A stretch of 64,000 nucleotides of DNA from Nanobdellota archaeon (lineage in GTDB: Archaea; Nanobdellota; Nanobdellia; Parvarchaeales; Parvarchaeaceae): positions 4,498-68,497 of the forward strand of contig JAJZBD010000005.1 of assembly GCA_021799085.1 (NCBI GenBank). Direction: 5' to 3'. Made by a program: the position numbers and the translations under genes. Shown piece by piece: positions 1 through 64,000 of this stretch; position 1 is the stretch's first letter, and the number at the start of each line of letters is the position of its first letter. The notes beneath the pieces were generated by a model that made no database searches, was not told where the DNA came from, and was given only the letters and a program-made list of their open reading frames with translations.

Positions 1-106
1 ATTCAAACGATAATAAAATTTACAGTAAAAATTACACCCTAAAGAAAGGAACCATTAATACCTTGAATATAAACTGAGTAGTTCTTCCTTAGAAAAGAAA
101 TAATAA

Positions 107-1783
107 TTACATTACTTTTTCTGCGCCCTTTGCAACTCCGTGTTTTGTAAACGCTGAAAGTATGGCTGCAGCTATTAGTATAATTATACTTATATATAGT
201 GCGGTTCTTAATCCCTGCATAAACGGAGAAGCAATCAATTTAGGGATAAAACTGCTTGCGTTCATAATCTTTAAGGATGAATTGGGTATAAGCGAAGTTA
301 ACGAAGCTGGGACCTGGGATAAAAATGTAGATACTGGATTTATCCCAAGAAACGCTGAAAACAGAAAAGAAGAAGCAGGTATTGCTGCGAACTGTGAAGA
401 CAGCGCAGATGGGACATTTAATGAGGTTAACTGCGTTGAGATTATAGAAGGCAATGCATATGAGAATACAGTTATGGCTATTGTAAAGAATATCGCCATA
501 CTTATCATCTGACCTATATTGGCAAAGGTTGTTCTTATCCCATTCCCTACTCCACGATCTTTCCAAGGCAAGGCATCCATTGCTCTCTTTGTATTTGGAG
601 CGGCAAACATTCCGTTTCCTGCACCTATAACAAACAAGACTATGGCAAACGGAATATAAGAGAAATTTGCAGAGAAGGTGGTTAAAAGAAACAAACCTAA
701 AGCTGTTATCAAAAGACCAACAGTACTAAATACTCTTGCACCAAATCTATCCGTTAAAACGCCACTTACCGGTCCAAGGCCTATAAAACCTACCATTAAT
801 GGTATCATGTATATTCCTGCCCAAAATGGTGTCTGAGCAATCGTGAAATTATGCAATGGAAGATAAACACCCTGCAACCATATTATAACCAAAAACATTA
901 CTGCTCCTCTAGCAAGAGCACTCAAAAATAAGGCAAGAGAACTAAAAAGAAACTGTATGTTTCTGAATAAAGATAATTTAAACAATGGATTCTTTATTTT
1001 ACGCTCTATTGGAATGAACAGTATTATAAGCAAAATGCCCATAACAAGGCTTGCAATCACCCAGGGATTTGCCCAACCCAATGGATTGCTCTTGTAGGGA
1101 GTAAGGGCATATGTAAAGCCTAATGCAACAAGAATTAAACCTAAAGAAAGAGCAAGGTTTCCTTTCCAATCCAATCCTTTTTTCTTGCCCCCAGTCTTTT
1201 CTTCCTTCAACTTGTAATAAGACCAAAAAGCACCTAAAACTGCAAAAGGAATGTTGACTATGAATATTAGGTGGAAATCAAACGGGGCCAACAAACCGCC
1301 GGCTACCAGTCCTATAAATGACCCTGCAAGGAAAGCAACCTGATTAGTTCCCAATGCTTTTCCTCTTTCATTGTCAGGAAAAGCATCCGTAAGAAGGGCG
1401 GTGCTGTTAACCATTATAAACCCGCCACCTACCCCCTGTACCAGCCTGAAGATTATTATGAACAAAACGCCGTCTGTTCCGGAATTATACGGCGTAAACG
1501 AAAGAGCTATTGACGCTACAGCAAATACCGCAAATCCTATTGTATAAAATCTCTTTCTTCCATAGTCATCGGATAACCTGCCGAAAGTAACGAGAAGAGA
1601 AGCCGTTACTACCATGTAACCCAGAAGGACCCAAAGAAGCAAAGTAAAATTACCGGGCGCTATTGGATTAACGTTTAAACCGCGGAATATTGAAGGCAGA
1701 GAGATAAGTATTATTGTGGCGTTTATAGAAGCCATCAAGCCACCCATTGTTGTATTAGCTAGAACTGTCCATTTATACTGCAT
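107..1783 (-). CDS. MFS transporter (DHA2-like, ~14 TM helices)
   Basis: 558 aa, alternating hydrophobic helices, MFS-type G-x-L-x-D-x-x-G-R-K/R loop (GRLSDDYGRKR). Confidence 0.7.
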   Translation of the reverse strand: MQYKWTVLANTTMGGLMASINATIILISLPSIFRGLNVNPIAPGNFTLLLWVLLGYMVVTASLLVTFGRLSDDYGRKRFYTIGFAVFAVASIALSFTPYNSGTDGVLFIIIFRLVQGVGGGFIMVNSTALLTDAFPDNERGKALGTNQVAFLAGSFIGLVAGGLLAPFDFHLIFIVNIPFAVLGAFWSYYKLKEEKTGGKKKGLDWKGNLALSLGLILVALGFTYALTPYKSNPLGWANPWVIASLVMGILLIILFIPIERKIKNPLFKLSLFRNIQFLFSSLALFLSALARGAVMFLVIIWLQGVYLPLHNFTIAQTPFWAGIYMIPLMVGFIGLGPVSGVLTDRFGARVFSTVGLLITALGLFLLTTFSANFSYIPFAIVLFVIGAGNGMFAAPNTKRAMDALPWKDRGVGNGIRTTFANIGQMISMAIFFTIAITVFSYALPSIISTQLTSLNVPSALSSQFAAIPASSFLFSAFLGINPVSTFLSQVPASLTSLIPNSSLKIMNASSFIPKLIASPFMQGLRTALYISIIILIAAAILSAFTKHGVAKGAEKVM

Positions 1784-1807
1784 CCGATATTTTACTTTTT
1801 CTTGTAT

Positions 1808-2938
1808 TTAAATATTCGCCAGACTACGCAGTTTTTCTATCTTATATATTGACCTTTTCTTGTTTTTATCCTCAATTTTTGAATTTATCACTATTTGTTT
1901 CATGCTTTCTATGACTTCTTCCGCTACTTTTCTGTTTACTGGATAAGGTACGCCGTCCTTTCCGCCTATGGTAAAAGCGTATTTGAATGGATCATAGGGA
2001 TAATCAACAGGATCAAGAAACGATGGTGGCTCATTGTATATCAAATCAGCTATTAAAAATATCGCTCTTGCCGTAGATGCTGTCAACCCTCCTAAAAGAG
2101 AATCTGAGAGACTGGAAAAACTGTCATTTTTTATTTTTTCCAGGTTTCTCTTAAGTTTCTGTATGCTTATGGGCCTGTAATACTCTATCCTTTTTGACCT
2201 GTCAAATCCGGATATTGCAGCGCTTTTTTCAAACAGCTCTAAAGTAGCGTTACCTTTCAACGTGTTCAAAGCCTTGCTGTAATCTTTTATTATTTTGTCC
2301 TTGCCGTTGTTCACTTCCTCAAGAACAACTTTCCTAGTTTTACCTACGCCTCTATCCAAGAGGTTTATAGCTGTTCCATTTATACCACTTATTGCAGAAT
2401 TCGGCTCGCATTCAAAGTTATCTACGTCCAATAGGTGGTACCTTCTGGCATACTTTGTGTAAGGATTCATGCCCTGCTGTACAACAAGCCACCTGCCGGT
2501 TTTAGAAACAAGCACGTAATGTATGTAAAGATTGTAGCCGTCCTGCAAAAGTACTGAATCCGCCTTTGCCGACAAGGAACTGTACTGCATTAGTTTTTCT
2601 GTTTCTATGTCAAATGACCTCGCTGACACTAGCTCGTCTTTCACCGACAAAGAGGCCTTTCCCTTTCCACCGAAAATTGCGATGCCATCTTTTGGTTTTA
2701 CCACCTGCTTTAAAATTGAAAGTAGAACTGTTGTAGAACCACTTGAATCCCAGTCCATGCCTATAGCATTGTTCAAAGCCTGAAACCACATCGGATTGGA
2801 AAGCCTTTCAAGCAATTTATCTTCTCCGTATTCATAGAGCATTGTATGCACTATCGCATCGCACATTCCTTTCATTGTCTTCAATAAGTAATCCGGCACA
2901 TGGCCGTAATGCAATGGTAAGTCTGCTATGCCTGTCAT
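1808..2938 (-). CDS. DUF763-family protein (conserved archaeal protein of unknown function)
   Basis: 376 aa; N-terminal ADLPLHYGHVPDYL resembles the DUF763 signature as I recall it. Confidence 0.45.
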   Translation of the reverse strand: MTGIADLPLHYGHVPDYLLKTMKGMCDAIVHTMLYEYGEDKLLERLSNPMWFQALNNAIGMDWDSSGSTTVLLSILKQVVKPKDGIAIFGGKGKASLSVKDELVSARSFDIETEKLMQYSSLSAKADSVLLQDGYNLYIHYVLVSKTGRWLVVQQGMNPYTKYARRYHLLDVDNFECEPNSAISGINGTAINLLDRGVGKTRKVVLEEVNNGKDKIIKDYSKALNTLKGNATLELFEKSAAISGFDRSKRIEYYRPISIQKLKRNLEKIKNDSFSSLSDSLLGGLTASTARAIFLIADLIYNEPPSFLDPVDYPYDPFKYAFTIGGKDGVPYPVNRKVAEEVIESMKQIVINSKIEDKNKKRSIYKIEKLRSLANI

Positions 2939-3032
2939 ATAAAATAGTAAATTAGCTATTATTTATACAAATATCATATGGGCCACAATTAAAAATAAAA
3001 AGCTTTTATGAATTGGCAGGTATAAATTAAAA

Positions 3033-3551
3033 ATGCAAGGTATGCGGGGATTAAAGGTATTTGTCAGCTTATTAAAACAAAACAAGTTTTTTGCTGCTGT
3101 TCCTGTTGTAATCTTCTTTGCTTATGTTTATCTGTTTATACACGACAAAGTAGAGATATCGGCATTTTTTTCCTTTTACCCATTGTTTGACATTGCAAGT
3201 GCATTTTTGCTCAGCTTTACAATAAGTTTTATCATAGCTATTAATTATTACATAATAAAAGCAAGAAAGGATGCAAATAAAAGAAACACGGCATGGGCCA
3301 TATTCTTCAGCTTACTGTCCACGCCTTTCTGCTGCAACGTTTTAATTCCATTGTTTATCGCTTTTATATTCGGATCTGCAGCTCTTTCACCTATATATGA
3401 TACTGCACAGCGTTTACTCGTTGATTATGACCCCTTGATAATTGCAGTATCAATAGCTATTATATACTTTTTTTATCAGAGATCTGTGAATGCTTTCATA
3501 GACTGCAGAATAAAACTACCTACGAATAAAAATCAAAGAAACGTTAAATAA
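3033..3551 (+). CDS. hypothetical membrane protein
   Basis: 172 aa, 4-5 hydrophobic helices, no recognisable motif. Confidence 0.3.
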   Translation: MQGMRGLKVFVSLLKQNKFFAAVPVVIFFAYVYLFIHDKVEISAFFSFYPLFDIASAFLLSFTISFIIAINYYIIKARKDANKRNTAWAIFFSLLSTPFCCNVLIPLFIAFIFGSAALSPIYDTAQRLLVDYDPLIIAVSIAIIYFFYQRSVNAFIDCRIKLPTNKNQRNVK

Positions 3552-3558
3552 AAGCTAA

Positions 3559-4539
3559 TTACCTTAACTTTAATCTGCCTTTTTTAAATGGGCTTTTAGC
3601 AGTCGTTTTTATTCCTTTTTTCTGTGGCAAAAATATCTCTGCAAGCATGCACCTTATGCTGCCGCCACCGCATTCCTCTATTGTGCTGACGTCTATACTT
3701 ATTATGTCACAGTATTTTTCTATCTCAGCTTTTTGTTCCTTTGATAAGGAACTTAAAGCTTTTTTGGATATTACGAGCTTCTTGTTTCCGCTTGAATCCA
3801 ACAATTCCAAGGCATTTCCCGCAAAATCCAATATCTGTTTGAATGTTAACTCAATTAGGGTTTTTCCAGAGCCATTAATAGCTGAAACAACAGCATTCCT
3901 CTCGTCTTCATCCTTTATTGAATCCAGGCAAACCATGGCAAATTTTTCTCCCAACGCCATCATAACGTTTGTATGGTATATTGGGAAACCTGTTTCATCA
4001 AAAGCATGAAACTTTACGGGCTTGTATTTCATTTCACTGCAAAACTTATTTAATACTTCCTCATTGGTTCTCTCTGAGATACAAGCATAGGCTATTTTAT
4101 TATCACGGTCAAGCACCAAGCTACCAGTGCCCTCGAGAAATTTATTCTTGTTTTCGTAATAAGTGAGGTCTATTACTCTGGAACAGGAAAAACCATAAAG
4201 CATAGAAAGGCTTTGAATTATATCTGCTCTTCTTTCATTTCTTCTGTTTAATGCTAACATCGGATAAACTACTGCAGTTCCATCTGGATGAAAGGATATC
4301 CAGTTATTTGGAAATATTGAATCGGGAGTGTCAACTTCCTTTAAATCATCAAAAACGAACACGTTTATGCCGTTCATTCTAAGCGTTTCTACGGCACTGT
4401 TGAATTCCTTCAACGCCTGCAGATTAACTGAAGAATTTGTTTTTTTCTGGAATCTATTGGTTTTTGCGGTTTGCTCATTGAAGCCGAAATTATGCGGCCG
4501 TATCATCATTACATTGTTGGTCAATGCCTTCTCTTCCAT
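3559..4539 (-). CDS. amidinotransferase / DDAH-arginine deiminase superfamily hydrolase
   Basis: 326 aa; C-terminal ...ECGGGSIRCML (active-site Cys region typical of this superfamily). Confidence 0.5.
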   Translation of the reverse strand: MEEKALTNNVMMIRPHNFGFNEQTAKTNRFQKKTNSSVNLQALKEFNSAVETLRMNGINVFVFDDLKEVDTPDSIFPNNWISFHPDGTAVVYPMLALNRRNERRADIIQSLSMLYGFSCSRVIDLTYYENKNKFLEGTGSLVLDRDNKIAYACISERTNEEVLNKFCSEMKYKPVKFHAFDETGFPIYHTNVMMALGEKFAMVCLDSIKDEDERNAVVSAINGSGKTLIELTFKQILDFAGNALELLDSSGNKKLVISKKALSSLSKEQKAEIEKYCDIISIDVSTIEECGGGSIRCMLAEIFLPQKKGIKTTAKSPFKKGRLKLR

Positions 4540-4682
4540 TTGCAGTTTTTAAGCAAATAATCTAGCAACTGCTAAAAACTATTTAAAGAATCGAACTTAT
4601 ATTTAAATGTTTAAACCGCTTTTGAATGGCCTTTTTAGAGTTAACAAATTGAAAGCGGCATTAATGAATAAAAATGAAAACT

Positions 4683-4794
4683 TGGGGTTGCCAGGATTTG
4701 AACCTGGGTCAAGCGGTTTCTTCTTAATCATCCTTAACGTCATTTTTCCAGACAAGCTGGAGCCGCCTATTCTGCCTGGTTAGACTACAACCCC
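4683..4794 (-). tRNA. tRNA-Trp (anticodon CCA) with ~39-nt intron in the anticodon loop (approx 4718..4756)
   Basis: Acceptor GGGGTTG/CAACCCC, T-arm CCAGG-TTCAAAT-CCTGG. Anticodon stem GGCGG/CCGCT with loop CTCCAG|intron|A. CCA not encoded. Confidence 0.7.
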
Positions 4795-5325
4795 TTAAGT
4801 GAATATTTTATACTTATCCTTATTTTCGAGTTCTTCTTCTATTCTTGCTTCTATGCTTTTTGCTATGCCCGATGTAAAACCCACTCTTTCATCAAAATCA
4901 CTGTAGGATTTGAATTCTCCCTTATTCCGTTCTTCTATGATTTTCTGTACCATTTTTTTACCAGCACCAGGTATAAGTGACAATGAATGCAGTCTTACGT
5001 TTATAGGCCCCAACCTATTTATTATTGATATGTAATTTGCCTCATTCTGGCTTACAATCTCATGCACCTTATCCGTGAGCATTTGAAGGCCATTTCCATT
5101 TAGTTTATCAGGGGTTATCCTTTGTATTATATGGTGTACTTCATCCCTTTTGTTTTCTCCTATGTAGACTTTCATTCCCGGTTCTACTTTTACGTCTTTT
5201 TTGAGGGCCACAAGCAATAATCCAAGTGAATCTGTAAGAACTATTGCAGTAGCTTTCCTATCCTTTGAATCTTGCAGACCAAAGGGAAGGTATTCTAAAA
5301 CATAAGCGTATTCGTCTTTTCCCAT
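4795..5325 (-). CDS. DUF655-family nucleic-acid-binding protein (conserved neighbour of rpoF)
   Basis: 176 aa; position downstream of L21e-RpoF as in many archaea; HhH-like GAGKKM segment. Confidence 0.55.
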   Translation of the reverse strand: MGKDEYAYVLEYLPFGLQDSKDRKATAIVLTDSLGLLLVALKKDVKVEPGMKVYIGENKRDEVHHIIQRITPDKLNGNGLQMLTDKVHEIVSQNEANYISIINRLGPINVRLHSLSLIPGAGKKMVQKIIEERNKGEFKSYSDFDERVGFTSGIAKSIEARIEEELENKDKYKIFT

Positions 5326-5347
5326 AGTATTAAGGATTATTTCAAAG

Positions 5348-5671
5348 TTATAAATGCTTTTTTAGCACCGTTAGAATGGCTTTTAGATCCTCTTCCTTTA
5401 CATTCAATTTTAAAGGTGAGATAATTGCCCTTATTTGATCAATAGAAGCTGGAGAAACGTCGATTATCATCCTTAAGTAATCATCCCTTATATTAAGATT
5501 TAAAGCGGAAAGTTCTTCAAATACGCTATCAAAGCTATCTATCTTTATGTTCTTCTGTGTATGATCCAGCAGTTTTTTACCTATTTCTGAGCCCTTGTCT
5601 ACAAAATCAAGATATTTCTCCTTTACCTCTGTTTCGCTTAAAAACTTCTCATCGATTATTTGGTATTCCAT
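5348..5671 (-). CDS. rpoF: DNA-directed RNA polymerase subunit F (Rpb4 homologue)
   Basis: 107 aa acidic helical protein in the conserved L21e-rpoF-DUF655 arrangement. Confidence 0.5.
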   Translation of the reverse strand: MEYQIIDEKFLSETEVKEKYLDFVDKGSEIGKKLLDHTQKNIKIDSFDSVFEELSALNLNIRDDYLRMIIDVSPASIDQIRAIISPLKLNVKEEDLKAILTVLKKHL

Positions 5672-5672
5672 A

Positions 5673-5966
5673 TCAGAGCCTTTTCATATGAACTGGTAAA
5701 AGGTCTATCCTTTTAAGGTTTTTACCCTGTTGTTTTACCTCCACAGTATATGCTTTTCCCTTCTTTTCTACTATTCTACCAACCGAACCGAAAAAGCTTC
5801 TCTGGGGGAGGTTTCTCTGCACCCTTGAATCTGGGTCTACTATGATTTTATCGCCTATCTCAAAGGACTGCAAGGCTTTCTTTATGTCTACCTTTCCTTT
5901 TTCTTTTACATCAAGCTTAAGCCTTTTCCTTGAACGTTTGTGCAAACCATTTCCTGTTATTGACAT
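5673..5966 (-). CDS. rpl21e: 50S ribosomal protein L21e
   Basis: 97 aa; KRSRKRLKLDVKEKGKV...GDKIIVDPDS...FFGSVGRIVEKKGKAYTV matches the L21e fold and motifs. Confidence 0.8.
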   Translation of the reverse strand: MSITGNGLHKRSRKRLKLDVKEKGKVDIKKALQSFEIGDKIIVDPDSRVQRNLPQRSFFGSVGRIVEKKGKAYTVEVKQQGKNLKRIDLLPVHMKRL

Positions 5967-6045
5967 AATTCTATTTTATAAAGCTCCTTAGTATTTATAC
6001 TTTTTTAAGCGCGAGTACAAGTGCGGATTTGAACTGGCAGTAAAG

Positions 6046-6128
6046 TGCAGAGGGAGGGATTTGAACCCTCGAAGGCCTAAGCCATAAGGTCCTTAGCCTT
6101 ACACGTTTGACCGCTTCGCTACCTCTGC
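6046..6128 (-). tRNA. tRNA-Leu, type II (long variable arm), anticodon read as AAG
   Basis: Acceptor GCAGAGG/CCTCTGC, T-arm GAGGG-TTCAAAT-CCCTC. Anticodon stem TAAGG/CCTTA with loop CTAAGGA. Near-identical copy at 33204..33286. Confidence 0.7.
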
Positions 6129-6226
6129 ATGATAGTTTAAAATAAGCTTATAATAAAACGCTTACTATTTGATAACCTATTTATAATATAAAAATAGTTT
6201 TATACGTTTAAAACGATTTTAAAATC

Positions 6227-7387
6227 ATGGTATTGAACATAATAATAGAGATTCTTGTAGTATTATCAGTATCGATAATAATGGGGGAGCTGTTTGAACA
6301 GCTTAAATTTCCGTCGGTTGTCGGCTACCTTATAGCAGGTCTAATGATAGGTCCATTCATTTTTAATTTCATACAGAATAATAGTGAATTGCAGGCCCTT
6401 TCTTCCCTTTCGCTTTTCTTCATAATCTTTTTGTTGGGAATAGAGATGAAAACGGAATCGGTTATAAAATACCTTAAGCCTTCCATTAAAATGTCAACTA
6501 CAGGTTTTATTCTGCCATTAGTTCTTTCTACGCTTCTTTCTGTTGTTTTATTGCACTTTGGATTAAGGCAGGACTTTATAGTTTCGCTGTCAATAGCAGT
6601 ACCCTCAATATCAATCGTATCTGTCCTTGTAATGAGGTACCGACTTGCAAGGGATCCGAAAGGAATAACAATTATAGGCTCAGTGGTTATAACGGATGTA
6701 ATAGCATTTCTACTGCTTGGGATAACCTACAAAACGGCATTGAACGCAATATTGGTAGTGATCTATTTCATAATTTTCCTTATGGTATTCTTGAATGTAG
6801 ACAAGATACTTAACAGAGGAAGCAAGAAACTAAGAATGCGGCTTACAAAATCAAGAAAGATACTGAAAAGCGAGCACTTCGGATATGCAATGATAATAAT
6901 CATAGGATTGCTGATCGGAGGGATATCCCAGCTCATAGGTATAAACTACATAATAGGGGTTTTCTTTGCCGGCTTGATAATACATGAAGGACTTATAGGA
7001 AGAACTCTGTTCAGAAAGGTTAGGAAGACAATAAAAAGGATGAACGATGGATTCTTCATACCTCTTTTTTTCAGCATAGCTGGAATCAACGTTGCATCAT
7101 TTCACTCTTTGGAAGGTTTCCTTCCGGCAATACTGGCCATATCTCTTGCCGTGATAACTTTTTCAATAGTGCTAAACTACTTTTCATCTGGAAGAATCAT
7201 GAAAATAAAGAAAAAGCCCTGGAAGATAAAAACCAGCGCAATAATAAATGGGAGGGGGGCAGTAGGTATAGCAATTGCAACAGTCGCATTTGAGATAGGC
7301 GTAATAACAAATTCAGCTTATTCAATAGCAATACTTGCAACCATAATCATATCAATAGTAGCCACTTCGCTTCTACGCAATGCTTGA
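6227..7387 (+). CDS. cation:proton antiporter (CPA/Kef-type Na+/H+ exchanger family)
   Basis: 386 aa, ~11-12 TM helices, typical CPA N-terminal architecture. Confidence 0.55.
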   Translation: MVLNIIIEILVVLSVSIIMGELFEQLKFPSVVGYLIAGLMIGPFIFNFIQNNSELQALSSLSLFFIIFLLGIEMKTESVIKYLKPSIKMSTTGFILPLVLSTLLSVVLLHFGLRQDFIVSLSIAVPSISIVSVLVMRYRLARDPKGITIIGSVVITDVIAFLLLGITYKTALNAILVVIYFIIFLMVFLNVDKILNRGSKKLRMRLTKSRKILKSEHFGYAMIIIIGLLIGGISQLIGINYIIGVFFAGLIIHEGLIGRTLFRKVRKTIKRMNDGFFIPLFFSIAGINVASFHSLEGFLPAILAISLAVITFSIVLNYFSSGRIMKIKKKPWKIKTSAIINGRGAVGIAIATVAFEIGVITNSAYSIAILATIIISIVATSLLRNA

Positions 7388-7493
7388 TAGTCGCTAGATA
7401 ATAATCATACAAAAAATATAATCTCCTAAAATTAAAAATGGCTATTTGCGGATTAATTCAATGCTGACTTGCGCAAAGTACTTTTTATGTATT

Positions 7494-7784
7494 TTATAAC
7501 TTCATTATAGTTGGTAGATTTACTATAGTCTGTGAAAGCTCTTCTTTCCACAGTTTTGGACCAATTACCCCAATTTTGTCTTCAAATGCTTTATTGGAGA
7601 ATTTTACGTTACCAAGCTTCTTGTTTATAATGTCAAAATCAAATTGCAGCTTATTACGGTTAAGTATGAAATATACATCATAAAGGTCTCTTGATTTATT
7701 CCTCGAGTATATTGCTCTAACTTTTTCTGCTAGTATCTGGGGGCAGTATGAAATTAACAGATATTTTGACCTCTTTTGATGCAT
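7494..7784 (-). CDS. hypothetical protein with AbiEii/DUF1814-like motif; possibly a 5'-truncated remnant
   Basis: 96 aa; ...AEKVRAIYSRNKSRDLYDVYFIL resembles the conserved EKL...R..RDLYDL core of AbiEii nucleotidyltransferase toxins. The expected N-terminal part is absent; the ORF abuts tRNA-Pro. Confidence 0.3.
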   Translation of the reverse strand: MHQKRSKYLLISYCPQILAEKVRAIYSRNKSRDLYDVYFILNRNKLQFDFDIINKKLGNVKFSNKAFEDKIGVIGPKLWKEELSQTIVNLPTIMKL

Positions 7785-7798
7785 GCAAAATAAATAAT

Positions 7799-7872
7799 TG
7801 GGGTGGCTGGGATTTGAACCCAGGTCAACTAACCCCCGAAGCTAGCATCATACCAAGCTAGATCACCACCCC
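7799..7872 (-). tRNA. tRNA-Pro (anticodon CGG)
   Basis: Acceptor GGGGTGG/CCACCCC, T-arm CTGGG-TTCAAAT-CCCAG. Anticodon stem CTAGC/GTTAG with loop TTCGGGG. Confidence 0.8.
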
Positions 7873-7898
7873 ATATAGCATACTTATTATATAAATCC

Positions 7899-8930
7899 CT
7901 AATTAATCTTTCTGTATTCAGGGTAAGTACCGATTTGCATTATTACACTATCAGTTTTAACTGCTACTCCTTTTTTAACGGTTTTTATTTCCTCTGTCGA
8001 CAATACAGATTTGCCGAGTGCTATAAGCTCTCCTTTCAGTGTCATTATCCCTATGATTTCATCTTTTTCGAAATTAGTAAGTTTAACTATACCTGGAACA
8101 GCAAGTGGAGAACCATGACATATTGGATCTACTGCTGTATCGGAGATGAAAACCTTTGGTAAAAAGTCTATCGCTGACTCTATGCTGCCAAGGCATTTGT
8201 TTAACAGCCTATCATCATTTTCCTTTTCATAAAAATAGACTGCATCCTCTAAATCTTGCAGTGTAACCAAGTTGTCTTTTTCTGACAACGTTGAAACCTT
8301 TGTTCTTCTTAGCTCCGTCATGTGTGCACCAACTTTTAGCTCTTCCCCCATGTCATGTATGAGCTTTCTTATGTATGTTCCAGATTCAACGCCAACTTTA
8401 AAAAGTACATTCTTTCCGTCTATCTCTAATATCTCGGAATAGTATATTTCTCTCTGTCGATACTGCCTTTTAACATGCGATCTAACGGGAGGCAACTGCA
8501 TTATTTTTCCTATGAATTTATTGAACGTATCTCTAAGTAGTTGCTCATCAACTTCACTGTGCAGATGCATCAGAGCTATGTATTCCTTTCCTCCAAAAAG
8601 AAGCACTGGGAGAACCTTCGTAGCGTTGTTTATGGCCAGCGGCAAAAGACCGGTTACGTTGGGATTTCTTCAATCTTCTAAAGTCCCTGAGTAACCCATC
8701 TTCTTGGCACCTAATGTTGCCATAAGGTTCTTTGCTATGTAGGCTGCGGTCTTTGACCTTATACCTGATGGCTTGTCCAGCAGTATAAAACCGTAGTTTA
8801 TCCTCTCCTTTATGCTTCTGTCCTTTGGAGCTTTGCCGTATCTGCTGTCGGTTTCTTCCTCTCTCAAGGAAAAGATTTCATGCTTGAAATCCTCCAAAGG
8901 CAGTTTCATTTCATTTAATCGTAGGTTCAA
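7899..8930 (-). CDS. cbf5: H/ACA RNP pseudouridine synthase Cbf5 (TruB + PUA domains), interrupted by in-frame TGA at 8670..8672
   Basis: N-terminal part (8670..8930) ends KKMGYSGTLED*. The same frame continues RNPNVTGLLPLAINNATK...EYIALMHLH... and into a PUA domain. Matches Cbf5 GHxGTLDPKVTGxLPVAL...KEYxxLMHLH. Confidence 0.75.
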
Positions 8931-9019
8931 AGATTAAAACCTTGCTTTTTATGTTATCTGTCAATTTATCCTCAAAAAATGGAATTTAATGCGCTTCAGT
9001 TAAAATTGCAAATCTGTTC

Positions 9020-9580
9020 TCAATTATTCGTCTTTTGCTGGTGCATTATGTAATCGGAGCAGAGCTGCACAACACTCTCTAAGTCTATATTCGAAGAATC
9101 AATAACCAAATCAAAGGGAGTAAAATCTTTGTCTATTTCTATCCCGTATATTTTTTTGTAGATTTGTTTTGTAAGCAAGTCCTTCTGCTTCATAAACTTC
9201 AAGGCTTCGCTGAAGCTTATCTTGTCGCGGATACTTACTCTTTTTGCCCTAACATTTTCGTCCGCTTTTATGTATATTTTTATAGTATCCTTATCCTTTA
9301 TCTTCCAAGGTGCTACCCAGCTATCAAGAACTACATCCTTTTTTGTCTTAAAAAATGAAAGAATAAACGAATCAAGCCTTTTGTCATACTGCGGGTTTTT
9401 CAGCCTGAACTTCACCGCTTCTATCCCTTTTTTTGACTCCCAAACCATAAAATCTTTTTTAGGAAGCAAATTCTTCAGTTTAGAACTTGCGGAAAAATAT
9501 TCAATCCCAAAGTTAAGAGCAAGAGTGGTTGCAACGCTTGATTTACCTGAAGCTGTTAGTCCTGAAACTATCACTTTCAT
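9020..9580 (-). CDS. cmk: cytidylate kinase (archaeal type)
   Basis: 186 aa; P-loop SGLTASGKSS; C-terminal YGIEIDKDFTPFDLVIDS like archaeal Cmk; conserved cmk-cbf5 neighbourhood. Confidence 0.7.
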   Translation of the reverse strand: MKVIVSGLTASGKSSVATTLALNFGIEYFSASSKLKNLLPKKDFMVWESKKGIEAVKFRLKNPQYDKRLDSFILSFFKTKKDVVLDSWVAPWKIKDKDTIKIYIKADENVRAKRVSIRDKISFSEALKFMKQKDLLTKQIYKKIYGIEIDKDFTPFDLVIDSSNIDLESVVQLCSDYIMHQQKTNN

Positions 9581-12500
9581 GATTGATTAATGGGCGTATT
9601 ATTTATAAGTTTGCTGTAGTTTGAAAATACTGCAGGTAGGTAGCTTAAATTAGCGCAGTAGTTTTGAGCTGAGGGCGAAACAGAACATTCTCCTGTAAGC
9701 ATGTATTTGCTAAGCACAGTATAGTTTATCTGATAAACATTTACGTTTGTGAGCACCTGGTTTTCTATGCTTAACAAAGAGTTTACCGGCAGGTTATCAC
9801 TGTAAAGTAACTTGAAGCCGGGTATGCTTTCATTTAGCAAATAAAGCTTGTCAAACAATGTATCCAGCGTTTCATTCGGCATGTACAACAAAGCAGGGCC
9901 GTTACCAAACTGTGACATGTTTATTGGGAGAATCTCATAGCCACCTGGCGCTTGAGGTACACCTCCGATGTGGAGATCGACTGAATTTGTAGCATTCAAA
10001 AGCATCATCCCACCCGGTATGTCGTTATTTGCGACTTCTTTACAACCTACACTGTAAACACAGTTGTAATCCAAAGGCAACGGATTAGAGAACTGCGCAG
10101 TAAGCTCATCATATATTATACCGTATGGATTGCCCATGCTTGTGATTACTCCATTGCTGCTTGCATTAAGCGGCAGAAGTATCTCGACTAAAAGATCATT
10201 ATTTGCATTGCCCGGCAAACCAGGTATTGTTACATTTGAGTATAAAGGAGCTATCTGTCCATTTACGTTTCCAAATTCAAGTAGGTACCTGTAACTTTCG
10301 TTTCCTATGTTTTGACTGTTTACAGTTACATTGGTTTCCGTCATTGGAGTAAAAGATGTTGGCTTCAAAGCGATAGTTGATATGGCAGAGAACTTCTCTA
10401 CTTCACTGCCACTTATTACAGCATAAGTAGGCTGATGAATGAAGTGAAGATAAGTTGAATAGATGTAAGGTGAGGTTGCCTCAAAGAAGTATTTAGCTAT
10501 CATTGATTGGTAACCATAAGCATTACTTCCGTCGGCTACAGCCGTTCTATTGGCTATTGCTTCTTCCCAATAACCATAATCCCACCATGAGATTATTGAG
10601 GTATTGACAGGAGTATTCTGGCTAATCCACTGCATGGTAGGCCCCCAAAGCAGCAATCCGCTACCGCTGGATTGTGCAGTTTGATACGATAATGAAAGAC
10701 TGGAATGAAGATCTGCAGCAACGAAAGCTATTGCTATTATGATTATAACTGCTGAAACAACTGCCATGTTCCTTGGAGAATTCTTAAGGAATCTGTTCGT
10801 AAGGTCTATTGAGCCTCTGAAGAAATAAACTATTGCAAACGGTATTATTATTGCAGCCGCTAATTCAGTCGGCTCAAGAAGCCTGCTCTCAACGTTTGAA
10901 AGTATAACTGTTGCAACAAAGAAAAAGAATGGTACTATCGCAAGCAAAGAAAGCAAATTCACGTCTTCCTGCTTGTCAAATGCAAACTCCAGTAGGAATA
11001 TGACTACAAGTGCCACAGCGCCGTATTTGTAGTTGTTTGCAGATGAATTCATGTTCCATATAACAATAAGCATTATCAACGAAATAAAGGTAAGGAATAA
11101 CACAAGGCTTAGCAATCTCTTTGATTCTATCTCATTTTTATGCAGGAACATGTAACCTAAAGGTATAAAATCCAAAGCTATGAATATAAACAGGAATGAA
11201 TATGAAGTTGCATTATAGCTGAATGTTCCCCCGTTAAGCATGAGTATAAAAGGAACGCTTAAAAGGAAAGGTATATACCAATGCTTAAACCGTTTCAGTA
11301 CAATATAAAGAAGAAATACCGCACCTGCACAGAATAAAAGGAAATTTATGCCTAATGAACCTATAAGAAAATTGAAATCCTGTACTCTCTGAGTTAAATC
11401 CAGTGGTGCATATTCGGCAATTGTTTCTGTAACTGGATTTACTATACCCACCCCTAATGGATGAATGAATTCGGATGCAATTCTTGAAAATGCATGCTTT
11501 AAAGTATTCAGGCCAGTGAGAGCAACCAAAACAAAGGAAAGAATCAAACTGTAGATGGCAACTGAAAAGCCGTTGTTTATAAGCGGTATTTTAAGCTTAT
11601 GCTTGTATCTGTCATAAACTATCAGCTTAAAGAGCACTAAAACGTAAGAAAACAACATTGGGTAATAAAGAGCACTGTGTATAACATCGGAGAAAGTAAA
11701 AGTAACAAAGCTTACCTTTATAGGGACCCATATTGCAAATAGAATGTAGGCAAGCAGGTCTCCTTTTTTTGCATAACCTAGCAAAACAATTATTATATAT
11801 ATTATTGGTATCACAAGTATAAGATACTCGCTGTATCCACTTGCAGCAGTCGCTAATCCTGTAGCTATTCCTGTAGCCAAACCGTAAATCATTTTGCTCT
11901 TAGTCCTTTTTGATTTTAGTGATTTTGACAGGAAGAAAATTGCCAGCAGGATAAACATAAAACCAAGAGATGTTTTCTGCGTAAATCCAGCAGTAGAACG
12001 GCTTAAAAAAGTAAGAAAAGCTGGTAGAATAAATGCACTTATGCTTGCCACCCAGTAATCGCCAAACAGCTCCAACGCTATAAGGAAAAGAAGCAGGGCC
12101 GAAAAGATAGCAAAGAATGCCGGTAGGAACATGAAGGATGTCATTGGTACTGCGCCTTTCACTATTGGATCAACAAGCCTTGCAGAATACGCACCAAAGA
12201 ATGATACCAAGAGTTCATCTCCTCTGGAAGGAAGACCTATTGGTAGATACTCCAAATAGTTTACTGCTGGAACGTTACCAGTTTTAAGGACATTCTGCAT
12301 TTGTATGTAAAACGTGTAAGGATCCAAACCTGAAAGAGAACCTCCCATACCTAGATAATTATTCCCTATCAGCGGAGAGTTTGACTGCAAGGGATTTAGC
12401 AAAGCCGGGATACTTGCAGTGTGTATATACCAGCCTACTGTTACGGCAAGTATAAGAAGCAAGTAAAATAAGACTTTTTTCTTTATTAGAATATTGTAAG

Positions 12501-12759
12501 CGGCATTGCCGAAACTTTTAAGACCAGATAAATTCAATTCTATCTCTACTTCACTCACTTTTTTCTTGGAAACTTCTTCTTTTACCTGCTCTAGTTTTTC
12601 TGATTCCTTTTTCAGCAGGTTTATCTTCTCTTCCTCTTTCTTTAACTCTGCTTCCTCTCTTTTAACCTGAACTTCCTCCTTTTTTATTTCCTGCTCTATC
12701 TTTCTTTCCTCTTTGGAAGCATCCTGCTCGATTCTCTTAAGTTCGTCATTTTCGGCCAT
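9577..12759 (-). CDS. aglB: oligosaccharyltransferase AglB (STT3 family)
   Basis: 1060 aa, 13 TM N-terminal domain, WWDYGYW motif, long N/S-rich C-terminal domain. Unusual E/K-rich ~75-aa N-terminal extension. Confidence 0.8.
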   Translation of the reverse strand: MAENDELKRIEQDASKEERKIEQEIKKEEVQVKREEAELKKEEEKINLLKKESEKLEQVKEEVSKKKVSEVEIELNLSGLKSFGNAAYNILIKKKVLFYLLLILAVTVGWYIHTASIPALLNPLQSNSPLIGNNYLGMGGSLSGLDPYTFYIQMQNVLKTGNVPAVNYLEYLPIGLPSRGDELLVSFFGAYSARLVDPIVKGAVPMTSFMFLPAFFAIFSALLLFLIALELFGDYWVASISAFILPAFLTFLSRSTAGFTQKTSLGFMFILLAIFFLSKSLKSKRTKSKMIYGLATGIATGLATAASGYSEYLILVIPIIYIIIVLLGYAKKGDLLAYILFAIWVPIKVSFVTFTFSDVIHSALYYPMLFSYVLVLFKLIVYDRYKHKLKIPLINNGFSVAIYSLILSFVLVALTGLNTLKHAFSRIASEFIHPLGVGIVNPVTETIAEYAPLDLTQRVQDFNFLIGSLGINFLLFCAGAVFLLYIVLKRFKHWYIPFLLSVPFILMLNGGTFSYNATSYSFLFIFIALDFIPLGYMFLHKNEIESKRLLSLVLFLTFISLIMLIVIWNMNSSANNYKYGAVALVVIFLLEFAFDKQEDVNLLSLLAIVPFFFFVATVILSNVESRLLEPTELAAAIIIPFAIVYFFRGSIDLTNRFLKNSPRNMAVVSAVIIIIAIAFVAADLHSSLSLSYQTAQSSGSGLLLWGPTMQWISQNTPVNTSIISWWDYGYWEEAIANRTAVADGSNAYGYQSMIAKYFFEATSPYIYSTYLHFIHQPTYAVISGSEVEKFSAISTIALKPTSFTPMTETNVTVNSQNIGNESYRYLLEFGNVNGQIAPLYSNVTIPGLPGNANNDLLVEILLPLNASSNGVITSMGNPYGIIYDELTAQFSNPLPLDYNCVYSVGCKEVANNDIPGGMMLLNATNSVDLHIGGVPQAPGGYEILPINMSQFGNGPALLYMPNETLDTLFDKLYLLNESIPGFKLLYSDNLPVNSLLSIENQVLTNVNVYQINYTVLSKYMLTGECSVSPSAQNYCANLSYLPAVFSNYSKLINNTPINQS

Positions 12760-12806
12760 AATTCAAATATATAGAGAAATTACTACTGATTATTAAACCT
12801 TTCGAA

Positions 12807-13586
12807 TCAAAAATCCTGCGATTCTATGTCCCAGGAATCATGCTTCCAAAGCAGAAATTCCGGTTTATTCAAGAAAATAAAATGTTCGGGGTGGGCTATA
12901 TACTCATCATATATGCTCTTTGAATAATCAAGAAAAGGCAGTTTCTCTGCTTCGCTGTGCTTAAGCGTAGTTTCCTTGTAATTTTTGTTTAAAACTATAT
13001 TCCCGTTCCTTAAAAGGAAGAGGGCCCCTCCGCCCATTGCCTGCACTGACTTATAATCGGAATCAAAAGTTGAATTAACAAGATTTGCCTCTATTAAAAG
13101 GCCTTTCCCGACATTGATTGAAAAATGGCCATAATTGGGAAGCATTATGACTTTATCCCCTGCTTTTGCATGCACAAGCTCTAAATCAAAGCTTCCATTG
13201 TCGTTCTTTTTTTGAAGCAAGTACACAGCTTCTCCACTTATTACCTCATACAGCTCTGGGTAAGCTAGTCCCTTTTCAACTAATGGATGATAGTGCCCAA
13301 GAGTCTTTGTAAACTCCCCACCTAAATCATAATTTTCAATGACAGTAACGTCATACCTTATTTTATGTGCAGAGAAAACAGTGGCGTTCTTTGAAACTCC
13401 CGCTGCCCTATACATTCTGTATATTACATCATTCCTGTTTTTGCTGTTTATGAATTCCTTGTTGAACAATACTTCCTTCATCTCGCTTACCTTACGCACG
13501 GAAAAAGGCACTTCATTACCGTCGGCAAACAGCTTTCTTTCTTTTTCGTCAAATTCTAAATCAACTGCTTTAACGTTAAGTTTCAT
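12807..13586 (-). CDS. cupin-type glucose-6-phosphate isomerase (cPGI)-like protein
   Basis: TLGHYHP...E and PNYGHFSINVG match the two cupin metal motifs of archaeal cPGI (TKGHFH...E, PPYWAHRTVNIG). Confidence 0.45.
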   Translation of the reverse strand: MKLNVKAVDLEFDEKERKLFADGNEVPFSVRKVSEMKEVLFNKEFINSKNRNDVIYRMYRAAGVSKNATVFSAHKIRYDVTVIENYDLGGEFTKTLGHYHPLVEKGLAYPELYEVISGEAVYLLQKKNDNGSFDLELVHAKAGDKVIMLPNYGHFSINVGKGLLIEANLVNSTFDSDYKSVQAMGGGALFLLRNGNIVLNKNYKETTLKHSEAEKLPFLDYSKSIYDEYIAHPEHFIFLNKPEFLLWKHDSWDIESQDF

Positions 13587-13610
13587 ATTATTACATATGC
13601 TTTATCAAGT

Positions 13611-15155
13611 TTAATACTTTTTATATAACATCCTAACAAACTTGTCAGCTTTAAACAGCTTGATTATAAATCTCAGTTCTTTATTGCTAACGGCCCTTGT
13701 AACATATAGCATTAAAACATAGAAAACTAGCGCAGCAATCAGAAGCAGTGGCAGGTATGCCAACCTTGTAACAAACTTTAGAAGAAAGTACAGGAAAAGG
13801 CCCATTAATAAAACAGATAATGTAGCTTTGAGCAGTTCTTTATAAGGCAATTTTATCTGGATGTACCTTGAAACCAAAATAAGATTTACTGCCAGGGTAG
13901 ACAGTGTAACCGCAAGATACGCAATTGCTGCACCTACAGAATACAGAAGCGGGACTAAGATGATAGTAAGGGTTATTCCGACCACTGCCCCTGTTATTAC
14001 TGAGTACATTGCATATTTTTGTTTCCCTGTTGCGCTTAAAACCTGTGTAATCGGTCCGAATATACTAGATATAAGAACAGGTATAAGAAGAATTATAAAA
14101 GGGGTTTCAGCGCCGAGAAAGCTAGATTTATAAAGATATGAAATAAGCCTCGGTGCCGATATCATAGAAGCTATAACAAGCGGAAAGGTAAGCAGAAAGG
14201 AATATTTTATAAGGCTATGCTGAAGTCTGTAAAATCCCTCAAACTGTTTTCTTTCAAAAAACTTTGTTATCGATGCAAAGAATGCAGACCCTACCGCGGC
14301 AGCGGGCAGCCCAAGCATACCTGCCATTATGAGCCCTACTCTGTAAAAACTCACTGATGAAATATCTGGAGAAACCGCCCCTAGGAACAAAGCTATCACG
14401 GGCCCATAAGACAGCGAGATCATTGCCATGACATACGAAAAATTCCTATAACTGTAGAAATGTGCCAAATCCTCCTTTTCCGGCTTGGCTGATTTGGGGA
14501 ACCCCCTCATTGAGCGATACAAAAGGAAAAGGCCAACTGTTGCAGTTACAAGGTAAACTACGTCATAAAATTTAATTGCGCCTATTAAACCAAACCCTAA
14601 GTAAATTACTACTAGTTGCATTATACGCAGAAAATCGTACAAAACACCAGTAATAAAGCTATTGTTCATCTTCTGGAATCCTACAAATGAAGGCTCTGTG
14701 AAATTCCCCGAAATAGAATAGAAAACAAGCCCGAAAGCCAATATCTTTATAAGATAGCCCACTTCTGCTGAATGATATATTGATGCAATTACTCCAGAAA
14801 GAGAGAATAAGACTATCGAAGCAATAAGAGATGAGACTATTACTATAACAAAATAATGCTTAACTGCCCACATCAGCCTAGAAGCAGAGTTTTGCGCACG
14901 GTATTTTGATATAGCGTACTGCACTGCCGAATTTATTCCCAAACCGGCAATAGTCGAGGCAAACCCCCAGTAGAGAACGACTACTGTATAATAACCATAG
15001 TTGGTGGGCCCAAGAAACCTCACAAGAAGAACACTGACCAGGAAAGAAACAAAGAATTTTGAGCCTGAGCGAAGAAACCCATATACACTATTTGAAGCGA
15101 CCAATCCCTGTTCTTCTTCTATGTTTATTTCATCACTGTTGACAGGTTGTTCCAT
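13611..15155 (-). CDS. polysaccharide/oligosaccharide flippase (MOP/Wzx-like)
   Basis: 514 aa, ~14 TM helices; adjacent to aglB. Confidence 0.6.
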   Translation of the reverse strand: MEQPVNSDEINIEEEQGLVASNSVYGFLRSGSKFFVSFLVSVLLVRFLGPTNYGYYTVVVLYWGFASTIAGLGINSAVQYAISKYRAQNSASRLMWAVKHYFVIVIVSSLIASIVLFSLSGVIASIYHSAEVGYLIKILAFGLVFYSISGNFTEPSFVGFQKMNNSFITGVLYDFLRIMQLVVIYLGFGLIGAIKFYDVVYLVTATVGLFLLYRSMRGFPKSAKPEKEDLAHFYSYRNFSYVMAMISLSYGPVIALFLGAVSPDISSVSFYRVGLIMAGMLGLPAAAVGSAFFASITKFFERKQFEGFYRLQHSLIKYSFLLTFPLVIASMISAPRLISYLYKSSFLGAETPFIILLIPVLISSIFGPITQVLSATGKQKYAMYSVITGAVVGITLTIILVPLLYSVGAAIAYLAVTLSTLAVNLILVSRYIQIKLPYKELLKATLSVLLMGLFLYFLLKFVTRLAYLPLLLIAALVFYVLMLYVTRAVSNKELRFIIKLFKADKFVRMLYKKY

Positions 15156-15241
15156 TGATATACTAAGGTTTACTAGCTTGTATTATAATGCACTCAATTT
15201 ATGTATTTAAATAAATAATAATTAAGCAATAGTAATTAAAT

Positions 15242-15595
15242 ATGGTTTTGCTCACACAAGAAACTGGATTATATGTAATAATAGCCTTAGCCATGGTTAT
15301 AGGATATTTTATAGGGGTATCAACGCAGGAAGAAATAGAAAACCTAGCAAAAAAACTTGTGGCAGAAAAAATCTTTTCTTATCCTTCAATAATTATAGAA
15401 ATTGCGGCGATCTCTTTGGTATTATACTTATACAGTGGTTACTATTTCGCAGTTTCTGCGATAATAATGCTTTTTAACCTTTGCTTTTCAGCGCTTTACA
15501 ACGCAGAGAAATCCGATTTACAAAGAACGATAAGTTATGTAATTACATTTTTAGTTCCCTCTTTAATAATTGGAACTATAATAATTATATTATGA
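15242..15595 (+). CDS. small hypothetical membrane protein
   Basis: 117 aa, 3 hydrophobic helices; ends at the start of the downstream GTPase gene. Confidence 0.3.
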   Translation: MVLLTQETGLYVIIALAMVIGYFIGVSTQEEIENLAKKLVAEKIFSYPSIIIEIAAISLVLYLYSGYYFAVSAIIMLFNLCFSALYNAEKSDLQRTISYVITFLVPSLIIGTIIIIL

Positions 15596-16731
15596 AAATA
15601 GGGATAATAGGAAGAACTAATGTAGGAAAAAGCACACTTTTCAAGGCGCTTACACTTGAAGAAGTGGAGATAGAAGATCGGCCGTTTACAACTATAGAAC
15701 CTAACAAAGGGGTTGGATATGTTACTGTTGAATGCCCTGAAAAATACTTCAATGTAAAATGCAATCCACACAATGCCCCATGTGTTGATGGCATAAGATT
15801 TGTACCGATTAATATAATAGACGTTGCCGGATTAGTAGAAGGCGCAAGCGAGGGAAAAGGCCTTGGCAATAAATTCCTAAGCGACATAATGGAAGCCGAT
15901 GCAATAATAGAAGTAATAGACATATCTGGTAACACTGACAGTAGCGGCAATAAAGCGAAGGATTTTGACCCTGCTATAGACATAGAGATGGTTGATAATG
16001 AAATAAGGAAATGGATAGCTTCAATAATCTCTAGATCCCGGTACATAGGAAAGGAGGATATTGCAGATATAATATTCAAAAATGTATCTGGAATAAACAT
16101 AAAGTACTCAACTGTAAAAGAAGTAGTAAAGGAGCTTAACATAAAAGAAATAAACGAGGATACCGCATTAAAGATGGCTTCTTTACTGATGAAGAAGGAC
16201 AAACCAATGCTTATTTTATGCAACAAGATGGATTCTGTTGAAGACTTGGATGAACGAATCAAAAAACTGAAGGAAAGATTTGACTATGATTTTATGGCCT
16301 GTTCCGCAGCTGCCGAGCTTACAATAAGAGAGGCAGAGAAAAACGGATTCATACGCTTTAAAGACGGCAGGCTTGAAAGATTAAAGGAATTGAGCAACGA
16401 CCAGGAAAAAGCCATAAACATAATAGAGAAAATAATAAAAAAATACGGCGGAACGGGGGTAAGAGAAGCTTTAAACCACCTTGTATTCGAATTAAAGGGT
16501 TATAAGGTAGTCTTCCCTGTAGAGGATGAAAAGAAGCTTACCGATGGGTTCGGAAGAATCCTACCGGATGCATATCTTGTGGAGAAAAACGCAACTCCTA
16601 AGGATGTAGCAGCAATGATACACAGTGACATAGCTAAAAACTACAAGGGCGCTATCGACTGCAAAACAGGGTTAAAGGTAAAGAACGACTCTCCTGTCAA
16701 AAACGGGCAGGTCCTAAAGATACTGGTATGA
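15592..16731 (+). CDS. Obg-like ATPase / YchF-family GTP-binding protein with C-terminal TGS domain
   Basis: Start moved to MKIGIIGRTNVGKST (G1 P-loop). DRPFTTIEPNKG (G2), DVAGLV (G3), NKMD (G4); C-terminal TGS-like ...NGQVLKILV. Confidence 0.65.
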   Translation: MKIGIIGRTNVGKSTLFKALTLEEVEIEDRPFTTIEPNKGVGYVTVECPEKYFNVKCNPHNAPCVDGIRFVPINIIDVAGLVEGASEGKGLGNKFLSDIMEADAIIEVIDISGNTDSSGNKAKDFDPAIDIEMVDNEIRKWIASIISRSRYIGKEDIADIIFKNVSGINIKYSTVKEVVKELNIKEINEDTALKMASLLMKKDKPMLILCNKMDSVEDLDERIKKLKERFDYDFMACSAAAELTIREAEKNGFIRFKDGRLERLKELSNDQEKAINIIEKIIKKYGGTGVREALNHLVFELKGYKVVFPVEDEKKLTDGFGRILPDAYLVEKNATPKDVAAMIHSDIAKNYKGAIDCKTGLKVKNDSPVKNGQVLKILV

Positions 16732-17522
16732 ACAATACAAAGGTATTCCTCAAAGACGAAAAAACGTTTGAGAAGATAATAGAAGCTTCAGAACTTAAAA
16801 AAGACGATATAGTAATAGAGATAGGAAGCGGCGATGGAAGGCTGACAAAACGCATTGCCCCTTACGTAAAAAAAGTTTATGCTATAGAAATAGACACGAA
16901 TCTTTTTGATTCTGCAAGAACAATGCTCGAAGAAATAAAAAACATAGAATTCATAAACGGAGATGCATTGAAAGTGGAATTTCCAAGTGATGCAAATAAG
17001 ATAATATCAAATTTACCGTATGCTATTTCTTCTCCAATAACGGAAAAGATTATATATTTTATGAATGGCAGAAAAGATTCTCTGGCTGTATTGATGTATC
17101 AATTGGAATTCGGCGAAAGGATGCTTGCATTTCCTGGGATAAGGGACTATTCAATGATATCTGTTTTCACACAGTACGCGTGCAACATAGAGCTTGTTTC
17201 TAGGGTCAGCAAGAATGCATTCAGGCCAAGGCCTGCTGTTGAATCCATAATCCTGAGGATAAAACCGAAAAATATCAAAATAGATGAAGATTTCCTTGCT
17301 TTTGCAAGGCTTCTTTTCCAGCACAAGAAGAAAAACCTGTATTCCGCTATAATGGACAGCAGAGGAAAACTAAATGCAAAATCAAAAGAAGAATTAAGAA
17401 ACAAACTTCAGGGATTCAAAGAAAAGGATAAGCTAAAGCAGAAAGTATTCTATCTTGAGATAAAAGAATTAGAAGATATATATGATGAAATGCTAAGGAT
17501 AGGGATATGCAAAAAGAAGTAA
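16728..17522 (+). CDS. ksgA: 16S rRNA (adenine1518/1519-N6)-dimethyltransferase KsgA/Dim1
   Basis: VIEIGSGDGRLT SAM motif; NLPYAISSPI catalytic motif. Confidence 0.8.
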   Translation: MNNTKVFLKDEKTFEKIIEASELKKDDIVIEIGSGDGRLTKRIAPYVKKVYAIEIDTNLFDSARTMLEEIKNIEFINGDALKVEFPSDANKIISNLPYAISSPITEKIIYFMNGRKDSLAVLMYQLEFGERMLAFPGIRDYSMISVFTQYACNIELVSRVSKNAFRPRPAVESIILRIKPKNIKIDEDFLAFARLLFQHKKKNLYSAIMDSRGKLNAKSKEELRNKLQGFKEKDKLKQKVFYLEIKELEDIYDEMLRIGICKKK

Positions 17523-18331
17523 AGGTTATCAAAAGGGGGAATCCCTCGGTCAGGATATACCGGAAGAAAAAGGCCTGGGAGTTCATACCATTTAAATCAA
17601 ACTTAGGTTATAATCAAAACAAACAAAAAAGATTCAAAAATTTTGCGTCAAGGTTTTCCTTGAGAGAAATAGAGGACATACTCATAGCCTGGTTGGCATT
17701 GAGCTTTGCATTTGCAGTTGTTCTCTATCCACTGGAGAATAGCGGCTTTTTGCTATACTTTTTGGCTTCCTTTATAGTTCTGGGAGCCGCATTTATAATG
17801 CATGAACTAATGCATAAGTTTGTCGCTCAAAGCTACGGCTATGAAGCACAGTTCAGGATGTTCCCATTCTTTTTGATACTTGCTGTAGTTATGGCCCTGC
17901 TTATCGGATTTGTATTTGCATTGCCTGGTGCAACAATATTTGAACCTGATCCGAGAGAGCCATACACAGACCCAAAGGGATTTACTGAAAGATATGGAAA
18001 GATATCGCTTGCCGGGCCATTGATTGACATAGCATTTGGATTTATATTCCTAGCCTTGTTTTTGCTTATCTACGTATTTGTAGGATCCAATGTTACCAAC
18101 TTATTGACAGCCTTCGGCTACATAGTAACGGGATTAGGAACGTTCATAAGCTTTTACCTTGGTGCATTTAACATGCTACCCTTGGGATCCGCATCATTTA
18201 TAGGATTGGATGGATATAAGGTGTGGAGGTGGAACAAGGTTTACTGGGCCATTTTCTTCGTAATACCAGTTGCAATGACTGCTTTAATCTACATCGGTTA
18301 CATACCTGTTCTTGGAGTAATCGGCCTGTAA
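17507..18331 (+). CDS. membrane zinc metalloprotease-like protein (HExxH in TM helix; M50/S2P-like, no PDZ)
   Basis: 274 aa, multiple TM helices, HELMH motif. Confidence 0.4.
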   Translation: MQKEVKVIKRGNPSVRIYRKKKAWEFIPFKSNLGYNQNKQKRFKNFASRFSLREIEDILIAWLALSFAFAVVLYPLENSGFLLYFLASFIVLGAAFIMHELMHKFVAQSYGYEAQFRMFPFFLILAVVMALLIGFVFALPGATIFEPDPREPYTDPKGFTERYGKISLAGPLIDIAFGFIFLALFLLIYVFVGSNVTNLLTAFGYIVTGLGTFISFYLGAFNMLPLGSASFIGLDGYKVWRWNKVYWAIFFVIPVAMTALIYIGYIPVLGVIGL

Positions 18332-18373
18332 CCACTATGGCAGTTATTTAAATAAGCAGGTTTAATAATAAAT

Positions 18374-19048
18374 ATGGCTGAAAAAAACAAAATAATAACC
18401 GCTTTTCAAACCGCAGGTTACATATCAATATTAGCAGCGAGGTTCCTTGAAGAAAAGGGGATTGTGAAAGATGTTAGTGGAATAGATATTGATGAACTTG
18501 CGCAATTTGCTGTAGTCAAAGACGGAAACCTTCTCTCCCCAATAAGGATACTGGAAGGAAAAGACTTTACAATGATAACATCACAAATACCTCTACCACT
18601 AAAAGCAATAAACGAGCTAGCAGACAAAATAATGCAGATTTACAAAGAAAGAAAAGCTGACCAGATAATAGCATTGGACGGACTTGCGATTGATGAAGCA
18701 AAAGACAAGAGCGATGTTTATTTTGCAAGCACTTACAATGAAAAAGAGATAAAAAATTGCAAAAGATTACCTGAAGGAGCAATGATGGGCTTTAATTCCT
18801 ACTTCGCCCACAAGGCAAGAAAGAGTAAGATACCCTTTATAGTTTTAATGGCGGAAACACATGCAGAGATACCCGATGGCATAGCAGCCGCAGCTCTCAT
18901 TTCCGTATTGGAAGGTGTTCTTGGCATACAGGTAGACACTTCTGAACTTATATCAGAATACAAGAAAACGCTTGGACAGATAAACAACCTATTGAAAAGA
19001 GTAAGTCAAGCGCCAAAAAGTCAGGAAGAACAGAATATGTACGTTTAA
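18374..19048 (+). CDS. PAC2-family proteasome assembly chaperone-like protein (PbaA/PbaB-like)
   Basis: 224 aa; N-terminal ITAFQTAGYISILAARFL resembles the PAC2 fold start; C-terminus ...NMYV ends in a hydrophobic-Tyr-X (HbYX-like) tripeptide. Confidence 0.4.
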   Translation: MAEKNKIITAFQTAGYISILAARFLEEKGIVKDVSGIDIDELAQFAVVKDGNLLSPIRILEGKDFTMITSQIPLPLKAINELADKIMQIYKERKADQIIALDGLAIDEAKDKSDVYFASTYNEKEIKNCKRLPEGAMMGFNSYFAHKARKSKIPFIVLMAETHAEIPDGIAAAALISVLEGVLGIQVDTSELISEYKKTLGQINNLLKRVSQAPKSQEEQNMYV

Positions 19049-19449
19049 TTCTGGTTGTATTCTTTTGCTTTTTCTTCCAAAAACCTTGAAACGTTGTTGT
19101 CCATAAAAGAGGTTGAATAAGCAGTTATATCGGTCATAGGTACCCATTTGTAGCTTTGGAAAAAGGACAGAACTTCCGGTTCTCCGTTTACATGCTCCAT
19201 TACATAAAGAAAATACAGCAACTTTGGATTTTCACTTGGGTAATACTTGAATACTTTCCCTGTAAGATTAACTTTTATATTGAATTTTTCCATCAGTGAA
19301 ATAATCTCTCTTCTGGGGCTTTTTTCTTCATCCAAATCAAGAAATGGAAAGACCCATGTCGCCCTTGGCATGTATTTATCTTGTTCCTTGAGCTTTACCA
19401 TCAATACTTTGTTTCCCCTTATAACCAATGCGGATACTCTTTTTGCCAT
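19045..19449 (-). CDS. NUDIX-family hydrolase (degenerate Nudix box)
   Basis: 134 aa; ...EEKSPRREIISLMEKFNI partial GX5EX7REUXEEXGU. Confidence 0.4.
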   Translation of the reverse strand: MAKRVSALVIRGNKVLMVKLKEQDKYMPRATWVFPFLDLDEEKSPRREIISLMEKFNIKVNLTGKVFKYYPSENPKLLYFLYVMEHVNGEPEVLSFFQSYKWVPMTDITAYSTSFMDNNVSRFLEEKAKEYNQN

Positions 19450-19520
19450 ATGATTATTAACATTTTTTACATTTTAAACGCTTTTTTATATGAGGTTAGA
19501 TATAATATTATTAAAAAGAT

Positions 19521-19811
19521 ATGGATAAAGGATATTATGCTGTGTTGATAATCATTGTTGCATTAGTGATAGTGGCAGCAATATTCTACACAAACCCTTA
19601 TGAGAACCACAGACAGATAGCCATAGGAATATGCGAATTGGAATGCCACAACATAATAACCAACTCTACGTTGACAAGCAATACCTGCATAAAAGAGAAT
19701 GCGAGTTTCGGCTATTCATGTGCAGCGGTAAATTCCACTGCTTCTACAGTCTGCTCAAATACAAATGAGATAAATTTAAATTATAACTGCGTTTTGGAAA
19801 GCGTAAAATAA
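19521..19811 (+). CDS. small Cys-rich secreted/membrane-anchored protein
   Basis: 96 aa, N-terminal hydrophobic anchor, 8 Cys, several N-x-S/T sequons. Confidence 0.3.
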   Translation: MDKGYYAVLIIIVALVIVAAIFYTNPYENHRQIAIGICELECHNIITNSTLTSNTCIKENASFGYSCAAVNSTASTVCSNTNEINLNYNCVLESVK

Positions 19812-20450
19812 TTACTTAACAAGCTGATCCAATGCATGCAATTTCTTGTTAAGAAAGTCTATCCTGCTCTGCTTGTCTTCCAGTATCTTACCAGATTCGA
19901 TGTGTGTAAGTACTCCACCATCATTCTTGCACCTAAAGTCATTTTGAAGGGCCTCATTTACATCGTATCTTCTGTTGCAGATATCACAGACGTAAAAGTC
20001 TTCCGCCTTGTTTAACTCCATTGATTTTTTGGTTTGTTTTATCTCTTCTTCATACATCTCTCTTATTATGAATACCAGCTTTCCCGGATTTGCGCTCCAA
20101 AAATAGGTATACCATGCTTTGTTGTTCTTTCTTACCTTTCTGTAGGAAACAAGATTTTTATTGTAAAGCCTATACAGGAATTTTCTTATTGCATTTGCCT
20201 TTTCAAACTTAAGTTTTTTTGCAAGCAGGTTCTCCTCCATTTCTCCCTTGGAAATAAGAAACTCAAAAACTTCCAGGCCTTTTTCTCCAGCAACGTCAAT
20301 AACGTATTTTCTTGCTTCCTCTAATTTCAAAAGCTTATTGGTGTCGATTACTATCTTTTTTTCTCGTTTTACAACCGCCTTTTTTGTCTTTTTTATCTTG
20401 GCCTTGGCCTTAACTTTTTTCACTTTATTCTTCGCTTTTTTCGTAGCCAT
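19812..20450 (-). CDS. tfe: transcription factor E (TFIIE-alpha homologue) with lysine-rich N-terminal tail
   Basis: Winged-helix region plus C-terminal zinc ribbon CDICNRRYDVNEALQNDFRC; first ~32 aa are K/A-rich (KKAKNKVKKVKAKAKIKKTKK). Confidence 0.6.
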   Translation of the reverse strand: MATKKAKNKVKKVKAKAKIKKTKKAVVKREKKIVIDTNKLLKLEEARKYVIDVAGEKGLEVFEFLISKGEMEENLLAKKLKFEKANAIRKFLYRLYNKNLVSYRKVRKNNKAWYTYFWSANPGKLVFIIREMYEEEIKQTKKSMELNKAEDFYVCDICNRRYDVNEALQNDFRCKNDGGVLTHIESGKILEDKQSRIDFLNKKLHALDQLVK

Positions 20451-20501
20451 TTTTATATATAGTAAATTAGAGATTTAACCTTTTCCATTAAGGATAAAAT
20501 T

Positions 20502-21755
20502 CTACTTTAAGGACGCAAATATTATTGAGCCTATTGGACTTAAAAGAACTAAAAGCAGGATAAAAAGAAATGCAACGGTATTCAGGATTGCAAGTGCTTT
20601 CTTCTCATTTTTAACAACGTAACCCAAAGCATCGAAAAATATCTTACCCCCATCTACAAGATAAGACAATGGGAGTATGTTTACTATCGCAAGGCTGAAG
20701 GATATAACCCATAACCACAAGAAAAGTCCATCTATCCAGTAAAGAGATTGAGAAGGAAAAGAATTATTTGGAAATGCCGTGACGGAGATTGGTTCTATTA
20801 TAAATGCGGGTGGCTTTGCAAGCGAGAAAAACCCGCCAACTCCGATGTAACTGTGATATGTATTGTTTATTGATGAATTATAGGTAGTTTTCATGGAATA
20901 AACTTTTCCACTAGTTAAGGTAAAATTAACATACTGCCCGGGCTTGACATTGAGATCAGACAAGGCCTGCTGCTCCGAATAAAACTTGTGACCGTTTATT
21001 TCTGAAACCGTGGAATTTACCGGTAAAGAAACCAAGCTTGCCGGACTGTTATTTACAACCGTTGAAACATCGAGGTAATATGGAGAATATGAAACTAAAT
21101 TAGCCGAAACCATAAAATGGGAAAGCAAAAGATATGCTCCCAAAAATATGAAGCCTAAAACAACATTTGTAAAAGCACCTGCGGCAAATATCCTCAAACG
21201 ATCCATTCTCTTCGCTTTTATCACTTTCTTTTCATCCGGTTCTACAAAAGCCAGAGGAAGAACTCCAAATAGAAAGCCGAACCCAGTAGATTTTATTTTT
21301 ATGTTTTTTGAAAGTGCAACTACGCCGTGAGAAGCTTCATGCAAAGCTGCCAATACAATTACAGCTATAAGTATGTAAAGTATGGGAACACCTATTAAAA
21401 CAGGTATCCCCCCTACTGATATTGAAACTGGAAACAAGGGTGCTACGGCCGGAAAAGTAGTTTTTGGACTCGTTATCATAAGATAAAGATAAGGCAGGAA
21501 AAGGTATAGGACAAAGCCTATGCCTGCAAGTGCAACAAACACCCCTATTGTTGAATAGATGTTTATTAGCCGTTTAAACCTTGCCAGCTTCTTCATCACT
21601 TTCAATCCTATCTTTGTTTTGTAAAGAAAAACTACCTTTCCTTCTACATCAAACTTTTTTCTCTCTATAATTACGAATAGGCCGAATATTAAGAGTATTA
21701 TGATTGTTAAAAGTAAATTATCTCCATTTGCTAAGAGCACACTTAAAACTGACAT
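20502..21755 (-). CDS. site-2 protease (M50 family) with PDZ-like domain
   Basis: LHEASHGVVALSKNIKIKSTGFGFLFGVLPLAFVEPDE matches M50 HExxH...LxxGG..FVEPDE; multiple TM helices. Confidence 0.65.
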   Translation of the reverse strand: MSVLSVLLANGDNLLLTIIILLIFGLFVIIERKKFDVEGKVVFLYKTKIGLKVMKKLARFKRLINIYSTIGVFVALAGIGFVLYLFLPYLYLMITSPKTTFPAVAPLFPVSISVGGIPVLIGVPILYILIAVIVLAALHEASHGVVALSKNIKIKSTGFGFLFGVLPLAFVEPDEKKVIKAKRMDRLRIFAAGAFTNVVLGFIFLGAYLLLSHFMVSANLVSYSPYYLDVSTVVNNSPASLVSLPVNSTVSEINGHKFYSEQQALSDLNVKPGQYVNFTLTSGKVYSMKTTYNSSINNTYHSYIGVGGFFSLAKPPAFIIEPISVTAFPNNSFPSQSLYWIDGLFLWLWVISFSLAIVNILPLSYLVDGGKIFFDALGYVVKNEKKALAILNTVAFLFILLLVLLSPIGSIIFASLK

Positions 21756-21762
21756 TATATAC

Positions 21763-21951
21763 TTACACCTTTAACTTTCTTAACTCTTTGTGTTTAGGCC
21801 TCAATGCTGAAGAACCGCAGTTCCTGCACCTTACTTCATTCCTTCTAAGAACTTTCTGGCTGGAAACGCGTATCTTTGCATTGCAGTTTCTGCATACGTA
21901 TACGTTATAGAACAGCCTGCTATCAGCAACCGGATTGGATCTCTCTGCCAT
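21763..21951 (-). CDS. rpl40e: 50S ribosomal protein L40e
   Basis: 62 aa; RLFYNVYVCRNCNA...CRNCGSSALRPKHK matches archaeal L40e C4 zinc-ribbon pattern. Confidence 0.65.
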   Translation of the reverse strand: MAERSNPVADSRLFYNVYVCRNCNAKIRVSSQKVLRRNEVRCRNCGSSALRPKHKELRKLKV

Positions 21952-22014
21952 AATCTTATAGGTTTCTATTTACTTATATATAAAGTTTTATTTAGTGCAT
22001 AATTAGTATAGTTA

Positions 22015-22515
22015 ATGAAAATTGACGTTATAAGGAAGGACTCAAAAGAGATTGCAGAAAAGCTAAAGGGCCTTGGCTTTGAAAGGGTATTACTTCTAAA
22101 AGACCAGAGCATAAAGGACATCACAAATGATGAAAACGTTGAATTCAAAGCTTATTCTGGAAAGGACTATGATTTTGTCATCAGAAAGGGGAAGGCAAAG
22201 TTCATATATGATTTAGAGGTGAACGGCTTTCTTCTGAACAAGGGATTGTGCAGCAAGTTGAAGGAAAACAATATGATAGTGGTATTCAGCTTTTCAGCGC
22301 TTGAAAAAAGCGAAAACATGTTTAAAGTCTACAAGAACTTGTTGATAAACGGAAAGCTTTGCAATGACTATGGGATAAACTGTTTATACTCCTCAGGCTC
22401 AGAAAATAGAAACGATGTAAAGTCATTTTTCCAGCTTTGCTCATTTGCGGAAGAATTCGGTTACAACTACAAGAACCTGATTAAAAGCATGAAAGCCGTA
22501 GCGGAATTAACTTAA
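22015..22515 (+). CDS. hypothetical protein, possibly a short RNase P protein subunit Rpp30/Rnp3-like
   Basis: 166 aa; weak colinear resemblance to Pyrococcus Rpp30; low confidence. Confidence 0.25.
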   Translation: MKIDVIRKDSKEIAEKLKGLGFERVLLLKDQSIKDITNDENVEFKAYSGKDYDFVIRKGKAKFIYDLEVNGFLLNKGLCSKLKENNMIVVFSFSALEKSENMFKVYKNLLINGKLCNDYGINCLYSSGSENRNDVKSFFQLCSFAEEFGYNYKNLIKSMKAVAELT

Positions 22516-22521
22516 TCAAAT

Positions 22522-23613
22522 ATGCTGAAAAACCGAGGAAATGCTTTCAGAATATCAATTTACGCTGCAGTTATACTTTTGTCTGCATACATTATATTTT
22601 CTGGAAAAGTTGAATTATATCCAGTCTATACAAGAGCCTTCGTAATAATAACCTCTCTTATAATAGCAAACACCGGAATACTTGCATCTAGGGAGATAGA
22701 TGTCATTGCTGCGAAAATGACAAAAAAATTCAAAAGCATTAAAAAGATATCTCTGTTACTAGTTGCAATAACTTTTCTGGTGTCCATTGCAATGACAAAC
22801 GATGCTTCCCTCTTGATACTTATACCCATAACTGTAGAGATAGGAATAATATCCAGAAAGAGCCTATTAAACACCATAATAATGCAGATCATCGCTGCGA
22901 ATGTGGGTTCAATGCTTACCCCTTTCGGCAACCCACAAAACATAATAATATTCTTACGCTACCACTTAACTGCTATCAATTTTATTGCGGGGGCATTTCC
23001 AGCATTTGCAATATCAACCATCCTTCTTTTTGCATTCACTTTCTTCCTAGTAAAGGACGGCAAATTAAAAACAAATTACAAGGCAAAGAAACCGCATATG
23101 CCACTTTTTTACTCCTCTCTTTTTATCTTTGTAATAGAAGTTATCGGCATGCTTTTAGGTTATAGTGAGTATTTTTTTGTAGCTATGATTGCCTTTTCAA
23201 TAATTATACTTGCATTTGTAAGAATCCCTGGTTCAAAAAGGATTGGGACTCTCAGCAAGATAGACCTGCTGCTTATACTAATTTTTTTCATAGTCTTCAT
23301 GATATTCGGCTCTCTTAGCTCCATAATTCCACTGCCCAAAAGCAACTCACTTTTGTACCAATTTATATATGCAGTTTTGATCTCACAAGTCATAAGCAAT
23401 GTGCCGGCTTCTGTTTTGCTGAAAACATTTAATTTCATACCATTGTTATGGGGAGTCAACATAGGCGGAAACGGCAGTGTTATTGCTTCGCTTGCAAATG
23501 TTATAGGGCTCAGACAGACAAAAGACAAGGGAAAATATACTTTATTCCTAAAAACTTCCTTTCTTTTCCTGGTCATTAATGCTACTCTAGCTGCAATTAT
23601 CATGTCTTTGTGA
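22522..23613 (+). CDS. anion permease (ArsB/NhaD/DASS-type ion transporter superfamily)
   Basis: 363 aa, ~10-11 TM helices with internal repeat architecture. Confidence 0.45.
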   Translation: MLKNRGNAFRISIYAAVILLSAYIIFSGKVELYPVYTRAFVIITSLIIANTGILASREIDVIAAKMTKKFKSIKKISLLLVAITFLVSIAMTNDASLLILIPITVEIGIISRKSLLNTIIMQIIAANVGSMLTPFGNPQNIIIFLRYHLTAINFIAGAFPAFAISTILLFAFTFFLVKDGKLKTNYKAKKPHMPLFYSSLFIFVIEVIGMLLGYSEYFFVAMIAFSIIILAFVRIPGSKRIGTLSKIDLLLILIFFIVFMIFGSLSSIIPLPKSNSLLYQFIYAVLISQVISNVPASVLLKTFNFIPLLWGVNIGGNGSVIASLANVIGLRQTKDKGKYTLFLKTSFLFLVINATLAAIIMSL

Positions 23614-23646
23614 TTTATTTTGCTTAAATAGAACATTAAAAATAGA

Positions 23647-23719
23647 TGGGCCCGAAGGGATTCGAACCCTTGGTCTTCTGCACGTCAAGCAGACGTCATA
23701 ACCGCTGGACCACGGGCCC
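23647..23719 (-). tRNA. tRNA-Val (anticodon GAC)
   Basis: GGGCCCG acceptor, D-arm GTCC-AGCGGTTA, T-arm AAGGG-TTCGAAT-CCCTT. Anticodon stem TCTGC/GCAGA with loop TTGACGT. Confidence 0.85.
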
Positions 23720-23806
23720 ATAATTACTAACAACTGCAGGTAAAATATAAAAACTTATTTAAAATGAAATAAAAAAGCTTTTATTGATAAATTATAATAT
23801 TTCCAT

Positions 23807-25099
23807 ATGAATTACGACTTGAATTATGTAAAAGACCATAGGGATGAACTTGTGTCGTCTATAAAGAAGAGATTTTTAACGCCCCCAATAGAAAATCCTG
23901 TTGATAGGTTGATTGAATTGAACGAGCTCATAAAAAAGACAAGAAGCAATGTAGATGAATTAAGGCACAAAAGAAATACGATAAGCAGAGAATTCGCTGA
24001 AAACAAGGGAAATGCAGAGGAAAAGGAAAATGAAAGAAAAAATGTAAGAGAGATAATGCAGCAGATAAAGGCCATGGAGGATGATATAGCAAAATACGAA
24101 GAAGAAGCGAAAAACCTGTTTTTATGGCTGCCTAATGTAGTGAGCTCTGACGCTCCTGAAGGAAAGGATGACAATGACAACGTTGAAATAAGGAAATTCG
24201 GAGAAATCAAAAAAAGGGACTTTGCAACTAAAAGCCACATTGATTTAGGGCAGGAAAGAAGGCTCTTAGACGTTGAAAAGGCGGCAAAGATCGCAGGAAG
24301 CAGGTTTGTATTCATAAGGGGCAAGCTAGTACAATTGGAACTTGCACTAGAGATGTACTCCATTCAAAAAATAGCCTCGAAGGGTTATACGCCCATCATC
24401 CCACCTTTTATGATAAGAAGAGACATCTACAGCGGAATAGCGCACATGGCAACATTTGAAGATGCTCTTTACAAAGTTACCGGTGTGGAAGAAGAAGGTG
24501 AAGAGGAGCGTTTTCTTATTTCTACAACAGAACATCCAATGATAGCGCAGTATTCAAATGAAGTAATACCTGAAGAAGAACTCCCTATAAAAATGGTTGG
24601 GGTAAGTCCTGCTTTCAGAAAAGAAGCTGGAGCACATGGAAAAGACACGAAAGGGATATTCAGGCTACACCAATTTGATCAGACTGAACAGATAGTGCTG
24701 TGCAAACCTGAAGACTCAAAACGCTTTCACGAAGAAATGCTGGGCAATATTGAAGAGATATGGAAAGAGCTAAATATACCTTACAGGGTTGTAAGCTGCT
24801 CTACTGGGGATATGGGCGTTAGAGACGTAAAGCAATATGACATAGAGGCTTACCTTTATTCGCAAGGAAAATATAGAGAGGTAGGCTCATTTGATAATAC
24901 CACAGACTGGATATCTAGAAGATTAAACATAAAATATGTGGATAAACGGGGAAACAAGGATTATGTTTACACTTTAGATGGGACAGGACTACCGATGCAG
25001 AGAGCAATGATAGCGATAATCGACACTTACCAGCAGAAAGACGGAACCATAATTATTCCAGAAGTGCTTAGAAAATACACAGGTTTCAGCGAAATTTAG
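23807..25099 (+). CDS. serS: seryl-tRNA synthetase
   Basis: 430 aa; N-terminal coiled-coil arm; class II motifs incl. FRKEAGAHGKDTKGIFRLHQFDQTEQ and GTGLPMQRAMIAIIDTYQ. Confidence 0.85.
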   Translation: MNYDLNYVKDHRDELVSSIKKRFLTPPIENPVDRLIELNELIKKTRSNVDELRHKRNTISREFAENKGNAEEKENERKNVREIMQQIKAMEDDIAKYEEEAKNLFLWLPNVVSSDAPEGKDDNDNVEIRKFGEIKKRDFATKSHIDLGQERRLLDVEKAAKIAGSRFVFIRGKLVQLELALEMYSIQKIASKGYTPIIPPFMIRRDIYSGIAHMATFEDALYKVTGVEEEGEEERFLISTTEHPMIAQYSNEVIPEEELPIKMVGVSPAFRKEAGAHGKDTKGIFRLHQFDQTEQIVLCKPEDSKRFHEEMLGNIEEIWKELNIPYRVVSCSTGDMGVRDVKQYDIEAYLYSQGKYREVGSFDNTTDWISRRLNIKYVDKRGNKDYVYTLDGTGLPMQRAMIAIIDTYQQKDGTIIIPEVLRKYTGFSEI

Positions 25100-25170
25100 T
25101 AATACCATAGTAATACTCACCTTTAATTTATAAAAGGAAAAATCCATTTATTATCAAGGGGGGTAATATT

Positions 25171-27351
25171 ATGGAGAATAAAACGCTTGAGGAAATAATA
25201 AAACCAAATGATGCTTCTGATTCGAAATTAAGGCTTCTTGTCATGTCCGAATTAGAGCTTGCAACTAAATTAAGCAGCAGAGAGATATTAAACAATCTTG
25301 GCCAGATGATAAAGAACTATGAGGGAAAAATCGACGGAATAGTGATAAACGGAGGGCTGGCATACATTCCTGATAAATACAGTAGATTAAGGGGGGAAAG
25401 GCTGGACTTAGTAGAGGACAGACTAAAGGAAAAGTATGGAGAAGAGGCATACAACGAAGTTAAGCGTGGTAAAAATGACTCTGATTCAGTTGACGACTTG
25501 ACAGAGGCTGCAAGGCTTGCAAAGATACAAATGAAAAGCATAGCCTACGAGGCAAGGAAAAAGGAGATACCTATATACTACATCTATGGCGTTACCGATT
25601 ACAAGAATGTAAAGATGATAATAGAAGCGCTTGAAAGACTGAGCAGAAGAAACAACAAAGAAGAAGAGAAACTAAAGGTAAACAAGAAAAACAAAAAGCA
25701 GAATAAACTTGAGAACAAAATGCCTGATGAAATAGAAAGGATAATGTCAATAATACCAGAAAGCTACAAATTCAAGGCTTCGCAGTGGAAGACCTCTGAC
25801 AAAAAGGGAATAAAAGACAAGGCAAATGATATTTACTTGCACTTAATTAATATGGTGCTCAATGATGGTAAAAACGAAGACAACATAAAGGTTTACAAAA
25901 GATTTGAAAACTTCTTGGGAGAAAAGGAAGATAACAATCCTGATGCAGAGATATTGATAAACGGCTTCAAGGTAAAGGTTTTCCACGCAATAAATGCGCT
26001 TACTGCGGGATTAAACGAAGGGAAACCAAGCGATAGGAATATAAACATGATAGTAGACTACGCCAACCTTGATGCGCAGTATGGAAGACTTGCAGATATT
26101 TACATAACCGGTAGAGGATCCGCTACTGAATTCACAGCTTTGGATTACCAAAGCAGAAAAGACCCAGTATTGATATTAAACCAAGGACCGTTAATGGACA
26201 TAGACCGACAGTTCAAACTGAGAGCCAGTCTTAACAAGACCGATGTGGCAAAAAGACTATCGCAGTTTGAAGACAGTGGGATATCTTTATTATCGGTTTA
26301 CAATGACAAAAGCGTTGAAATAGAGCATGTTGATTTAGGGGGAATCAAAAAGGGCATAAACCCATACAAAATAAACAAAGATAAGACAAAAGGATCACTT
26401 TATGAAATGGTGCAGATATCGGATTGGCACGTTGGAAATGCTGCATCGGATTATGAAGCAATGGAGAAGGTCCCGGAAATAATAAATAGAAGCCAAGTGC
26501 CTAAAGACAAAAGAATTTTATTTATAGGGGGAGATATGGTAGACGGCGGAAACGACAAGGCACAGAGGACAAAAATGTCTTTGCCAAGAGCTCCTAGCCC
26601 GGAGGAATTCTTAGGAAAGCTTGAAGATATACTAAATGACACTGACAAGGACAGAGCAAAAGAGAATTTCATGTCGGAATTACACAAGGTTGTTTACGGC
26701 AACTCAGACATTGACCTTGGCCAGCAGGAAAAAAGACTTGATAAGTACCTTAGACCATTGGGACCATTATTTGAAAAGGCCTATGTAGTTGGAGGAAACC
26801 ACTTTGAGAGAGCCACTGGAAATGGGAGTGAAGGCAGAATGATAGGGCCAAAACTTGAAAACAATGGGACTAAAGAAGTAGTTTACGTAGATGATTATCT
26901 TTTGAGGGGAGAAACGCCTTATCTTGACAGTTATGGGCTGTTGCAGGTGCACAGCGCAGGTTATAGGGGTGGAGTAGACGCAAGAACCTCTCTTATGAAC
27001 ACGGTAAAGAACACTGGAAAAGACCTAGTTGACATAGCAATGGCAGGTGACTGCCATGAACCGGGCATAAAATTTGCACTGAAAAAGAAGGATGAAGACT
27101 GGAAAACTATGGCAGCAATCACGGTGCCTGCTTTGGAGAATGAAACATTCTTTGAGAGTTACATAATACACAAACCTAACTACACGAAGGGGATAAGCGA
27201 ACTTTACATACCGACTGATACAACGGTAGGAACTTCATACTTAAAATATAAGTTAATACCATTGCAGGGCATAAGAACCGCTATGCAGGCGGAGGGCGGG
27301 TCCAGATACAATCGTTTGCTTGACAACCTTCTTAAAAAGTTTGGGAACTGA
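25171..27351 (+). CDS. large metallophosphoesterase (calcineurin-like) with long N-terminal region of unknown function
   Basis: 726 aa; C-terminal half has MPE motifs SDWHVG (DxH), GGDMVDGG (GDxxD), GGNHFE (GNHE), GDCHE. N-terminal ~400 aa contain a possibly degenerate second MPE-like segment and a K/E-rich linker. Confidence 0.55.
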   Translation: MENKTLEEIIKPNDASDSKLRLLVMSELELATKLSSREILNNLGQMIKNYEGKIDGIVINGGLAYIPDKYSRLRGERLDLVEDRLKEKYGEEAYNEVKRGKNDSDSVDDLTEAARLAKIQMKSIAYEARKKEIPIYYIYGVTDYKNVKMIIEALERLSRRNNKEEEKLKVNKKNKKQNKLENKMPDEIERIMSIIPESYKFKASQWKTSDKKGIKDKANDIYLHLINMVLNDGKNEDNIKVYKRFENFLGEKEDNNPDAEILINGFKVKVFHAINALTAGLNEGKPSDRNINMIVDYANLDAQYGRLADIYITGRGSATEFTALDYQSRKDPVLILNQGPLMDIDRQFKLRASLNKTDVAKRLSQFEDSGISLLSVYNDKSVEIEHVDLGGIKKGINPYKINKDKTKGSLYEMVQISDWHVGNAASDYEAMEKVPEIINRSQVPKDKRILFIGGDMVDGGNDKAQRTKMSLPRAPSPEEFLGKLEDILNDTDKDRAKENFMSELHKVVYGNSDIDLGQQEKRLDKYLRPLGPLFEKAYVVGGNHFERATGNGSEGRMIGPKLENNGTKEVVYVDDYLLRGETPYLDSYGLLQVHSAGYRGGVDARTSLMNTVKNTGKDLVDIAMAGDCHEPGIKFALKKKDEDWKTMAAITVPALENETFFESYIIHKPNYTKGISELYIPTDTTVGTSYLKYKLIPLQGIRTAMQAEGGSRYNRLLDNLLKKFGN

Positions 27352-27389
27352 ATGCAATAATATTAGTAGTATAACCTACAGATATTCTT

Positions 27390-28448
27390 ATGGATGAAGC
27401 TAAGAAAGAGGAAAGCATAAAGAGTGTAAGGGATTTTGTGTCGAAAAACAATGATTTTACCATTTTTTATCACCTTGACACCGACGGTATAGTAAGCGCA
27501 GCACTTCTTACCTCCGCACTTAAAAAGATCAACAAAGGCATTTACTACTACAGGCCTACGAACTATGAAGATTACAAGGATATGGACCTGCAGGAATACA
27601 GTAAGAACATAATAGTATGTGACATGCAAATAAGAGAAGACCAGCTGCCATTGTTCAAGGACAAGAACCTCTGTATAATAGACCACCACCAGGTAATAAA
27701 CGCGGATCTACTGGCTTACGCAAATCCTAAAATATGGGGGGATAACACGTACACCCCTTGTTCATTAGTAGTTTACAGGATATTTGAGCAGGAAATAAAG
27801 GAACTTGACTGGGCTTCTGCAATAGGCCTTGTTGGAGATTCCGGCGGAAAGGAAAATTCCGATTTTGTGAAAAAAACTGCGGAGAAATATGGAATAAAGA
27901 TAGGAAAAGATGAATTCATGTATGATAATGACTTTGGGAAGGCTGCCGGAATGATAGGTTCAATGACTACCTTGTATAATAGAGAAGGCGCGGATGAAGC
28001 CTTAGGGATATTAATTAACAGCAATTCCATTTCTGACATTATCAACAACCAAAAACTTGTTTTTGCTGATAAGAAGGTAAGGGAAGAACTTGAAAAACTC
28101 AAGAAGGATTTCAAGGAAAACGCGCAGAAATACGGGAGGATATACTTTTATGAATTGGACCAGAAAAAGAAAAGGTATTCCTCTACGCTGGTTACAGAGC
28201 TCAGCTTTGACAAGGAATACTACGGCAATGTCCTTGTGTTCATGACAAAGATAAATGCAAGGACTATGAGACTTAATTTAAGAGCAAATGGGGTAGAGAT
28301 AAAACTGCCAATAATGCTTAACAATATATTCAAAAACATGAAGGGAGAAGGCGGGGGGCATGATAAAGCATCCGGTGGCTCAATAGATTACAAAGACAGG
28401 GAAAAATTCAAGAAGCTGTTTTTGGAAGAAGCCAGTAATCTTAAATAA
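27390..28448 (+). CDS. DHH-family phosphoesterase (NrnA-like, DHH + DHHA1)
   Basis: 352 aa; HLDTDG, IIDHH (DHH motif), C-terminal GEGGGHDKASGG (DHHA1 GGGH). Confidence 0.65.
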   Translation: MDEAKKEESIKSVRDFVSKNNDFTIFYHLDTDGIVSAALLTSALKKINKGIYYYRPTNYEDYKDMDLQEYSKNIIVCDMQIREDQLPLFKDKNLCIIDHHQVINADLLAYANPKIWGDNTYTPCSLVVYRIFEQEIKELDWASAIGLVGDSGGKENSDFVKKTAEKYGIKIGKDEFMYDNDFGKAAGMIGSMTTLYNREGADEALGILINSNSISDIINNQKLVFADKKVREELEKLKKDFKENAQKYGRIYFYELDQKKKRYSSTLVTELSFDKEYYGNVLVFMTKINARTMRLNLRANGVEIKLPIMLNNIFKNMKGEGGGHDKASGGSIDYKDREKFKKLFLEEASNLK

Positions 28449-28718
28449 CTAGAAATCAGGTGCTCTGCTTACCTCTGATATGCTAAGGCTTGCATCTGTA
28501 AATGAAGAAAATGCCTCTTCAATCTTTGAAGTTCCTTGCTCTTCGTCTGCTACAAGCGTTACCATTATGACTGTTAAGCCGAATGCAAGAGGCTGAACTT
28601 CCATTTTGTATATTGAACCGTATTTTGAAAGAAATGACTTTATTTTTTCCGATGTATCATTTAAATCAGATGAAGTGTCCTTCGGAAGCGCCTTTATTTT
28701 TATCACTACTTTTCCCAT
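28449..28718 (-). CDS. ef1b: elongation factor 1-beta (aEF-1beta)
   Basis: Start moved to MGKVVIKIKALP (ATG 28716..28718). ...VQPLAFGLTVIMVTLVADEEQG... matches aEF1B. The ORF-track N-terminal extension is read-through from the upstream gene frame. Confidence 0.75.
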   Translation of the reverse strand: MGKVVIKIKALPKDTSSDLNDTSEKIKSFLSKYGSIYKMEVQPLAFGLTVIMVTLVADEEQGTSKIEEAFSSFTDASLSISEVSRAPDF

Positions 28719-28719
28719 A

Positions 28720-28905
28720 TCAAGGCCCCACAAAACCGCACACTTTGCAGGTGTAATTGACTCCTCTCCCCCTACATTTTCCGCATCTTGAAATTTTAGT
28801 ACCGCAGTTTGGGCAGTTGAATACCACCGAATCACCTATTATGGATATGTCCCTTTCACATGATATACAGAAATTCTTTTCTGTTTCAACCAACTCTTCT
28901 GCCAT
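28720..28905 (-). CDS. small zinc-ribbon protein (conserved partner upstream of aEF-1beta)
   Basis: 61 aa; CISCE...CPNCG...CGKCRG...CKVCG. Stop TGA 1 nt before ef1b ATG. Confidence 0.5.
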   Translation of the reverse strand: MAEELVETEKNFCISCERDISIIGDSVVFNCPNCGTKISRCGKCRGRGVNYTCKVCGFVGP

Positions 28906-28986
28906 TTGTTAGTTTATTATCAGATTCATATTTATATGTTTCTGTTATAAATAATATATGGAAAAAGAGATAAAACAGGTGATAAC

Positions 28987-29382
28987 ATGATTATGAGGGG
29001 CGTAAAAACAAGAAATGACAGTAAACAAAAAGAGATTAAACAAGTGATAATACTTAGGAAGGATATAGACATGGGAACTGGAAAGATGGTAGCGCAGGGC
29101 TCTCATGCAAGCCTTATGAGTTTTCTTCATACCGAAAAAAGCCACCCTGAGATTGCCAGAAAATGGCTTGCGGAAGGGGAAACAAAAATAGTGCTAAAGG
29201 TAAACAAACAGGTTGAATTTGAGGAACTGAAAAATAGGCTTAAAACGAGCGGCATACCCTTCCAAGTCGTAAAAGACGCAGGCCAGACGCAGGTTCCTCC
29301 TGGAACTGAAACTGCAATAGGTGTAGGGCCTTACTATGCAGATGACATAAATAAGATAACTGCAAAGCTAAAACTTTTATGA
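28987..29382 (+). CDS. pth2: peptidyl-tRNA hydrolase, archaeal type (Pth2)
   Basis: GKMVAQGSHAS and DAGQTQVPPGTETAIGVGP signatures. Confidence 0.75.
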   Translation: MIMRGVKTRNDSKQKEIKQVIILRKDIDMGTGKMVAQGSHASLMSFLHTEKSHPEIARKWLAEGETKIVLKVNKQVEFEELKNRLKTSGIPFQVVKDAGQTQVPPGTETAIGVGPYYADDINKITAKLKLL

Positions 29383-29699
29383 CAAATATATTATATGTAA
29401 TGATAAATTCGATGATGCAGACAGACCCTTACATAGCATACTTATTCTTTGCAATGATAATAGCCGGCGTAGGGATAACCTACTTTTACAGAAAAGAAGT
29501 AGGATTCATAATAACTATAATAATTTCGATTATACTTGGTTATATGGACATACTTTATCCATTTATATATGTAATAACTGCAGTCTGTGCAGCGCTTCTT
29601 GTGCTCTCGCTGTTTGGGGGAGGGTCGATAACAAGGCCGATAAAAAACCTGGAAAGTTGGTTATATATAAAATTCATGTTAAAAAAACAGAAGAAGTAA
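29379..29699 (+). CDS. small hypothetical membrane protein
   Basis: 106 aa, 3 TM helices. Confidence 0.3.
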   Translation: MTNILYVMINSMMQTDPYIAYLFFAMIIAGVGITYFYRKEVGFIITIIISIILGYMDILYPFIYVITAVCAALLVLSLFGGGSITRPIKNLESWLYIKFMLKKQKK

Positions 29700-29770
29700 T
29701 GCATCGGCCGGGATTCGAACCCGGGTCTCCACCGTGGCAGGGTAGTGTCTTACCACTGGACTACCGATGC
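29700..29770 (-). tRNA. tRNA-Gly (anticodon GCC)
   Basis: GCATCGG acceptor, T-arm CCGGG-TTCGAAT-CCCGG. Anticodon stem CTACC/GGTGG with loop CTGCCAC. Confidence 0.85.
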
Positions 29771-29808
29771 TTGATACCATTTATTAATATGCCTCTTTTA
29801 TATATTTT

Positions 29809-30246
29809 ATGTATTTCGGAACGGAATTTAAAAAAGAGAATAATCAATGGAAGAAGTTTGAGAATGACACTGCAGACATATTTGAAAAATTCGATTATAC
29901 TGTAGACAGAGACATAAGATTCAAGACATATCGATGGTTTCAGATTGATTTTATAGCTCAAGACAACAGCAGAAGATTTTTTGTGGACTGCAAAAACCAT
30001 TCTTACATTCCGCCTGAGAAAGAAAAGGAATTCGTAAAAAGTCAACTTACGAGGGCTTACAATTTCATAGAGAAAAAAGGGGAAAAGAAGAAAAAGGATA
30101 TAATTCTGCTGGTTACCAAGAATAAAACCAATTCATTGCTTATGCATAAAGAAGGGGGTGAAAAGATACTTGCTGTGGATTTTTATTCGTTGCCAGCTCT
30201 TCTTAAAAACATAGACATTTATGAAGATGAACTTTACGTTTTCTAA
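29809..30246 (+). CDS. hypothetical protein with possible PD-(D/E)xK (restriction-endonuclease-like) core
   Basis: 145 aa; ...QIDFIAQDNSRRFFVDCKNH... fits a D...(D/E)xK pattern; immediately downstream of tRNA-Gly. Confidence 0.3.
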   Translation: MYFGTEFKKENNQWKKFENDTADIFEKFDYTVDRDIRFKTYRWFQIDFIAQDNSRRFFVDCKNHSYIPPEKEKEFVKSQLTRAYNFIEKKGEKKKKDIILLVTKNKTNSLLMHKEGGEKILAVDFYSLPALLKNIDIYEDELYVF

Positions 30247-30987
30247 TTACTCAAGTCTGTTTGCAAGAATAAACGACATCATTGCATCGGAATTTATCTC
30301 ATAATCCATTTTAAGGGGATAATTGTTTGAAAATGACAGCTTTATAGGCTTTTCAGGGTCGACTGCATACATGAACTTTGAAAGGTAGTCTATTGAATAT
30401 TTCGACCTTGTTGTAGATTCTGACTTCAAATCAAATATCTCTTTGTTATCGTTTATAGATAACTCCTGTGAAAACTCTTTTTCCTCGCTTTTTGAGCTTA
30501 TTATGAACCTCGGCCTGTCAACTGTAAAGTAGATTGAATCGTCAACTAGAGAGGCTGCTTTTACGGAATCCTTTATAAGTGAGCTCAAAACAGTTACCTC
30601 TGAAGTAAACTTGAGTTGGGGAACCTTCTGTGCTGTGTAATTCTCATCAATTAAAGGGATGCCAAAATGCTGCTTGTTCTTGCCGTTTATATCTATTATC
30701 AACCGATTCTTTGAGTCTGACATCTTTATTTTATCTTCTTTCTTTGCCAGCCTAAGTATCCCATTTAGATCATCCAATGAAACAGATATTTTTACAGGCT
30801 TTTCTATGTTGAAATTTGAAAAAATGGATCTTTTAGCCTCAAAAAGGACCATTGCTATATTGGCAGGATCCATTGCCTTTATCGCAAATCCCTCCTCATT
30901 AAAGTCTATGGAAACATCAGACATTAAACTGCCTATTGTATCCATCATCTTCTTAAAAACTTCTGCATCCTTGAATTCAGCTTCCAT
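30247..30987 (-). CDS. pcn: DNA polymerase sliding clamp PCNA
   Basis: 246 aa; N-terminal FKA..ADAFKKM-type start, two-domain length and charge pattern typical of PCNA. Confidence 0.75.
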   Translation of the reverse strand: MEAEFKDAEVFKKMMDTIGSLMSDVSIDFNEEGFAIKAMDPANIAMVLFEAKRSIFSNFNIEKPVKISVSLDDLNGILRLAKKEDKIKMSDSKNRLIIDINGKNKQHFGIPLIDENYTAQKVPQLKFTSEVTVLSSLIKDSVKAASLVDDSIYFTVDRPRFIISSKSEEKEFSQELSINDNKEIFDLKSESTTRSKYSIDYLSKFMYAVDPEKPIKLSFSNNYPLKMDYEINSDAMMSFILANRLE

Positions 30988-31312
30988 TGCTACTTAATAG
31001 ATCATTTCTTATTATTAAATACTTTTTATAATTGTTATAATCATTTATATTTATCTTTTCTGCTTTGTCTGCCCTGACCTCAAATGATGAATCTGCAGCA
31101 ATACTCCGTCCCGTAACAAGGACAAGTTCTGCCGGTTCTAACTTTACGTTTTCCTGATAATTTGGAAGACAAGTTATCTTTTGGCCACCATCTTCTACTT
31201 CAAACATACCTGTTTTATCATCAAAAGAAAGGACTTTTCCGACAAACCTGACCCTTGCACTGTCCTCTTTTATCCCCTTGATTTCAGTGTCATTTATTAC
31301 CTGGTTTTCCAT
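30977..31312 (-). CDS. hypothetical OB-fold-like protein (co-oriented with PCNA)
   Basis: 111 aa; beta-rich; overlaps PCNA start and upstream gene stop (operon). Confidence 0.3.
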   Translation of the reverse strand: MENQVINDTEIKGIKEDSARVRFVGKVLSFDDKTGMFEVEDGGQKITCLPNYQENVKLEPAELVLVTGRSIAADSSFEVRADKAEKININDYNNYKKYLIIRNDLLSSNGS

Positions 31313-31779
31313 TAACTGGTGGAGTTTACGACTGTTACATTTATAGGTATTACTTTATAATTTACGCAGTTAAGATAGCTTGCTGACAGATTTGCAATAA
31401 CCGAGTAATTTCCAGTTTTTGATGGCGAATAAACTCCAAAACTTGTGTACCCTTTTGCACTTGCATTTAGCTCCGTAGAATTGGCAACCCTAATGAAAAA
31501 TGGCACACTTCCTAAAGGCTTTACAGCCAAGGCAAGGTTTTCGGTTACATTGCCAGTATTATTTACCCCTATAGTGAAAAATGTATTGGTGTTTTCAGGC
31601 GCTTTTACACTCGTACTTGTAGCATAATTAAATCCGAGATTGACGGAATTGCAGTTTATAGCCTGAACTACTGGCGCTTTATAAACGGGGGAGGTCTTTC
31701 CAGCTGCAATAAACCCGATTAAAAACACTATTAACAAAGCAAGCAATAAATAATTCCTGATGCCTTTCATATTTATCAT
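31312..31779 (-). CDS. secreted/surface protein with multiple N-glycosylation sequons
   Basis: 155 aa; signal/anchor LLLALLIVFLIGFIAAG; >8 N-x-S/T sequons. Confidence 0.35.
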   Translation of the reverse strand: MINMKGIRNYLLLALLIVFLIGFIAAGKTSPVYKAPVVQAINCNSVNLGFNYATSTSVKAPENTNTFFTIGVNNTGNVTENLALAVKPLGSVPFFIRVANSTELNASAKGYTSFGVYSPSKTGNYSVIANLSASYLNCVNYKVIPINVTVVNSTS

Positions 31780-31790
31780 TTAATCTGGTA

Positions 31791-32456
31791 TTGATTGTTA
31801 ATAAGTGTTTCGATATGGTAGATATAAAGGAATTTAAGGATGTTTATCCCCCTGCTGAAGACAGCTTTCTCCTTTTAAGCGCAGTAAAATATGCGCATGG
31901 TGAAGTACTTGACATGTTTGCAGGCAGCGGCATAATAGGATTAAATGCTGCGAGAAAATCAGAAAGAGTTACATTTGTAGATATAAATCCAAATGCGATA
32001 AAGGCAATAAAATTCAACGCAAAAAGAAATAGGATTAAAAATTTTGAATGCATACTTTCAGATTTATTCTCTGCTCTTGATAATAAGAAATTTGACGTTA
32101 TATATGCAAATCCGCCTTACCTGCCTGAAAAGAAAGAAAGCAATTGGGTAAATCGTGCTTTAAGCGGCGGAAAGGAAGGGAGCGAACTGACAATAAAGCT
32201 GGTACATTCTCTAAAAGCGCATCTTAAAGAAGGGGGAAATGCATTTGTTATCCTGTCAAGTGTTTACAATACGGATAAAGTATATAAGGAGATAAAGCGT
32301 TTAAGACTTAGCTTTGAGAAGTTATCTTCAGTTAATTTTTTCTTCGAGGAGCTTATCCTTATAAAAATATATGACGAGAGCAGGAATAGCGGTAAATCAG
32401 GGCAGAATTATAGTGGCAGTAATCATAAACAACTCGGTCCAGGTACACAGAGTTAA
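31791..32456 (+). CDS. class I SAM methyltransferase, HemK/Mtq2-like (NPPY motif)
   Basis: DMFAGSGIIGLNAA (motif I) and YANPPY; C-terminal ~30 aa low-complexity tail overlaps the next ORF and may be read-through. Confidence 0.6.
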   Translation: MIVNKCFDMVDIKEFKDVYPPAEDSFLLLSAVKYAHGEVLDMFAGSGIIGLNAARKSERVTFVDINPNAIKAIKFNAKRNRIKNFECILSDLFSALDNKKFDVIYANPPYLPEKKESNWVNRALSGGKEGSELTIKLVHSLKAHLKEGGNAFVILSSVYNTDKVYKEIKRLRLSFEKLSSVNFFFEELILIKIYDESRNSGKSGQNYSGSNHKQLGPGTQS

Positions 32457-32697
32457 AAGCCTAAGCGAAGTTAAAGACATACTAAACACTGCAAAACCAA
32501 ACGTAGTTGGAGTGGATAAAAGCGCCGCAGAATTCTTTGAAGATCTTTCTTTTTCATTCAGCACAGTAAAAATTGACGGAGAGAAAGAAGACGATGGCCC
32601 CGTTAAATCGCTTACTATGTTAAGCATAACAAAGGACTCGGATAGGGGAGCTATAAACTCAGCGTATTATTCAAAAGAAGCTGAGAACAACGAGTAA
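32371..32697 (+). CDS. hypothetical protein
   Basis: 108 aa ORF overlapping the 3' end of the methyltransferase ORF in another frame; true start uncertain. Confidence 0.25.
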   Translation: MTRAGIAVNQGRIIVAVIINNSVQVHRVKSLSEVKDILNTAKPNVVGVDKSAAEFFEDLSFSFSTVKIDGEKEDDGPVKSLTMLSITKDSDRGAINSAYYSKEAENNE

Positions 32698-32698
32698 A

Positions 32699-33109
32699 TC
32701 AGGCTTTATTGTCTTGACCGCTTAATACTTCTCCTTTTTCAACCTTTACGAAATCAGGCACTACCAAGAGGTAATCCTCATCTACGCCTATTATCTGGGC
32801 CTCTGCAGCATCTGCACTTTTCTTTAATTTGGAAATCGTTCTTTTTAATTCGTCTACTCCGCCTTTTTCACGTATCTCCTTAACCTTTATGAAAGATAAA
32901 GTATAACCAGAACGGATGTCATTTAATATGGCACTGGCATCTTCAAATTTATTAAGATTATAGTATTTCACATATATCTTAGCCATCGGCTTATCGCCTT
33001 GTTCAACCTCCAGTTCAACGTAGTCGCTGCCCTGACTAGAGGAATCCACATTTACATTCTTCTTGAATATATTCAAGAAATTATCAAACGGAAGATTTAC
33101 CATGTTCAC
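32699..33109 (-). CDS. SepF-like (DUF552) cell-division protein
   Basis: 136 aa; C-terminal ...YNLNKFEDASAILNDIRSGYTLSFIKV...IIGVDEDYLLVVPDFVKV resembles SepF core. Confidence 0.4.
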   Translation of the reverse strand: MNMVNLPFDNFLNIFKKNVNVDSSSQGSDYVELEVEQGDKPMAKIYVKYYNLNKFEDASAILNDIRSGYTLSFIKVKEIREKGGVDELKRTISKLKKSADAAEAQIIGVDEDYLLVVPDFVKVEKGEVLSGQDNKA

Positions 33110-33203
33110 ACCTCACAACTTAATTTTAATGCTATAAGAAGATAAGCAAATTTTAGTATTTAAGTTTATCATTAAGCTTTTTGCATGAAATAACCAAAAG
33201 AAA

Positions 33204-33286
33204 TGCAGAGGGAGGGATTTGAACCCTCGAAGGCCTAAGCCATAAGGTCCTAAGCCTTACACGTTTGACCGCTTCGTTACCTCTGC
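33204..33286 (-). tRNA. tRNA-Leu, type II, anticodon UAG
   Basis: Identical to 6046..6128 except loop CTTAGGA (U34 instead of A34) and one D-stem base. Confidence 0.8.
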
Positions 33287-33290
33287 TAGG

Positions 33291-33746
33291 TTATTTTTTG
33301 ATTCTTTTAATGTCAACTACATCTCCAAATGACAGCTGCTCTGTGTCTTTTTTGAAAGTTGAGTCGGAAACAAAATTCATTTCATACAAGGATATGTTAA
33401 GTAATCTTTCAAGCCACACCGTTATTTTTTCATCCGGCAATATTTCGCCGTTAACTACCTTTTTCAGGTCTTTGGGAGAACAGTTTATCTTTTCTGCTAC
33501 CTCTTCAATTGAAAGCCCGCTTTCCTGCAATGAATGCTTTATTTCATTTAAATAATCATATTTCAACTGCCTTTCACTTTCCACAGTTCTCTGTACTTGT
33601 TTACTCGACTGAACATCTGTTCCAATTACCCTGCCATATTTTGAACAGTTTTTACAAAGGTTCATTACTGCCCCTTCTACTTCGGTCTTTAAAAGGTTCT
33701 CTTCAAACGCACCACATATCTCGCAATTCATTTTATAACACCTCAA
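33291..33746 (-). CDS. archaeal multiprotein-bridging factor 1 (aMBF1): N-terminal zinc ribbon + C-terminal XRE-type HTH
   Basis: CEICG...(17)...CKNCSKYG zinc ribbon; HTH LSIEEVAEKINCSPKDLKKVVNGEILP. Confidence 0.65.
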   Translation of the reverse strand: MRCYKMNCEICGAFEENLLKTEVEGAVMNLCKNCSKYGRVIGTDVQSSKQVQRTVESERQLKYDYLNEIKHSLQESGLSIEEVAEKINCSPKDLKKVVNGEILPDEKITVWLERLLNISLYEMNFVSDSTFKKDTEQLSFGDVVDIKRIKK

Positions 33747-35370
33747 TATATACCTCTGCCAATGAAACCGGCAGTTCTATTCCAAAAGAATTCATAACTC
33801 TAGGATGAAGTTCACCGGCGAACCCTATCTTTTTTTCATCGGCAAGTATGTTGTAAGCTCTCCCGTTTATAAATGTCTTGGCGTATTCCTTGTCTACATA
33901 ATTTGTGGATATGGCCTTGACAGAAAGGGCATCGGAAAGCACTTTCTTGATTATTGACAAAGTATCCGTTACATTTGCATCTTTTTCGCACGATACAAAT
34001 GAAAGTTTTAGCCTGTTTTCGAATATAACATCGGAACTCCCTCCCTGCACTATTTCCGACAATGAGAATATCTTCTGGGGAAATTTCTTGTGCAGATTGT
34101 TCGAAATAAGTCTTAATAACTCGGGAAAGACATACTTGCTGACCATAGTAACATCGCCGCTCTTAAGCTGCAGCAAACTTACATAGTCCTCTCCTTCGAT
34201 GAATGTGTTTGTAAATTGGTATTTTTCATTTGTAAGCGCGTTTATGTCTATTTCCTGATAGCCGAAACCCACGAGTATCTCTTTTATGTTCTGTATAAGA
34301 TAATGGTTGAACAGAAAACTGCCCTCGGTATAAGAATGCGGAACTTTTTCATTTATATTATCAACCCCAAAGGACCGCATTATATCATCAATTATGTCAA
34401 CTTGATGCATAACGTCCTGTCTATAAAAAGGCGGCTTGACAAAAATATCCTTTCCAAGCATTTTAATGCTATAATCCATCGCTGAAAGTATTTTTACTGC
34501 CTGCTCTTTTGCTATTCTTTTCCCTAGCAAGGATTCTATGGAATCCTCATTTAAATAAAAGCCATGCATTTCCAATGACAAATTAGTAGATATTGCATTG
34601 CTTTTGTATTTTGCTTCGATTATGGATACTTTACCAAGAAACTGGAAGTTGTATATTAATATTTTAGTCACTGCATTTACAGTTTCCTTGTCAGTTCCTG
34701 TTATGTCTATAAACAATTCTTTTGTATTTTCAGTTATAGAATAATTATCTGCGTTTATTATCGGCGGCATAGCAATTATGTTATTGCTACCATCAATCCA
34801 CACTATCGGTTTTTTGGGGATTAAATCCCTGTATTCTGTTGCCTGCTTGACTTCTTTCATTATCTGATTGTAGTTTTTTGAAGAAGAATCGCCAAGAGGT
34901 ATAAAGTTTACTTGCTCCTTTTGAATTTCACAGTATTTTATAGGGAATGATATTTTTCCATAGTCAAAAAACCCTATAGCAGATTTTTTCCGATTTCTTC
35001 CAACATTTCTGTCTAGCCTATCTTGGATAGCCAAAATCTCATTTAAGTCATCTCCAACTTTATCATCAAGAATTACATGTAGAACATTAACGAACTTTCT
35101 TTCGGTATTCTCAACTGAAACTCCAGGTTTTTCTATTCCAACCAAAAGGTTTCTTTTCATCTTTATTCCAAGTTGGCTGGCGAATACGTGTGCAAGCGAG
35201 TATTTTGAAACTATGTCTGTTCTATCTGAAGTAAGCTCAAAATTAAGCACATTCTCCCCTTCATCTAAATCCAATCCAAACTTAAGCGCTATCTTTTCAT
35301 AATCTGCAAGCTTCAATTTTTTCCCGATTGCTTTATTCATTTCATCAAGGCTATAATTTAGCATTACCAT
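33733..35370 (-). CDS. pheT: phenylalanyl-tRNA synthetase beta subunit (archaeal type)
   Basis: 545 aa; B3/4 and B5 domain order; directly downstream of pheS with overlap. Confidence 0.8.
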   Translation of the reverse strand: MVMLNYSLDEMNKAIGKKLKLADYEKIALKFGLDLDEGENVLNFELTSDRTDIVSKYSLAHVFASQLGIKMKRNLLVGIEKPGVSVENTERKFVNVLHVILDDKVGDDLNEILAIQDRLDRNVGRNRKKSAIGFFDYGKISFPIKYCEIQKEQVNFIPLGDSSSKNYNQIMKEVKQATEYRDLIPKKPIVWIDGSNNIIAMPPIINADNYSITENTKELFIDITGTDKETVNAVTKILIYNFQFLGKVSIIEAKYKSNAISTNLSLEMHGFYLNEDSIESLLGKRIAKEQAVKILSAMDYSIKMLGKDIFVKPPFYRQDVMHQVDIIDDIMRSFGVDNINEKVPHSYTEGSFLFNHYLIQNIKEILVGFGYQEIDINALTNEKYQFTNTFIEGEDYVSLLQLKSGDVTMVSKYVFPELLRLISNNLHKKFPQKIFSLSEIVQGGSSDVIFENRLKLSFVSCEKDANVTDTLSIIKKVLSDALSVKAISTNYVDKEYAKTFINGRAYNILADEKKIGFAGELHPRVMNSFGIELPVSLAEVYIEVL

Positions 35371-36897
35371 TTAAAACTCACCAAAGACCCTGGCAGATTC
35401 TATCTCTCTTAGGAGATCTAAGTCTGTATATGCGCCGTAAAGATCCCTAATATCCGCCATGCCAAGTTTTAGATTCAACATTCTTTCCATTCCAAAACCC
35501 CATGCCACTATGTTTTTGTTTATACCAAAGGGTTTAAGGGTTTCTGGTCTAAATACGCCCGAATTCCCCACTTCAAGCCACCTTTTAAGCTTGGGACTGA
35601 AAGCTTGTATCTCCAGACTGGGTTCTGTATAAGGATTGTAGGTCGGTTTAAGCCTTATTTTTTCTATCCCTATTTTTTTGTAGAATTGTTTTATGTAACC
35701 AATGAGATCAGAGACGGAAAGGTTGTCATCGTATACGACTCCCTCTATCTGATAAAGCTCCAGCAGATGGGTATTGTCCATTGTTTCATTCCTAAATCCT
35801 TTGTCAACTGAAAAAAACTTTGCAGGCTTATCCTTGTTTTTTGATATAAATTCATAGATATATCTAAAAGTTGTTGCGGTAGTATGCCCACGCATTATAA
35901 GCGAATCGCTCTTAGATTTATCAAACTTTCTCCTATATCCTATAGATTCATTGTACTTGGAAGAAAAAAACCCGTGCTCATAAACCTGCTTTACATTTTT
36001 GAGAAGCTTTGCCGGTATAACGGCCTTTCCTCCATTTAAGTAAACCGTGTCCTGTATGTCCCTATCAGGGTGATCTTGTCTGAACATCATAACATCAAAA
36101 TTCCAAAAGGTTGACTCAACGTAATTGCTGTGCATTTCAGAGAAGCCCATTGAAACCATTGCATCTTTTATCAATGAGATAAATTTGGTCTTCACATTCA
36201 TTTTGCCGGATAAAGAATCGAGTATCTCGGGCTTTTCGCTGTATTCCCTAAATCTCAACCCACTCCAATTTTTAATATTATTTGGAGAAAGTTTGTCTAT
36301 ATACTCTGCTTTGAATTCACTGTTTTTTAGCAATTTTATTCCTGCCGGAGTTATGGAGAATTTTTCCCTTATTTCGTTTACCTGCTCGATTATCCCGCGT
36401 CTTATAAGATCTGCTGTACCATCATAGTTTACATTCTGTTCTTTCTCCACTATTTGCAAAACTCTATTCTGCTCTTCGACTTTTGCAGATTTATCTGGAT
36501 TTACGGTTATTTTGCCGCCTTCGATATTTATTGCAAGCATTCTTTTTAGCACACCTATGGCTGCATTTAGCTCATCTTTTTCCATTGGAACGCTGGAAAA
36601 AAGCTGCTTATATTCCACCGTTTTATTGCGTTTTAGAAATTCGAATACATTGTATTCGGGAAGACCTTCCTTCAGATATTTATGCCCAAGGGAGGTAAGT
36701 CTGGTAGTATTTGCAGTTATGTTATCAATTTTTATCAAGCCCAAAGAAAAAAGTTTTCTTGCCGAGTTTATTACTGCCGCTCTCTCCAAGGCGTATTTTA
36801 GCTCTAATTCGCTTGAAAACATTTCCCCTTTTTCAAGAGCAGATAGAACAATCTTGTCAGTCTTGCTCAGCATTCTTATAATATCTTCTCCTTCCAT
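35371..36897 (-). CDS. pheS: phenylalanyl-tRNA synthetase alpha subunit
   Basis: 508 aa; class II motifs incl. FRPETLKPFGI... and GFGMERMLNLKLG (motif 3). Confidence 0.85.
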   Translation of the reverse strand: MEGEDIIRMLSKTDKIVLSALEKGEMFSSELELKYALERAAVINSARKLFSLGLIKIDNITANTTRLTSLGHKYLKEGLPEYNVFEFLKRNKTVEYKQLFSSVPMEKDELNAAIGVLKRMLAINIEGGKITVNPDKSAKVEEQNRVLQIVEKEQNVNYDGTADLIRRGIIEQVNEIREKFSITPAGIKLLKNSEFKAEYIDKLSPNNIKNWSGLRFREYSEKPEILDSLSGKMNVKTKFISLIKDAMVSMGFSEMHSNYVESTFWNFDVMMFRQDHPDRDIQDTVYLNGGKAVIPAKLLKNVKQVYEHGFFSSKYNESIGYRRKFDKSKSDSLIMRGHTTATTFRYIYEFISKNKDKPAKFFSVDKGFRNETMDNTHLLELYQIEGVVYDDNLSVSDLIGYIKQFYKKIGIEKIRLKPTYNPYTEPSLEIQAFSPKLKRWLEVGNSGVFRPETLKPFGINKNIVAWGFGMERMLNLKLGMADIRDLYGAYTDLDLLREIESARVFGEF

Positions 36898-36924
36898 CTA
36901 CGATAAAAATAAATCTTGTATAAA

Positions 36925-38298
36925 TTAAAAGGTTTTAATTAAGCCTTTTTCAACAATCTTTTTGGCAAGGTAAGGTCCGGAGGCATAAAGTCCTGAGAAC
37001 TTTGATTCTATTAACCCCCCATATATAGCTTCGTTCACAGGAAATGTTACAGAGAACATCGGATTGAAGCTGTAATTGAACGATTCCTTTACAAAACGCG
37101 GAAGATTTAATTTCTCGAGTTCAGAAAGAAAATCTGTATTGGACTTAAATTTTCTAGCGAGGGCAGAAATTGCCGATTCTAGCCTGTTAACTGAAAGGAA
37201 AAGGTCATAGCCTTCTAATGGAAAATCATTCTTCATAGAATCCATGGCCTTTTCGGCATAGTAGCTTGCCATTTGCTCTGTAGTTGCGCCTGCTCCATGC
37301 GCTAACTCATGAAAAAGCGCAAAAAGATACTCTGGGACGGCATTTAATCTTTCTGTGTTCAGGAAAACCGGGCTGTATGAATTCTTTTTTATAAGCTTGC
37401 CCAAAAGCGAATTATAAATCAAAGTAAATCCGCCAACGCCCTTTGGAGAGTGATGAATGATCAACTTGTAATTTATCCTTTTTTTAAGTACATTAGAAAT
37501 GTAGGGTAGCATTGATTTTTCATATTTTCTTAAGCTTTCCTCTGAACCGCTTGCACTAGCATATGCCCTGCTAGAAGACAGCATGTAAATTGCATTTATG
37601 TTCTCTAAAGACGGTTCTATCTTCGAGCTAAATAACGCTTTATTGTAATGTTCAAATGTTTTCTTGAATTCTCTGCTGTACTTTTTAATGTCATCTTCTA
37701 TTTCTTCTATCGTCAGTTTTTTAGGGTTGAATAGCCTAGAAGTTCCCCCCACTATAAAAGCAATTGACAAAGCAGATATCAATCCAGTTATTATTGGCAC
37801 CTGTACAAGGGATGGCCAATTTACCATGAATTCCTCGGCAAAAAGGCTTGCAAATGGAAGGTGCAGTGAATATGAGAAATACACTGTTTCGCCAATAAAT
37901 GTCGCAAGCCCGGCGACGCCCCCGATGAGCGTTCCCATCGAAGTTGTTGATATAAAGTGACTGTTTGTCTTCCCTAGAATATAATCGTATGCTTTTGCAA
38001 CAAATTTTGCAGGAGACAAAAGTATTCTTGATAAAATGTGCTTCTGTTTAATATCTGGATTATTTATATAGTCATTGCTGCCATAATCATCCCAGTAATC
38101 AAGAACACTCCTTAAGTACCTTTCCAAACCCTCTTTGCCGTATTTTTGGTATATAAAATCTTTTTTAAGTTTTTTGACGGCATTTACTGTAGATTTGTCT
38201 GTGTTGTCTTTTAATATGCGGTTTATGGACTTGTTATCGCCCGAGTCTAGACTTGATAAAATAGAATACAGTTTCGACCTGTTTTCAACAGAGCCCAT
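36925..38298 (-). CDS. hypothetical membrane-associated protein with HExxH motif
   Basis: 457 aa; cytoplasmic N-domain, 2-3 central TM helices, C-domain with ALFHELAHGAG. Confidence 0.35.
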   Translation of the reverse strand: MGSVENRSKLYSILSSLDSGDNKSINRILKDNTDKSTVNAVKKLKKDFIYQKYGKEGLERYLRSVLDYWDDYGSNDYINNPDIKQKHILSRILLSPAKFVAKAYDYILGKTNSHFISTTSMGTLIGGVAGLATFIGETVYFSYSLHLPFASLFAEEFMVNWPSLVQVPIITGLISALSIAFIVGGTSRLFNPKKLTIEEIEDDIKKYSREFKKTFEHYNKALFSSKIEPSLENINAIYMLSSSRAYASASGSEESLRKYEKSMLPYISNVLKKRINYKLIIHHSPKGVGGFTLIYNSLLGKLIKKNSYSPVFLNTERLNAVPEYLFALFHELAHGAGATTEQMASYYAEKAMDSMKNDFPLEGYDLFLSVNRLESAISALARKFKSNTDFLSELEKLNLPRFVKESFNYSFNPMFSVTFPVNEAIYGGLIESKFSGLYASGPYLAKKIVEKGLIKTF

Positions 38299-38350
38299 CT
38301 TATTTTATGGTTGATATCAATATAAATATATTAAAAATTTTCATAACCTA

Positions 38351-38908
38351 ATGATAATAGCAATATCCGGCACACCTGGAACGGGCAAACACACTCTAGC
38401 AAAAGCACTTGCAAGAAAAATCAATTATAAGATACTGGATTTAAACCAAATCCTTAAAAAGGGGAAGAAAGAACGGGAAGTAACACTTGAAGAGGTAAAT
38501 AAAGCATTTAAAAAGAATAAAAAAGACAATTTACTTGTAGTTTCCCATTTGTCCCATTTTATAAAATCAAAAGACATAAGTTTTGTTATTGTGCTTAGAA
38601 CGGATCCTATAATACTCATAAAAAGACTCGAAAAAAGACGATACAAAAAAGAAAAAATCTATGATAATGCCATTTTTGAGGCAATGAATGGAACCTATGC
38701 AGAGGCATTGCAAATGAAAAGGAAAGTTTTTCAGGTAGACAACACAAAGAACATAAACAATACTGTAAAAAAGGCTATGTTAATAATCGCTGGAAAGGGA
38801 AAGGGAGAAAAAGTTGATTTTTCAGGTAAGATACTGAAAGTAGAAAAATGTTTAAATAAAATGAAATTATACAATAAAAATGGAAATAAAAGAGATAAAA
38901 GCGCTTAA
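38351..38908 (+). CDS. Fap7/AK6-like adenylate kinase (archaeal 'putative adenylate kinase')
   Basis: 185 aa; MIIAISGTPGTGKHTLAKALA P-loop at extreme N-terminus, typical of Fap7 homologues. Confidence 0.6.
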   Translation: MIIAISGTPGTGKHTLAKALARKINYKILDLNQILKKGKKEREVTLEEVNKAFKKNKKDNLLVVSHLSHFIKSKDISFVIVLRTDPIILIKRLEKRRYKKEKIYDNAIFEAMNGTYAEALQMKRKVFQVDNTKNINNTVKKAMLIIAGKGKGEKVDFSGKILKVEKCLNKMKLYNKNGNKRDKSA

Positions 38909-40046
38909 AATATTAAATGCGAATTCTAACTTCACAGTTGAAGTAATGCTTACTACTGAGAAGGGCAAATTCCGCGGTTCATCTCCTGCAGGGGAAAGCA
39001 ACAGCAAATATGAAGTAAACCAGTTCAGCAAAGGTATAGATGACGAGATAAAAAACTTCAATGAATATCTGAAAAAGCTGGTTGGAAGAAAGGTAAATAC
39101 TTTAGAAGACATCTTTTCAATAGAAAAAGAAATCCCCCAAGAATTTATAGGCGGCCCGTCACTTTCGCTTTCTTATGCATTGATGTATGGTCTAAGTGCA
39201 GATCTGAACAAGGAACCGTATGAGCTTTTTGGCAGCAAAAACAAGGTTATGCCAGTATGTAAGATGATAGGCGGTGGAATGCACGCCTCCGGCTTGGGAA
39301 TGGATATACAGGAAATACTTGTGACAACAATCACTGATAGTAACTTAGAAAGTATAAACACAACTTTGAAGGTATACAAAAAAGTAAAAGAACTTCTAGA
39401 GAACAGAACAGACAGTTTTATAGGAGGAGTTGACCCAGAAGGAGGATTCATAAGCGAGTTGGACAATTATGAATCAATAAAAATAGTAAGAGAAGCGATA
39501 GAGAGCATAATAAAAGAAAGCGGCATGGACATAAGATTAGGATTAGACTTTGCCGCATCGACATTTTACAAAAACGGAAAATATGTGTATAAACGGCCAA
39601 TATACGGAAAGAAAGAGGTTGACAGAGGAGAACAAATAGATTTGACGAAAAAACTGGCGGATGAATTTGACATATTCTATGTGGAGGACCCTGTTGATGA
39701 GACGCTTGCAGAGGACTATGGAGAAGTAATGAAACAGCTTAGCGGTTCCATTATAGTGGGAGATGACCTTACTGCAACTACCCCAGAAAGGCTTGAAAAA
39801 GTGCATGAATATATAAATTCAACGCTTATAAAACCAAATCAAGTAGGGCTTATGTACAAGGTAAAGGAATACTCGGAACTTGCCGATAAATTCAAGATAG
39901 ACAAGGTAGTGTCACACAGATCAGAGGAAACCTCCATACCAGTAATAGCGGACTTAGCAACTGGCCTAAACGCAAAGTATTTAAAAGTTGGAATCAATAG
40001 AGGAGAAAGGATAGAGAAAATAAATAGGCTAATCGAATTGAATTAA
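38880..40046 (+). CDS. eno: enolase
   Basis: ALKILNANSNFTVEVML...GSSPAGES (N-terminal barrel) and SHRSEETSIPVIADLATG (SHRSGETED-like); conserved eno-rps2 pair. Confidence 0.8.
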   Translation: MEIKEIKALKILNANSNFTVEVMLTTEKGKFRGSSPAGESNSKYEVNQFSKGIDDEIKNFNEYLKKLVGRKVNTLEDIFSIEKEIPQEFIGGPSLSLSYALMYGLSADLNKEPYELFGSKNKVMPVCKMIGGGMHASGLGMDIQEILVTTITDSNLESINTTLKVYKKVKELLENRTDSFIGGVDPEGGFISELDNYESIKIVREAIESIIKESGMDIRLGLDFAASTFYKNGKYVYKRPIYGKKEVDRGEQIDLTKKLADEFDIFYVEDPVDETLAEDYGEVMKQLSGSIIVGDDLTATTPERLEKVHEYINSTLIKPNQVGLMYKVKEYSELADKFKIDKVVSHRSEETSIPVIADLATGLNAKYLKVGINRGERIEKINRLIELN

Positions 40047-40048
40047 AC

Positions 40049-40648
40049 ATGGTATTTAAAAAAATAGACAAATTAGAGGCGTATAAGACCTACGGAACTA
40101 GGATAGGAGCGAACGCCAATAACAAGGAGTTTGAAAGGTTCGTTTTCAAGAAAATCCCAAACAAGTTTACCATACTCAACATAAAATTAATAGACGAAAG
40201 AATAAAACTGGCTGCGAAATTCCTAAATGGCTACAAGAGAAAAAACATTCTGCTGGTGTCAACACTGGACAGTGCGTATTACTCTGTTTATAATTTTTCC
40301 AAGCTTATGGGAATAAGTGTAAATTTCGGAAGATACCTTGCCGGATCACTTACAAATATAAGCTATAAGAATTTCTTTGAACCCAAAGTCCTGTTGATAA
40401 CTGATCCTAAATCAAACAGAAGGGCGATAAATGACGCAAAGAAGATAAACATCCCTATAGTTGGAATAACGAACACAGATAACAGCACAGCATTTATTGA
40501 TTTGATAATACCTGGAAACAACAAAAGTGGAAATAGCATAGGGCTGATATTGTTCCTGCTTGCAATGAACATGGCCAAAAAAGAAGAAAAAGAAAAACTT
40601 GAAAAAGTAAGTCTTGAAGATTTCGTGTCAAAAGAGCTTGAATTTTAA
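40049..40648 (+). CDS. rps2: 30S ribosomal protein S2
   Basis: 199 aa; NILLVSTLDSAYYSV...ITDPKSNRRAINDAKKINIPIVGITNTDNS matches S2/SA family. Confidence 0.85.
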   Translation: MVFKKIDKLEAYKTYGTRIGANANNKEFERFVFKKIPNKFTILNIKLIDERIKLAAKFLNGYKRKNILLVSTLDSAYYSVYNFSKLMGISVNFGRYLAGSLTNISYKNFFEPKVLLITDPKSNRRAINDAKKINIPIVGITNTDNSTAFIDLIIPGNNKSGNSIGLILFLLAMNMAKKEEKEKLEKVSLEDFVSKELEF

Positions 40649-40715
40649 AATAATATGAATAGCAAAAAGTCAACTGAAAACATAAATATACTGTGCACGA
40701 ACTGGAGAAAAAACA

Positions 40716-41066
40716 ATGAAAGAAAAATGTGACTTCTACAAAAACGGAAAGCTTATAGCAAAGAACGTAAAATACTGCAGAACACTTTCAAGCAAGATTT
40801 TAGGTTTAATGTTTGTTTCGAGCCCTAAAGATGGTGCATTCCTGCCAGATGTGAAGGATATACACATGAACTTCGTAAGATTCGAATTAAGGGTTATATG
40901 GCTTGACAAGAACCTAAAGGTATTGCATCAAACTATCGCTAGGAAATGGCGGCTTTACAATGGGCCTGAAGATGCACAGCATGTTTTGGAGCTTCCTGTA
41001 GACAAAAAATATGAAATAAAGGTGGGAGACAAACTACAGATGAAAATATATGAAAAACAGAAATGA
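40716..41066 (+). CDS. DUF192-family protein
   Basis: 116 aa; ...ILGLMFVSSPKDGAF...IHMNFVRFELRVIWLDKN... resembles DUF192 (LMF...IHM.FM.F..D..FLD) signature. Confidence 0.55.
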   Translation: MKEKCDFYKNGKLIAKNVKYCRTLSSKILGLMFVSSPKDGAFLPDVKDIHMNFVRFELRVIWLDKNLKVLHQTIARKWRLYNGPEDAQHVLELPVDKKYEIKVGDKLQMKIYEKQK

Positions 41067-41964
41067 CACATTACTTATCAACAGAATAAATTCGACTTCC
41101 AAAAATGAAAAGATATTTGACTTCAGGTTTATATTTCCGGGAGGCGCAGCTATAAATCTTTTCGGTAATGCTATAAATGTAAAATTGGGTAATAACGAAA
41201 AAACTGGGCAGTATAATGTAGAACAGGCATTAAAAGACAGCATTATAAGATTTAAACCTGATTCGGTTCTTGTTTCGGGAGGGATAGACTCATCTGTTCT
41301 TGCGGCCATCGCTGTTAAAAAATTCGGTGATGTAAAGTTGATATCTGCAGGCACTGAAGGCAGTGAAGACCTTGATTATGCAAGCATTTTAAGCAGCGAA
41401 TTGAACAGCTATTTGTATAATGTAACAATAACTGAGGAGAATTTAATTCATGCCGTCAAGGAGCTTAAAGTACTTGGACTTGACACCTATAATGTAATTA
41501 TGGGGATAACTGAATTCTTAGCAGTTGAAAAGGCAAAGGAGATAGGAACACGAAGGATAATAAGTGGGATAGGCAGCGATGAACTGTTTTTCGGATTCCA
41601 AAGGCATAAAACAATCAAAAAAGAGGAGCTTGAAGAATTCAGAGAATGCAGACTTTTCTACATGCCAGCACTGGATTTATGGAGATTAAATTCAATTGCA
41701 GATACGTTAAATGTATCAATTGGATTCCCTTATCTTGATGACAAGGTTATAGAAGCGGCTCTTTCAAAAGATATAAAAGAGTTGGCTGAAAATTATGATA
41801 AATTTCCGGTTCGTTCGATCGGCAAATCGCTCGGACTAAGCGGAAAATTAACGGAAAGAAGAAAAAAAGCTATGCAGTATGGCAGTGGAACTGTCAAACT
41901 TCTTAGGGATCTTTCCAAAAAAAGGAAATATGAAAACGTAGGTGAGTTTATAAAAGAAATATGA
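41050..41964 (+). CDS. asparagine-synthase-domain PP-loop ATPase (no glutaminase domain)
   Basis: SVLVSGGIDSSVLAAIA PP-loop (SGGxDS); AsnB C-terminal-domain-like. Confidence 0.5.
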   Translation: MKNRNDTLLINRINSTSKNEKIFDFRFIFPGGAAINLFGNAINVKLGNNEKTGQYNVEQALKDSIIRFKPDSVLVSGGIDSSVLAAIAVKKFGDVKLISAGTEGSEDLDYASILSSELNSYLYNVTITEENLIHAVKELKVLGLDTYNVIMGITEFLAVEKAKEIGTRRIISGIGSDELFFGFQRHKTIKKEELEEFRECRLFYMPALDLWRLNSIADTLNVSIGFPYLDDKVIEAALSKDIKELAENYDKFPVRSIGKSLGLSGKLTERRKKAMQYGSGTVKLLRDLSKKRKYENVGEFIKEI

Positions 41965-43292
41965 TAAAGGTAAAAGCATTTGGAGGATATAGTAAAATAG
42001 GAAAAAGCATGACTGCAATAGAAGTTGACGGTGAAATAATATTGACCGACATGGGTGCAGACATAGAAAAACTGGTTAATTTTGAGGAGGACAAAAACGA
42101 CATAACTGTAAATGACCTTACAGCGCTTATAGACAATGGAGTTATCCCTGATGACAGGAGTTTCTTTCTAGAAGAAGGCAAAAAGGTAAAGGCAATCGTG
42201 CTTACGCACGGTCACTTAGACCATATCTGGGCAGTTCCTTTTCTGAGCCAAAAGTATAAATGCCCAATTATAGCAACGCCTTTTACAATAAAGGTAATAG
42301 AAAATCTGATGAAAAACTTCAAGGTCAGGTCGCTTAATCTCGTACAACTAAATACTGGTACAATGTACAAGATATCGGAGAACATAAAATTGGAGCTTGT
42401 GAATATAACGCATTCCATACCAAATAGTTCGATGATAGCACTGCACACCAAGTATGGAGTAATAGTATATGCGAATGACTGGAAATTCGACAATACGCCG
42501 ACGCTCGGAAAGAAGCCGGATTATGAAAGGTTAGAAGAACTTAGAAAGGAGGGGGTATTCATCCTAATATCCGATTCTACAAACGCAGAAGTTGACGGAT
42601 ACACTTTTTCAGAAAGCGTCGTAAAGATAATGCTTGAAGATGTAATCAAGAAAAGCCTGGACAACAAAACAATTTTCATATCGACATTTTCTTCTCATAT
42701 AGCAAGGATAAAGAACATTGTAGAAATAAGCAGGAAAATGAACAGAAACGTGATGATATTCGGCAGAAGCATGGACATGTACATAAAGGCCGCAATAAAC
42801 ACGGGTATAATAAACAAAGGGACTTTACCAGAAGTTACCGTAAGAAGAGAGCAGATAAACAGCGCACTTAAATATGTCGCAGAAAGGCCTGGAAAATACG
42901 TAATCATATGTACTGGCCACCAGGGAGAAAAAGGTGCATTCTTGGACAAGCTTGTAACCGGCCAGTACCAATATCACCTTTCAAACGAGGATGCCGTGAT
43001 ATTTTCTTCCAGAACAATACCCACACCGATAAATGAGGCAAACAAAGGAATGCTGAAAAGCGCACTTGAAAGCCTAAACGTTAATGTTGCCGATGACGTA
43101 CATGTATCCGGTCACGCGTCAAAGAACGACCACAAACTGCTTATAAAGATGCTAATGCCCAAGCATTTGATACCATCGCATGGTGGGATAGAAAAACTAA
43201 GCGCAAACATAGAGCTGGCAAGAGAGTTTGGATATGAGCTTAACAAGAATTCGCATATAATCCTTGACGGCCAGGAAATAACTTTCGAGTAA
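41961..43292 (+). CDS. beta-CASP ribonuclease, archaeal RNase J
   Basis: 443 aa; metallo-beta-lactamase VLTHGHLDH motif, beta-CASP length/architecture of aRNase J. Confidence 0.7.
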   Translation: MIKVKAFGGYSKIGKSMTAIEVDGEIILTDMGADIEKLVNFEEDKNDITVNDLTALIDNGVIPDDRSFFLEEGKKVKAIVLTHGHLDHIWAVPFLSQKYKCPIIATPFTIKVIENLMKNFKVRSLNLVQLNTGTMYKISENIKLELVNITHSIPNSSMIALHTKYGVIVYANDWKFDNTPTLGKKPDYERLEELRKEGVFILISDSTNAEVDGYTFSESVVKIMLEDVIKKSLDNKTIFISTFSSHIARIKNIVEISRKMNRNVMIFGRSMDMYIKAAINTGIINKGTLPEVTVRREQINSALKYVAERPGKYVIICTGHQGEKGAFLDKLVTGQYQYHLSNEDAVIFSSRTIPTPINEANKGMLKSALESLNVNVADDVHVSGHASKNDHKLLIKMLMPKHLIPSHGGIEKLSANIELAREFGYELNKNSHIILDGQEITFE

Positions 43293-43323
43293 AGGATAAA
43301 AACGAAAACAATCTTGTATTAGA

Positions 43324-45672
43324 ATGGCCGAAGACAGTAAGATATTTGAAGAAAATAAGAATTGGGACAGAAGACTGGAGAAAGAAGCAGAAGAAGAGGT
43401 AAATTCGCTTAAATGGAATTTTTCCCCATCCTCTGGAAAGAAAATATTTTCCATTGACACTCCTCCTCCTTATACCTCTGGAAGACCATGGCATCTGGGT
43501 GCAGCAGCACAGTACTCAAAGATAGACGCAATTGCAAGATCACAGAGAATGCTTGGAAAGGAAGTTCTGTTTCCGGTTGGAATGGACAGAAACGGAATAC
43601 CTGTTGAAAGGTACGCTGAAAAGAAATACGGCATAAGAATGAGAGACACTCCTCGGGAGAAGTTCATAGACCTGTGCAGGGAATCGCTTGATGAGCTAGA
43701 AAAAGAGATGTTTGATATTTTGAGGTCATTCGCATATTCAGCAGATTTTGACCATGTTTACAGAACCGACTCTGAAGAATACAGAAAACTTACACAAAGC
43801 ACTTTCATAGAGATGTGGAAAACGGGGAGGATAATAAGAGGCACACGTCCAAGCAATTACTGCATAGACTGCGGCACGACAATAGCCGATGCAGAGATAG
43901 AGTACAAGGAAATGGAGACTAACCTAGTATATTTCTATTTTAAGATAAAGGATTCAGATAAAAGAATACTGGTTGCAAGCACACGTCCCGAGCTTTTAGG
44001 AGCATGCTCTGCAATTCTTGTAAATCCCGAAGATGAAAGATTTAAAGACTTTGTTAATAAAACGGCTATTACTCCAATATACAACAGGGAAGTAAAGATA
44101 ATAGCGCACAGCTATGCAAAGGCCGAATTCGGCAGCGGCGCTGTTATGATATGCAGCTATGGTGATTACAATGACGTGATGATAATAAAGGAACTGCAGC
44201 TTCCAGAAAACATAATAATAGACACAAATGGAAGGATGAATGAGAACGCAGGAGATAAACTTAAAGGAATGAAAGTAAAAGAAGCAAGAAAAGAAATAAT
44301 CTCGATGCTTCAAGAAGCAGGCTGTGTAGAAAAGGTGGAGAATATACAACATAGGACGCCGATGTGTGAAAGAAGTAAAACGCCCATAGAAATAATCCCT
44401 CTTGACGAGTATTACCTTAAAGTCACTGACATAAAAAATAAATTAGAAGAACTTGCCAATGAGCTTACAATGATTCCCGAACAGCACAAGCAAATACTGA
44501 TAAACTGGCTTAAGGTCTCCACGGACTGGCCCATTTCCAGAAGAAGGTACTACGGGACAGAGATACCATTATGGTACTGCAAAAAATGCAACGAACCCTA
44601 CGTACCTGAAGAAGGCAGATATTACCAACCTTGGAAGGAGAACCCCCCAGAAGGAGCAGTATGCGCAAAATGCGGCGGAAAAGAATTCATAGGAGATGAC
44701 AGAACTTTTGACACATGGATGGATTCAAGTGTTTCCGCTTTGTATGTTACAAAATACTTATCAGACAGAGATTTCTATGAAAAAACATACCCGCTTAGCT
44801 TGAGGACGCAGGGAATCGACATAATAAGAACATGGCTTAATTACAGCATACTGCGCTGTTATCTTTTAACAGATAAGTTACCGTGGGAGAAGGCCTGGAT
44901 AGATGGCATGGGCCTAGATGAGCATGGAGAAAAGATGTCAAAATCAAAGGGCAATGGAATAGACCCCACAATCGTAATAGAAAAATACGGAGCTGACGCA
45001 TTTAGGTTCTGGGCTGCTTCGGAAGCACTGCCTGGAAGCAATTTCCTTTTCTCTGAGAGCAGGATGCAAGGAAGCGCTAAATTCTTGACAAAGCTGTGGA
45101 ATGTTGCAAGGCTTATAAACAAATTTGGAAATTCGGAGGATACCGGTGAGATACAGCTTAATGAAAGCGACAAGTGGATAATTGCTTATACGGAAAAACT
45201 GACAGAAGAATGCAGAAAAGGCTATGAAGAATTAAACCCCTTTATTCCTGCAAATAGAGTGAGGGAATTCGTGTGGAATGTGTTCGCGCCACATTATATA
45301 GAATTGGTAAAGGCAAGAGCGTACGGCGAAAACTTTTCCGAAAATGAGAGAAAATCTGCAATTTATGCTCTCAATTACGTTCTTAGAAGAATACTCCTAT
45401 TGATGTCCCCTATAACTCCCTTCATAACACAAACTCTGTGGAATACGCTTTACGGCGATGAATCCATACATTACCAAACAATACCGGAAGCAAAAGACCG
45501 TGATGACAAACTCCTCATCCTTGGGGATAAAATAATGGAATTTAATAGCAAGGTTTGGAACGCAAAAAAGGAGCAAAAGCTTTCTTTGAGGGACGCAATA
45601 AAAATCGAAATACCCCCGGATCTGAAACCATTTGAAAAGGATTTAAAGAGCATGCACAACATAATCAATTGA
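43324..45672 (+). CDS. valS: valyl-tRNA synthetase (class I) with degenerate HIGH motif
   Basis: 782 aa; FSIDTPPPYTSGRPWHLGAAAQY...RMLGKEVLFPVGMDRNGIPVE (ValRS N-terminus); KMSKSKGNGIDP; HIGH replaced by HLGA. Confidence 0.7.
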   Translation: MAEDSKIFEENKNWDRRLEKEAEEEVNSLKWNFSPSSGKKIFSIDTPPPYTSGRPWHLGAAAQYSKIDAIARSQRMLGKEVLFPVGMDRNGIPVERYAEKKYGIRMRDTPREKFIDLCRESLDELEKEMFDILRSFAYSADFDHVYRTDSEEYRKLTQSTFIEMWKTGRIIRGTRPSNYCIDCGTTIADAEIEYKEMETNLVYFYFKIKDSDKRILVASTRPELLGACSAILVNPEDERFKDFVNKTAITPIYNREVKIIAHSYAKAEFGSGAVMICSYGDYNDVMIIKELQLPENIIIDTNGRMNENAGDKLKGMKVKEARKEIISMLQEAGCVEKVENIQHRTPMCERSKTPIEIIPLDEYYLKVTDIKNKLEELANELTMIPEQHKQILINWLKVSTDWPISRRRYYGTEIPLWYCKKCNEPYVPEEGRYYQPWKENPPEGAVCAKCGGKEFIGDDRTFDTWMDSSVSALYVTKYLSDRDFYEKTYPLSLRTQGIDIIRTWLNYSILRCYLLTDKLPWEKAWIDGMGLDEHGEKMSKSKGNGIDPTIVIEKYGADAFRFWAASEALPGSNFLFSESRMQGSAKFLTKLWNVARLINKFGNSEDTGEIQLNESDKWIIAYTEKLTEECRKGYEELNPFIPANRVREFVWNVFAPHYIELVKARAYGENFSENERKSAIYALNYVLRRILLLMSPITPFITQTLWNTLYGDESIHYQTIPEAKDRDDKLLILGDKIMEFNSKVWNAKKEQKLSLRDAIKIEIPPDLKPFEKDLKSMHNIIN

Positions 45673-45876
45673 ATGGAAATAAAGTTAAATAACATAAATT
45701 TTGGAGAAAAACTCGTAAAAATCGACAATGACTCTGTGACAGAGCTGCTCGAAAAACTTTCACTTAATGATGATTCAGTAATACTTATAGGAAAAGACGG
45801 AAAAATATACACAAAAGACCAAAGAATAAGGGAAGGGGATGAAATAAACGTAGTAGAGGTGTTTTCGGGGGGATAA
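45673..45876 (+). CDS. ubiquitin-like sulfur-carrier protein (SAMP/TtuB/ThiS-MoaD family), C-terminal GG
   Basis: 67 aa ending ...VVEVFSGG*; stop overlaps ncsA ATG by 1 nt. Confidence 0.6.
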   Translation: MEIKLNNINFGEKLVKIDNDSVTELLEKLSLNDDSVILIGKDGKIYTKDQRIREGDEINVVEVFSGG

Positions 45877-46787
45877 TGGAATGCGAAATCTGCGGCTCAG
45901 AAGCAGTGATATCAACTAACAATGGCACGCTTTGCGCTGAGCACTTCAAGCAAAGATTTGAGGAAATAACTCTTTCTACAATCAAAAAATACAAGCTTAT
46001 TCAAAATGGAGAAAAAATAGCGGTAGCAAATTCCGGCGGAAAAGATTCCTTATCTCTTCTATACATACTTTCGAAATACTTCAAAAAATCAAATGAGATT
46101 GTTTCAATAACCATAGATGAGGGTATAAAAGGCTACAGAGACAAAACGATAGAAATAATGAAGGATTACTGCAACAGATACGGGGTAGAATACAGGATAT
46201 ACTCCTATAAGGATTTTGCGGGTAGGACCATGGATTCAATAACAAAAACAAGGGCAGGCATACCATGTTCTGCATGCGGAGTGCTTAGAAGGTATCTTAT
46301 AAACTACGCTGCCTCGGAAGTCCATGCAGACAAAGTTGCAACAGCCCATAACATGGACGATGAAGCGGAAAATGTAATAATGAATCTTGTACAGAATGAC
46401 ATTGAGAAGATGGTAAGACTTGGTGCTTACTCCGGGATTATAAAGGAAGAAGGGTTTGTTCCCAGAATAAAACCTTTCCTTTTTCTCAGTGAGAAAGAAA
46501 CGATGCTTTTTTCCATGTTAAATGGAATAAATGCCATTCATACTCCTTGTCCATATGCAGGAATGGGCTTTAGAGGCCTTATTTCCAGAAAAATAAAGGA
46601 GGTAGAAAGCGAATTCATAGGGTCAAAAAGGAATGTAATAGATGCAATGCTAGAGATAAAGAAAGCATATAATACAAAAACTGGCATAAAAATTAACAAG
46701 TGCAGGTACTGCGGTTTCCCCTCTGCAAACGACATTTGCGAGGCATGTAAGCTAAAGAAAGAGCTTGTAAAAAGCCCTACAATTTAA
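45876..46787 (+). CDS. ncsA: tRNA 2-thiouridine synthetase NcsA/TtuA (PP-loop, Zn-finger)
   Basis: SGGKDS PP-loop; N-terminal CEICGS..C and C-terminal CRYCG...CEAC zinc fingers; internal CSACG. Confidence 0.7.
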   Translation: MECEICGSEAVISTNNGTLCAEHFKQRFEEITLSTIKKYKLIQNGEKIAVANSGGKDSLSLLYILSKYFKKSNEIVSITIDEGIKGYRDKTIEIMKDYCNRYGVEYRIYSYKDFAGRTMDSITKTRAGIPCSACGVLRRYLINYAASEVHADKVATAHNMDDEAENVIMNLVQNDIEKMVRLGAYSGIIKEEGFVPRIKPFLFLSEKETMLFSMLNGINAIHTPCPYAGMGFRGLISRKIKEVESEFIGSKRNVIDAMLEIKKAYNTKTGIKINKCRYCGFPSANDICEACKLKKELVKSPTI

Positions 46788-46821
46788 AAGTTTAAATATA
46801 AAAAAGAGCAGTAAGCTTTAT

Positions 46822-48111
46822 ATGGAAAGCGATGATAGCCAAAACACAGCAAAAGACTATGAGTCTTATCTTACAGGAATTGATAAATTTAATAGCTCCA
46901 TAAGTACCTTGATTTCAGATTTATATAAAAAGATAGACATGCTGAACCAGCAGAATATAGCACTGGACAACAAAATAAGCAGAATTGACAATACAACCGA
47001 GCTTGAAGGCAGGATCTCCAAGATAAACTCTGATGTATCTTCCCTTTCAAACGCTGTAAACAGCGCAATATCTGCATTTAATTCTTCAATAGAAAAAATG
47101 AATGATGCTTACAATGACTCAGCGGCAAAAATAAACAAATTGAATGAATCCTTTAATTTTATACACTCTAACATGGAGGAGCTTTCCGATAACGTAAATA
47201 AGGCAATAGAAAACTTTAATGGTGTGGCAAAGGCCATAAACCTAAAAGATAAGGATTATAATGACAACATTAAAAGGATAGAAGAAGGTATAACAGCTAT
47301 TTCACGCCAATACGAAGTAGCAATGACAAACATGAAGGAAACGGCTTCAAACCTGTCGGCGGTAGACAATGAACTGCAGGAAAAGCTCGATAAACTGAAT
47401 GAAACGGTATACTCCTCCTTACCGAGCATAAATTCATTTTCTGACGACATAAATGAGCTTAAAAAATATAAGGTAGAATCAGAAAGCAAATTTGACAAAG
47501 TGATTAACACAGTAAACTCTCTAACAGTAGAAATAAACGGTCTTAATCTAAAGATGGAGACAGTAAGCAGTGAATTCGAGAATATACAGAAGGGAATAAA
47601 TGACACGCAAAACCACATTAATGACTTCATGAACAGTGCAAGATCGACTTTGTCCACAATAACCTCTTATAATCCTGCAGAACTTGTTATAGAGCTTAGA
47701 AAAACACAGGATAAAACAGAGGTTATGTCCGGAGAAATTGAAAAAATAATAGACACAAACAACAATCTTTCAAAATCAATTACTGAGCTTTCAAATAGGG
47801 TGAATTCACTTTCAGTAGTAAAGAATGCTTCAAAGCTGTTTGAAAACGTGGAAAACGTGTATAAAAACGTAGAGGACAGTGAAAATAGAGTCAATTCACA
47901 GACTTCTAAGATTGAAGTAATGTTCAACCAGATAAATTCTAACATGAATAAGTTCGTGGACTTAAGCACTAAGATAAATGATTTAAACAAAAGACTGTCG
48001 GAGATGGAAGGCACGGTCAACAAGATAAATAGTGGCCTTTCGCTTTTTGCAACCAAGGACGATGTAGTCGAACTACAAAACAAGCTATACTCACAAGATG
48101 CAAAGAAATAA
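46822..48111 (+). CDS. long coiled-coil protein (N/S/E/K-rich), function unknown
   Basis: 429 aa with continuous heptad-like pattern, no enzymatic motif. Confidence 0.4.
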   Translation: MESDDSQNTAKDYESYLTGIDKFNSSISTLISDLYKKIDMLNQQNIALDNKISRIDNTTELEGRISKINSDVSSLSNAVNSAISAFNSSIEKMNDAYNDSAAKINKLNESFNFIHSNMEELSDNVNKAIENFNGVAKAINLKDKDYNDNIKRIEEGITAISRQYEVAMTNMKETASNLSAVDNELQEKLDKLNETVYSSLPSINSFSDDINELKKYKVESESKFDKVINTVNSLTVEINGLNLKMETVSSEFENIQKGINDTQNHINDFMNSARSTLSTITSYNPAELVIELRKTQDKTEVMSGEIEKIIDTNNNLSKSITELSNRVNSLSVVKNASKLFENVENVYKNVEDSENRVNSQTSKIEVMFNQINSNMNKFVDLSTKINDLNKRLSEMEGTVNKINSGLSLFATKDDVVELQNKLYSQDAKK

Positions 48112-48117
48112 AGATTC

Positions 48118-48585
48118 ATGGACAATAAAGGAAATAAAAAATTAAGGGAAAGACTGTTCAGAGACCGGCCATTGAGCGGTATATCATTAAATGAATTTGA
48201 AAGGCCGACAAATGATTACAATACTAACTTAAGGAGATTCTGCATCTCATTGGGGCTTATAAGCCCCGGAGAAAGCAGGATAGCGATAGTATATCTGCTT
48301 GACATACTGCTTAAGGCAAGGAAAAAGAGGCCGGATGGTTTGGATAGCTATGAAATAATTAAGGAACTTTACAAGAGAAAAGTAAAGATAGTTTATGCAA
48401 ACATACTCAGAGATCTAAGAAAGCTAATAGCTGTAGGATTGGTTGAAAAAAGGAACAGCCTTTATAGAATAAAGGAAAACATGAAACTCAATGAAATAAT
48501 ATCTAGTTTTATAAAGCCGTACATAATAGATAGAATGCTGAGCAAAATAGAGGAATACGCTAAATCGATAGACAAAGCAGATTAA
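48118..48585 (+). CDS. hypothetical winged-helix-like protein
   Basis: 155 aa; basic/helical, possible wHTH around IAIVYLLDILLKARKKRPDGLDSYEI. Confidence 0.3.
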   Translation: MDNKGNKKLRERLFRDRPLSGISLNEFERPTNDYNTNLRRFCISLGLISPGESRIAIVYLLDILLKARKKRPDGLDSYEIIKELYKRKVKIVYANILRDLRKLIAVGLVEKRNSLYRIKENMKLNEIISSFIKPYIIDRMLSKIEEYAKSIDKAD

Positions 48586-48858
48586 TTAGTCTATTTCTGA
48601 CAAAAGCTTGAATATTTTCTTACCTTTCTGTGTAAGATTTATTATTTTCTTATGATTGCTTCCGTCAAAATATACTAGATCCATCTTTTTCATTACCTTT
48701 ATCAATCTTACTATGTAAGCATAGCTGCAGTCTATTTTCTTTGATATCATTGTAGCATAGACAGGCTGCCGGCTTTCATTTATGGCCTTCAGCAGAAGGA
48801 AAGGCTTATCATGAAGAAACAATTTGGCCACACTCTTTTTCGAATCATCTGAACCCAT
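48586..48858 (-). CDS. small wHTH transcriptional regulator (ArsR/TrmB-like)
   Basis: 90 aa; ...LLLKAINESRQPVYATMISKKIDCSYAYIVRLIKVMKKMDLVYF... Confidence 0.45.
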   Translation of the reverse strand: MGSDDSKKSVAKLFLHDKPFLLLKAINESRQPVYATMISKKIDCSYAYIVRLIKVMKKMDLVYFDGSNHKKIINLTQKGKKIFKLLSEID

Positions 48859-48882
48859 AACTACAAAACGATTGGTAAGTAT

Positions 48883-49440
48883 TTATAATTTTTTATAGGT
48901 TATAATCTTCAATCCTTTTGCAAAATCAATGCTTTCCTCCAGATCGCATACAAACTCAGTTGAGTACTCTATTTCAGTTATCTCCTTGAGAATTTTCCCT
49001 AAGCTTTCCTTTTTACTGTTCTCTTTGTAACTTCCTTTACTATTATTTACATTTAAAAACAGATTATTTGAGTTATCCAAGTTTATTTTGTATACGTTAG
49101 CTATATCGTCTAGGGTATTATCTAAAACATCCAAAATGCCTTCTTTAAGGTACGGCCTTACAAAATACTGCCTTAGCCCATTTTGCATTTTATTACCAAA
49201 TGAGAGCTTGTCGCATTCATAGATGTATTGTTTTAATGTTTCTGCTATTCCCTGCAGAGAATTCTCAAGGCTGTATTTCCTGCTATTTAATCCTGTCTTT
49301 TCCAGACTTTTGTAATTAAAATCCGAACCGTCTACAACTGCATGCATGTAGGCAAGGCCCTCCTTCCTGCTTTCAAGAAGAAGCTTGAGAATCTCTGATG
49401 CCTCCCACCTCAATTCTATTTTCTCATCAAGGTTTTCCAT
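48883..49440 (-). CDS. hypothetical protein
   Basis: 185 aa, no recognisable motif. Confidence 0.3.
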   Translation of the reverse strand: MENLDEKIELRWEASEILKLLLESRKEGLAYMHAVVDGSDFNYKSLEKTGLNSRKYSLENSLQGIAETLKQYIYECDKLSFGNKMQNGLRQYFVRPYLKEGILDVLDNTLDDIANVYKINLDNSNNLFLNVNNSKGSYKENSKKESLGKILKEITEIEYSTEFVCDLEESIDFAKGLKIITYKKL

Positions 49441-49501
49441 ATCTTAATATTCAGAATTAGCATAATATAAAAACATTAGGTTCATCTGCAAAGAAGTAAA
49501 A

Positions 49502-49594
49502 AGGGCCCAAGGGGATTTGAACCCCTGTCAGATGGTTACTTCCAACTGAAGGCATTCGAAGCCATCAGTCCTATCCGGACTAGACTATAGGCCC
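49502..49594 (-). tRNA. tRNA-Arg (anticodon UCG) with ~19-nt intron (approx 49537..49555)
   Basis: Acceptor GGGCCTA/TGGGCCC, T-arm AGGGG-TTCAAAT-CCCCT. Anticodon stem GATGG...CCATC separated by 26 nt; canonical 37/38 splice gives loop CTTCGAA. Confidence 0.65.
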
Positions 49595-49755
49595 AAATTT
49601 TTATAGGCTTTCCAACAATTTATTTGTTTATCGGAGAAGTTAACTGCGTACTAATTATAATACCCCCCTAATAATCGATAGTATTTAACTTTAACACCGA
49701 CATCATTAATAGATTATTCATAAAAATTTAGGCTGATAATTTTATACTAACTAAA

Positions 49756-50223
49756 TTATTTTTGTGAGCCAAATTCTTTAATGAGCCTTTTACTGAATTC
49801 TTCCATTATTCTAAGCAGGTATTCTGTTTCCGGGCTCTTAATATCTGATAAAACTCTTATGACCCCTCCCTTACTTGAATTTTCTATTTTAGGTAAATCC
49901 ACAGAAACGAAATCTAAGATAACATTTACAACCTTGATTAAGGACTCCCATTGGATACTGGATATTTTATTCTGTAGTTCATCAAAATCTATATTATCGG
50001 ATATTTTGCTTAATATCGGGAGCAATTTTACAAATGCAGAAAATGCACCAAGGATAGTCATCGTTGTAGCATAATTAAAGATATTGTCTGACTGCTCTGA
50101 AATTGCATCGACGGCCCCCATTAAGCCTGATTCTTGTAGTTTTTTTAGAGAATTAATTGTAGGTTCCAAATCATTTAATTCATCTAATAAGTGTTCAATC
50201 TTGCCTATATTTTTACTGTCCAT
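49756..50223 (-). CDS. DUF1641-family protein (SQR-associated)
   Basis: Start tentatively at MDSKNIG (ATG 50221..50223); typical partner of SQR-type flavoproteins; overlaps SQR stop. Confidence 0.5.
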   Translation of the reverse strand: MDSKNIGKIEHLLDELNDLEPTINSLKKLQESGLMGAVDAISEQSDNIFNYATTMTILGAFSAFVKLLPILSKISDNIDFDELQNKISSIQWESLIKVVNVILDFVSVDLPKIENSSKGGVIRVLSDIKSPETEYLLRIMEEFSKRLIKEFGSQK

Positions 50224-51394
50224 AATACCAGCCCCCATAAACATTTGCCAGAAAGTATTTCTCATATATAGCATGAGCAAACTTAAGCATCTTATCCGGA
50301 GGTACAAGCCTGCAATCTGGAAATAAAGTGTCTGGTTTAGTCAACTTATCACCAAAATCACAGTATGCAAACATGCCCGCATCACCGGTATCACCTGCAC
50401 AAAGACCTACTGTATTGTATGGAATTGGAGCATGTATCCCCATTACATCACCTGCGATAAGAGATGCAACAGTATCTGCTTGAAAATGAGCGAAAACACC
50501 TGCCATACCTAAACCAACTGTTGGTGCAATAGAATCTCCAAGTCCATAAATATCATCAAATTTACTGTTTCTAAAGTTTTTTATGTTTGAATCAAGCCAA
50601 CCTTGCTTAGATAAAAGGTCCGGATTTTTAGCTATAAAATCCTGTGGTTTATGGGGTGGTGCGATTATTGCAAGATCATAGTCTATAGTTTCATTAGCTT
50701 CTCCAATTATTTTTTTATTTTCGCCATCGATATTTTTAGGATTAAAATTATTCACTGTGTGGATATCTCTCTCTTCAAACCACTTTGTAACTGGATTTGA
50801 TAGAACGGGACCAAACATTTCAAATGGTTTACTAGCAAAATGTGCTACGGTTATATTTACCTTATCGCGCATTCCTTTGTTTCTAAAATAATCATCAAGA
50901 ATCATGGCCATTTCCCAAGGGACCGGTGGGCATTTATATACCTTTGTAGTAACTCCAATAACAATGTTGCCACCTTTGAAAGTAGAAAGTTTGCTCCTTA
51001 AAGATATAGCCCCTTCTAAATCCCAAAATTGCTCTACATTGTTGTAACCAGGAAAAGATTGCTTATCAAACTTAACGCCAGGTGAAAGCACAAGAATGTC
51101 ATATGGTATTTTTTGACTAGAAAGTACAACATTACGGTTTGCAGCGTCTACATCTGTTACTTCTCCTTTTATTGGTTTTATCCCTCTCTTATAAAAATTT
51201 GAAATGTCTGTGCTTATTTGCTCAGGCAACCTGCTACCAATAGAAACGAGAGTTTGAGAAGGCTGAAAAACGGTTTTACCATATTTATCTATGATAGTTA
51301 TATGTGCTTTATCTTCAGGGATTAATCTTCTTAATTTACTAGCAACTAATCCGCCACCAGCTCCTGCACCAACTATGACAATTTCTTTCGTCAT
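50213..51394 (-). CDS. FAD-dependent pyridine nucleotide-disulfide oxidoreductase, sulfide:quinone oxidoreductase (SQR)-like
   Basis: 393 aa; IVIVGAGAGG FAD motif, second dinucleotide-binding region, Cys residues in C-terminal part; DUF1641 neighbour. Confidence 0.6.
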   Translation of the reverse strand: MTKEIVIVGAGAGGGLVASKLRRLIPEDKAHITIIDKYGKTVFQPSQTLVSIGSRLPEQISTDISNFYKRGIKPIKGEVTDVDAANRNVVLSSQKIPYDILVLSPGVKFDKQSFPGYNNVEQFWDLEGAISLRSKLSTFKGGNIVIGVTTKVYKCPPVPWEMAMILDDYFRNKGMRDKVNITVAHFASKPFEMFGPVLSNPVTKWFEERDIHTVNNFNPKNIDGENKKIIGEANETIDYDLAIIAPPHKPQDFIAKNPDLLSKQGWLDSNIKNFRNSKFDDIYGLGDSIAPTVGLGMAGVFAHFQADTVASLIAGDVMGIHAPIPYNTVGLCAGDTGDAGMFAYCDFGDKLTKPDTLFPDCRLVPPDKMLKFAHAIYEKYFLANVYGGWYYGQ

Positions 51395-51447
51395 ATAAAT
51401 TTATAATATTATAAATATTTAATATAATATAAACACTAAGTTAAAAA

Positions 51448-52059
51448 TCAAATCTCAATTATCTTCCCCTTTGGCCCGGCATTTATTATGTTTGTTTTAC
51501 CTAGCTTGTCTTCAAGTCCAAAAGTTTCATGCACATGTCCGCATATGCAGGCATCCGGCTTCGTTTTTTCTATCATATCTCTTACTGCAGTGCTTCCTAT
51601 CTTCATGTTATTCCCGATCTTGTCAAGCTTGGTATTGTACGGAGGAACATGCACTACCATTATCTTCTTCTTTGAGTTTTTTATGTAGTTGTAAGAGGAC
51701 TGTATTTTCTTGTAAAGCTCGTCCTCTGAAAGCTCGTTTGGACCGATGTTAGCTAGCCCGCATCCAAAGAAGCCGACATCTCCGATTTTAAATGAATAGT
51801 TGTGTAAGTCATAGATTGTATCTGGATAACGTTTCTTGAGCATGAAAATATCGGCTTCGCTATCGTGATTTCCTGGAATCAATGCAACCTTCTTATCTGC
51901 ATCCTTGAACGGCTTAAGCAGGCCCTCCAAGCCGTTACCAAATATTGAAAGGTCGCCAGCAAGTATTATCAAATCTGCTTTTTCCTTCTTTGCTTTCTTT
52001 GCAAGGGCCTCTGCAGCCTGTAAATCCCCGTGAATGTCTGAAGCAGCAAGTATTTTCAT
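51448..52059 (-). CDS. metallophosphoesterase (YfcE/MJ0936 family)
   Basis: 203 aa; SDIHGD, LAGDLS, GNHDSE, VHVPP, GHVH motifs. Confidence 0.7.
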   Translation of the reverse strand: MKILAASDIHGDLQAAEALAKKAKKEKADLIILAGDLSIFGNGLEGLLKPFKDADKKVALIPGNHDSEADIFMLKKRYPDTIYDLHNYSFKIGDVGFFGCGLANIGPNELSEDELYKKIQSSYNYIKNSKKKIMVVHVPPYNTKLDKIGNNMKIGSTAVRDMIEKTKPDACICGHVHETFGLEDKLGKTNIINAGPKGKIIEI

Positions 52060-52077
52060 AAGTTATTTACATAAGCG

Positions 52078-54213
52078 TTAAACAAATACCTTTCTGTCAA
52101 GCAAGGTATTCTCATTTTTATGAAGATACGAGTAAACCTTCTGTGCAACACCCCTGCCTAACAAGGAGCTTAAGCGTTCCAGCCCTGCTTCCTTTAATAA
52201 TTTTAAGGAGGTTATTCCTGCCGAATAAAGCTTTCTTGCTCTTACTCTTCCTATCTCTGGCATGGATACTAAAGGTATCAGCTCTGCCTTTATACCGTTT
52301 TTTATCCTTATGCTGATCTCATTTATTTCTCTTTTTCTTAGCTGCATTACCTTGCTGATTTCGCTTAATGAGTATACAAGCCATTTTGTGTTCTCAAGTA
52401 TATTGTAGAACTCTCCGGGCAAAAGGCCGTATTCCTCTTCCATGTATTTTTCATTCTTCTCAGAGATCCAGTCCTGCATAACATGTGCCATCTTTATTGC
52501 AGATACAAACCTGTCATAATCCACAATATTCTCATCTGCTGATAAGTCAAGCTCATAGCTTTCCTCTTCATATTTCTGGAATTCTTTTTGGTTTACCCGT
52601 ATGTTCCTGAATTCCTCGCTGCAGAATATTACGTGCAACAAATCTAATTCATCTATCTTTTCCTTCTTCTTTATCCTTTCAATGAATTTTATGAACAACG
52701 AACCAGTCAATGGATCTATGTAAAGTGAGTTTACAAGCTTGCCCATCCTAGTAACCTCAATTTTGTCTTTATTGCCTGTTATAAAATCATTTTCTTCCAA
52801 AAATGAGATGGCATCGTCTATCTTGTCGTATACATCTATTCCGCTGAAATGCATAAATGTTTCATTAAAGAAGTTTGAAACGCTGTCTTCTTTGTCGTAT
52901 ATTCCCAGGCAGAATAGATTCAAGGTGTACTTCCTTATCGCTATCTCGCTGTTGAATTTTGATGTTATGGGCTCTATCTCTCCGCTGAAGTACTTTTCTT
53001 CTATTATGTCTAGTTCTCCTTCGTTCCTTGCAACTACTATTGCATTCCCTTCCTTATCGTATTTCGGCCTTCCTGCCCTGCCCATCATCTGCTCAACTTC
53101 TATGGCAGGAAGCAGTTCCATACCATAATCCCCGTATCTTCGTATTGAATTTATTATAACTGTATTAGCGGGGAGGTTTACGCCCATAGCAAGAGTAGGG
53201 GTAGCCACTATGAATTTTATCAGCCCGTTTTTGAAGTTGTCCTCAATCAGCTTCCTCTGCTTATTTACTAGGCCGGCGTGATGGAATGCAACACCCTGCT
53301 TTACAAGATCACTTAGAAGTTCGCACTGCGTTGTGGGCCTTTCAAGCACATTCAACACTTCTTTTGAAACGGAAATAAGCATTTTCTTGTCATCATCTGA
53401 AAGCTTGTTTCCTATTATTGATCCAATCGTCTTTGCATTCGCAACAACTGTTCTTTTGTTCTGCGAGAATACTAGAGCCTGTTTGTTGTTTTTAAAAAGC
53501 CATGAAATTATATTTGAAAGCGGATCTTCGTAACCACTGTTTAATTTTTCCACGCTTCCGTTTATAAGCTCACCTTCAAAGTATTTTTTCTTTGAAAGCT
53601 TGACCGGCCTGAAATCGCTCTTTACAAGCTCGGCCTTCAGCCATTCTGCCAGCTCATCTGCATTCCCTATAGTGGCGCTTAATCCAATTGTCTGTGCATT
53701 CGGGAATAACAGCTTGTTTAATGTCACAAGAAACTCCAGAGTAGGCCCCCTTCCAATGTCTGAAAGCAAATGCACCTCATCGTAGACTATGCAGCCAATA
53801 TTACCTATCTTATGCAGTGAGTTCCTTATTATGCTGTCGAACTTCTCTGTGGAAGCGAAGATTACATCGTATTTATCTATATTGTAATCCTTTTCATTGT
53901 AATCTCCGATTGAAAGTATTGCCTTTATATCACTGTTCTCCTTCACAAAATCCTCATATTTTTCGGAAATCAATGCCCTTAAAGGTGCAAGGTAGATCGA
54001 TTTTTTGCCTGACAAAAAAGAATTCAGTATAGCCATCTCTGCTATCAGCGTTTTACCGGAAGCGGTCGGCGCTGAAACTACCATGCTCTTTCCAGTAAAA
54101 AGCCCTCTCTTCACAGCATCTGACTGTGGGGGCATGAAATATTCTATTTTTTTCTCCAGTCTTTGGTATATTCTCTCTGGAATGTAACTCTTGAGTTCAC
54201 TTAATTTATCCAT
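52078..54213 (-). CDS. hel308: Hel308/Hjm (Ski2-like) DNA helicase
   Basis: 711 aa; Walker A APTASGKT, DEVH box, helicase C motifs QMMGRAGR, C-terminal HhH-like domain. Confidence 0.8.
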   Translation of the reverse strand: MDKLSELKSYIPERIYQRLEKKIEYFMPPQSDAVKRGLFTGKSMVVSAPTASGKTLIAEMAILNSFLSGKKSIYLAPLRALISEKYEDFVKENSDIKAILSIGDYNEKDYNIDKYDVIFASTEKFDSIIRNSLHKIGNIGCIVYDEVHLLSDIGRGPTLEFLVTLNKLLFPNAQTIGLSATIGNADELAEWLKAELVKSDFRPVKLSKKKYFEGELINGSVEKLNSGYEDPLSNIISWLFKNNKQALVFSQNKRTVVANAKTIGSIIGNKLSDDDKKMLISVSKEVLNVLERPTTQCELLSDLVKQGVAFHHAGLVNKQRKLIEDNFKNGLIKFIVATPTLAMGVNLPANTVIINSIRRYGDYGMELLPAIEVEQMMGRAGRPKYDKEGNAIVVARNEGELDIIEEKYFSGEIEPITSKFNSEIAIRKYTLNLFCLGIYDKEDSVSNFFNETFMHFSGIDVYDKIDDAISFLEENDFITGNKDKIEVTRMGKLVNSLYIDPLTGSLFIKFIERIKKKEKIDELDLLHVIFCSEEFRNIRVNQKEFQKYEEESYELDLSADENIVDYDRFVSAIKMAHVMQDWISEKNEKYMEEEYGLLPGEFYNILENTKWLVYSLSEISKVMQLRKREINEISIRIKNGIKAELIPLVSMPEIGRVRARKLYSAGITSLKLLKEAGLERLSSLLGRGVAQKVYSYLHKNENTLLDRKVFV

Positions 54214-54284
54214 TAATTTTATTGTATTTAAAGAATAAAAAACATATTATTTTAAGTAATAATACACAAAATTGCAAAAACAAT

Positions 54285-55424
54285 ATGAAAGTTCTTTTCT
54301 TAGGATGGGAGTTTCCTCCGCACTCAGTGGGGGGTTTGGGTACTCATTCGTATAATATTGTAAAGGCACTTTCTGAGAAGGGAGTAATAGTAAACGTAAT
54401 ACTTCCGTTCAAGGAGCACAGTGAAATAAAAGGCGTAAATTTCTTGACGTTTGAAAGCGAGCTTTTTGAAAGCATGTACAACCTAAGCACTAAAAAAGAG
54501 ATAAATGAAACAAGTGAAAAAAGCCTTTACAAAGATGTTTTTAATGAAGTAGAAGAATACAAAAACAAAGCTTTAGAGCTTTCTTCCCAAGTAGAGTTTG
54601 ACGTTATACATGCAAATGACTGGGTAACTGGAAAAGCAGCCATAGAAATTAAAAAAAGAACTGGTAAAAAACTGGTGGCAACTATACACAGCACGGAATA
54701 CGACAGAACCGCTGGCAAGCCTTGGGAAAGGATAGCAAAGGAGGAAAAAGAACTTATAGACAATGCAGATGTTGTCGTAACTGTAAGCAGACGGCTCAAA
54801 GAAGAACTTATTGCTTTATACAATGCTGATGGAAAAAAGGTAAGTGTTATCTATAATGCTATTAACCGGGAAAAATTCAATGGAATAAAAAGAGACAGCA
54901 ACAGAAAGGTGGTACTCTATGTTGGAAGGTTGTCTGTACAAAAGGGAATAGACAACTTGATAAGGGCATTCAAAATAGTATCTAAGAAAAATGATGATGC
55001 TCTGCTGTACATAATAGGGGAAGGGCCAGAACTTTCAAATTTGATAAACCTATCAATAAACCTTGATCTTTCCGATAAAGTAATCTTCTTAGGAAGAGTT
55101 CCGGATGCAGAAATGGAAATGCTGTATTCTATTGCAAATGTATTCGTAATGCCTTCAGTATCTGAACCTTTTGGGATAGTGGCACTTGAAGCAATAGCCT
55201 CAAACGTTCCAACCATAGTGTCTTCTCAGTCAGGGGTTTCTGAGATTATAAAAAACACCCTTACAGTGAATTTCTGGGACACGGAACAGATGGCTGATTT
55301 AATACTTGGACTGTTGGAATACAGTGAAATAAACAAAGAAATGGCAAAAAATGCATATAAAGAGCTTGACAGCATTACTTGGGAAAAAGCCGCAGAAAAA
55401 TTCATAGAAACGTACAATAAATAA
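54285..55424 (+). CDS. glycosyltransferase family 4 (GT-B)
   Basis: Start moved to MKVLFLGWEFPPHSVGGLG; C-terminal E-x7-E-type GT4 region (SEPFGIVALEA). Confidence 0.7.
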   Translation: MKVLFLGWEFPPHSVGGLGTHSYNIVKALSEKGVIVNVILPFKEHSEIKGVNFLTFESELFESMYNLSTKKEINETSEKSLYKDVFNEVEEYKNKALELSSQVEFDVIHANDWVTGKAAIEIKKRTGKKLVATIHSTEYDRTAGKPWERIAKEEKELIDNADVVVTVSRRLKEELIALYNADGKKVSVIYNAINREKFNGIKRDSNRKVVLYVGRLSVQKGIDNLIRAFKIVSKKNDDALLYIIGEGPELSNLINLSINLDLSDKVIFLGRVPDAEMEMLYSIANVFVMPSVSEPFGIVALEAIASNVPTIVSSQSGVSEIIKNTLTVNFWDTEQMADLILGLLEYSEINKEMAKNAYKELDSITWEKAAEKFIETYNK

Positions 55425-55451
55425 AGCGGTCTAAACAAACTTTATTAATAC

Positions 55452-56726
55452 TTGTTTCTTAGAATAATAATGAATATAGACTTAACGTTTGAATACATAG
55501 TCCTTTCGATAGCATTGGGCGCAGTATTCGGCCTTGAAAATGAATACAGAATGCAAAAAGGCGTAAAGATATTCATGGGCTTCAGAACATCAATATTCAT
55601 TGCCCTTTTGGGTGACATCTTTGCCATTTTCTATGAGATTTTTGGATACCCTTCCATTATAATAACAGGATTTGCAGTTATGATTGCCTTTTCAAGCGCA
55701 ATCTACTTTGAAAAGAATGCAAAGACAAGGAATCCGGGCGCAACGACGTATATAAGCTCGATGATACTTTTTTTGTCGGGAATGCTTGTGGGGTTAGGTT
55801 ACTATGAATATGCAATAGTCATAGTTATACTAATAACTGCAATAAGCTTCTACAAAAGAGAATTCCTTTATTTCATAACATCAATAAAGAAAAGCGAGAT
55901 AATAGCAGCTATAAACTTATTGATAATATCCTTTGTTATACTTCCGCTGCTTCCAAACACATATATGGGGCCCTATGGCTTCTTTAATCCCTTCCAGTTC
56001 TGGCTTCTTGTGGCATTAGTAGGAACCGTCTTTTTCTTGCAGTATGCTCTGCTTAGAGTATCAAAATCCGGCCTGCTCGTTTCAACTGTAATAGGCAGTT
56101 TAATAACAGGCACAACTATAACCTTTGCTCTCATAAATTTAGGAAACAGGTTCAGAAAACTTGGAAAAGCGGTTGTTTACAATGTTGTAGTAGCAGCAAA
56201 CATACCTATGATTCTTATCCAGGCCCTCCTTATAATATATATAGTGACACTCTCATCAAAAGTCATTTATTATATGATACCCGTTACTGCAGTTTCAATA
56301 ATAAGCCTTTTAATGATTTATCTGATTGGCAAAGGTGAAATAAACAAGAAGGCAGAAAGGCCAAACAATCCATTTCCTCTTGTAAAAACACTTGAATTCG
56401 CTGCCGTCTTCTTCGTAGTTCTTTCAGTTTCAAGAATAGTTGCAGTCGTAGCGCCGAATCTGCTTATAGTTGACATGTTTTTGTCTGCGCTTGCAAATAT
56501 AGTGGGTGCTGCATTTGCGTTGGGAACACTTTTATTGGATCACCAGATAAGTGCAAGCTACACTGCAATGCTTTTAGGGGTATCAATATTTGCGGCAATA
56601 ATAGAAAAAGGATTTATAGGGTTGATATCAAGGGACAAAAGCACAAGAAAGGGAATATTTGGTTATTCTATGCTTGTAGGCCTCATCCTTTTGATAACCC
56701 TATTTGTGCAATACCATGGAATTTAA
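55452..56726 (+). CDS. MgtC-family / DUF4010 membrane protein
   Basis: 424 aa, ~11 TM; N-terminal LSIALGAVFGLENEY resembles MgtC GxxxGxERE region. Confidence 0.5.
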   Translation: MFLRIIMNIDLTFEYIVLSIALGAVFGLENEYRMQKGVKIFMGFRTSIFIALLGDIFAIFYEIFGYPSIIITGFAVMIAFSSAIYFEKNAKTRNPGATTYISSMILFLSGMLVGLGYYEYAIVIVILITAISFYKREFLYFITSIKKSEIIAAINLLIISFVILPLLPNTYMGPYGFFNPFQFWLLVALVGTVFFLQYALLRVSKSGLLVSTVIGSLITGTTITFALINLGNRFRKLGKAVVYNVVVAANIPMILIQALLIIYIVTLSSKVIYYMIPVTAVSIISLLMIYLIGKGEINKKAERPNNPFPLVKTLEFAAVFFVVLSVSRIVAVVAPNLLIVDMFLSALANIVGAAFALGTLLLDHQISASYTAMLLGVSIFAAIIEKGFIGLISRDKSTRKGIFGYSMLVGLILLITLFVQYHGI

Positions 56727-58149
56727 ATTTGACAAGGAAAGGCTGGAAAAGCTCGAAAGGCTGAAAAAGGAAGGAATAGAGCCATACGGCAGCAGATTTG
56801 ATGCCGAGATGCATTCCATTGATATAAAAGAAAACTTTGAAAAACTTGAGGGAAAAGAAACTACAGTAGCAGGAAGGATAATGGCGAAGAGAGACCATGG
56901 GAAGATAAAATTCATAGACCTGCAGGATGAGGAAGGCAGCATACAAATATACTTTTCAGAAAAACACGTTGATGAAGAGTCAATAAAAATTGCCGAGGAA
57001 CTTGATACTGGGGATATAATAGGAGTAAAGGGCACAATCGTTAAAACAAAGACAAATGAAATATCAGTTGATGCAAAAAAAATAACCATGCTTAGCAAAT
57101 CTCTACTGCCAATGCCTTCCAGATGGTATGGGCTTGAGGACACGGAAAAAAGGTACAGGAAAAGATACCTTGATTTCATAATAAACAGAGAATCACTGGA
57201 AAAGATAAAAAAAGGGAGCGTAATGCTTTCCAAGGTAAGAGAAATAATGGAGAAAAGGGGATTTACTGAAGTCACAGTACCAATACTTCAACCGATACCT
57301 GGTGGTGCAAATGCAAAGCCCTTTATAACCCATTACAATTCATTAGACAGGGATTTTTACCTTAAGATAGCATCAGAGCTATACCTTAAACGTCTTCTTG
57401 TGGGGGGTTTTGAAAGGGTATTTGACATAAGCAAGAACTTTAGAAATGAAGGTGTAGATACCAGGCACAATCCAGAATTCATAATGCTGGAGGTATACCA
57501 AGCATATGGTGATTTAAGTACAATGCTTGAGCTTACTGAAGAAATAGTAAAAGAATCCATTTATGCAGCAAATAAAACTTATAAAGTCAAATTTGGAGAA
57601 AAAATGATAGACCTATCAAAATTCCAGATAAAAACAATGGAAGAAATGGTAAAGGAAAACACTGGAATAAACAGCGAAGAAGAGATTATAAAGAGGGGGA
57701 AGCAGCTTGACAGCAAGGTAAGTTCATACGGCGAAGCCATAAATGCCATATTTGAGGCAAAGATATCAGACAACATAATGGATCCAATATTTGTCACAAG
57801 GTTCCCGATTGAGGTATCGCCTCTCGCAAAGAAAACATCCGATGATCCAAGGTTTGTATACAGATTTGAACTCTACATAGCGGGCATGGAGATAGCGAAT
57901 GCCTTTTCGGAATTAAACGACCCCATAGACCAGATAAGCAGATTTGAGGAAGAAGCTAGAAGAAAGAACAGGGGAATTGATGAAACACAAGAGTTTGATA
58001 TGGATTTCATAGAAGCGATGAGTTATGGAATGCCTCCAGCAGGCGGTGTAGGCATAGGGATAGATAGACTGCAAATGATAGGAACCGACTCTAAAAGCAT
58101 AAAGGAAGTTATACCTTTCCCACAACTTAGAACATTTGAAGATCAATAA
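56704..58149 (+). CDS. lysS: lysyl-tRNA synthetase, class II
   Basis: N-terminal OB anticodon-binding domain; class II motifs FRNEG and GGVGIGIDRLQM. Confidence 0.85.
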   Translation: MCNTMEFKFDKERLEKLERLKKEGIEPYGSRFDAEMHSIDIKENFEKLEGKETTVAGRIMAKRDHGKIKFIDLQDEEGSIQIYFSEKHVDEESIKIAEELDTGDIIGVKGTIVKTKTNEISVDAKKITMLSKSLLPMPSRWYGLEDTEKRYRKRYLDFIINRESLEKIKKGSVMLSKVREIMEKRGFTEVTVPILQPIPGGANAKPFITHYNSLDRDFYLKIASELYLKRLLVGGFERVFDISKNFRNEGVDTRHNPEFIMLEVYQAYGDLSTMLELTEEIVKESIYAANKTYKVKFGEKMIDLSKFQIKTMEEMVKENTGINSEEEIIKRGKQLDSKVSSYGEAINAIFEAKISDNIMDPIFVTRFPIEVSPLAKKTSDDPRFVYRFELYIAGMEIANAFSELNDPIDQISRFEEEARRKNRGIDETQEFDMDFIEAMSYGMPPAGGVGIGIDRLQMIGTDSKSIKEVIPFPQLRTFEDQ

Positions 58150-58201
58150 ATAAAAAAAATAAAAAATAATTAATGTTTTGCTATTTAACTAAAAATAGGA
58201 A

Positions 58202-58339
58202 TTACTGTGTTCCTTTTCTCTTGTTATAGCAGTCTCTGCAGTAAACTGGTCTGCCCTCTTGTGGCTGGAAAGGAACCTCAGTCTCTTTCCCACAATCGGA
58301 ACATACAGCTTTATACATTCTTCTTTCGAATTTTGCCAT
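58202..58339 (-). CDS. small zinc-ribbon protein (45 aa), not in ORF track
   Basis: MAKFERRMYKAVCSDCGKETEVPFQPQEGRPVYCRDCYNKRKGTQ; two CxxC pairs; GGAGG Shine-Dalgarno 5 nt upstream of ATG. Confidence 0.5.
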   Translation of the reverse strand: MAKFERRMYKAVCSDCGKETEVPFQPQEGRPVYCRDCYNKRKGTQ

Positions 58340-58464
58340 ATTCCTCCTTAAGAACGAAGTTTAGAAATCCAATAAGAGAAAGTTTGAATAAACAATAAAC
58401 TCCTACTAGAACCCCCTAACATCATTCCTCTACCTTATGTATAAGAACCAGTCTATTTATAAAC

Positions 58465-58791
58465 TTATCTATTGTGGCTAATTAAGTAAAAAACCCAGTT
58501 TTTACCTGGTTCATTCTCTTTACTCTCGTAAGAAGCACTCATAGATTTTATCTCATTATACAGACCTAGGTAGTTTATTATCTTAACAGTACCGCTTATC
58601 GTTTTAAGGTTATCTAAAGTAAGGATTGATTCTGACTTACTTTCCAGAATCTTACTTGCAAGATCCAAAGCTGCCTTCTCGCCGAATTTATTGTAGGTGG
58701 AGTAAAGCTCCTTTTCTAGGTTTACAGAGTAATCCGCTGCATCCAATGACTTTATTGCGTCCACTATTTTTTCCAAAGAATTCTTTTCCAT
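58465..58791 (-). CDS. hypothetical protein
   Basis: 108 aa, helical, no motif. Confidence 0.3.
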   Translation of the reverse strand: MEKNSLEKIVDAIKSLDAADYSVNLEKELYSTYNKFGEKAALDLASKILESKSESILTLDNLKTISGTVKIINYLGLYNEIKSMSASYESKENEPGKNWVFYLISHNR

Positions 58792-58857
58792 TTTTCCTCC
58801 GTTATTTAACAGATAAAAAATAGAACAGCAATATTATTTAAGCTTTGTGAATAATAT

Positions 58858-58956
58858 TGGCCTGGCCGAGATTTGGACTCGGGACCCCTGCTTTTCCTAA
58901 AATGTTGGAGCATACTCATATAAGAGCAGTGCTCTACCGGGCTAAGCTACCAGGCC
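58858..58956 (-). tRNA. tRNA-Ile, anticodon read as UAU, with ~25-nt intron (approx 58894..58918)
   Basis: Acceptor GGCCTGG/CCAGGCC, T-arm CCGAG-TCCAAAT-CTCGG. Anticodon stem CTGCT...AGCAG separated by 32 nt; every splice choice I tried gives TAT at 34-36. Confidence 0.6.
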
Positions 58957-59006
58957 ACAATGACTACTTTAATAGATACTTCAAATATTTATAATTACCT
59001 GATAGT

Positions 59007-59480
59007 TTAAATGTATTCTTTAACTGCACTGCCAGCAATGGCTTTCACAGACAGCTTTTTCACAGAAAATTCAAGTGCTTCTCCAAGAACCGGAACTTCA
59101 TAGAATCCTGCTTCTGTGCCCCTGAAACCATAACTTTCTTCAAGCTCTTTCTTGATTTTATTGACCTTATCTGCCTGATAACCATAGTTCAACAGTATCT
59201 CAATGTTTCCCTTTCCGCTGCTCTTGTAATCCCTAAAAGCGCCTTTAATAATCGAATAAACCACTCTTCTAAGCTTGTTGTCGTTTTCAAAGTACTTTGG
59301 ATTTATGCAATATTTTACTGAACTGCCAAAAGAAAACTTGGCGTATTTTCTATTGATACTTACCGAGTCATTGCCGCTTCTTTTAGCGGCAGTTAGCAGC
59401 AGATCGTATAGAGAATTGTCCAACCCCATGATTGCACTTCCACCTGAATTCATTAAAAGATCCTTTAATCGCTGTTCCAT
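59007..59480 (-). CDS. hypothetical protein (third gene of RHH/PAPS-reductase-like operon)
   Basis: 157 aa, no motif; start 1 nt after upstream stop. Confidence 0.3.
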   Translation of the reverse strand: MEQRLKDLLMNSGGSAIMGLDNSLYDLLLTAAKRSGNDSVSINRKYAKFSFGSSVKYCINPKYFENDNKLRRVVYSIIKGAFRDYKSSGKGNIEILLNYGYQADKVNKIKKELEESYGFRGTEAGFYEVPVLGEALEFSVKKLSVKAIAGSAVKEYI

Positions 59481-59481
59481 C

Positions 59482-60312
59482 TTACATGTAGCCGAAAAGC
59501 CTGAGTTTTTCCATTACTCCTTCCTTGTCCTGTGATCTGCCTGCTCTTTCTTTTGTATGCTCTAAGTCCTGTTCCCATGCAGGCAAATCGCTTGTCTTCT
59601 TTGAATCCAATTTACCATCTATTGACCTATATCCGAGCTTGTACAAAGGATGCATTGGCAATTTGTACTTGAAAATATATCCCCAAACGTTCCTTTCAGT
59701 AAAAGGCAGTATCGGCTGTACCCTTACATGATCCGGATGCGTTCTCGGGCTTATGAAAACCTCCATAGACCTTGCTTCATTTTCATCCCACCTAACACCA
59801 GTAAATAGCGCATCGAACCTGTACTTTTCGATTGCCATGTTCATCGCAACTGTTTTCAATAAATGGTTTCCGACCTCTGTTTCTAAGCTGTAATCAAACT
59901 CTTCTCCGTTGAATCCTATTCTTCTAGCTTCATCCTGGTTAACCTTGTTAAGACTGCTGAGCTTTATTTTGTTGTCCTTCCCTACATTTTTTATAACGTC
60001 CTCATTCTTTGCATATACCATCTTAAAGCCCCATTCATTGCTTATGTCTTCAAGCATCTTCATGGTTTCATCGTAATGCTGTCCGTGGTCTATAAATAAT
60101 GCAGGAGGCAACTGCATCCCCAAATCCTTACATGCCCGTCTTACAAGGTCCAAAACCACTGTGCTGTCTTTTCCAGCACTCCAAACAACCGTAGGCCGGT
60201 TGTATCTTTTCAATGCATCCTTTATTACTATAAGCGCAATTTCTTCCTTTGCTTCTAAACTCAACCCACCTTCTATTCTTTGTTTTTTTACAGAATATTG
60301 TTCATTTTCCAT
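59482..60312 (-). CDS. PAPS-reductase-family PP-loop protein (Cys-less variant)
   Basis: VVWSAGKDSTVVLDLV PP-loop; ...HPLYKLGYRSIDG corresponds to the PAPS-reductase PLxxWxxxDVWxYI/GYxSIGC region but lacks the Cys; ends ...MEKLRLFGYM. Confidence 0.55.
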   Translation of the reverse strand: MENEQYSVKKQRIEGGLSLEAKEEIALIVIKDALKRYNRPTVVWSAGKDSTVVLDLVRRACKDLGMQLPPALFIDHGQHYDETMKMLEDISNEWGFKMVYAKNEDVIKNVGKDNKIKLSSLNKVNQDEARRIGFNGEEFDYSLETEVGNHLLKTVAMNMAIEKYRFDALFTGVRWDENEARSMEVFISPRTHPDHVRVQPILPFTERNVWGYIFKYKLPMHPLYKLGYRSIDGKLDSKKTSDLPAWEQDLEHTKERAGRSQDKEGVMEKLRLFGYM

Positions 60313-60321
60313 GTTTACCTC

Positions 60322-60543
60322 CTACATATAACCCAGTTTCCTGAGCTTATCCTCAAGATCAAGCACCCGCTCGTCTTTTTCTTCCCTTCTCTTTTTTTCT
60401 TCGTTGCTTTCCGAGACCAGCTCTCTAAGCAGGTATTCTACAAAGCTTGAAAGCGATGTGAAACCCGTTTTCTCTATAAGCTTTTTGGCCTTATCAGCCA
60501 AAGGCTTAGGTATCGAAACCGTTGTAAATTTTTGTTCATCCAT
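60322..60543 (-). CDS. ribbon-helix-helix (CopG/Arc-like) DNA-binding protein
   Basis: 73 aa; TTVSIPKPLADKAKKLIEKTGFTSLSSFVEYLLRELV = beta-strand + two helices; ends ...LEDKLRKLGYM. Confidence 0.55.
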   Translation of the reverse strand: MDEQKFTTVSIPKPLADKAKKLIEKTGFTSLSSFVEYLLRELVSESNEEKKRREEKDERVLDLEDKLRKLGYM

Positions 60544-60546
60544 AAT

Positions 60547-60574
60547 TACTAATAATTATATATAATTATTAGTA
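60547..60574. promoter_or_regulatory. 28-bp perfect palindrome TACTAATAATTATATATAATTATTAGTA immediately upstream of the RHH gene start; candidate operator overlapping TATA box
   Basis: Read directly from sequence; reverse complement identical; centre TATATATA 4-30 nt upstream of the RHH ATG (60543). Confidence 0.45.
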
Positions 60575-60615
60575 TAAATACTTTTCCTTTTAAAAAATAG
60601 CGAAATAAAAAATGA

Positions 60616-60945
60616 TTACATTGAAAACAGAATAAAACCTAGAACAATCAGTGGCAATGCAATTGCATCGCCGTAGAACCCTGAGATGTAAGTACCTTGT
60701 ATAAACGAAGATGTAACCAATGCCGGATTCAAAACATACTGAACCAATGTAGCTATATAGCTGGCTGAAATAGCGAGCATTCCTGCAAATATAATAATCA
60801 AACCAATTACCTTCTTCTTCGGATTTGCAAAAAATAGAACCAAAAACCGTTCCATCTTTCGCATGTTAAAATAGAACATAAAGAAGGTAAGTACCCACGC
60901 GGCTGCAATTAAAAGCGCAATAGGAAGCGGAATGCTGAAACTCAT
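60616..60945 (-). CDS. small hypothetical membrane protein
   Basis: 109 aa, 3 TM helices; start overlaps (ATGA) stop of upstream gene. Confidence 0.3.
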   Translation of the reverse strand: MSFSIPLPIALLIAAAWVLTFFMFYFNMRKMERFLVLFFANPKKKVIGLIIIFAGMLAISASYIATLVQYVLNPALVTSSFIQGTYISGFYGDAIALPLIVLGFILFSM

Positions 60946-61430
60946 GAGAACCTCCGAAAGTAATTAAAGTAAAGATCATATGAAAAACCCGCCACCAAAA
61001 GAGATAAAATAGCTAGAAGCCAAAAGGCTGCAACTAAACCATACGCTAGAAATATCTGTGTAACCGCATTTACTGCAAAAACCACCGTAGCCAAGAAGCC
61101 GAATAGAAGCAGAATCTCTATTCTCTTAATAAAAACCTTAGACCGCCCTTTATTCAGAAAAAAACCGGCCCATGGAGCCCTATCCTTTGCATGCTTAGCA
61201 TTGACAAGTAATATCAATGCTATAAAAATAACTGTCACTAATGCGCCTATCAAAGTTACTACCCTTGCAGTTATCAATGCAATTTCAACGAAGTATGTAA
61301 AACTGACGATGGTTATTGGCTTGAATACAACTGAGAAAGACGCGCCTATATCTCCGCCTATAGCTATGACCGCAATTATGCTTACTATTATAAGAACAAT
61401 CAAATTAAGCTTTGTTTGATTAAACTGCAT
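60942..61430 (-). CDS. hypothetical membrane protein
   Basis: 162 aa, 4 TM helices. Confidence 0.3.
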   Translation of the reverse strand: MQFNQTKLNLIVLIIVSIIAVIAIGGDIGASFSVVFKPITIVSFTYFVEIALITARVVTLIGALVTVIFIALILLVNAKHAKDRAPWAGFFLNKGRSKVFIKRIEILLLFGFLATVVFAVNAVTQIFLAYGLVAAFWLLAILSLLVAGFSYDLYFNYFRRFS

Positions 61431-61480
61431 ATTACCAATTGTCTTTCTAGCAATATAAATTTTAAAATCGAATAAAAATG

Positions 61481-62629
61481 TTAGTTATAATGCTTTATTT
61501 TTTCTGGATCGAACAGGTAATCTCCAACCTTGTCCTTCATTCCTTCCTTTTTAGTCTTCAATGACTCCAAGAAATTGGATATTGTTTCAGCTGCCATTTC
61601 CTTCATCTCGCCGCTTAGCATCTTGCCTGATTTGTATTCTTGGTACACTTTGTCTACTTTGCTTTGGTCTTCTTCTAAAAAGCTGTATTCTAGGAATGCA
61701 AAGTCTATATCGGGATTTGCCCCGTACTTTCTCTGCTCCTCCAATGTGTCCTTGCCGCCGGAAAATGCATATTTCATTAATTTCTTTCTTACTTGCTCTT
61801 TACTGTCCTCTAAAAATATTGCGCTTTCTTCCTTTGAAGACGACATCTTTGCCGAATTGCCCTGAAGAGCTGGAAGAAACTTTGAGATTATTGCAGATGG
61901 CTTGTAATACCCCAATTTAGGAAGCACGTCCCTTGCAACCCTGAAATAAGGGTCCTGATCTATTGCATATGGTATTAGACACCTCATTTTCTTTCCGGCT
62001 AAGGCTGAAAGAAGGAAAGCAGGAGTTATCTGCATTGAAGGAAAGAAGAGCTTCCCTATATTATCGCTGTCATTAACACCAAAAACGGCCTTTACGGTTG
62101 ATACTGTAATGTGCTTTGCGACGTCTGTTGCGTAATAATATAGAGTTTTAGCGCTTTCGTAATCCGCTATTATGTGTGTCTTCTTTGGATCAAAACCCAA
62201 GCTTATTATATCAAGTATGTTGTCATTTGTAAATTTCTCTATCTCACTCTTTTCCTTGCTGCCTACGAGAAACTTCTCGTCGTCCGTCAGCTGTATCAGT
62301 AAATCAACATTGAATGTTTTCTGCAGCCAAAGCGTGAATGTGAATGGCAGCAAGTGACCTATGTGCATCTTTCCCGAAGGACCCCTGCCAGTGTAAAGAT
62401 AGAAAGGCCTGCCGCTTTCATAATCATCTAAAACAAGGTTAAGCTCCCTGTGTGCAAAGAAAACCTTTCTGCTAAGAAGAGGATGCAGCTTTCCATTTGC
62501 AATCTTTTTTATTCTATTCAATAGGTTATCGCTTATTAAATCAACACCGAATTTCTCAACTAATTTAGAGTAAGCATTATCGTTTAGCTCCCCGCTTACT
62601 TCCCAAGGCGTTACATTGAGCTTTTCCAT
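61481..62629 (-). CDS. trpS: tryptophanyl-tRNA synthetase (archaeal/eukaryotic type)
   Basis: FYLYTGRGPSGKMHIGHLLPF (HIGH), AIDQDPYFRVARD, KMSSSK; colinear with eukaryotic TrpRS. Confidence 0.85.
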   Translation of the reverse strand: MEKLNVTPWEVSGELNDNAYSKLVEKFGVDLISDNLLNRIKKIANGKLHPLLSRKVFFAHRELNLVLDDYESGRPFYLYTGRGPSGKMHIGHLLPFTFTLWLQKTFNVDLLIQLTDDEKFLVGSKEKSEIEKFTNDNILDIISLGFDPKKTHIIADYESAKTLYYYATDVAKHITVSTVKAVFGVNDSDNIGKLFFPSMQITPAFLLSALAGKKMRCLIPYAIDQDPYFRVARDVLPKLGYYKPSAIISKFLPALQGNSAKMSSSKEESAIFLEDSKEQVRKKLMKYAFSGGKDTLEEQRKYGANPDIDFAFLEYSFLEEDQSKVDKVYQEYKSGKMLSGEMKEMAAETISNFLESLKTKKEGMKDKVGDYLFDPEKIKHYN

Positions 62630-62662
62630 CCAATTTAAAAGCCATCCAAATATTAATAATGA

Positions 62663-63379
62663 TTAACCCACTACCTCTAAGAGCTGCTTAAGCTCGTGTA
62701 TAACTGCATCTGGTTCATGAACTCCTGTGTTAGGTGGTAAATATTTGTCTATAAGAACTGCTTTCATTCCTGCTTCTTTTGCATTGTCTATGTCTGCATC
62801 CATTCTGTCTCCTATTACCAGCGTATCTTCTGGCCCTACATCCAAAAGCCTAGCAAGCTCAATAAAAGGTATGGGGCTGTTTTTCCTCTGCGGTATGTCT
62901 TCTCCAGCTATCAAAACAGCATCAAACAACTTTGTAAAGTTTAGGCTGTTTAGCCTTCTCCTCTTCAAACCAGGCCGTACATCTGTGTCTGTCAAAAGCC
63001 CTAATTTTTTGCCCATTGATTTTAAGGCCTTGAGAACCTCCTCCGTATCTTTTGGGTATTCTATTTTTTCCAGTATGAAATCATAGAATATCTGTGCTAG
63101 CTTTTCCACCTGCATTTCATCCATGTTAAGTGATAGGTTCTCGTTCAATTTCTTTATAACTGCCTTCCTATCATACTGCCTTGAAACCAATGGAACATCG
63201 TCGATTACTTCCTTCTGTGCCTTTAAAAGCTGCTGCATCAAGTAACCGCTATCAAGTCCAGAGCTTGAAGAAATCAATTCAACAACCTTTGAATATGCAC
63301 CACTTATCGCAGAATGCGTATCTACTAGAGTATTGTCAAAATCAAATATCAATGCCTTTGCTTTAATCTTCTCTGACAT
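62663..63379 (-). CDS. HAD-superfamily hydrolase
   Basis: ALIFDFDNTLVDT (motif I DxDxT); GDRMDAD late motif. Confidence 0.7.
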   Translation of the reverse strand: MSEKIKAKALIFDFDNTLVDTHSAISGAYSKVVELISSSSGLDSGYLMQQLLKAQKEVIDDVPLVSRQYDRKAVIKKLNENLSLNMDEMQVEKLAQIFYDFILEKIEYPKDTEEVLKALKSMGKKLGLLTDTDVRPGLKRRRLNSLNFTKLFDAVLIAGEDIPQRKNSPIPFIELARLLDVGPEDTLVIGDRMDADIDNAKEAGMKAVLIDKYLPPNTGVHEPDAVIHELKQLLEVVG

Positions 63380-63383
63380 TTAA

Positions 63384-63566
63384 TCAGTCTTTTCTTTTAC
63401 CGTTTACGGTTTTATTGTTCCAGGCATAAGCCTTAAGTTTTGAACTTCTTCCGTAGCCGCAATGTGAACAGTAATGCTTCCTTTTAAGGTAAGACTCCTT
63501 GCCGCATCTTCTACACGTTACATGCGGCTGTTTTCTATTGTGCAAACCCATTGATGCTGTGCTCAT
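63384..63566 (-). CDS. rpl37e: 50S ribosomal protein L37e
   Basis: 60 aa; GLHNRKQPHVTCRRCGKESYLKRKHYCSHCGY zinc ribbon typical of L37e. Confidence 0.8.
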   Translation of the reverse strand: MSTASMGLHNRKQPHVTCRRCGKESYLKRKHYCSHCGYGRSSKLKAYAWNNKTVNGKRKD

Positions 63567-63799
63567 ATAGTTGGAGAGATAAGGATTATCGTGTCACCCC
63601 TTACAAATACGTTTCCCAGCTTTCTAAGAGTATCTGCGTCTTTCTTTTCTTCTGCATTCTCCAAAGTAACGTTTATATGAACGTCAAACGCTACTAATTT
63701 GCCGGTTATAGCATGACCATTCTTAAGCTCTACCAAAACCATTTTTCCCTTTGCTGAATTCAACAGATCCAAAGGCCTACTCAAAACATTTTCTGACAT
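63563..63799 (-). CDS. Sm-like archaeal protein (LSm/SmAP)
   Basis: 78 aa; Sm1/Sm2 motifs ...VELKNGHAITGKLVAFDVHINVTLENAEE...VFVRGDTIILI; conserved L37e-LSm pair. Confidence 0.8.
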   Translation of the reverse strand: MSENVLSRPLDLLNSAKGKMVLVELKNGHAITGKLVAFDVHINVTLENAEEKKDADTLRKLGNVFVRGDTIILISPTI

Positions 63800-63802
63800 A
63801 AC

Positions 63803-64000
63803 TAATCTCCATAACCTCCCATTCCACCAGGCGGCATCTGCGGCTGCTGATTTGCAGACTTGCCTGCTGCTATTATATCGTCTATCCTAAGGATCATAAC
63901 AGCGACTTCGCTTGCACTCTTTATCGCCTGTTTTTTTGTCCTTAAAGGCTCGATTACTCCTTCTTTATACATATCAGACACCTGAGGTTTATATACATCT
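63803..64000 (-). CDS. ths: thermosome (group II chaperonin) subunit, C-terminal part; gene continues beyond window
   Basis: Minus-strand translation ends ...[29 protein letters not shown] = thermosome C-terminal GGM tail. Confidence 0.7.

What the first reader, a model, noticed from the sequence alone, without database searches (positions are those of the whole stretch)
60547..60574. 28-bp perfect palindrome over the RHH gene promoter
TACTAATAATTATATATAATTATTAGTA equals its own reverse complement. It is centred ~17 nt upstream of the RHH ATG, with a TATATATA core where an archaeal TATA box would sit. RHH dimers typically bind inverted repeats, so this looks like an autoregulatory operator. 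Perfect palindromes of this length are rare even in AT-rich DNA.
Basis: seen in the sequence. Interest (0 to 1): 0.5.

Follow-up and report, generated by a model that had tools for sequence, protein, structure and literature searches.

The report
Operator array of sulfate-cluster RHH repressor
The 28-base palindrome is real and non-random, but it is one strain's extra-symmetric version of a conserved row of three TAATTA boxes that most likely forms the binding site through which a small ribbon-helix-helix protein shuts off its own sulfate-activation operon, an ordinary kind of switch for a protein family nobody has characterised.

Summary
Observation confirmed. TACTAATAATTATATATAATTATTAGTA at 60547-60574 is a perfect 14+14 palindrome, the longest in the window. 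None of 900 composition-matched simulations reached even a 12-nt arm.

Interpretation partly supported. The 73-aa gene (60322-60543, minus strand) belongs to a large, mostly archaeal family with weak but consistent ribbon-helix-helix (RHH) signals. In 69 of 76 orthologous loci from many phyla, the 90 nt upstream hold TAATTA boxes at a 10-bp period. Other upstream regions in the same loci show this in 3 of 257 cases.

The conserved unit is the box array, not the palindrome. The window has three boxes at 60563-68, 60553-58 and 60543-48, the last overlapping the ATG. Relatives keep only 9-13 of the 14 pairs. The central TATATATA is a variable spacer. The conserved BRE/TATA (AAAAGTATTTATA, 60573-60585) lies just distal to the array.

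Genes downstream of the orthologues are almost always sulfate-activation genes: CysD-like here, ATP sulfurylase, CysD or APS kinase elsewhere.

Best model: RHH dimers bind in tandem between the TATA box and the start codon and repress the RHH/CysD-like operon. Binding is untested and the effector is unknown. This is a new member of a known kind.

The parts
60547..60574 (.). 28-bp perfect palindrome (the finding). It spans the last 2 nt of box 3, spacer CTAA, box 2, spacer TATA, box 1, spacer TTAG and the first 2 nt of the TATA box.
60563..60568 (.). TAATTA box 1, distal, 25 nt before the ATG. Nearly invariant in Parvarchaeota promoters.
60553..60558 (.). TAATTA box 2, 15 nt before the ATG. Invariant in 25 aligned Parvarchaeota promoters.
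60543..60548 (.). TAATTA box 3, 5 nt before the ATG. Its last base is the A of the ATG (TAATTATG on the minus strand). Invariant. It covers the predicted transcription start.
60573..60578 (-). Predicted TATA box, TTTATA on the minus strand, starting 35 nt before the ATG and in 10-bp register with the boxes. T.TATA is invariant in relatives.
   Evidence: invariant columns; TATA-to-ATG geometry of other genes in the window; assignment inferred
60579..60585 (-). BRE-like purine-rich stretch, AAAAGTA on the minus strand, immediately upstream of the TATA box and conserved in relatives.
   Evidence: role inferred from the established archaeal promoter layout
60592..60612 (-). Two T6 runs on the minus strand (A6 at 60592-60597 and 60607-60612 on +), just after the stop of the upstream membrane-protein ORF. 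These are oligo-T archaeal termination signals, so the RHH gene probably has its own promoter.
   Evidence: inference
60322..60543 (-). 73-aa RHH-type protein, the predicted repressor. It has FTTVSIPKPL (strand), a TGFTSLSSFVEYLLRE helix, a charged linker, and the conserved tail KLRKLGYM.
59482..60312 (-). 276-aa CysD-like PAPS_reduct-domain protein, 9 nt after the RHH stop. Predicted co-transcribed target.
59007..59480 (-). 157-aa ORF with no family match, starting 1 nt after the CysD-like stop. Fast evolving and found only in the ARMAN-4/5 clade. Probably the third gene of the operon.

Best explanation
The palindrome is part of the operator of the adjacent 73-aa ribbon-helix-helix protein. 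The operator is a tandem array of a self-complementary 10-bp unit with consensus T-R-TAATTA-Y-A. The window has three TAATTA boxes, centre to centre 10 bp apart, and therefore on one face of the helix. The array fills the interval between the TATA box (TTTATA, 60573-60578) and the ATG (60543), and covers the predicted start of a leaderless or nearly leaderless transcript. One RHH dimer would insert its two-stranded sheet into the major groove at each palindromic box, with neighbouring dimers binding cooperatively. Occupancy would block TFB and RNA polymerase recruitment and so repress the RHH / CysD-like / 157-aa operon, giving negative autoregulation. Because a palindromic unit repeated in tandem is palindromic about both box centres and spacer centres, long palindromes arise easily. 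This strain's 28-mer is the case in which the variable distal spacer (CTAA) happens to complement the proximal one (TTAG). Shown here: the sequence, its non-randomness, the conservation of the boxes, and their exclusive association with this gene family. Inferred: that the RHH is the binding protein, the stoichiometry, and the direction (repression). Unknown: the effector, presumably a signal of sulfur or PAPS status.
For: (1) TAATTA-N4-TAATTA (1 mismatch or fewer) occurs within 90 nt upstream of 69 of 76 orthologues from Parvarchaeota, Thermoplasmatota, Hadarchaeota, Bathyarchaeia, Thermofilaceae, Iainarchaeota, Micrarchaeota and others. That is 131 hits in 7.3 kb against 12 in 347 kb elsewhere in the same loci. 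It is found in 3 of 257 other upstream regions, in 2 of 61 with A+T of 0.70 or more, and in a mean of 1.3 of 76 shuffled regions. (2) The boxes are in 10-bp register: at least 2 consecutive in 71 of 76 loci, at least 3 in 50 of 76, and up to 6. (3) The position matrix from 246 units gives T.98 A.96 A.96 T.93 T.86 A.99, with weaker symmetric flanks. (4) In an alignment of 25 Parvarchaeota promoters, only the TATA box and the boxes are invariant, while the spacers and everything upstream vary. (5) The same TATA + 3 boxes + ATG module also precedes a neighbouring Na+/H+ exchanger gene in L028, so it behaves as a portable operator. (6) In two Chloroflexota loci the boxes travel with the RHH gene and overlap the -10 hexamer of a 12/12 sigma-70 consensus promoter. 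The cognate factor must therefore have moved with them, and steric occlusion works with either transcription machinery. (7) The protein strand FTTVSIP and the following helices are invariant across the family, matching the invariance of the box. (8) RHH-type signals: NikR RHH domain E 0.029 by profile; RHH_1 E 0.005, CcdA E 0.002; NikR and CdrS models; a predicted extended N-terminus plus helix 13-24 and helix 31-70; and Foldseek top hits that are all RHH proteins. (9) Other genes in the window have TTTATA-type boxes starting 27-35 nt before their ATG, which fits the TATA assignment.
Against: There is no experimental binding, transcription-start or expression data. Every sequence match to RHH families is below the curated threshold: RHH_1 scores 17.1 against 20.5 bits, and only 6 of 37 members hit RHH_1 at E<0.01. 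The model is of moderate confidence (pLDDT 73), and the Foldseek E-values are about 1. Seven of 76 orthologues lack a clear box pair. No second site exists in the 64-kb window. The TATA box and transcription start are assigned by geometry and conservation only. A separate factor encoded elsewhere cannot be formally excluded.
Confidence: 0.72

Rival explanations
1. The 28-bp palindrome as a whole is the functional operator, recognised as two 14-bp half-sites (TACTAATAATTATA) by an RHH dimer or tetramer, and its TATATATA core is the TATA box, so that the repressor competes with TBP.
For: Perfect symmetry that chance does not give. RHH proteins do bind inverted repeats (established knowledge).
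Against: The outer arms are not conserved. Relatives have 9-13 of 14 pairs, and the distal spacer differs in almost every lineage. The invariant third box lies outside the palindrome. Other lineages have 26-bp perfect palindromes centred on a box instead of a spacer (L025, L033). The central spacer is variable and sits only 17.5 nt from the ATG. An invariant TTTATA lies distal to the array.
Confidence: 0.08
2. The TAATTA array is a real operator, but it is bound by a different DNA-binding protein encoded elsewhere. The small protein would have another role, for example as an antitoxin-like or enzyme-associated partner.
For: The RHH assignment is sub-threshold. The protein's C-terminal tail resembles that of the CysD-like enzyme, which could indicate a protein-protein role.
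Against: The array tracks this gene across many archaeal phyla, whatever the downstream gene is, and into bacterial genomes. No other conserved neighbour with a DNA-binding domain was seen. All fold and profile hints point to RHH DNA-binding domains.
Confidence: 0.1
3. The boxes act positively. The bound RHH recruits or stabilises TBP/TFB, or the array is a structural, bent A+T-rich promoter element, rather than a repressor site.
For: The TATA box is in 10-bp register with the boxes. Some archaeal regulators activate.
Against: The array lies downstream of the TATA box and over the start site and ATG, which is the position used by archaeal repressors (established knowledge for MDR1, LrpA and Phr). 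In the bacterial loci it overlaps the -10 hexamer, which is a repressing position.
Confidence: 0.07
4. The palindrome acts as a nucleic-acid structure (RNA hairpin terminator for the upstream genes, or DNA cruciform), or it is a chance product of A+T-rich intergenic DNA.
For: It lies 40 nt after the stop of the upstream ORF. A 12-bp A-U stem is predicted.
Against: Folding energy is not unusual: z = -1.56, and 14 of 200 shuffles fold as well. There is no Rfam match. Archaeal termination uses oligo-T, and two T6 runs precede the palindrome. Chance is excluded by simulation and by conservation.
Confidence: 0.03

Closest known systems
Arc and Mnt repressors of phage P22 and CopG of plasmid pMV158 (Arc/MetJ/CopG RHH superfamily)
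   Same: Proteins of similar small size with a predicted strand-helix-helix core. They are encoded directly behind their operator, which has symmetric subsites about one helical turn apart lying over the promoter. Negative autoregulation by cooperative dimer-dimer binding is the textbook behaviour of this group (established knowledge).
   Different: Sequence similarity is below family thresholds. The box TAATTA and the strict 10-bp tandem array of 2-6 boxes are specific to this family. The protein has a roughly 30-residue charged helix and a conserved LRxLGY tail. The setting is an archaeal TATA/BRE promoter with a leaderless transcript, and a chromosomal metabolic operon rather than a phage or plasmid.
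MetJ with tandem metboxes, and the omega repressor with heptad arrays
   Same: RHH repressors that read variable numbers of short tandem repeats, with occupancy and cooperativity scaling with repeat number. MetJ controls sulfur amino-acid metabolism.
   Different: The period is 8 bp (MetJ) or 7 bp (omega) against 10 bp here. Each unit here is itself palindromic. No SAM-type corepressor site is evident, and there is no detectable sequence relationship.
NikR, N-terminal RHH domain (e.g. Pyrococcus horikoshii, PDB 2bj1)
   Same: Best solved-structure sequence match: E 0.029 over 41 residues, [35 protein letters not shown] against vSiPkpLadkvkkliektGFtSlSsfVeYvLRei.
   Different: NikR carries a C-terminal metal-binding domain of about 80 residues and binds two half-sites separated by a long spacer. 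This protein has only a helix plus a short tail.
'Putative copG transcription factor' of archaeal sulfate-assimilation clusters (PYCH_17520 of Pyrococcus yayanosii; clusters in T. onnurineus, F. placidus, A. boonei, A. pernix)
   Same: A small CopG-type gene at the head of a cluster with ATP sulfurylase, APS kinase, pAp phosphatase and a type I phosphodiesterase, said to 'potentially regulate' the pathway (PMC8268124). The orthologues found here precede the same kinds of genes.
   Different: That paper gives no operator, no binding data and no family analysis. I could not retrieve PYCH_17520, so orthology with the window protein is untested. In the window the target is a CysD-like protein in a DPANN genome, not a Sat/CysC cluster.

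Membership tests
Ribbon-helix-helix (Arc/MetJ/CopG) DNA-binding proteins | Sequence match to a curated RHH family model at its threshold | tested here: not met
   RHH_1 scores 17.1 bits against a cut-off of 20.5 (E 0.005); CcdA scores 18.7 against 22.4. Only 6 of 37 family members hit RHH_1 at E<0.01. The NikR and CdrS NCBIfam models are far below their cut-offs. The hits are consistent in kind but all sub-threshold.
Ribbon-helix-helix (Arc/MetJ/CopG) DNA-binding proteins | Strand-helix-helix topology, with a short N-terminal strand of alternating polar residues and a G-x-S/T start to helix B | tested here: inconclusive
   The AF2 monomer has residues 6-12 extended, helix 13-24, a loop containing the invariant TGFTS, and helix 31-70, at pLDDT 73. 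The Foldseek top hits are RHH proteins (PrpA, ParD, Reg576, pCXC100 ParB) with TM 0.5-0.7 to the target but E about 1. The profile matches the NikR RHH domain at E 0.029.
Ribbon-helix-helix (Arc/MetJ/CopG) DNA-binding proteins | Obligate dimer forming an antiparallel two-stranded sheet that enters the major groove | not testable with these tools
   Only monomer prediction was available.
Ribbon-helix-helix (Arc/MetJ/CopG) DNA-binding proteins | Operator of symmetric or tandem short repeats at its own promoter | tested here: met
   Arrays of TAATTA at a 10-bp period upstream of 69 of 76 orthologues, against 3 of 257 controls. Three boxes in the window. Binding itself is not shown.
Archaeal TATA/BRE promoter with a repressor site downstream of the TATA box | A conserved A+T-rich TATA element preceded by a purine-rich BRE, about 25-27 nt before the transcript start | tested here: inconclusive
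   AAAAGTATTTATA is conserved at a fixed distance in 25 promoters. TTTATA starts 35 nt before the ATG, and other window genes have it at 27-35 nt. The transcription start is not mapped.
Archaeal sulfate-activation (PAPS) gene clusters headed by a CopG-type gene (PMC8268124) | A regulator gene immediately upstream of ATP sulfurylase, CysD, APS kinase or related genes | tested here: met
   Downstream genes of the orthologues: 32 Sat, 28 CysD-like, 3 CysD, at least 2 cut CysD-like, 2 APS kinase, plus TauE, a sulfotransferase and a type I phosphodiesterase. In the window it is CysD-like: PAPS_reduct E 7e-32, best NCBIfam CysD subfamily at 111 bits, below its cut-off of 195.
Archaeal sulfate-activation (PAPS) gene clusters headed by a CopG-type gene (PMC8268124) | Orthology of the window protein to the published example PYCH_17520 | not tested
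   The sequence could not be retrieved with these tools. The profile search listed only metagenomic members with generic names.

The most novel reading that the evidence does not exclude
This small protein family has at least 6,383 clusters at 90% identity and spans DPANN, Thermoplasmatota, Thermoproteota, Asgard and some Chloroflexota. It may be the general, so far uncharacterised, transcriptional switch for sulfate activation and PAPS synthesis in archaea, reading a domain-wide conserved TAATTA/10-bp code. Its invariant C-terminal tail (K/R)LRxLGY(M/L) is shared with the extreme C-terminus of the CysD-like enzymes it controls. That tail could be the sensor, either mimicking the enzyme's tail to dock on a common partner or ligand, or letting the enzyme act as co-repressor or anti-repressor.
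Probability: 0.15. Interest if true: 0.65.

Novelty: new member of a known kind. Interest (0 to 1): 0.45.

Why it matters
The regulation of sulfate activation in archaea is essentially undescribed. [quoted passage not shown] The comparative result gives a concrete and cheaply testable pairing: one 70-80-aa protein family and one short DNA code (TAATTA at a 10-bp period). The pairing is conserved from genome-reduced acid-mine DPANN archaea to Thermoplasmatota, Hadarchaeota and Bathyarchaeia, and has been carried into bacteria. It would allow regulon prediction in thousands of uncultured genomes, and it offers a compact repressor/operator pair for archaeal genetics. As biology, however, it is the expected behaviour of an RHH autorepressor, not a new principle.

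Tried and rejected
(1) Regulon search in the window. The half-site at up to 3 mismatches and TAATTA-N4-TAATTA at up to 2 mismatches gave no more hits than shuffles outside the site itself.

(2) Same-species contigs L001-L008 are 100% identical over the promoter and carry no information.

(3) A metagenome scan with GTATTTATA-N4-TAATTA-N4-TAATTA returned 32 stretches. Only 3 were RHH promoters; the rest were chance hits in unrelated A+T-rich DNA.

(4) The RNA-structure and terminator reading was rejected. Folding is not better than shuffles and there is no Rfam family.

(5) The central TATATATA as TATA box was rejected on conservation and geometry.

(6) Six of the ten allowed literature searches, covering RHH or CopG with sulfate genes, and TAATTA with archaeal RHH, found no characterised member or operator. 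The only find was the 'putative copG' remark.

(7) The top PDB sequence hit, 8fjf 'H10', matches only a 24-residue helix repeated three times. I disregarded it as uninformative.

(8) Background box pairs in L066, L017 and L010 were inspected or listed. The L066 pair lies between convergent gene ends, and none was convincing as an operator.

Full report
**1. The observation**

The + strand at 60547-60574 reads TACTAATAATTATATATAATTATTAGTA. It is its own reverse complement: two 14-nt arms, 100% complementary, no spacer. The flanking pair 60546/60575 is T/T, so 28 bp is the full extent.

It lies in a 72-bp intergenic spacer (60544-60615) between two minus-strand ORFs:
- the stop of a 109-aa membrane protein (60616-60945);
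- the ATG (60543) of a 73-aa ORF (60322-60543).

It is the longest perfect palindrome in the window; the runners-up are 20, 18 and 16 bp. In 900 simulated sequences no arm exceeded 11 nt. The simulations used Markov order 1 trained on the window, and orders 1 and 3 trained on about 7.5 kb of intergenic-like DNA.

**2. The organism and the gene**

The 73-aa protein is 90% identical to BJBARM4_0181 of Candidatus Parvarchaeum acidiphilum ARMAN-4. Identical copies occur in acid-mine-type metagenome assemblies. The window is therefore from an ARMAN-4-like DPANN archaeon (37% G+C).

Matches to RHH models are consistent in kind, but all are sub-threshold:
- Pfam RHH_1 at 17.1 bits against a cut-off of 20.5, and CcdA at 18.7;
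- NCBIfam NikR and CdrS;
- a family profile against PDB sequences, which finds the RHH domain of P. horikoshii NikR at E 0.029 over 41 residues;
- only 6 of 37 members reach RHH_1 at E<0.01.

An AlphaFold2 model built from 37 homologues (pLDDT 73) shows an extended N-terminus, helix 13-24, a loop with the invariant TGFTS, and a long helix 31-70. Its best Foldseek matches in the PDB are all RHH proteins (PrpA, ParD1/2, Reg576, pCXC100 ParB), with E about 1 as expected for so short a chain. I accept 'RHH-type' as the best reading, but it is not a demonstrated membership.

The family is large: at least 6,383 clusters at 90% identity with E of 1e-5 or better. Members carry only generic names such as 'CopG family' or 'Arc/MetJ-type'. 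Invariant residues include FTTVSIP..L, TGFTS.S, R40 and a C-terminal L..LGY.

**3. Comparative test of the operator idea**

Same-species contigs are identical and uninformative. A scan of one genome per GTDB species gave 266 confirmed relatives, of which 80 loci were kept. I located starts for 76 of them and read the 100 nt upstream.

Almost all contain TAATTA boxes at a 10-bp period:
- Parvarchaeota: GTAATTATATATAATTATTAGTAATTATG;
- Thermoplasmatota: TAATTACATATAACTAAATATAATGATATATAATTATATTTAATTAGGTG;
- Hadarchaeota, Bathyarchaeia, Thermofilaceae, Iainarchaeota, Micrarchaeota and Woesearchaeota: TTAATTAAATATAATTAA and variants.

The numbers for TAATTA-N4-TAATTA with 1 mismatch or fewer are:

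| Region tested | Result |
|---|---|
| 90 nt upstream of orthologues | 69 of 76 loci; 131 hits in 7.3 kb |
| Rest of the same loci | 12 hits in 347 kb |
| Upstream regions of other genes | 3 of 257 |
| Those with A+T of 0.70 or more | 2 of 61 |
| Shuffled RHH upstream regions | mean 1.3 of 76, maximum 6 |

The boxes are in register. At least 2 consecutive boxes occur in 71 of 76 loci, at least 3 in 50 of 76, and up to 6. A matrix from 246 units gives T.98 A.96 A.96 T.93 T.86 A.99, with weaker symmetric flanks (-2 T .63, -1 A/G, +6 T/A, +7 A .66). This is a self-complementary 10-mer, T-R-TAATTA-Y-A.

**4. Anatomy in the window**

Read on the minus strand, the spacer is:

stop - T6 - T6 - GGAAAAGTA - TTTATA - CTAA - TAATTA - TATA - TAATTA - TTAG - TAATTA-TG.

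On the + strand the boxes are at 60563-68, 60553-58 and 60543-48. The last base of the third box is the A of the ATG.

In an alignment of 25 Parvarchaeota promoters, including ARMAN-4 and ARMAN-5, the invariant columns are T.TATA of the TATA box and boxes 2 and 3. Box 1 is nearly invariant. The spacers and everything further upstream vary.

Other genes in the window have a TTTATA-type element starting 27-35 nt before their ATG and no Shine-Dalgarno sequence, which implies leaderless mRNAs. The RHH gene's TTTATA starts at -35. With the usual archaeal spacing, the transcript would start about 5-8 nt before the ATG, inside or next to box 3.

The central TATATATA is simply the spacer TATA plus box edges. 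Relatives have CTAA, CTTA, TCTA, CTAT or CATA there. It is also too close to the ATG to serve as this gene's TATA box.

**5. Why a perfect 28-mer here**

About the same centre, relatives keep 9-13 of the 14 pairs. The closest relative (L009, 97% identical protein) has 13. L013, L015 and L017 have 12, because their distal spacer is TTAG, a direct repeat of the proximal one, rather than CTAA.

Other lineages have perfect 24-26-bp palindromes centred on the middle box instead:
- L025: TAATTACTTATAATTATAAGTAATTA;
- L033: TAATTACATATAATTATATGTAATTA;
- L021: 24 bp.

A tandem array of a palindromic 10-mer is automatically near-palindromic about every box centre and every spacer centre. With the TATA box, two boxes, the TATA spacer and the proximal TTAG fixed, only the four distal spacer bases have to fit. 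The perfect 28-mer is thus a by-product of the array, found in one strain. It is not the selected unit.

**6. What the operator controls**

Nine nucleotides after the RHH stop begins a 276-aa PAPS_reduct-domain protein. Pfam gives E 7e-32. The best NCBIfam model is the CysD subfamily at 111 bits, below its cut-off of 195, so I call it 'CysD-like'. It is followed after 1 nt by a 157-aa ORF with no family match. That ORF is fast evolving and restricted to the ARMAN-4/5 clade.

Across the 74 orthologous loci with a downstream ORF, the next gene is:
- ATP sulfurylase, 32 loci;
- CysD-like, 28 loci;
- bona fide CysD, 3 loci;
- truncated CysD-like, at least 2 loci;
- APS kinase, 2 loci;
- a TauE/SafE exporter, a sulfotransferase, and a type I phosphodiesterase, one each.

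The family is therefore tied to sulfate activation and PAPS metabolism. One paper notes a 'putative copG transcription factor' at the head of the ATP sulfurylase / pAp phosphatase / phosphodiesterase / APS kinase cluster in Pyrococcus yayanosii and other archaea, which 'potentially regulates' it. It gives no operator or binding data (PMC8268124; see also PMC4463584). I could not retrieve that protein to test orthology. Other searches found nothing on such a regulator or on TAATTA operators.

**7.

This step is inferred. Four observations support it.
- The array follows the gene regardless of which enzyme lies downstream and across phyla.
- In L028 a second TATA + three-box + ATG module precedes the neighbouring Na+/H+ exchanger gene, so the module is portable.
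- In two Chloroflexota loci (L058, L085) the RHH gene has boxes that overlap the -10 hexamer of a 12/12 consensus sigma-70 promoter. Whatever reads the boxes crossed the domain boundary together with them.
- The predicted DNA-reading strand and the box are both invariant.

**8. Mechanism**

The best-supported model has these steps. One RHH dimer binds per palindromic box. Dimers sit 10 bp apart on one face of the DNA and bind cooperatively, perhaps through the long charged helix. The occupied array between the TATA box and +1/ATG prevents TFB and RNA polymerase recruitment. The result is negative autoregulation of the RHH / CysD-like / 157-aa operon. The position downstream of the TATA box is that used by characterised archaeal repressors (established knowledge for MDR1, LrpA and Phr). 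The effector is unknown.

Rivals are scored in the rival-explanations section: the literal 28-mer operator, a different reader protein, activation, and a nucleic-acid structure or chance. The structure reading is disfavoured by an unremarkable folding energy (z -1.56), by the absence of any Rfam family, and by the two T6 runs that already provide archaeal termination signals for the upstream genes.

**9. Verdict**

The finding is real, and the operator interpretation is right in spirit. Three corrections apply:
- the functional unit is a three-box TAATTA array that extends beyond the palindrome to the ATG;
- the TATA box is the adjacent conserved TTTATA, not the palindrome core;
- the perfect symmetry is strain-specific.

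In kind this is a standard RHH autorepressor and operator. Its value is that it defines the DNA code and the likely regulon theme (sulfate activation) of a very large, uncharacterised, mainly archaeal regulator family.

Noticed in passing
window 60322-60351 (RHH C-terminus) and 59482-59511 (CysD-like C-terminus); loci L009-L088: The RHH protein ends ...EDKLRKLGYM and the CysD-like enzyme it precedes ends ...MEKLRLFGYM. A 12-residue HMM of RHH tails, searched against 1,047 ORFs from the 76 loci, picked out the extreme C-termini of 33 CysD-type ORFs (31 of 255-320 aa plus two truncated copies) and almost nothing else. Individual E-values are weak (0.001-1.2). The tail is also conserved in lineages where the downstream gene is ATP sulfurylase, which lacks it. 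Two Iainarchaeota/Micrarchaeota APS kinases end ...RERGYL. The function is unknown.
   Followed up: partly
L028 310-353: A second TATA + three TAATTA boxes + ATG module (GGTATTTATAATGGTAATTATAAGTAATTACTTATAATTATATG) lies directly upstream of a 421-aa Na+/H+ exchanger-family gene, next to the RHH gene of a Parvarchaeota MAG. It may be a regulon member outside sulfate activation.
   Followed up: partly
L058 2406-2435 and L085 2413-2441: Two Chloroflexota (bacterial) genomes carry the same RHH family with TAATTA boxes overlapping the -10 hexamer of perfect 12/12 sigma-70 consensus promoters. They are followed by TauE or CysD-like genes, which suggests inter-domain transfer of the regulator together with its operator.
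   Followed up: partly
window 51399-51416: An 18-bp perfect palindrome, ATTTATAATATTATAAAT, lies 5 nt upstream of the ATG of a 393-aa sulfide:quinone-oxidoreductase-like gene (50213-51394, minus; Pyr_redox_2 + FCSD_central). The region has three TTTATA repeats. It could be another operator on a sulfur-metabolism gene, but it is not of the TAATTA type.
   Followed up: no
window 58858-58956 (minus): Rfam finds a tRNA (53 bits, full model) spread over 99 nt, but ARAGORN reports none. It is probably an intron-containing archaeal tRNA. A TATA-like TTATAAATA lies about 28 nt upstream (58982-58997).
   Followed up: no
window 33060-33079 and 48252-48267: A 20-bp perfect palindrome, TTCTTGAATATATTCAAGAA, lies inside the 5' part of a SepF-like ORF (32699-33103, minus). 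A 16-bp G+C-ended palindrome, GGGGCTTATAAGCCCC, lies inside ORF 48118-48585. Neither is explained.
   Followed up: no
window 59007-59480 (minus): The 157-aa ORF after the CysD-like gene has no Pfam or NCBIfam match. It evolves much faster than its neighbours: 37-83% identity where the CysD-like protein keeps 87-98%. It was detectable only in the ARMAN-4/5 clade.
   Followed up: partly
window, upstream regions of many genes (for example 4795-5325, 35371-36897, 36925-38298, 60942-61430): TTTATA-type boxes start 27-35 nt before the annotated ATG, with no Shine-Dalgarno sequence, so transcripts in this genome are probably mostly leaderless. A few genes (for example 32699-33103 and 33291-33731) instead have GAGGTG before the ATG.
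   Followed up: partly
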